A stretch of DNA of 36,398 nucleotides from Myxococcales bacterium (GTDB lineage Bacteria; Myxococcota; Myxococcia; Myxococcales; Myxococcaceae), in the NCBI GenBank assembly GCA_038248085.1, contig JBBRUE010000001.1:1-36398 (forward strand), in the 5' to 3' direction. Shown here piece after piece: positions 1 to 36,398 of this stretch. The position numbers were made by a program, and so were the translations under genes. The notes beneath the pieces were generated by a model. That model saw nothing but the letters and a program-made list of their open reading frames with translations. It was not told the DNA's origin and did no database searches. Every line of letters starts with the position of its first letter. Within the stretch, counting starts at the first letter, position 1.

Positions 1-203
1 TCGGGGGCGGGTCGCGACAGGTCAAGCATCGCCACGAGATCATGATCTGCGGTGAGGTATCGTTCGGCAACGCATCCAAACGGCGAACCCGCAGGGTCAA
101 ACTGCTTGGCCGCAACAGGCAATTCTAACTCCCCCTTCACCGGGGCCCACTTCGTGCCGACAGAAGCGAAAAGATCACTGCACAGGGCTTTGACTGTCTG
201 CAT
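1..203 (-). CDS. hypothetical protein, N-terminal part only (C-terminus lies beyond window start)
   Basis: ATG at 203 (minus) lies 2 nt after the TGA of the upstream gene. The frame stays open to position 1 (MQTVKALCSDLFASVGTKWAPVKGELELPVAAKQFDPAG...). Absent from the ORF track because there is no stop in the window. Third-position GC is weaker than in neighbours. Confidence 0.35.
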   Translation of the reverse strand, partial: MQTVKALCSDLFASVGTKWAPVKGELELPVAAKQFDPAGSPFGCVAERYLTADHDLVAMLDLSRPAP

Positions 204-205
204 GC

Positions 206-604
206 TCAGTCCACCTGTATCGCGACGTCGTCGAGGAAGTCATCGGCTTCACCACGCTGGTGGTCGCGGAGCATCTTCGCGACCTTCCTCCGCATGCGGC
301 TGACCAGCGCGCGCATGGCCGTCTCCGGCTGGCCCCGCCCCAGCGGTCCGATGACCTCGGGCAGGTCCACCACCGCGTCGAAGTCGGGGGACGAGAGCAC
401 GAAGGTCGCGAGCACCTCCAGCTCTTCGTCGAGGTGCGAATTCATCTGGCGGCGAAGGTGCTGCGCCACGAGGTGCGGCTCCTTGTTCTTCACCGTGTCG
501 ATGAGCGTCTGAACCTCTGCGGTGATGTAGTCTGTCGGTCGAGTCGGGCGGCGGCCCGTGCGCTTGCGAGAGAGCATCAGGTCCTTGGTCATCAGGTCAG
601 TCAT
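206..604 (-). CDS. hypothetical protein (132 aa)
   Basis: Track ORF with balanced composition. Its ATG overlaps the stop of the upstream SNF2 gene by 1 nt (TGATG), suggesting translational coupling. Confidence 0.7.
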   Translation of the reverse strand: MTDLMTKDLMLSRKRTGRRPTRPTDYITAEVQTLIDTVKNKEPHLVAQHLRRQMNSHLDEELEVLATFVLSSPDFDAVVDLPEVIGPLGRGQPETAMRALVSRMRRKVAKMLRDHQRGEADDFLDDVAIQVD

Positions 605-2118
605 CAGAGCATTCCGAGGTCAGCGAGGCGGTTGGCGCGTGCAACGAGACGGGAAGTGATGTCTGCGAGCATGGCGGCTGGTGATACTTCCTCGGCCTTC
701 ACCCGTTTGTCCAGCGGAGAGAGGAACACACCGAACGAGTCCGCGATGCCGCCCGACTTCGTGCCGAGCCCGGACATCTGATCGATTTTGTGCACGAGCG
801 CCTCTGCGACGACTTCATCAGGGCCGTTGCGGACGCAGAGGTAGTAGTACATCACCGGGCGACGCTCCTTCTCGGGCTGTCGAGCCGGGTCGATGCGACC
901 CTCGCACTGGAGCATGGTGCCGGGCAGCCACGAGAAGTCCACGAAGACCATCGCGGCAGCTCGCGTGAGCGTGGCGCTCTCCTTCACCGCGTCGAGCGTG
1001 CAGACGAGTGCGGTTGCTTCGCCCGCCTTCCAGCGCTCGATGATTTTGTCACGCGCCACGTTGGTGGTGTCGCCCGTCGCGAGCAGCGCCTTCACCTTCG
1101 ACTTCTCCAGCAACGCGGCCAGCTTCGCGGCGTCTTCTCGGCGGTAGGTGTAGATGATCACCGGAGCGTCGATGTCCTGCGCGAGCTGCACGGCGGCGTC
1201 GAGCTTGTACTTCATCGCACCGCGACACGCGTCCGCGATGCCCGTCTCCTTGTCGAAGTGGTGAAGCTTCGCGGGCGAGATGCGCTCTGCCCCCGGTGCG
1301 TCCACGAGCTTCAGGGTGCGCTGCCTCACGGGCATCTGACCCATCACCTCGGCAGCCGAGCGGCCCATCACGAACGGCTTGATGTCCTCTTCGAGTCCGG
1401 CCTCGTCGAGCAAGTCACCGATGGTTTTGCCACGGCCCTTCTCCCCGACGTGGACGTTGAAATATTTGTAGCCGAAGTTCCAGAGCGAGCCGAACGAGTT
1501 GCGCGCGCAGATGTCGAGGAGGTTGTGCAGGTCGGGCGGACGGTTCTGGATGGGCGTGCCGGTGAGCAGCGTCGTCTGCGTGGAGCGCGCCACGAAGCTG
1601 CGGAGCACCTGCGCCCGGACCGTGGCCGCGCTCTTCATGTTGTGCGCTTCGTCGATGGTCACGGAGTCGAGGAGGATCTCGTTGGGCGTGATGAACGCGT
1701 CGATCTTCTCCGCCATCTCGTACGACGCGATGACGAGCGCCGGGCCCATCTCGCCGCGCAGCATCGCCTGCCACTTGCCGTGCTTGCGCAGTTCGAACGC
1801 TTCGTCCGTCTCCTTCACGCGCTGGTACGCGGCGTCTGAGCCCATGGTGTGGACCACCAGCTCGGGCCAGAACTTCTCCGCCTCGCGGCGCCAGTCGTGC
1901 GTGGAGATGGCCGTGGTGAAGACGAGGCCGCACGGGTTGGTCATGATGCCACGCTCGTAGCGCAGGCGCTGAGCCGCGAGCGCCGTGCGCGTCTTGCCCG
2001 TCCCGAGTCCATCGCTGAGGAGACGGCCACGCGTGTGCGGCGGCAGGTCCACGAGCCACTCAGCTCCGGCGAGCTGGTAGTCGCGGAGCGAGTCCTTCTT
2101 CCAGTTCACGACCTTCAC
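604..2118 (-). CDS. SNF2/RAD54-family DEAD/H-box helicase (504 aa)
   Basis: Motifs read in the translation: LRDYQLAGAEWL, GLGTGKTRTALAA (Walker A), TIDEAHNMK (DEAH box), LLTGTPIQNRPPDLHNLL (motif III). C-terminal helicase lobe with LQCEGRIDPARQ (motif VI-like). GTG start overlaps the upstream stop (GTGA). Confidence 0.9.
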   Translation of the reverse strand: MKVVNWKKDSLRDYQLAGAEWLVDLPPHTRGRLLSDGLGTGKTRTALAAQRLRYERGIMTNPCGLVFTTAISTHDWRREAEKFWPELVVHTMGSDAAYQRVKETDEAFELRKHGKWQAMLRGEMGPALVIASYEMAEKIDAFITPNEILLDSVTIDEAHNMKSAATVRAQVLRSFVARSTQTTLLTGTPIQNRPPDLHNLLDICARNSFGSLWNFGYKYFNVHVGEKGRGKTIGDLLDEAGLEEDIKPFVMGRSAAEVMGQMPVRQRTLKLVDAPGAERISPAKLHHFDKETGIADACRGAMKYKLDAAVQLAQDIDAPVIIYTYRREDAAKLAALLEKSKVKALLATGDTTNVARDKIIERWKAGEATALVCTLDAVKESATLTRAAAMVFVDFSWLPGTMLQCEGRIDPARQPEKERRPVMYYYLCVRNGPDEVVAEALVHKIDQMSGLGTKSGGIADSFGVFLSPLDKRVKAEEVSPAAMLADITSRLVARANRLADLGML

Positions 2119-2369
2119 GAGAGCACCTCCACCGTGACGATGCAGCCGAACCAGCGCAGGAGGACGGCCAAGTCGTTGGCCATCTTCTCTCCCGCTCCCA
2201 CCATCTCCGGGAGCGTCCCCGCCCTCACCGCGTCGGTGACCGCATCGGGCTGGTAGTGCAGGCGGAGGCCGAGGAAGCGCCCGGTGAAGACGGGGTCGTC
2301 CGACTTCACGAACAGGGTGCCGTTGCGATCTACACGAATGACCACCACGTAGCGCGCATCGGTGCTCAC
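2115..2369 (-). CDS. hypothetical small protein (84 aa)
   Basis: Only the C-terminal third of track ORF 2115..3044 has protein-like composition (VSTDARYVVVIRVDRNGTLFVKSDDPVFTGRFLG...). The GTG at 2369 overlaps the TGA of the upstream gene (GTGA). Confidence 0.55.
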   Translation of the reverse strand: MSTDARYVVVIRVDRNGTLFVKSDDPVFTGRFLGLRLHYQPDAVTDAVRAGTLPEMVGAGEKMANDLAVLLRWFGCIVTVEVLS

Positions 2370-3133
2370 AGCGTCATCTCCGAGACTTCGTTCGGCGGAA
2401 GCTGCAGCAGCGACGCGTGCGGCATCCACGGGTACTGCTTGCCCGGCTTGGCCTTGAGCATCAGGCGCTCGAAGTAGTCCGCACCCGCTTCGAGGCAGAC
2501 GAGGCGCGCACGGTCCAGCTCGCCTTGGCGGAAGGGCGTGTTCGCATCCACCACCAGCACCGAGTCGATGAGGGGCTTCAGGTCCGAGATGTTGGGGCCG
2601 ATGAGGCACCCGAGCCGACGGACGGTGTTCTTCTTGGAGAAGAGCGTGGACCACCCAGCTCGCTGGCGCAGCAACGGCTGCTCGACACCGTGCGTCTCGA
2701 AGGACATGAACCACATCGGCTGAGCGGTCGGCTGCGCCAGCGCCCACGGGAAGGTCCACTTGCCCAACGGGAAGCCGGGCAGGTGCAGGTGCGGTCCTTC
2801 GGACCACCGGAGGGACTCCAGCTCCCAGACCTGCAGGAGCTTGGGCAACGCGCTCTTCCGCACCACACCCGGGAAGGCGAAGTCCACCGTGCCGTCCCCC
2901 GAGAGGAGGCGCGTGTAGAAGAAGTCCTTGGCCAAGGTCACCGGCGTCAGCTCCAGCATGAACGCGTTGTTCTCGCTGAGGCCCACGGCCCCCAAGGAGA
3001 GCAGCCCTTCGTAGTGGGCGCCCCAGAACTTGGCCTCCTTCCAAAGCTTGAAGTCAGCAGGGGACCTGCTAAACAGATTGCTCGGCCTTCCGAGTTTCAC
3101 TTCGGACGGGTGAGCGACGTTGGTTTCGGCCAT
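2366..3133 (-). CDS. hypothetical protein (255 aa), no family recognised
   Basis: Track ORF 2366..3271 trimmed to the ATG at 3133 (MAETNVAHPSEVKLGRPS...). The part upstream of it is AT-rich with odd composition. Good codon bias after 3133. Confidence 0.75.
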   Translation of the reverse strand: MAETNVAHPSEVKLGRPSNLFSRSPADFKLWKEAKFWGAHYEGLLSLGAVGLSENNAFMLELTPVTLAKDFFYTRLLSGDGTVDFAFPGVVRKSALPKLLQVWELESLRWSEGPHLHLPGFPLGKWTFPWALAQPTAQPMWFMSFETHGVEQPLLRQRAGWSTLFSKKNTVRRLGCLIGPNISDLKPLIDSVLVVDANTPFRQGELDRARLVCLEAGADYFERLMLKAKPGKQYPWMPHASLLQLPPNEVSEMTL

Positions 3134-3479
3134 GCGGAGTTCCCCAGTTAAGGTTGAGATACCCCCCATGTAGTAGTGCATAGGCGTTCCGGAAAGAGAA
3201 TTCGACTGGAAGCACATAACACTACTACATCCTAGGTATCTCTTGGAAAAACAAGTCCTTTCGTCATGCACTTGCGTGGCTCCTCATCCCCCTCCCCCTT
3301 GGGGATGTTTTAAGAGCGTTTCCGGAAACACCTAAATAGCTGAGTGATTACCGGGGTTTTTACCCCATGATTTCACTGATGTATTTCGTGTTTTCTGAAA
3401 ACGCTCATTCTTTGGGGGAGTCCCCTCGGGGGATGTCCAAGCCGCTAACCTCAGCAAACAGGTATTTAATGGTTTGCAC

Positions 3480-3730
3480 GCAGCGCGTCATTTCGTGTTT
3501 TTGGGCGAAAACGGCTCCAAACACGAAAAAGCCGCCAAAAAGGGCGGCTCGGTGTGACAGGTTCGCTCGGAGAATCGCTCGTGGCCGCCGCAGCGCGTCA
3601 TTTCGTGTTTTTGGGCGAAAACGGCTCCAAACACGAAAAAGCCGCCAAAAAGGGCGGGGCGAAAACGGCTCCAAACACGAAAAAGCCGCCAAAAAGGGCG
3701 GCTCGGTTCGGAGAATCGCTCGTGGCCGCC
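3480..3730. repeat. tandem direct repeats (~110-bp unit x2, with an internal 44-bp extra duplication)
   Basis: 3480-3547 is identical to 3590-3657 (68 bp). 3614-3657 is repeated again at 3658-3701. TCGGAGAATCGCTCGTGGCCGCC occurs at 3567-3589 and 3708-3730. The core 10-mer TTTCGTGTTT / AAACACGAAA occurs six times: 3384, 3491, 3601 forward; 3519, 3629, 3673 inverted. Confidence 0.95.
3675..3703 (-). terminator. intrinsic terminator of the helicase gene (two more copies inside the tandem repeats at ~3521-3549 and ~3631-3659)
   Basis: The minus strand reads AGCCGCC-CTTTTT-GGCGGCT followed by TTTTCGTGTTT. That is a 7-bp GC stem, 6-nt loop and T-run, 34 nt downstream of the stop at 3737. Confidence 0.6.
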
Positions 3731-3736
3731 CAGCAG

Positions 3737-4957
3737 CTACATCAGCCGGGCGCGGGTGATTCCGTCCTCATCGACCTCGCGTTTAGCAAGGCGGGCCATC
3801 TCCAGCGACACGAAGGCCTTCTGGAAGCGGTCGGAGTCGAGCACGGTGCGCTCCATCAGCTTGTGCTCCTCGATGCCCTCGCTGCCTGCATCGGCCAGCA
3901 CCCGGAGCATGCGGCGCGGGAGCTGATCGCCTTCGAGGTCCTTGTTGGACCGGGCGAAGGTCCGCTCCATCAGCACCGGGGCCGACTTGTGCCAGTGCTC
4001 CCAGAGCACGGCAGCCGCCTCCACGTCCTTCACGGAGATGACCAGCGAGCCGGGGTTCATGGCCACATGCTCGATGGCGGCCAGCTTGTGGAAGTGGCCG
4101 TCAGCGCGCTGCATCAGCTCCTTCACCTGCGGAGACTGGTCGGCGCGGTACTTGTCCTCGATCTTCAGGCGGAGCTTGGCGGCCTTCGGGTCGTAGGAGA
4201 GCAGCATCGGGTTCGGGCCCTTGTTCGCCTTCTTGGCCTCCCACTTCTCCCGCGTCTTCTGCCACTCACCCAGCAACTCATCGAGCTGCGTGGCGAGCTT
4301 CTGGTACACGCAGTCTTCCGGCGTCGTGGGCTCGCGCAGCTCGCGGTTCACGGAGCCGGGGATGAGCAGGCAGCGCGACATCATGCCGCCCAGCCAGTCC
4401 TCGGACGTGATGACCGTGGGCATCAGCGCGACGTTGATGCCGCCGAGCAGCGACACGCGAGGACGCACGAGCTTGTACTCCTCCTTCGACAGCATGCGCT
4501 TCCACTCAGGGGGGACCTCGTACCAGTCCATGAACATGCCCTTGCTGCCGCGCATGTAGTCCTTGGCCAGCGCAGAGAGGAAGGCCATCAGCTCGCCCTG
4601 CATCATCAGGTTCGCCGCGTTGCCCTCCATCGCCTGCTCGCGCTTGGCCAAGTCCCGCGCGAAGCCTTCAGGCGAGCCGTCGTCAGGAGCGCGCAGGTCC
4701 TTGCACTCTTCGCTGCGGCGCAGCACCTCGTGGTTCATGTGGACACAGGTGCTCTTGCGCGAGCGCCCAGCATCACCGACGAGAATCACCCAGAGGTTCG
4801 TCCAGCGGTGACCGGCGCCTCCATCCACATTGCACCGGTTCTTCTTCGTCGAGAGCGCCGCGCCGAGAAGCGCGGTCGCTGAAGCTCTGTGGAAGATGTG
4901 AGGTGCATCGGTGTACTTCATCAACGTCGCTTCGTAGTCCCGCAGGAAATTGCTCAA
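3737..4957 (-). CDS. P-loop NTPase, DUF3987 / P4-alpha- or D5-like replicative helicase candidate (406 aa)
   Basis: Clean track ORF. Walker-A-like LWVILVGDAGRSRKST. Size, composition and position next to the repeat/AT-rich region fit phage or plasmid DUF3987-type helicases. The family assignment is by eye only. Confidence 0.6.
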   Translation of the reverse strand: MSNFLRDYEATLMKYTDAPHIFHRASATALLGAALSTKKNRCNVDGGAGHRWTNLWVILVGDAGRSRKSTCVHMNHEVLRRSEECKDLRAPDDGSPEGFARDLAKREQAMEGNAANLMMQGELMAFLSALAKDYMRGSKGMFMDWYEVPPEWKRMLSKEEYKLVRPRVSLLGGINVALMPTVITSEDWLGGMMSRCLLIPGSVNRELREPTTPEDCVYQKLATQLDELLGEWQKTREKWEAKKANKGPNPMLLSYDPKAAKLRLKIEDKYRADQSPQVKELMQRADGHFHKLAAIEHVAMNPGSLVISVKDVEAAAVLWEHWHKSAPVLMERTFARSNKDLEGDQLPRRMLRVLADAGSEGIEEHKLMERTVLDSDRFQKAFVSLEMARLAKREVDEDGITRARLM

Positions 4958-5002
4958 GCGTCTCCCCAGACGGCTGCTCTTCGGTGGACAGCACTTCTCT
5001 CA

Positions 5003-5021
5003 TGTCAAACAAGATGTGACA
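5003..5021. promoter_or_regulatory. operator-like palindrome TGTCA-N9-TGACA (copy 1)
   Basis: Lies in the 93-bp divergent intergenic region between the helicase gene (minus) and the XRE HTH gene (plus). The same 5+9+5 architecture recurs at 6932-6950 and 34906-34924. Confidence 0.5.
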
Positions 5022-5050
5022 AGCCGGATCCGCGCTGGTATGAAGAGCGC

Positions 5051-5323
5051 ATGAGCGCTCTCGGTGCGGAGTTGTTGAAGCAGAGGACCAAGGCAGGGTG
5101 GACCCTGCGTGAAGTCCAGAAGCGCAGCGGCGTCTCGCGGCAGACGGTCTTCCGTGCCGAAACGGGAGAATTCATCTCCATGGGCGTGATTCTCAAGCTC
5201 GTCACCATCTACAACCTCTCAAACACGGCGAAGCGGAGCCTGCTGAATCAGTACGCGGACGAGACCATCAAGCGCGTGACCACCAAGCGGCGCAAGGCGC
5301 GCTCGGCTCGCGCCACCGCTTAG
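5051..5323 (+). CDS. XRE-family helix-turn-helix transcriptional regulator (90 aa)
   Basis: Track ORF 4889..5323 trimmed to the ATG at 5051. MSALGAELLKQRTKAGWTLREVQKRSGVSRQTVFRAETGEF is a typical Cro/CI-type HTH. Confidence 0.8.
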   Translation: MSALGAELLKQRTKAGWTLREVQKRSGVSRQTVFRAETGEFISMGVILKLVTIYNLSNTAKRSLLNQYADETIKRVTTKRRKARSARATA

Positions 5324-5333
5324 CGCTTCAACC

Positions 5334-5702
5334 TCACAGGTTCTTCCCGATGACCACGCCGATGCCGACGAGCGCTCCGACGATGAGGAGGCCGGGCAGG
5401 ATGCTGCCGCCATTCGACGCGCCAGCCGGAGCGATGGCCAGCTCGCCAGACGCACCGCGCAGGATGACGGTCGGCCTCAGCCAGCTCAGCAGAGGGTTGG
5501 GGGGGCCGCCAGCAGCGAGCTGGTTGGTGGCGATGCGGATGTTCGGCGTGAGCGAGCTGCGGAACTCGACCTCGGTGTAGACACCAGCAAGCAGGCCAGC
5601 CGGGTTGAGCGTGCCGTCTGCTCGCACGGTGCCTCCCGGGAAGCCTTGCGACTGGAGGGCAGCCTGCAGCGGGGCGATCAGGACTTCAGGGATGCCAGCC
5701 AT
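5334..5702 (-). CDS. tail-anchored membrane protein (122 aa)
   Basis: Track ORF with a C-terminal hydrophobic segment ILPGLLIVGALVGIGVVIGKNL. Convergent with the HTH gene. Confidence 0.7.
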   Translation of the reverse strand: MAGIPEVLIAPLQAALQSQGFPGGTVRADGTLNPAGLLAGVYTEVEFRSSLTPNIRIATNQLAAGGPPNPLLSWLRPTVILRGASGELAIAPAGASNGGSILPGLLIVGALVGIGVVIGKNL

Positions 5703-5781
5703 GCGCCGGTTCTACCATGAGCTGCGTGAGGCCCATGGAAACGTATCCGGCGCCGTACAGACTGTGAGAGAGTCCGGGACC

Positions 5782-6159
5782 ATGGCGACCAAGAAGAAGA
5801 CGGTGCAGCGGACCCGGCGTGAGCAGATCTACACGAAGGAAGAGACGGTCGTCTTCCTCAAGGAGATTCAAGCGGGGCTCTCCAGCTCGCGCTGGCCGTG
5901 GTACAAGGCCAATTCGGAGCGCCTCGGTCGCAGCTTCGTCAAGCACTTCCCTCCGCTCACGAAGCGCAAGGTGAACGACACCACCAACAAGCAGCTCGCG
6001 GGAACGCTGAGGATCATGGCTCGCGTGCTGACGCTTCAGCTCAAAGAGGAATCCGTTGGCCTCCCTGCATGGACGAACGCGGCGCTCCAGAACAACCTCC
6101 TCGTGCTCGAAGGTGCCGCGACCCGCCTCGAAGAGCTGTCCCGGTTCAGCCACGCCTGA
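5782..6159 (+). CDS. hypothetical basic protein (125 aa)
   Basis: Track ORF 5605..6159 trimmed to the ATG at 5782 (MATKKKTVQRTRREQIYTKEE...). The upstream part overlaps the minus-strand gene and is Arg/Ala-rich. Confidence 0.7.
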   Translation: MATKKKTVQRTRREQIYTKEETVVFLKEIQAGLSSSRWPWYKANSERLGRSFVKHFPPLTKRKVNDTTNKQLAGTLRIMARVLTLQLKEESVGLPAWTNAALQNNLLVLEGAATRLEELSRFSHA

Positions 6160-6620
6160 TGCGCTGTGTCCCCCGCCTCATCACGCTGGCCGAGGCACGG
6201 ACACACCTGCCGTTCCTCAGTCGCGCCGTGGAGCAGCACGTCCCCATGGCGCACTTCCAGTGGGCACCGCTCAACGACATGCCCTGCTGGGCGTGGCAGG
6301 GCTGGCTCGACGAGAAGCAGTACGGCCGCATCCGTTGGGGGGAGCAGCGCAGCGCGCGCGTGCATCGCGTCGTGTTCGAGACGCTGCGCGGCTCGTTGGA
6401 CCCAGCCGCCATCCTCGACCATGGCTGCCGGAACCATCCGTGCTGCAACCCGTGGCACCTGCAGCCGGTCACCATCGCGGTGAACACCGCGCGTGGTGCG
6501 CGAGCTGAGGGCATCTGCCGCAACGGCCTGCACGAGATGACAGGCGACAACGTCATCGAGCGGTGGCGCGATGGGCTGCCGCGCTACGAGTGCCGAGCCT
6601 GCAAGGCGGCACGCCAGTGA
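6159..6620 (+). CDS. HNH endonuclease (153 aa)
   Basis: Core motif LDHGCRNHPCCNPWHLQPVTIAVNTARG (H..C.N..C.NP.HL..V..N). Extra Cys pair at the C-terminus (YECRACKAA). ATG overlaps the upstream stop (TGATG). Confidence 0.85.
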   Translation: MRCVPRLITLAEARTHLPFLSRAVEQHVPMAHFQWAPLNDMPCWAWQGWLDEKQYGRIRWGEQRSARVHRVVFETLRGSLDPAAILDHGCRNHPCCNPWHLQPVTIAVNTARGARAEGICRNGLHEMTGDNVIERWRDGLPRYECRACKAARQ

Positions 6621-6892
6621 AGCGGCTCTACGAGTTTCGCTACACGGACACGGGGGAGCGGAACGGTCCGCAGATGCTGTGTGAGAACGCGTGTGAATTC
6701 TGGCTTCGTGCGTGGGACAAATTCCTCACGCGCCAAGGTGTGGTGCATTACACTTCAGGTGAAGGCGTTACGGGAAGAACGCTCGCCGTTCACGTCAGCT
6801 CGACCGGAGAGAGGGTCGTCATCGAGGGAGAGATCGGCGTACGTGCTCGGCTCTGGAACGAGCCGCTCACCGGCTGGGTGAAGCGCCGCTAG
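6617..6892 (+). CDS. hypothetical protein (91 aa)
   Basis: The GTG at 6617 overlaps the HNH stop (GTGA). VKRLYEFRYTDTGERNGPQMLCENACEFWLRAWDKF... has normal composition. Confidence 0.6.
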   Translation: MKRLYEFRYTDTGERNGPQMLCENACEFWLRAWDKFLTRQGVVHYTSGEGVTGRTLAVHVSSTGERVVIEGEIGVRARLWNEPLTGWVKRR

Positions 6893-6931
6893 GGCTCGCA
6901 TCTGGTCTGGTATCTTCATGTGCTCAGAAGA

Positions 6932-6950
6932 TGTCACATTACCCGTGACA
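6932..6950. promoter_or_regulatory. operator-like palindrome TGTCAC-N7-GTGACA (copy 2)
   Basis: Lies in the lower-GC intergenic region upstream of the ATPase operon. Same TGTCA-N9-TGACA frame as copies 1 and 3. Confidence 0.5.
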
Positions 6951-6981
6951 CCGTCCACACGCTTCTGATACCACCTCGGGC

Positions 6982-7113
6982 ATGCGTAATGACCCGGGCC
7001 TCCTGTACTTCTTCTTCGTCAAGCTCCTCGACGGTGCGCTTCGAGAAGGCGAAGAAGGAGCTGCTGTGAGCACGCATGCGAACGAGTTGTCGGAGCGACT
7101 GGAAGCCCTGTGA
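6982..7113 (+). CDS. possible 43-aa small protein (below track threshold)
   Basis: ATG 6982 ... TGA 7111-7113 overlaps the ATPase ATG (TGATG). MRNDPGLLYFFFVKLLDGALREGEEGAAVSTHANELSERLEAL. Third-position GC is moderate. Confidence 0.3.
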   Translation: MRNDPGLLYFFFVKLLDGALREGEEGAAVSTHANELSERLEAL

Positions 7114-7928
7114 TGAAGCTCGTCCTCAACAAGAAGCAGAAGCTCGTCATCGACATGGAGGACGAGCAGGTGAAGGCCGACGGCCTTCGTGTCTTCATCG
7201 GGGGTGAATCCGGCTCTGGCAAGAGCAACGCGGCCATGCTCATCGCCTCGCAGTGGGTGGAGCAGAACGGTCAGGTCATCGTGCTCGACTCGCACGGCGA
7301 GTACGGCGCGCTCTGGGAGACGCGGCCCGGCGGCGCTCACCCGGTCGTCCGCTTCGGCTACGGCGAGCCGCCGGTGCGTGAGGAGTCGGTCGAGATGTGC
7401 ATGAGCTACATCCGCGACGGCCACAGCCTCGTGCTCGACCTCTCGCACTGGACCGACCTGCACCCGGAGACGCTCGACAAGTTCGTGCGTGACCTGCTCA
7501 AGGACCTGTACGAGCTGCGCCGCCACAAGCCCAAGCGCACGCTCATCCTCGTCGAGGAGGCGCAGGTCTACGCGCCGCAGCAGCAGATGTCGGGGCAGGC
7601 GGCAAACATCCGCATGTTCACCGCGCTCATCACCGGTGGCCGGAAGTTCGGCCTCAACTTCGTGCTGGGCACGCAGCGCCAGTCTCTCGTGGACAGCAAC
7701 GTCATCGCGGGCTGCAACGTGCGTCTCTTCATGCGCATCTCGGAGGCCAAGGACTGGAAGAAGCTCAAGCCGTACATTCCGCCTCGCTGCCCGGTGCAGT
7801 TCGGAGGCAACGTGAAGCGCGACATCGCGCGCTTCGCTTCGGGCGAAGTGCTGGCGCTCTCGCGCTGGTTCGGTACACAGCGAGTGCGGCTCGACCTCCC
7901 CGAAGTCCCCGTGAAGAAGTTCCTCTAG
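7113..7928 (+). CDS. HerA/FtsK (DUF87)-type P-loop ATPase; candidate genome-packaging ATPase (271 aa)
   Basis: FIGGESGSGKSNAAMLIASQW (Walker A), QVIVLDSHGEYGAL, RTLILVEEAQVYAP (Walker B) and GGRKFGLNFVLGTQRQSLVDSNVIAGCNVRLFMRI together form the HerA/DUF87 central-domain pattern. Too short for a terminase and has no nuclease domain. Confidence 0.85.
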   Translation: MKLVLNKKQKLVIDMEDEQVKADGLRVFIGGESGSGKSNAAMLIASQWVEQNGQVIVLDSHGEYGALWETRPGGAHPVVRFGYGEPPVREESVEMCMSYIRDGHSLVLDLSHWTDLHPETLDKFVRDLLKDLYELRRHKPKRTLILVEEAQVYAPQQQMSGQAANIRMFTALITGGRKFGLNFVLGTQRQSLVDSNVIAGCNVRLFMRISEAKDWKKLKPYIPPRCPVQFGGNVKRDIARFASGEVLALSRWFGTQRVRLDLPEVPVKKFL

Positions 7929-8053
7929 TGCGTGGTGACGCTACCTGCCCACGCTGCAGAGGCACTGGGCGCTGCGGTGGCCGTCTACCGTTCGCCTTCA
8001 AGCAGGTCCGCGCACCATCGTGGTGCTCAGCGGTTTCACCAGTCGTCCCGTGA
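7928..8053 (+). CDS. possible 41-aa zinc-finger miniprotein
   Basis: The GTG overlaps the ATPase TAG (TAGTG). VRGDATCPRCRGTGRCGGRLPFAFKQ... carries a DnaJ-type CxxCxGxG motif. Below the track threshold. Confidence 0.3.
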   Translation: MRGDATCPRCRGTGRCGGRLPFAFKQVRAPSWCSAVSPVVP

Positions 8054-8061
8054 GGTAGCCC

Positions 8062-8271
8062 ATGGCCCGTGCTCGCTCCACCGCAGCTTCCAAGACCGTC
8101 GACATCATCCGTCGCCTCACCATGTCGGACCAGCCGGGGGTCATCTACCGGGTGCTGGCCTGCGGTCACACGCAGGTCGAGCCCAGCGGGGGGAAGGCAC
8201 CCAAGCAGCTCCGGGCGCGCTGCGTCCGCTGTGGCTTCACCTCGAAGATTCCTGATGGTCATGAGTCATGA
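8062..8271 (+). CDS. small zinc-ribbon protein (69 aa)
   Basis: Track ORF with GAGG upstream. Cys/His pairs ACGH...CVRCG. High third-position GC. Confidence 0.65.
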   Translation: MARARSTAASKTVDIIRRLTMSDQPGVIYRVLACGHTQVEPSGGKAPKQLRARCVRCGFTSKIPDGHES

Positions 8272-8329
8272 GACGGCTGGCGGCGTGCACTGAGTCGCTG
8301 AGGTACCTCGCCTCTGGTACCTTGGGCAC

Positions 8330-11300
8330 ATGCCCTCACGAGTCAAGGAACCGCGCCGCAAGCTGACCATCACGGACATCAACGGCGACGAGTGGGAGGT
8401 TCACTTCACCCGCTCGAATGACGCCACGAGAGTGACGTTCGCGCGGCCCGGCCAAGGCCGTGCTGAAGCTGGAGACGCGCTGTTTTACAACGGGGCCGAG
8501 GTCTACGCGGCTCCGCCTCTCGCGTTCGTCGTGCACGACAACGTGAGCACCTTGACGAGCACCACATGGCGTTCCGTGCGCGCAGCGAGTCGCTCGGCGC
8601 TGGATGCGGAAGCGGAAGAGGTGAAGAAGACCGTGCTTCAGCGCAGCTACAACGCGTGGAATCAGGCCGGGACGCTGTCGTGGCACGACGACCCGTTGCC
8701 TGCGCTCTCGCAGGCAGTGGCGCGGGCACTGGCCGACAACATCAACGCCTTCACCGACCACTACGTCGGTGGTGGTGCCCGCGCGAACCGCTACGTCGCG
8801 CAGCAGACGAAGCTGGGGACTCGGCGCGTGAAGGTGGGCGAGCTGAAGCTCGCGATCAACCCGCTCTACGCGGCCCGGTACATCGACGACATGGCCCGCG
8901 TCGAGCGCGTGGACATCTACGTCTACCCGGACTCCGGCACCGACACCATCGAGCTGGCGCCGTCGGCCACCCGCGTCGGGGACCGCCTCGTCGTGCACGA
9001 CACGCGCGAGCCCTTCTTCGTCTCGGCCAACACCCTCACTGGCCGTTACGCGACCAACCAGTACGACTCCAAGGAAGTGCTGGGCAACGGCAACGAGCAG
9101 CTCGTGCTGGTGCGGCCGCTGGGCGTCACGCCGTTCGAGACGTACGAGACGGGCAACCTCAACACGAAGATCGTCGGGCTCTACGCGCAGACGACCGCCC
9201 TCACCGACCTGCTCCACCACATCTGGAGGGCGCAGCAGGCGGGCTGGCAGCTCGACGCGCAGGGCGTCGTTCCGCAGCGGGGCGCGGTGCCCAACTTCCC
9301 GTTCGAGATCGAGCTGCAGTTCGTTGACTGGTCGAACCCGAACCGCGTGGAAGGCTCCGCACCCGAGAACATCCTCCGGCGGCAGATGGCGCGCGTCGAG
9401 TCCGACGGGAAGGACAGGAAGGGCGTTCCCCGCGTGCGCATCACGGCGGTCCCTCGGCTCCTGAGCGAGTTCTCCTCCATCCAGCGTGGCAAGATCGTCG
9501 CGAACGTCTACACCGCGACGCTGCTGCAGTTGCAGCAGGGGGAGCTGGTCGATGAGCGTGACGGCTACCGCGTGGGCAAGATGCGCCGCATCGCGCCGAA
9601 CGACCGAGACAAGATTCTCGTCGCGCTCGACGCGCGGTTCGAGCGCGGGCTGAAGGGCATCGAGGGCATCGAGGGTGTGGATGACGTCACCTGCATGGAG
9701 TTGTGGCATGGCTCTCCTGCTTCCGGGATGGACCTCACGAAGAAGTCGAAGCTGTTCCTCACCTCGGACGAAAGCGTGGCGCGTCGCTATGCCACCGGAG
9801 ATGTGCTGGCGACTGGCCGTGTAGTGGCGACCGCCCCCACGTTGTACCGGGTGAAGGTCTGTCCGAAGTCCGTGTTCGACGCGCGGAGGCCGGAGCACTT
9901 GGCCCAGTTCCAAGCGGTGTTCAGCGCGGCCAAGAAGGCCGGAGACCGGTCGCTGGAGCATCTCTACAAGCCGGGGACCGATGGTACGCGCGGCTCAACC
10001 GGTCAGTTGGTCTTCAGCTACTCTCACGCGCTGGCCAAGCTGCTGGGCTCGAAGTACGACGCCTTCCTTCTCGACGAGTCGTCGCAGGGCTGGTCCCTCT
10101 TCGTCCCGAACCCGACGGCTGTCGGGTTGACGGTGCTTCGTGAAGTCCCCATGGCCGCGAACCTCGGTGACCTCGGCCGCATCGAGCGCACGAAGACCGG
10201 CACCATCATCCACATCGACAACGTGATGGTGCGCCGCCCCAACGGAACCGTGGAAGGGCTGGAGCGCTTCTCCGACGCCTGCCACACGGCCGGGTCGCGG
10301 CAGGTCTTCTCCATGATCCCGGTGTACATCACGCAGGCGGAGGAGCACCTCTCGCTGCTCGCCCAGACGGCTCCGCGCCAGTCGAGGAACTTCCTCGACG
10401 ACGATCTGCCCACGCAGAGCGACGAGGCGCAGTTCTGGCAGAGCGCCATCGACGGCCTCATGCGGGTGAAGAAGGAGCTGGAGACGGAGCTGGCCGCCGG
10501 GCACAAGGACATCGACCTCGACACGCCGGTCTGCTTCTCCGCTGACCGCATGGTGGAGCGGCACGAGGGGACGCACGCCTACCTCGCGCTGGAGTACCCG
10601 CCTCCTGCGTCGCAGGGGCCGGAGTTCGGGATGGAGATGCTCATCCGCAACACCACGATGTACAAGGCCATTGAGCGCTTCCTGCTCAACGCGGGACCGG
10701 CCAGCCGTGACTTCTGGCAAGCCTTCGGCAACGAGCTGCAGCCGCAGAGCAGCCGCCCCGAGGAAGTGCTCACGGCCATGGTCGCCATGGTGGACGCGGT
10801 GCGCTGGGAGCAGGACGACCCGGAGACGGCCAAGGCGCAGCAGAAGCGCATCGCGTGGGGCTTCGCCACGTACCTGAAGCCGAACATGGGCATCGTGGAC
10901 GAGCGCCAGTTGGAACTGTCGATGCTGGCCGCCGCGCAGGAGTTGGCCACGACGTACCCGGACGAAGCGTCGTTGCTCCACGAGGTCACGACCCTCGTGC
11001 AGCGGGTTCGCTACGATCGCGACTCGCAGCTCCCTTCCGGTGCGAACCCGGCGGCAGCTCCCAAGCGGTACGAGATGACGCAGGTGCGGAAGGCGGTGCC
11101 CAAGCACATGCTGGACGGGCTCGGCGCGACGCCGGGTCAGCTCATCAAGAAGGACATGAACGCGTGGGTCATCCGCTTCGCGACGTACGGTGAGAGCTAC
11201 CTGCGCCCGGAAATCCTCGGTGAGGTGGACCACAAGGGGAGCTTGCGGCAGCTCCGAATTTTCCGAGAGACGCACGACACCTTCCAGTTGGCGCTTCCGC

Positions 11301-11878
11301 AGACCTACGACAACGGGGAAAATTTCGCGGAGGTGGTGCTCTGGTCCGGTCCGACGGCCGAGGTGAAGGTGGCCATCTCGCACTGGCTGAAGCTCGACGA
11401 GTACAAGATGGCGTCGCTCAACCAGTGGCTGGTGCAGGCCGCCGACACCAGCTTCAACTTCGAGCGCGCTGGGCTCCTTGAGCAGTTGGAGCCGAAGTCT
11501 CGCGGCCTCAACATGCTCTTCTTCCGTGACCCGGAGTTCATGGTCAACGAGACCGGGTACGGCGACGAGATCCGCAAGCGCGCGAACAAGGGCGAGCCGA
11601 TGATGGTGCGCGCCGACTCGTACTCGAACGACGACAACCTGATGGACTCGCAGGAATGGTTGCTGCTTGGGAACAAGCTCTACCGCATGGACCACAAGCA
11701 GTGGCGCGCGTTCCACACCGCGTGGTGGTCCTTCCTCGACGCGCACCCGGACTTCGTGAAGCTCATCCTCGCGATGGACTGGAAGAATCCGCTGATGCTC
11801 GTCGCGCTCGACGAGATCATGAGCGGCCTCGCTCTCCCGCTGCCGGAGCATGCGCAGGACTTCAAGGGCCTGCGGTGA
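8330..11878 (+). CDS. giant multidomain protein (1182 aa); contains an HExxH motif; candidate virion or polyvalent protein
   Basis: Single clean ORF with good composition throughout. HEGTH at aa 745-749 (nt 10562-10576). Region aa ~455-560 (ELWHGSPASG...FLTSDESVARRYA...LYRVKV...AFLLDESSQG) is reminiscent of ART-like domains of phage polyvalent proteins. Antisense ORFs 8336..9961 and 9995..11851 are shadows. Confidence 0.9.
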   Translation: MPSRVKEPRRKLTITDINGDEWEVHFTRSNDATRVTFARPGQGRAEAGDALFYNGAEVYAAPPLAFVVHDNVSTLTSTTWRSVRAASRSALDAEAEEVKKTVLQRSYNAWNQAGTLSWHDDPLPALSQAVARALADNINAFTDHYVGGGARANRYVAQQTKLGTRRVKVGELKLAINPLYAARYIDDMARVERVDIYVYPDSGTDTIELAPSATRVGDRLVVHDTREPFFVSANTLTGRYATNQYDSKEVLGNGNEQLVLVRPLGVTPFETYETGNLNTKIVGLYAQTTALTDLLHHIWRAQQAGWQLDAQGVVPQRGAVPNFPFEIELQFVDWSNPNRVEGSAPENILRRQMARVESDGKDRKGVPRVRITAVPRLLSEFSSIQRGKIVANVYTATLLQLQQGELVDERDGYRVGKMRRIAPNDRDKILVALDARFERGLKGIEGIEGVDDVTCMELWHGSPASGMDLTKKSKLFLTSDESVARRYATGDVLATGRVVATAPTLYRVKVCPKSVFDARRPEHLAQFQAVFSAAKKAGDRSLEHLYKPGTDGTRGSTGQLVFSYSHALAKLLGSKYDAFLLDESSQGWSLFVPNPTAVGLTVLREVPMAANLGDLGRIERTKTGTIIHIDNVMVRRPNGTVEGLERFSDACHTAGSRQVFSMIPVYITQAEEHLSLLAQTAPRQSRNFLDDDLPTQSDEAQFWQSAIDGLMRVKKELETELAAGHKDIDLDTPVCFSADRMVERHEGTHAYLALEYPPPASQGPEFGMEMLIRNTTMYKAIERFLLNAGPASRDFWQAFGNELQPQSSRPEEVLTAMVAMVDAVRWEQDDPETAKAQQKRIAWGFATYLKPNMGIVDERQLELSMLAAAQELATTYPDEASLLHEVTTLVQRVRYDRDSQLPSGANPAAAPKRYEMTQVRKAVPKHMLDGLGATPGQLIKKDMNAWVIRFATYGESYLRPEILGEVDHKGSLRQLRIFRETHDTFQLALPQTYDNGENFAEVVLWSGPTAEVKVAISHWLKLDEYKMASLNQWLVQAADTSFNFERAGLLEQLEPKSRGLNMLFFRDPEFMVNETGYGDEIRKRANKGEPMMVRADSYSNDDNLMDSQEWLLLGNKLYRMDHKQWRAFHTAWWSFLDAHPDFVKLILAMDWKNPLMLVALDEIMSGLALPLPEHAQDFKGLR

Positions 11879-12228
11879 GCCGCCTCATCGAGCGGCTGGT
11901 GCTGGCGCTGGTCTTCTTCCTCGCCCCGACGGTCTTCCACGTCGTCGCGCTCTTCCGGCCCTCCGTGAGCATCCCGGAGTCGCCGGTCGAGCACGGCGTG
12001 TTCGCCGTGGTGAACGTGACCTTCGCCACGCTGCTGCTCATCCCGCGCATCTCACGCTGGACGCTCGTGCTGGCGCTGAGCGTGTTGCTCTTCCAGCAGA
12101 CCATGCGACACGGCCCGCTCATCGTCGAAGCGCTGGCGCAGCACCGTCTCGACCTGCAGAGCCTCAGCGCGGTGCTGGGGCTCGTGGTGGTGATGGTGGT
12201 GCTTGCCTCAGAGCGGGACGACGCGTAG
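11875..12228 (+). CDS. polytopic membrane protein (117 aa, ~4 TM)
   Basis: The GTG overlaps the stop of the giant gene (GTGA). Hydrophobic segments: LVLALVFFLAPTVFHVVALF, VFAVVNVTFATLLLI, WTLVLALSVLLF, AVLGLVVVMVVLA. Confidence 0.75.
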   Translation: MSRLIERLVLALVFFLAPTVFHVVALFRPSVSIPESPVEHGVFAVVNVTFATLLLIPRISRWTLVLALSVLLFQQTMRHGPLIVEALAQHRLDLQSLSAVLGLVVVMVVLASERDDA

Positions 12229-12237
12229 ACCGCGCGG

Positions 12238-12534
12238 ATGCTTCGCTTCGCTCTCTGCCCCGGCTGCAAGCTCTCGATGACCTTGCCGGACGAGTACGAG
12301 TCGATGGCGCCTTGGATGGCCGCGCACAAGAAGGTCTGTCCCGGTGAAGGGTCCATCCGGGTCGTCGCGCGCATGCGCAAGCCGAAGCTGCCGAAGGCCG
12401 GGGCGCCCGGTGAGCTGCCCAAGATGACGCCTGACGTGGACGCCGCGAAGTTCGTTTCCGAAGCCGGGGAGCGCGCTGCGCGGGACCTGCTCAACGGCGC
12501 CATCAACCTCTTCTTCAAGGGCAAGCTGAAGTGA
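12238..12534 (+). CDS. hypothetical protein with Cys pairs (98 aa)
   Basis: Track ORF containing CPGC...VCPGEG. Confidence 0.7.
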   Translation: MLRFALCPGCKLSMTLPDEYESMAPWMAAHKKVCPGEGSIRVVARMRKPKLPKAGAPGELPKMTPDVDAAKFVSEAGERAARDLLNGAINLFFKGKLK

Positions 12535-12740
12535 CCCCGGAGGATCGCGCGCTGCGGGTGAAGTACGGCAAGTGGCCCACCATGCAGTCGAACGTCAACA
12601 GCCGCTGGCGCCTCAAGCTGGCCATCGACCACCGCAACGAAGGACTACGGCTTGGGCCAGAGCTTCCCAGCCGCGAAGGCCGCGCCAGCCAACGTGACGG
12701 CGACGCCACTCGCAGTGGTCCACCACCACGGCGGCGGTGA
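12531..12740 (+). CDS. hypothetical small protein (69 aa); 3' end overlaps a convergent gene
   Basis: GTG start with GTGA overlap. Good codon bias only up to ~12640. The last ~96 nt overlap minus-strand gene 12645..13064, which carries the better codon bias there. Confidence 0.45.
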   Translation: MTPEDRALRVKYGKWPTMQSNVNSRWRLKLAIDHRNEGLRLGPELPSREGRASQRDGDATRSGPPPRRR

Positions 12741-13064
12741 GGTCTGGAGCTTCTCCTTCCGCAGCAGCCGGTCGCCTTCGCACGTCGCCATGATGCAGGC
12801 GATGCGCGCTGACCGCTGTGGAGGGAGCAGGTGCCACCCACCATCGAGCACCTGCACCGGAGGAGCGTCCGGGCAGGTGCCGTAGATGGGGTCTGCGAAC
12901 GGCGCCAGCGGTGTTGCCTCCAGCGCCAGCGGCGTGATGGTGACGGGGAAGTCACCGAGCCCTGCGTCGAGCCCGCCGTCTGGCACCCCGCCGTCCTGCG
13001 CCATCACGCGCAAGCTGAAGAAGAGCGCGAGGACCCACGCGTGATGGAGCGAAGCAAGGCTCAC
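12645..13064 (-). CDS. secreted / tail-anchored Cys-containing protein (139 aa)
   Basis: Signal-peptide-like N-terminus MSLASLHHAWVLALFFSLRVMAQDGG. C-terminal hydrophobic TTASGVAVTLAGAAFAAGKLW. ATGA overlap with the upstream gene. Confidence 0.7.
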   Translation of the reverse strand: MSLASLHHAWVLALFFSLRVMAQDGGVPDGGLDAGLGDFPVTITPLALEATPLAPFADPIYGTCPDAPPVQVLDGGWHLLPPQRSARIACIMATCEGDRLLRKEKLQTSPPPWWWTTASGVAVTLAGAAFAAGKLWPKP

Positions 13065-13564
13065 TTGTTCAGGATGTCCGTGGGAGCGGCAGCCGCAGCG
13101 GCCCCGGCGGCCTGAGCCTTCTTCTCATCGATGGCTTCCATGATGTTCTTGAACATCGACCAGCCGCCAGAGGCGCCGAGAGCAACGGAGATGCCCTTGA
13201 TGATCAACTCGGGGGAGACCTTGCCGCCTTCAGCGAAGAGCGCGAGGAACGCGGTCCCGAGGGAGAGGGTGAAGGTGGTCACGACACCGCCGATTTTGCC
13301 ACGCAGCCAGACGCCGACGGTGGACTTCTCCGGGATGAACTTCCGCAGGGCCCAGACGACGACCATGATGGCCAGCGACACGACGATGCCCCACTGCTTG
13401 TTCATCACGGCGTCGAACAGCATCTTCGCGATGGCGCCCGGGTCGTTGGGGTCGAGCGGAGCGAGCGGGAGCATCGGCTGCGTGGCCACCTGCGCGAGCG
13501 CGACGAAGGAGGTGGTCAGGAAGACGAAGAGGAGGACCGGAAACCGGCGAAGGGTCTTGAGCAT
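13061..13564 (-). CDS. membrane protein with signal peptide (167 aa)
   Basis: Track ORF 13061..13603 trimmed to the ATG at 13564 (MLKTLRRFPVLLFVFLTTSFVALAQV). Has 3 further hydrophobic segments and an Ala-rich C-terminus. Confidence 0.75.
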   Translation of the reverse strand: MLKTLRRFPVLLFVFLTTSFVALAQVATQPMLPLAPLDPNDPGAIAKMLFDAVMNKQWGIVVSLAIMVVVWALRKFIPEKSTVGVWLRGKIGGVVTTFTLSLGTAFLALFAEGGKVSPELIIKGISVALGASGGWSMFKNIMEAIDEKKAQAAGAAAAAAPTDILNK

Positions 13565-13656
13565 GAGGGGAAAATAGGAGGTGCTCGCTGCGCTGTCACC
13601 CAACGTGCACGGCGCCCTTTGCGTTCAAAGACTCCTGCGTTACGGTGCGCGGCACC

Positions 13657-14196
13657 ATGGGCATCTTCGACGGATGGAAAGAGCGGAAGCGGGTGAAGGA
13701 AGCGGCGAAGCAGATTTGGGAGCTGCTTAAGCGCGGCTACAACTTCGAGGTGCCGCTCATTCTCGACAGGAACGACCTCACCGTGCAGGCCGTCACCGAG
13801 GTGCAGCGCCGTCATCCGCAGGTCCAGCTCCGCATGTACCAGAGCCGGGGCATGGTGCTTGGGCTCTTCCGTGGCGAAGGCATGCGCGGCAACGTCGGCA
13901 TCGCGGAGGCCACGGTGAACCAGCTCGCCAACAGCGGGCACATCGACTCCGGGTACGAGACGATGAAGCCCGAGGATCTCCTCGCCTCGCATGAGCGCTT
14001 CCTCAAGAGCCAGCGCCTCGACCCGAAGGAAGAAGAGGCCACGGCGCAGGCTGAGCGCGCCGCCCGCGAGGCCATCACGGTCGGTGGCGTCGGCGCGCAG
14101 GTCCCGACGGCCGTCGTGGCCGCCCCGGTGGAGTCCGTCGCGTACGGTTCGGGCCTCGTGGAGACGACCGCCGATGGCGCCGCAAGCGCGAAGTAA
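13657..14196 (+). CDS. hypothetical protein (179 aa)
   Basis: ATG at 13657 within track ORF 13645..14196. MGIFDGWKERKRVKEAAKQIWELLKRGYNFEV... Confidence 0.75.
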   Translation: MGIFDGWKERKRVKEAAKQIWELLKRGYNFEVPLILDRNDLTVQAVTEVQRRHPQVQLRMYQSRGMVLGLFRGEGMRGNVGIAEATVNQLANSGHIDSGYETMKPEDLLASHERFLKSQRLDPKEEEATAQAERAAREAITVGGVGAQVPTAVVAAPVESVAYGSGLVETTADGAASAK

Positions 14197-14200
14197 GGGC

Positions 14201-16591
14201 ATGCCCTTCTGGGCCTCGCTGGCCGAGGGCATCCGCGCCGGTCTGAAGGGCTCCAGCTCCGTCACCATGAACCGGCGCGCAGGCGCCGCCGAGTTCGCGG
14301 ACTGGGCAGACGCGAACCACATCGTGCTCGGTGACGGCAAGGACGACGCGGAGAACGTGGTCCGTGAATTCACCAAGACCCTCGATGTCCACAAACGCCG
14401 GAACGGCGAGCTGAACAAGCAGGGCGAGGCGTGCATCGTCATGGCCGCCGAGCTGTGCAAGCTCGCCAAGAACCCGGTCCAGAAGGTCGAGACGACGTGG
14501 GCCGCTGCTGTCGCGGACGTCGCCGCGAAGATGAAGGGCCCGAAGAAGAAGCAGCCCGCGCCCACGGCCCCTGAGCCCGCGCTAACTGTTGCAGCGCCTC
14601 CCCCCGAACCTGTCACCCCCACTGAGGAACCGATGGCCCAGCGCAACGAAGAACCCGAAGATGACCTGAATGATGCCGCCGAAGACCCCGGTGAAGTGGA
14701 AGAGCAAGAGCAGGAGGAGGAGGGAGGCGCTGAGGAAGATGCGCCGCCCCGTCGTCGTGCAGCGCGCCCGCCCCCCGTCCGCATCCAGTACGTGCAGGCG
14801 CCTCGCGCCGCGCGTCCGGCCGCCCGGGTAGCTGCGCCTCGCAGCTCGGCCATCAAGGCCATCATGCCGCGCCCGGAGAAAATCCGGTTGTACAAGCGGA
14901 ACGCGATCGGCAAGCGCGAGCTGATCGAAGACTTCACGGTCGACGAAATCGGGGACATGAAGCTGGAGCAGTTCATCCGCGAGTACATCGACCCGCAGTA
15001 CGCCAACGATGGCGTGGACACCGAGTACATCGCGTACGAGCTGGATCCGCGCAACGGCGCGGAGAAGAGCCCGGCCTCGACCATCACCATCCACGCGACG
15101 CCGCAGCAGGAGTCGCAGGACCCGTTCTCGAACGCGCGCAAGGCCATGGGCCTCGTGCAGGAGATGCAGGGGATGATGGCTCCGGTGGTTCAGCCGCAGA
15201 CCAGCCCCATCATCGAAGACGCGAAGCGGAAGGCCGCTGCGGGCGGGGACATGCAGGGCATGTTCATGCTCATGATGATGGAGCGCATGCAGCAGTCGCA
15301 GGCGCCCAGCAACAACGGCCAGACCGAGCTGATCATGAAGGTGCTCGACCGCATGGACCGGCTGGAGCGTGGTGGTGGCCCCTCGCGTGACGCGGGGCCG
15401 TCCTTCGGTCCTCCGCAGGGCTTCGGTGGCTTCGCGCCTCCGCCGTTCCAGTTCGTTCCGCCTCCTCCTCCCGTCGCGACGGGCAGTGACAAGCTGCTCG
15501 ACCTCGCCATGGCCAAGCTGGCCCAGCCGCCCCCGTCGCTGGCCGACTCCATCAAGGACCTGATGGCGCTGCAGACGTTGATGCAGCCGAAGAACGGCGA
15601 CAACGCCGAGGTCACCGCGCTCAAGGTGCAGGTCGCGCAGCTCGCGGCCGGTGGAGCGCGCGCTCCGGCGGGCTCGCTCGAAGCGGGCATGGAGACCTTC
15701 GAGAAGATGCTCACGATGCAGAAGGCCGTGGCCACGCAGGTCGGTGGTGGCTCTGACGTCGGCGGCTTCTTCAAGTCCCTCATCAGCCCCGAGGTGGGCA
15801 AGGCCATCGCGGGCATCGTGCAGCAGGCGCAGGCCAACAAGGCGCCTCCGGCTCCCGTGGCTGCGGCCCCGGCCGCTCCGCCTCCCCCGCGCGACTACAA
15901 CCGCCCGCCGGTTCCGCTTCCGCAGGCCGTCAACGACGCCGAGAAGATGTTCCTGCTGGCGCAGACCTCGGACGTGCAGGTCACGCGCTTCGTGGACCTG
16001 CTGCAGGCGATGTGGCTGTCCGGCGACCCGTACTACCAGAAGCTCCTCACGCCCGCGCTCGAAGCGCTCAACAAGGCCGAGGAGTCGGTGCAGTTCCTCA
16101 ACGAGCCGCGCAAGCTCGCCACGCTCCTCGTCCACGAGATTCGTCCTCAGCTCGCCAGCCCGGCGTTCGTGGACGCGTGCCTCGCTGCCATGGCCATGCG
16201 CGCCGGTGTGGAGCGCCTGCCGGCGACGCTCACCTCCACGCAGGGCAAGTGGACCTTCAATGGGCAGGACATCATCCTGCAGGACACGGTGGCCACGCCC
16301 ATCCCGCTGACGCAGCCGCTTCACCCTGCCGTGGCCTCCGGGGCCGTCCCTGCCGCCGTGCCGTCGCAGTCGCGCGAAGAGCGCGAGAAGGAGCTGGGCA
16401 TCGTCCGTGAGCAGGTCGCGGTCGCGGTGGTCGAGCAGGTCGCGGTCGCTGCGCCGGTGGCGGTCGAGCCGGTCGTGGTCCCTGCCAGCGAGCAGGTCAT
16501 CGAAGCGCCGGTCGCTCACGTCGAGGTCATCGAGCCTCCGATGGTGCGCGAGCTGGTGCCGGTGCACGCGGAGTCGTCTCCTTCCGCATAG
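14201..16591 (+). CDS. large low-complexity protein (796 aa): acidic, Pro/Ala-rich and Met-rich segments
   Basis: Track ORF 13991..16591 trimmed to the ATG at 14201 (MPFWASLAEG...). Contains an EEQEQEEEGGAEED acidic patch, MQGMFMLMMMERMQQSQ, PPPFQFVPPPPP, and a C-terminal EQVAVA repeat encoded by an imperfect 24-bp tandem repeat at ~16409-16460. Confidence 0.85.
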   Translation: MPFWASLAEGIRAGLKGSSSVTMNRRAGAAEFADWADANHIVLGDGKDDAENVVREFTKTLDVHKRRNGELNKQGEACIVMAAELCKLAKNPVQKVETTWAAAVADVAAKMKGPKKKQPAPTAPEPALTVAAPPPEPVTPTEEPMAQRNEEPEDDLNDAAEDPGEVEEQEQEEEGGAEEDAPPRRRAARPPPVRIQYVQAPRAARPAARVAAPRSSAIKAIMPRPEKIRLYKRNAIGKRELIEDFTVDEIGDMKLEQFIREYIDPQYANDGVDTEYIAYELDPRNGAEKSPASTITIHATPQQESQDPFSNARKAMGLVQEMQGMMAPVVQPQTSPIIEDAKRKAAAGGDMQGMFMLMMMERMQQSQAPSNNGQTELIMKVLDRMDRLERGGGPSRDAGPSFGPPQGFGGFAPPPFQFVPPPPPVATGSDKLLDLAMAKLAQPPPSLADSIKDLMALQTLMQPKNGDNAEVTALKVQVAQLAAGGARAPAGSLEAGMETFEKMLTMQKAVATQVGGGSDVGGFFKSLISPEVGKAIAGIVQQAQANKAPPAPVAAAPAAPPPPRDYNRPPVPLPQAVNDAEKMFLLAQTSDVQVTRFVDLLQAMWLSGDPYYQKLLTPALEALNKAEESVQFLNEPRKLATLLVHEIRPQLASPAFVDACLAAMAMRAGVERLPATLTSTQGKWTFNGQDIILQDTVATPIPLTQPLHPAVASGAVPAAVPSQSREEREKELGIVREQVAVAVVEQVAVAAPVAVEPVVVPASEQVIEAPVAHVEVIEPPMVRELVPVHAESSPSA

Positions 16592-16606
16592 GCGCCGCGC
16601 ATGTTT

Positions 16607-16658
16607 CTCCGGTGTGTAGGGCTGTTGGTATGGTCCTCCGCAGCCCCTCACACCGGAG
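16607..16658 (+). promoter_or_regulatory. long stem-loop between the 796-aa gene and the basic-protein genes
   Basis: CTCCGGTGTG (16607-16616) pairs perfectly with CACACCGGAG (16649-16658). The stem continues inward (AGGGCTG / CAGCCCCT with one bulge). No T-run follows. Confidence 0.5.
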
Positions 16659-16667
16659 CAACACCCC

Positions 16668-17069
16668 ATGACGAAGCGAACCGCGAAGGCCCCTCAGTCG
16701 AAGGCCCCCAAGTTCAACAAGGCCAAGGCGAAGAAGGCCCACAACGAGTGCTGCCCCATCCTGCACATCAACTGCGAGATGGCCACGCCCAAGGCTTCGC
16801 GCAAGTTCGTGAAGGTCAGCGACCGCTGGCTGTTCGAGAACCCCGGCAAGAAGACGACCCGCCGTGGCAACTCGACCGGCATCTGGGAAGACTCGACGGG
16901 CCCGGCGGTGAAGAAGTGCATCGTGAAGGTCGGCTCGCGCAAGGTCTTCAGCGGGGCCGCCGACGACGCGGGCCGCAAGCTGGCCGCGCTCAAGAAGAGG
17001 CTGGCCGACAAGCGCTGCCTCGCGGTGGTCGAGAGCAACTCCGGCGTCAAGATCTCGGTCCCCCGGTAA
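16668..17069 (+). CDS. basic Lys/Cys-containing protein (133 aa)
   Basis: Track ORF. MTKRTAKAPQSKAPKFNKAKAKKAHNECCPILHINC...KKCIVKVGSRK... Confidence 0.8.
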   Translation: MTKRTAKAPQSKAPKFNKAKAKKAHNECCPILHINCEMATPKASRKFVKVSDRWLFENPGKKTTRRGNSTGIWEDSTGPAVKKCIVKVGSRKVFSGAADDAGRKLAALKKRLADKRCLAVVESNSGVKISVPR

Positions 17070-17075
17070 CCGCCG

Positions 17076-17630
17076 ATGGTCACCCGCTCGAAGTGCAAGC
17101 ACGGCACGAAGCTGACGGAGTTCGTCCGCCTCCTGTCGCCCGCTGCTGAAGCTCTGCTCCTGCAGGGCGGCAAGAAGTCGTCTCCGCTGCTCAAGCAGGC
17201 CATCAAGGCCACGACCTGCACGACCACGAAGGGTGACCGCGTGGTGGTGAAGGCGACCGTCGTGCGCAAGAACCTCGGCGGTGCGGTGCGTGAAGTCGTC
17301 GGTGCTCGTGGCGGAGCGTTCCCGCGCGCTCAGCCGAAGCACCAGTTGGTGAAGGGCTTCTCGCTTCCGCCTGCCGCCGCGCCGGGCTACAACGCGTGGA
17401 AGCCGGGGACGTGGGACCGTGGCCCGATCGAGGTCAACGACTCCGACCTCGTCGATGGCCCTCAGCCCACGGGCATGAACGGGCTCGGCTTGCTGAACGG
17501 GCCTTTCTACGTGCACTACGGCAGCGCGTCCCACGGCCCGATGAGCACGGTTTCCTTCGCCACCAAGTGGGAGGCGATGGCCGCCGTGCGGCGATCAAAG
17601 GCCGAAGGCTTCCCCGCTCGACTCGGGTGA
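17076..17630 (+). CDS. hypothetical basic protein (184 aa)
   Basis: Track ORF. The N-terminus MVTRSKCKHGTKL shares KCKHG with the 41-aa protein at 32588. Confidence 0.8.
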   Translation: MVTRSKCKHGTKLTEFVRLLSPAAEALLLQGGKKSSPLLKQAIKATTCTTTKGDRVVVKATVVRKNLGGAVREVVGARGGAFPRAQPKHQLVKGFSLPPAAAPGYNAWKPGTWDRGPIEVNDSDLVDGPQPTGMNGLGLLNGPFYVHYGSASHGPMSTVSFATKWEAMAAVRRSKAEGFPARLG

Positions 17631-17634
17631 CCTC

Positions 17635-17979
17635 ATGGCCCGCCTCAAGTGCCCTCGTGGAGAGCAGCCCGTCGCGCTCTGCGTGCCGGAAGAGACGCCG
17701 ACGCGCTTCGCCGGGCTGCGCCTGAAGTGCCCGACCGGGATGAAGCAGGTGCTGGCGTGCCCCACGGATCTCCGGCCTGCTGAGCCGGAGCGTGAAGGCG
17801 TGCAGCATCCGCAGCCTGCGCCGGAGCACTACGGGCTCGGCCAGACCCTCACGCTGAAGTGCGCGCGTGGCGAAGTCCCTATCTGCACGCCTCGGTACGC
17901 GGTCCCCGGCTTGAGTGGGGATGCCGACGAGGACACTGAAGAGGCCAGCTCAACCACCTACCGCAGGCTGCAGGAGTAG
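17635..17979 (+). CDS. Cys-repeat protein (114 aa), three LKCxxG...C.P units
   Basis: Track ORF with three repeat units: LKCPRGEQPVALCVP, LKCPTGMKQVLACPT, LKCARGEVPICTP. Confidence 0.75.
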   Translation: MARLKCPRGEQPVALCVPEETPTRFAGLRLKCPTGMKQVLACPTDLRPAEPEREGVQHPQPAPEHYGLGQTLTLKCARGEVPICTPRYAVPGLSGDADEDTEEASSTTYRRLQE

Positions 17980-17982
17980 GCC

Positions 17983-18456
17983 GTGACTGACACCCTCAAG
18001 TGCGCTCGTGGTCTTCCTCCTGTGGTGCGTCTCAGCCTGCACAAGGTGAAGTGCCCTCGCGCGACCTCGGAGATCAACAACTCGCCTGAGCGCATCCTCC
18101 AGTACGTGCAGCGCGAGTACGGCTGCATGCCGCAGGAGTACATGCTGGTGCTCGCGATGAGTTCTTCTATGGAAGTGCTCACCATCATCGAGGCGAGCGT
18201 GGGGGCCGTAGCGCAAGCTCTCGTGGACCCCAAGGTGGTGTTTCCGGCCTTGCTGCTCTCTGGGGCGACCGGGTTCATCCTCATTCACAACCACCCCTCC
18301 GGTGACCCGTCACCGTCGGACGCTGACGTGCAGTTGACGCGGCAATTCCGCGAAGGCGGGCGCATCCTCGGGCTGCAGCTCATCGACCACATGGTCATCG
18401 GCGCAGGAAACGGCTACCGCTCGTTTCAGGCCATGGGCCTTCTCGCGAGGCTGTGA
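17983..18456 (+). CDS. RadC-like JAB/MPN domain protein (157 aa) with N-terminal LKCARG / VKCPR extension
   Basis: JAMM-type motif ILIHNHPSGDPSPSDADVQLT plus LIDHMVIG, typical of the RadC/DUF2466 family. GTG start. Confidence 0.85.
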   Translation: MTDTLKCARGLPPVVRLSLHKVKCPRATSEINNSPERILQYVQREYGCMPQEYMLVLAMSSSMEVLTIIEASVGAVAQALVDPKVVFPALLLSGATGFILIHNHPSGDPSPSDADVQLTRQFREGGRILGLQLIDHMVIGAGNGYRSFQAMGLLARL

Positions 18457-18459
18457 GCC

Positions 18460-18849
18460 GTGGTCGCCCACGTCGTTCCGGCTGACATCGTGCTGCACGC
18501 CAACCGGGACTGGCGTGGCCATTTCCGGGAGCGCGATGGCGGACAGCTTCGAGTCGACGAGAACTTGAGCAGATTGTGCGTGAACCTCTTCGAGATGAAT
18601 CTCGCCAAGGAGCTGGCTGGGCAATCGACGATTCTCGCAGCGACCCTCATGCAGATGCTGCAGACGCAGGTCTACCCGTGGGAAGAGCGCATCCTCAAAC
18701 TGCCACTCACGCAGGTCCACACGGCGCTGCGGAGGCTCGCGGCGATCAACAACTTGAAGTGGATGTACGTCCGCATCACCGAAGCCGCGCGGGGTGAGCT
18801 GCTCGTTTGGTTGGACTCGCAGCTAGAACAGGGGAGACTCATCGTATGA
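18460..18849 (+). CDS. hypothetical protein (129 aa)
   Basis: Track ORF with GTG start. High third-position GC throughout. Confidence 0.7.
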   Translation: MVAHVVPADIVLHANRDWRGHFRERDGGQLRVDENLSRLCVNLFEMNLAKELAGQSTILAATLMQMLQTQVYPWEERILKLPLTQVHTALRRLAAINNLKWMYVRITEAARGELLVWLDSQLEQGRLIV

Positions 18850-19622
18850 GCAGCGGATTCGAGCGCATTGCAGCAGGACTCGTGGGGGCCGCCTTCGGTC
18901 TGAAGGTCCTCGACGGGGCCAAGCCCCTCTGGGCTCGCGCCGCCTATGGCGCCGTCGCCTTCGACCTCATCAGCAACGCCGTGAAGGCCACGGAGCACCC
19001 TCTCCTCGGGGACCCGGCAGCTCGTCTCGGTGACGCCGAGGCCAAGGTGCGTGAAGTGGCGAAGATGCCCGTCTTCAAGGAGAAGCGCGTCCGCAACATC
19101 GACGAGCGCGTGGCCTACGTCCACACGCAGATGATTCAGGGCACGCGTGACCCGAAGATCTACAAGCTCAAGAGCGCGATCCTCAGCAAGAGGTGTGACG
19201 ATGGCAAGGGCGGCGATACGTGGTGCATCCCTGAGAAGGACGCGTGGGCCGAAGCGACGGCGTTCTTCAACGAGGTCCGCAAGCGCGTCCGCTACACTTG
19301 GGACCCGACGGACTTCGACGCGTTCCAGACCCCGGCCAAGACGCTGGAGCTGCAGACCGGCGACTGCGACGACTACACGTCTCTCCTCGGCGCGCTGTGC
19401 CGCACGGCAGGCCATCAGGTGCGTTCGCGCATCGTGCAGCTAAAGGGCAGCAGCCAGCCGTGGGACCACATCTACCTGCGCGTGAAGGTCGGCAACGGCT
19501 GGAAGACGCTCGACTGCTCGGTGGACAAGCCTGCTGGCTGGGAAGTGCCCGACGACATGGTCCAGCGGAAGCAGGATTACGACGTGGTAGAGAGTGGTGC
19601 CGGTCCCACGCTCGACAAGTAA
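18846..19622 (+). CDS. transglutaminase-like cysteine peptidase-fold protein with N-terminal membrane segment (258 aa)
   Basis: ATG at 18846 (ATGA overlap). LQTGDCDDYTSLLGALCRTAGHQVRSRIV...PWDHIYLRVKVGNGWKTLD matches the Cys...His...Asp layout of the transglutaminase core. The N-terminus IAAGLVGAAFGLKVL is hydrophobic. Confidence 0.8.
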   Translation: MSSGFERIAAGLVGAAFGLKVLDGAKPLWARAAYGAVAFDLISNAVKATEHPLLGDPAARLGDAEAKVREVAKMPVFKEKRVRNIDERVAYVHTQMIQGTRDPKIYKLKSAILSKRCDDGKGGDTWCIPEKDAWAEATAFFNEVRKRVRYTWDPTDFDAFQTPAKTLELQTGDCDDYTSLLGALCRTAGHQVRSRIVQLKGSSQPWDHIYLRVKVGNGWKTLDCSVDKPAGWEVPDDMVQRKQDYDVVESGAGPTLDK

Positions 19623-19634
19623 GGAACGCACCCC

Positions 19635-20102
19635 ATGAGCAACAACAGCATCCTCGAACGCGCCAAGAGCTTCTTCGAAGGCACCGTCCACCCGTGGTGG
19701 AAGAACATCTTGTGCAAGTGGCAGCCGGAGCTGCGGAAGTATTCCAGCGAGCTGCTGCTCGCGGGCATCTTCCTCTCGCAGCGCGACCTCATCGAAGCGC
19801 TCCAGCAGGGCGGGAACTACTTCCGCATCACGCCCTTCCATCTCCGCGCCGGTGCCGAGGCCACCAAGGTCGTGGACATCGAGACCAACGGCTACGTGCG
19901 CGAGGTCAGCATCTGGATGGACTCGGCCGTCGGTCTGCCTGACCCGACCATCCGCCTGAGCACCGGCGCCTCGGGCACCGTGGGCAACGGCGTGCGCGTG
20001 ACTCCGGGCGGGCCGAACGAGCTGGGCAAGGTGCCGCCGAACACGCGCCTCTTCCTCTCGGCGGACATCGACATCAACGGCTACATCATCGAGCGCGGCT
20101 GA
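19635..20102 (+). CDS. hypothetical beta-rich protein (155 aa)
   Basis: Track ORF. The C-terminal half is rich in short beta-like segments (VREVSIWMD, TIRLSTG, VRVTPGG, RLFLSADIDINGYIIERG). Confidence 0.8.
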   Translation: MSNNSILERAKSFFEGTVHPWWKNILCKWQPELRKYSSELLLAGIFLSQRDLIEALQQGGNYFRITPFHLRAGAEATKVVDIETNGYVREVSIWMDSAVGLPDPTIRLSTGASGTVGNGVRVTPGGPNELGKVPPNTRLFLSADIDINGYIIERG

Positions 20103-20103
20103 G

Positions 20104-20778
20104 ATGAACCTCACGCTCTCCACCAAGAGGCTGGCAGCGCACCTGCTGCAGCACCTGCGCAGCACGCACGACTTCGGGTTGCGGTCGAGCATCACCGTGC
20201 GTGATGGGTCGGGCGTGAGCGTGGAGGCCAGCGCGGACGGCTCTGAGGTGCTGAGCGTGTTCGACATGGAGCGCGGGCCGATCATCATCGAGCGCGTGGC
20301 GAAGCTGAACCCCTTCGCGTGGGACCGGGCCACGGCGCTCACGGGCGCCTACGAAAAGCGCGCAGCAGTCGGGCCCGGTCAGGTCGGCATCAGCTCGACG
20401 CACACGTACCTCGGGCTCGCGCACTGCAGCATGGTGACGAGCCAAGAGACGCTGACGCTCTACTTCAACCTCGGCATGCTGGAGACGGCCAAGCGGCTCA
20501 GCGACCCGGAGAAGCTCGTGCTGCTGCTGCAGGCCAACGAGCAGGGGCAGCGTCGCAAGGATGCGTTCGAGACGCTCCTCCGCAAGTCGGGCGTGGATGC
20601 TCGGCAAGTCCTCGCTCAGCTCCGCGAGAAGACGCTCGTCCGCGCCGGGATGAAGAACAGCAAGACTGGCGAAGTCACCTCGTGGGGCATCACGGCTGAA
20701 GGCCGCGAAGTGCTCAGCCAGCTCAACTACACCGTGCAGCGCGAGCTTGAGCTGCGCTTCCTCGGAAGGGATTACTGA
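20104..20778 (+). CDS. hypothetical protein (224 aa), possible C-terminal winged-helix
   Basis: Track ORF. The C-terminal LVLLLQANEQGQRRKDAFETLLRKSGVDARQVLAQLREKTLVRAG pattern looks winged-helix-like. Confidence 0.8.
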   Translation: MNLTLSTKRLAAHLLQHLRSTHDFGLRSSITVRDGSGVSVEASADGSEVLSVFDMERGPIIIERVAKLNPFAWDRATALTGAYEKRAAVGPGQVGISSTHTYLGLAHCSMVTSQETLTLYFNLGMLETAKRLSDPEKLVLLLQANEQGQRRKDAFETLLRKSGVDARQVLAQLREKTLVRAGMKNSKTGEVTSWGITAEGREVLSQLNYTVQRELELRFLGRDY

Positions 20779-21975
20779 ATGGCTGCGATCACCGGGAACA
20801 TGGAGCAGGGCGAGGTCATCGACGCCAGCGGCATCCTCGGCGGCCTCAGTGGCGTACGAGAAACCCCGCGCAGCTTGGAGGCGATGCACAAGGGGCTCAC
20901 TGGGTCCCACTGGGTGCGTTCGGCTCTCGGCTGGTACATGCAGAAGGTGAAGATCCGCCACGAATGGTCGGGCGACACGCTCCTGCTCCGCGTCGTGGAT
21001 GCGCCGATGAAGGACGCAGAGGGGCCGTACATCCCGCGCAATGCCGTGCCGTGGTACCAGATGCCCAAGCCGGTTCGCGGGGCCAAGGTGTGGTCGCACA
21101 CCAACGGGAAGATGGACTGCCCCGTGTTCGACCTGCCCGCTGGCGCCAAGAGCGCCGGTGGCTCGTGCCCCGGTGCGGATGAGGGGCAGAGCATCGTGGC
21201 CGAGCGCCACGGCACGCTCCGTGGAACCGATGACCCGGCCGCGTTGCTGCGTGATGTTCCGCTCAACCAGCAGGTGGACCTCCGCACGACCATCTGCATG
21301 GCCTGCTACGCGGAGACCGGACCCATCGCGTACACCAGCAACCAGCTCTCCCAGCTCATGCGGCACATCTGGTCGGCCGGGATGATCAACAGCCACTACG
21401 ACGCCTTCGTGGATGTGCTGGCCACGTCCCTGCTGAAGATGGACGAGTCGCTGTTCGGCGGCGCCTGCGCGCCGGGAGCCATCCTCCCCATCCGCCTTCA
21501 TGGCGGCGGTGATTTCTACAGCGAGAAGTACGCCCGTGCGTGGATCGACGTGGCGAACACCGTGGCCGCGTCAGGCAGCAAGGGCGCGCGCATGCGCTTC
21601 TGGGCTCCGACGCGAACGTGGGCCACGAAGGGGTGGACGGAGCTGTGGCGCACGCGCTTGCTGCCCCGGCTGCGTCAGCCGAACTTCGTGGTGCGGCCCA
21701 GCTCCTTCCACTTCGACAACCCGGCTCCCGGTCCTTTCCTCCCGGGCTCTGGTGAAGGCTCGACGTCGATGTTCCTCCGCAACAAGAAGGAGGAGATGGA
21801 CCGCAAGAACTTCCATGCGCAGGGTGACGAGAAGAAATTCTTCGACTGGCAGTGCCCGGCCTACTCGCTGAAGGAAGCGAAGTCCTGCACGGAGAGCCCG
21901 AACCCGATGGGGCGGAAGCACTGCCGCGCCTGTTGGATCCGCCCTGACCTCCGCATCAACTACCCCGCGCACTGA
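20779..21975 (+). CDS. Cys-rich protein (398 aa), possibly GP88-like phage family
   Basis: Track ORF. SCPGADEGQ...ICMACYAETGPIAYTSNQL and IRLHGGGDFYSEKYARAWIDV resemble the C..CYA / R.H..GDF pattern I associate with the phage GP88 family. C-terminal CPAYS...CTESP...HCRACW Cys cluster. Confidence 0.8.
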   Translation: MAAITGNMEQGEVIDASGILGGLSGVRETPRSLEAMHKGLTGSHWVRSALGWYMQKVKIRHEWSGDTLLLRVVDAPMKDAEGPYIPRNAVPWYQMPKPVRGAKVWSHTNGKMDCPVFDLPAGAKSAGGSCPGADEGQSIVAERHGTLRGTDDPAALLRDVPLNQQVDLRTTICMACYAETGPIAYTSNQLSQLMRHIWSAGMINSHYDAFVDVLATSLLKMDESLFGGACAPGAILPIRLHGGGDFYSEKYARAWIDVANTVAASGSKGARMRFWAPTRTWATKGWTELWRTRLLPRLRQPNFVVRPSSFHFDNPAPGPFLPGSGEGSTSMFLRNKKEEMDRKNFHAQGDEKKFFDWQCPAYSLKEAKSCTESPNPMGRKHCRACWIRPDLRINYPAH

Positions 21976-21983
21976 GGCTCGCC

Positions 21984-22430
21984 ATGGACGAAGAAGAAGA
22001 CGACGACATCGAGCTGGAAGAAGGCGACGAAGATGAGGACGTCGTCATCCCGACGGAGCCGGGCAGCAATCAGGGCCCGACGTTGGACGGGAAGATCCTC
22101 GCGGTGAAGCGGGTCAGCGTGGAGATGCCCGACCTCATCGTGAAAGGCATGCGCAAAGAGAAGGAGATGTGCCTCAAGTCGGAGCAGGAGGACTACTCCT
22201 GTCAGTCCGAGCTGGAATTCCTCACGCCGGAAGACGCGAAGGCGCTCAAGCTCCCGGTGGGGACCACGGCAGCGCTGCACAAGTGCGTTCGTCCCGGCTC
22301 CAAGGAAGGTGCCTTCATCCCGGTGGAGACTTCCGCGCAAGCGATGGAAGTCGGCGCTTCGTTCTGCGGCTGCGTCGGTGACGCGAGCGCCAAGTCTGGC
22401 CATCGGAAGAAGTGCGCAAGGTCCAAGTGA
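21984..22430 (+). CDS. protein with a strongly acidic N-terminus and Cys-containing basic C-terminus (148 aa)
   Basis: Track ORF. MDEEEDDDIELEEGDEDEDVVIP... at the N-terminus; ...SAKSGHRKKCARSK at the C-terminus. Confidence 0.75.
   Translation: MDEEEDDDIELEEGDEDEDVVIPTEPGSNQGPTLDGKILAVKRVSVEMPDLIVKGMRKEKEMCLKSEQEDYSCQSELEFLTPEDAKALKLPVGTTAALHKCVRPGSKEGAFIPVETSAQAMEVGASFCGCVGDASAKSGHRKKCARSK

Positions 22431-36398: not shown

Follow-up and report, generated by a model that had tools for sequence, protein, structure and literature searches.

The palindrome TGTCAC-N7-GTGACA, present three times in a 36,398-nt stretch of phage DNA (the window), is a real element of fixed spacing that recurs across a family of phages, lies between genes and overlaps predicted promoters. 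It is probably the operator of a phage-encoded dimeric HTH regulator, most likely the XRE-family protein encoded at 5051-5323, which would repress transcription by occluding the -35 box. The initial annotation had described a 5+9+5 frame, TGTCA-N9-TGACA, in three intergenic control regions and had noticed no further copy in coding sequence. A search of both strands with the corresponding pattern, TGTCANNNNNNNNNTGACA, returned exactly three matches with the sequences originally quoted (Table 1), all of them between genes, and none elsewhere in the window on either strand; 100 dinucleotide-preserving shuffles gave no match at all (mean 0.00). The frame is exact at all three sites, but the motif proved to be longer, namely a 19-bp 6+7+6 dyad that is perfect at sites 2 and 3 and carries one mismatch at site 1 (TGTCAA...GTGACA). 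When up to two mismatches were tolerated over its 12 specified bases, still just the same three sites were recovered. Allowing three mismatches yielded 13 matches against 14.3 expected, so that there is no halo of degenerate copies. A literature search for the exact motif found no report of it.

Table 1. Positions of the three palindromes and of the features associated with them in the window.
Feature	Position	Strand	Description
Site 1	5003-5021	.	TGTCAAacaagatGTGACA; XRE/DUF3987 divergent control region
Site 2	6932-6950	.	TGTCACattacccGTGACA; perfect 6+7+6; upstream of the ATPase operon
Site 3	34906-34924	.	TGTCACatcctgcGTGACA; perfect 6+7+6; right arm
DUF3987 primase/helicase-like gene	3737-4957	-	PHROG DNA primase/helicase matches; PF13148 in homologues; synteny
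Putative -10 TATGAA, XRE promoter	5039-5044	+	17 nt past GTGACA, 6 nt before ATG 5051; predicted from sequence
XRE-family HTH regulator, candidate binder	5051-5323	+	90 aa; Pfam HTH_3, HTH_31; AF2 model; orthologue alignment
Putative -10 TACCAC	6969-6974	+	18 nt past GTGACA, 7 nt before ATG 6982; leaderless geometry, predicted
Transcription unit downstream of site 2	6982-7928	+	43-aa ORF (6982-7113), then 271-aa DUF87/HerA-FtsK-type ATPase (7113-7928)

That these copies form an operator set, as the initial annotation had claimed, was strongly supported by the relatives of the element, in which the same palindrome with the same spacing stands at equivalent intergenic positions, even in distant lineages, and overlaps predicted -35 boxes. 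The comparison set comprised some 248-250 kb of related metagenomic phage loci, retrieved solely through protein searches and profile scans, with DUF3987 proteins 33-70% identical. These loci hold 32 copies with at most one mismatch in 248 kb, where 0.37 would be expected, and the density in distant relatives is 2-5 per ~20 kb. The spacing is rigid: when TGTCA-Nk-TGACA was scanned through the same 248 kb for every k from 3 to 15, 24 matches were obtained at k=9 and none at any other k, and the everted arrangement of the half-sites matched once (k=5). The inner base next to the searched half-sites, on which no selection had been imposed, was G/C in 40 of 48 halves, and the spacer sequence is free. 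A crude ORF mask placed 23 of the 32 family copies between genes, and at least four of the nine masked ones (L021:9130, L019:9750, L024:8375 and L007:8780) are intergenic by the gene calls of the collection or on inspection; the copy L019:12517 falls within the last 17 nt of a gene. Equivalent positions recur, namely the XRE/DUF3987 divergent region, the region upstream of the HerA-type ATPase operon and the region upstream of AAA_24. Even sites with genes on just one side (W:6932, L019:7152 and L026:15033) retain the full dyad, which fits a dimer and not two promoters.

The position of the sites relative to predicted promoters follows a common geometry. Twelve of 34 sites fit the arrangement GTGACA-N17/18-TAnnnn-N5-8-ATG/GTG in front of an ORF of at least 40 aa, compared with 0.4% of random positions, and window sites 1 (on its XRE side) and 2 conform to this leaderless -35/-10 pattern. 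These promoters are predictions built on the actinobacterial TAnnnT/leaderless pattern; a promoter scan with the E. coli-type consensus gave no match at any of the three window sites. Site 1 is flanked by two gene starts, that of DUF3987 on the minus strand (4957) and that of XRE (5051). Its right half, GTGACA (5016-5021), occupies the -35 position of the predicted XRE promoter, and the distance of the putative -10 from the start codon implies a leaderless XRE mRNA. The same geometry (TAnnnn 17-18 nt past the half-site and 5-8 nt before the start) is found at the XRE promoters of L007, L024 and L026 and, by eye, at those of L019, L020, L005 and L029. Its left half reads, on the minus strand, TTGACA (5008-5003), a -35 of consensus sequence directed towards DUF3987, and no recognisable TAnnnT -10 lies at promoter distance on that side. 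Counterparts of site 1 occupy the equivalent position in 12 related lineages. The divergent gene, which had been called a helicase, does run divergently from XRE, but it encodes a DUF3987 primase/helicase-like protein; it is the first gene of a leftward replication operon in which a SNF2 helicase follows further left (604-2118).

Site 2 lies between a stop codon at 6892 and ATG 6982, and the small ORF and ATPase gene downstream of it head a long rightward (late) operon. The ATPase matches Pfam DUF87 (6.6e-10) and PHROG 2666, 'terminase large subunit' (1e-18), and is 53-73% identical in relatives, where site 2 has counterparts upstream of the same operon (L007:5676, L021:9130, L024:8375, L026:9200, L029:12181, L004:7199, L033:9112 and L034:6960). 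Some other copies at the ATPase operon are just 10-17 nt from the start codon. Site 3 lies between two minus-strand genes, one with its stop at 35044 and the other starting at 34845, and stands 60 nt upstream of a minus-strand Cys-rich ORF of 47 aa (34702-34845). Downstream of this ORF come a 70-aa RHH-like ORF (34402-34614), whose product reads ERLLVSLTAEERAQLEAQAAKMS, a strand-helix start typical of RHH proteins, and then ORFs of 114 and 326 aa. Neither flank of site 3 has a TAnnnT where a -10 would be expected; the 326-aa ORF had no homologue in the protein collection searched, and the right-arm proteins had no match in the fetched relative loci.

The protein most likely to bind the palindrome is the XRE regulator. 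It matches PF01381 (HTH_3) with E=1e-8 and 35.5 bits (cut-off 23) and PF13560 (HTH_31) with 34 bits (cut-off 27), and it was the only recognisable sequence-specific DNA binder in a Pfam scan of the window ORFs. A single-sequence AF2 model (pLDDT 87.6) places helices at residues 3-15, 19-26, 30-37, 44-53 and 58-89, that is, a five-helix fold of the lambda-repressor type with a long C-terminal helix (residues 58-89), and no sensor or cleavage domain is present. The top Foldseek matches were all of the XRE fold with probability 1.00, at E-values of only 3e-3 to 5e-2 as the domain is small. The best PDB matches by sequence and fold were ClgR, HipB, the C-proteins, SinR and 434 Cro. The XRE model thus comes nearest to proteins that bind palindromes as dimers, namely ClgR, HipB, C.Esp1396I, SinR and 434 Cro, and the structure of C.Esp1396I has been solved on a 19-bp duplex. 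A homologue search with the XRE protein returned one further protein only. The XRE gene is divergent from DUF3987 in every locus that reaches far enough upstream, and in most of these a copy of the palindrome lies within the intergenic region. The exceptions, L003 and L009, keep N7 copies elsewhere, and their half-sites beside the XRE gene are ~36 nt apart.

The recognition helix of the XRE protein, S29-R-Q-T-V-F-R-A-E37, offers a further line of evidence. Helix 3 (SRQTVxRAE) is the best-conserved segment of the orthologue alignment, and every genome of the GTGACA type has R35, while position 30 varies (R/H/Y/P) with no change in the operator. Two other helix types were found, each with a palindrome of its own at the equivalent positions. 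L004 and L033 have the helix SYEAVRLVE and the palindrome TGTCAA-N7-TTGACR in 3-8 copies, and L034, which is nested among GTGACA-type genomes, has SHQTLHNAE and TGTAAA-N7-TWGACA in five copies at the same places as the canonical sites. Each of the three helix types thus has its own type of palindrome, and on the DUF3987 tree the change occurred twice independently; operator specificity appears to track the recognition helix, with two events only. Since the variant half-sites are closer to the canonical -35 TTGACA, this co-variation might also reflect a switch of host. The choice of the XRE protein as binder in the initial annotation gains from synteny, helix conservation, co-variation and its standing as the sole specific binder recognised by Pfam, and it is kept here as a probable assignment.

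These observations could be integrated in a model in which each 19-bp dyad would be bound by one XRE dimer. The parts that we infer are the XRE protein as binder, its binding as a dimer and repression through occlusion of the -35. At site 1 the divergent promoters of XRE and DUF3987 would have their -35 hexamers back to back in the two half-sites, so that a single bound dimer would shut both promoters, and occupancy would lead to control of the replication operon as well as to negative autoregulation. The small-ORF/ATPase (late) operon would be transcribed from a leaderless promoter whose -35 is the proximal half of site 2, and a third, leftward unit would be controlled, or blocked, through site 3. 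The same operator and the same protein might instead work in activation, in a class-II-like or MotA-like manner at about -39, supplying or replacing -35 recognition, and the palindrome would then be a phage promoter code. This is unlikely. It is true that in the leaderless promoters the dyad is centred at about -39/-40, near the class II position, that GTGACA is a sub-optimal -35, that nearly every major transcription unit is preceded by sites, and that the lack of an integrase makes a lytic temporal activator plausible. However, L029:12181, L019:171, L026:9200 and L004:7199 either lie within 10-17 nt of the start codon or fall between the -35 and -10 boxes, repressor-type positions from which an activator could not work. 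In addition, the proximal half in L004, L033 and L034 is already the consensus TTGACA, and help should thus be unneeded, and a site of identical geometry is present in the promoter of the XRE gene itself. A different phage protein might also be the binder, either the RHH-like 70-aa product encoded just downstream of site 3, given its RHH-like start, or an unannotated small protein, as most proteins of the element are without annotation. Such a binder is quite improbable: a Pfam search of 34402-34614 gave no RHH match, this ORF has no homologue in the site-bearing parts of the relatives, where XRE is always present, and it is with the XRE helix that the operator co-varies. RHH proteins, moreover, usually target short tandem or closely spaced repeats and not 6+7+6 dyads.

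It is very unlikely that a global regulator of the host, for instance of the CRP/FNR family like mycobacterial Cmr, binds here and ties the phage promoters to host physiology. The half-sites of Cmr are the same, the promoter signals look actinobacterial and one relative, L003, is located in a Salinibacterium MAG, but the dimer spacing of that family is rigid and 248 kb hold no N6 site against 24 N9 sites; besides, the motif shifts between close phages together with their own XRE helix. To dispense with a dedicated regulator altogether, and to consider the palindrome as just a pair of -35 hexamers set back to back in bidirectional sigma-A promoters, is highly improbable. The half-sites are indeed TTGACA-like, the DUF-proximal half at XRE/DUF3987 is usually TTGACR, and the type B and C variants equal the consensus TTGACA. 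Yet the inner base is G and not T in 40 of 48 halves, two independent promoters give no rationale for an exact 7-nt gap, full dyads occur at sites with a gene on one side only, and at five of five L034 sites the distal half is TGTAAA, which reads TTTACA on the other strand and lacks the conserved G of the -35 consensus. Finally, a 6-bp stem with a 7-nt loop could form, and a hairpin or cruciform in RNA or single-stranded DNA might act as a terminator or as a signal for processing, packaging or recombination. This is barely credible, as folding is weak (-5.9 to -10 kcal/mol, z = -0.35 to -1.3), what is conserved is the sequence of the stem and not its pairing, symmetric changes are limited to the outermost base, and sites in leaderless promoters lie upstream of the transcript. 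An intrinsic terminator or conserved RNA hairpin was rejected, with no T-run after the sites, no terminator call, no match to an Rfam family and one-mismatch variants that are uncompensated.

The sequence is that of an uncultivated phage of high GC content, with predicted actinobacterial-type signals (leaderless genes and TAnnnT -10 boxes), and these signals point to an actinobacterial-type host. No terminal repeat was found in the window, which may be an incomplete genome. Pfam revealed no integrase or recombinase among the window ORFs scanned or in the Pfam lists of the relatives (for integrase, within ±10 kb). Megablast of 25 kb and tblastn of DUF3987, XRE and the ATPase against 50,697 phage records gave only one HerA-like match of 26% identity. 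Scans of IMG/VR with the DUF3987 protein and its profile found no relatives, a scan with the XRE profile found only one contig (L028), which is unrelated, and a genome scan with a single protein had no match. A run search located the window sequence in metagenomic DNA runs only. The family is known only from groundwater, sediment and freshwater metagenomes, with no cultured relative and almost no annotatable genes, and the palindromes provide a first handle on its gene regulation and define its transcription units. The three naturally co-varying regulator/operator pairs might also serve as orthogonal switches in high-GC bacteria. A more far-reaching proposal, which is doubtful at present, holds that the XRE dimer would be the master timing device of a virulent, structurally unrecognisable phage family and not a lysogeny repressor, competing with or replacing sigma region 4 at every major unit (the XRE gene itself, two replication operons and the packaging/late operon). 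The 19-bp dyad would then imitate two -35 boxes, and would actually constitute them in some lineages, and specificity would be re-tuned with the -35-like half-site from one lineage to another. Were this so, the pairs would be natural, portable and orthogonal regulator/operator sets for leaderless actinobacterial promoters.

Several known systems resemble this arrangement in part. The CI/Cro operators of lambdoid phages (lambda OR/OL, 434 and P22) likewise consist of several dyad copies with a free spacer over promoter hexamers, with a divergent switch beside the regulator gene; lambda PRM gives a leaderless regulator transcript, as predicted here, and the lambda half-site TATCAC resembles TGTCAC. 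However, lambdoid sites measure 14-17 bp and act as cooperative triplets, whereas here a single isolated 19-bp (6+7+6) site stands at each promoter and sites also precede the late/packaging operon. The present regulator, of 90 aa, is without a cleavable C-terminal domain, and no integrase or second Cro/CI partner was identified. The sequence relationship is not detectable beyond the HTH fold. The temperate lifestyle that goes with a CI/Cro-type switch does not match an element in which Pfam revealed neither integrase nor second HTH, among the window ORFs scanned or in the Pfam lists of the relatives.

The stoperators of mycobacteriophage L5 (GGTGGMTGTCAAG), bound by gp71, also belong to an actinophage and occur in many copies genome-wide. 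Their core TGTCAA(G) is the reverse complement of the -35 TTGACA, and at early promoters the repressor is thus in competition with sigma; sites of the L004 type often read TGTCAAG too. Stoperators are asymmetric 13-mers bound by a monomer, in ~30 copies, many of them inside transcription units and orientation-dependent. Sites of this kind were rejected, as those described here are symmetric intergenic 19-mers, three per 36 kb (3-8 per genome in the family), and gp71 is not an XRE-family relative of the 5051-5323 protein, which had no match in the phage collection. The PafBC RecA-NDp motif, TGTCRGTG-N8-TAnnnT, was rejected as well, for it disagrees with the sites in bases 7-9 and in the distance to the -10. 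Cmr (Rv1675c), a mycobacterial protein of the CRP/FNR family, binds TGTCA-N6-TGACA (PMC4705688). This site is palindromic with identical 5-nt half-sites, but its spacer is 6 and not 9, its protein belongs to another family and its regulon is that of a host and not of a phage; a Cmr-like site was rejected on the spacing counts given above.

With regard to the protein, ClgR (PDB 3f51 and 5woq) was the best structural and a near-best sequence match, the long C-terminal helix included. It is an actinobacterial dimeric palindrome binder, with an identity to XRE of only 24-30%, and acts as a host activator of clp/lon genes through a different operator. The controller (C) proteins of restriction-modification systems, which act on C-boxes, and HipB, among which C.BclI, C.AhdI, C.Esp1396I and HipB itself were top matches, are XRE-fold dimers of ~70-100 aa that regulate their own expression from 18-19-bp dyads over their own promoters, often leaderless. 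They do so within two- or three-gene cassettes, whereas here the sites head units across the phage, and their operators, such as TATCC-N8-GGATA for HipB, are unrelated in sequence. As the arrangement of operator and regulator is a standard one for phages, the general picture is unchanged, and what the comparison reveals is most likely a phage switch of an ordinary type, in a group of phages that has gone unstudied.

A search of the whole window on both strands bore out the initial annotation, which had described three copies of TGTCA-N9-TGACA, all between genes, and had noticed none in coding sequence: the only exact matches are sites 1 to 3 (see the table), 3/3 are intergenic, and 100 dinucleotide-preserving shuffles of the window yielded 0 copies. 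Sites 2 and 3 extend beyond this frame to a perfect TGTCAC-N7-GTGACA, while site 1 reads TGTCAA-N7-GTGACA. In the window, no extra site appeared at up to two mismatches over the 12 specified bases, and the 13 matches obtained with three mismatches correspond to chance level (14.3 expected); lone half-site pentamers are rather scarce (8 and 10 counted, where base composition predicts ~19-20).

Palindromes and other features of the window
Feature	Position	Strand	Remarks
SNF2 helicase	604-2118		
Repeat stretch	3272-3736		465 nt, non-coding, lower GC (0.57)
DUF3987 primase/helicase-like protein	3737-4957		
Site 1	5003-5021		XRE/DUF3987 divergent region
XRE HTH protein	5051-5323	+	90 aa
HNH endonuclease			
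Site 2	6932-6950		upstream of ATPase operon
DUF87/HerA-FtsK-type ATPase	7113-7928		271 aa; heads ~25-kb rightward block
RadC, transglutaminase-like protein, GP88 domain, VanY, peptidoglycan-binding protein			other members of ~25-kb rightward block
326-aa ORF	33132-34112	-	coding-like GC3
70-aa ORF	34402-34614	-	RHH-like start (ERLLVSLTAEERAQLEAQAAKMS); no Pfam match; downstream of site 3
47-aa Cys-rich ORF	34702-34845	-	MRCPDCNKF...DEC; no Pfam match; downstream of site 3
Site 3	34906-34924		
124-aa protein	35925-36299	-	CXXCXGXG zinc-finger region; Anti-TRAP/DnaJ central-domain-like, under Pfam cut-offs

Metagenomes supplied 45 homologues of the DUF3987 protein. The loci around ~15 non-redundant ones show conserved synteny: XRE runs divergently from DUF3987-SNF2 on one flank, and the opposite flank carries a small membrane-like gene, HNH and the ATPase operon. 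These 248 kb of non-redundant loci contain 32 copies of TGTCAC-N7-GTGACA with at most one mismatch, against 0.37 expected, at equivalent places, which backs the earlier proposal of an operator-like set at control regions. The copies recur in the XRE/DUF3987 intergenic region, where no other block is conserved apart from the -10 TA, start codons and Shine-Dalgarno sequence, as well as upstream of the ATPase operon and upstream of the AAA_24 replication genes. An unbiased scan of the family loci for TGTCA-Nk-TGACA (k=3-15) returned 24 matches at k=9 and 0 at every other spacing, and the everted arrangement matched once (k=5). The inner base, outside the search pattern, is G/C in 40/48 half-sites, the outermost T/A is replaceable by C/G, and no sequence is fixed in the spacer, which shows a weak RY preference beside the arms. 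The family-wide excess, the single spacing and the equivalent positions rule out a chance origin, and the palindrome is thus, for practical purposes, certain to be a functional cis-element.

Many genes of these phages begin 5-8 nt past a TAnnnT-like hexamer and are predicted to yield leaderless mRNAs with an actinobacterial-type -10. When the start codon was required to belong to an ORF of 40 codons or more, 12/34 family sites had a half-site followed after exactly 17-18 nt by such a hexamer, with the start codon 5-8 nt further on, a geometry found at 0.4% of random positions. On the XRE side of site 1, GTGACA is followed after 17 nt by TATGAA and, 6 nt later, by the ATG at 5051; at site 2, 18 nt separate GTGACA from TACCAC, and 7 nt lead to the ATG at 6982. 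The proximal half-site would be the -35 hexamer of these two putative promoters. The other half of site 1 reads TTGACA on the minus strand, toward the DUF3987 gene, and its counterpart in most relatives is TTGACR instead of GTGACA, as if it doubled as a -35; no TAnnnT lies at the right distance after it at site 1, and neither side of site 3 carries a recognisable promoter. For several relatives, the distance from the ATPase-operon copy to the start codon is only 10-17 nt, or the copy falls between -35 and -10. Since overlap with the -35, spacer or start is typical of repressors, the binder is likely to repress rather than activate. Around site 2, a near-symmetric outer inverted repeat, GGTATC...GATACC (6909-6914 and 6967-6972, separated from the palindrome by 17 and 16 nt), was also observed; its right copy overlaps the putative -10, and its left copy would supply, at 19 nt from the other half-site, TACCAG in mirror image, which may be a weak antisense promoter.

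This geometry could also be read as two independent -35 boxes. The strict spacing, the free spacer and the retention of dyads where the context is one-sided argue against it and for a putative dimeric binder. The same features oppose a hairpin, for which the stems are weak (z = -0.35 to -1.3), their variants uncompensated, and no terminator or Rfam match exists at the sites. Regarding the identity of the dimer, XRE is the only sequence-specific DNA binder recognised by Pfam in the window, and a divergent XRE gene is present in every relative whose locus reaches far enough upstream, including L026, where the collection's gene caller had overlooked it. Helix 3 (S-R-Q-T-V-x-R-A-E) is its best-conserved segment, and every genome with GTGACA-type sites retains the arginine that corresponds to 434 Q33. 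Two lineages depart from this pattern: L004 and L033, which form one clade, combine the helix SYEAVRLVE with 3-8 copies of TGTCAA-N7-TTGACR, and L034, nested among GTGACA-type genomes in the DUF3987 tree, combines SHQTLHNAE with five copies of TGTAAA-N7-TWGACA in matching places: one each at XRE/DUF3987, ATPase and AAA_24, and two more that complete the five. These are two independent co-variations of helix and palindrome, as predicted for a phage-encoded binder and specifically for XRE. In its AlphaFold model (pLDDT 87.6) XRE has the fold of its family and a long C-terminal helix. The nearest structures are those of ClgR, HipB, SinR, 434 Cro and controller proteins, one of the latter determined on a 19-bp duplex; all of these proteins are dimeric palindrome binders.

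A host CRP/FNR-type factor was suggested by mycobacterial Cmr, which recognises TGTCA-N6-TGACA (PMC4705688); however, the loci of the phage family contain 0 N6 sites, and the motif varies together with the phage's own regulator. The product of the RHH-like 70-aa ORF is a possible alternative, but it lacks Pfam support and has no homologue near the sites in relatives. XRE is considered the probable binder. Separately, an unrelated phage (L028, an IMG/VR contig, 52% GC; region 3900-4240) encodes an XRE protein with an identical recognition helix, RQTVFRAE. The 8-kb locus has three GTGACA hexamers, and all of them adjoin that gene as direct TGTGACAT repeats, of which one falls within a TTGACT-N18-TATACT promoter; this may independently link this helix to the GTGACA half-site.

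The window is a metagenomic contig (65% GC) with two near-identical counterparts, which come from a sediment metagenome and another metagenome. A comparison with 50,697 deposited phage genomes gave one distant HerA-like match and no other relative at the DNA or protein level; the family has no entry in INPHARED, and none of its members turned up when IMG/VR was scanned with the DUF3987 protein and profile. Gene content is phage-like but mostly unannotatable. No integrase was found in the window, and no capsid, portal or terminase was recognisable by Pfam or PHROGs in 7113-32984 or in relatives. After the ATPase, with which it starts, the late block continues with two proteins of unknown fold (1182 aa and 866 aa). 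The 326-aa ORF has no homologue, itself included, in a 5.8-billion-protein collection, where it may never have been called as a gene. L033 encodes within its late region (5675-6610) a 311-aa sigma-70-family factor (Sigma70_r2 + r4); none was found among the scanned ORFs of the window.

XRE is a single rightward gene set between two leftward genes, and its stop (5323) lies 10 nt from that of a convergent 122-aa gene (5334), with no terminator in 5321-5336, so the two transcripts should collide or overlap as antisense RNA. Directly downstream of the DUF3987 gene, the repeat stretch contains long direct repeats: 3480-3553 recurs at ~3592-3660, and a 44-nt unit with a GCCGCC-aaaaa-GGGCGGC hairpin is perfectly repeated in tandem at 3613-3701. 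A gap of 210-400 nt is kept there in relatives, and the stretch may serve as a replication origin (iterons) or terminator stack. Two tRNA-like sequences lie directly upstream of the ATPase-operon palindrome in L029 (~11880-12100; T-arms GGTTCGAACC / GGATTCGAACC, minus strand), and ARAGORN found no tRNA in the window. Short palindromes are extremely avoided throughout the window and in L007, L019, L021, L024 and L029. Observed/expected counts are 0/~90 for CCWGG, 0/28 for CTCGAG, 0/32 for GAGCTC, 0/10 for CACGTG, 1/30 for both CAGCTG and GCCGGC, and 1/27 for CCGCGG. GATC is absent from 7/11 tabulated relatives (31-87 expected), nearly so from L004 and L007 (1-2 versus 64-70), not avoided in L016 and L014, and kept at 79 versus 149 in the window. 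This scarcity is a strong anti-restriction signature that varies between lineages.

There is little doubt about the motif or its regulatory nature; with XRE a probable assignment and repression likely, the statement combining all three carries moderate confidence. The palindrome set belongs to no characterised operator family: unlike those, the site is 6+7+6 long, no integrase or second switch protein was found, the sites are single, not tandem, and copies precede replication and packaging operons. Its proposed working mode would be that of an autoregulated operator set, as in the lambdoid or C-protein type, and the proposed competition with the -35 hexamer resembles that of the L5 gp71 sites.
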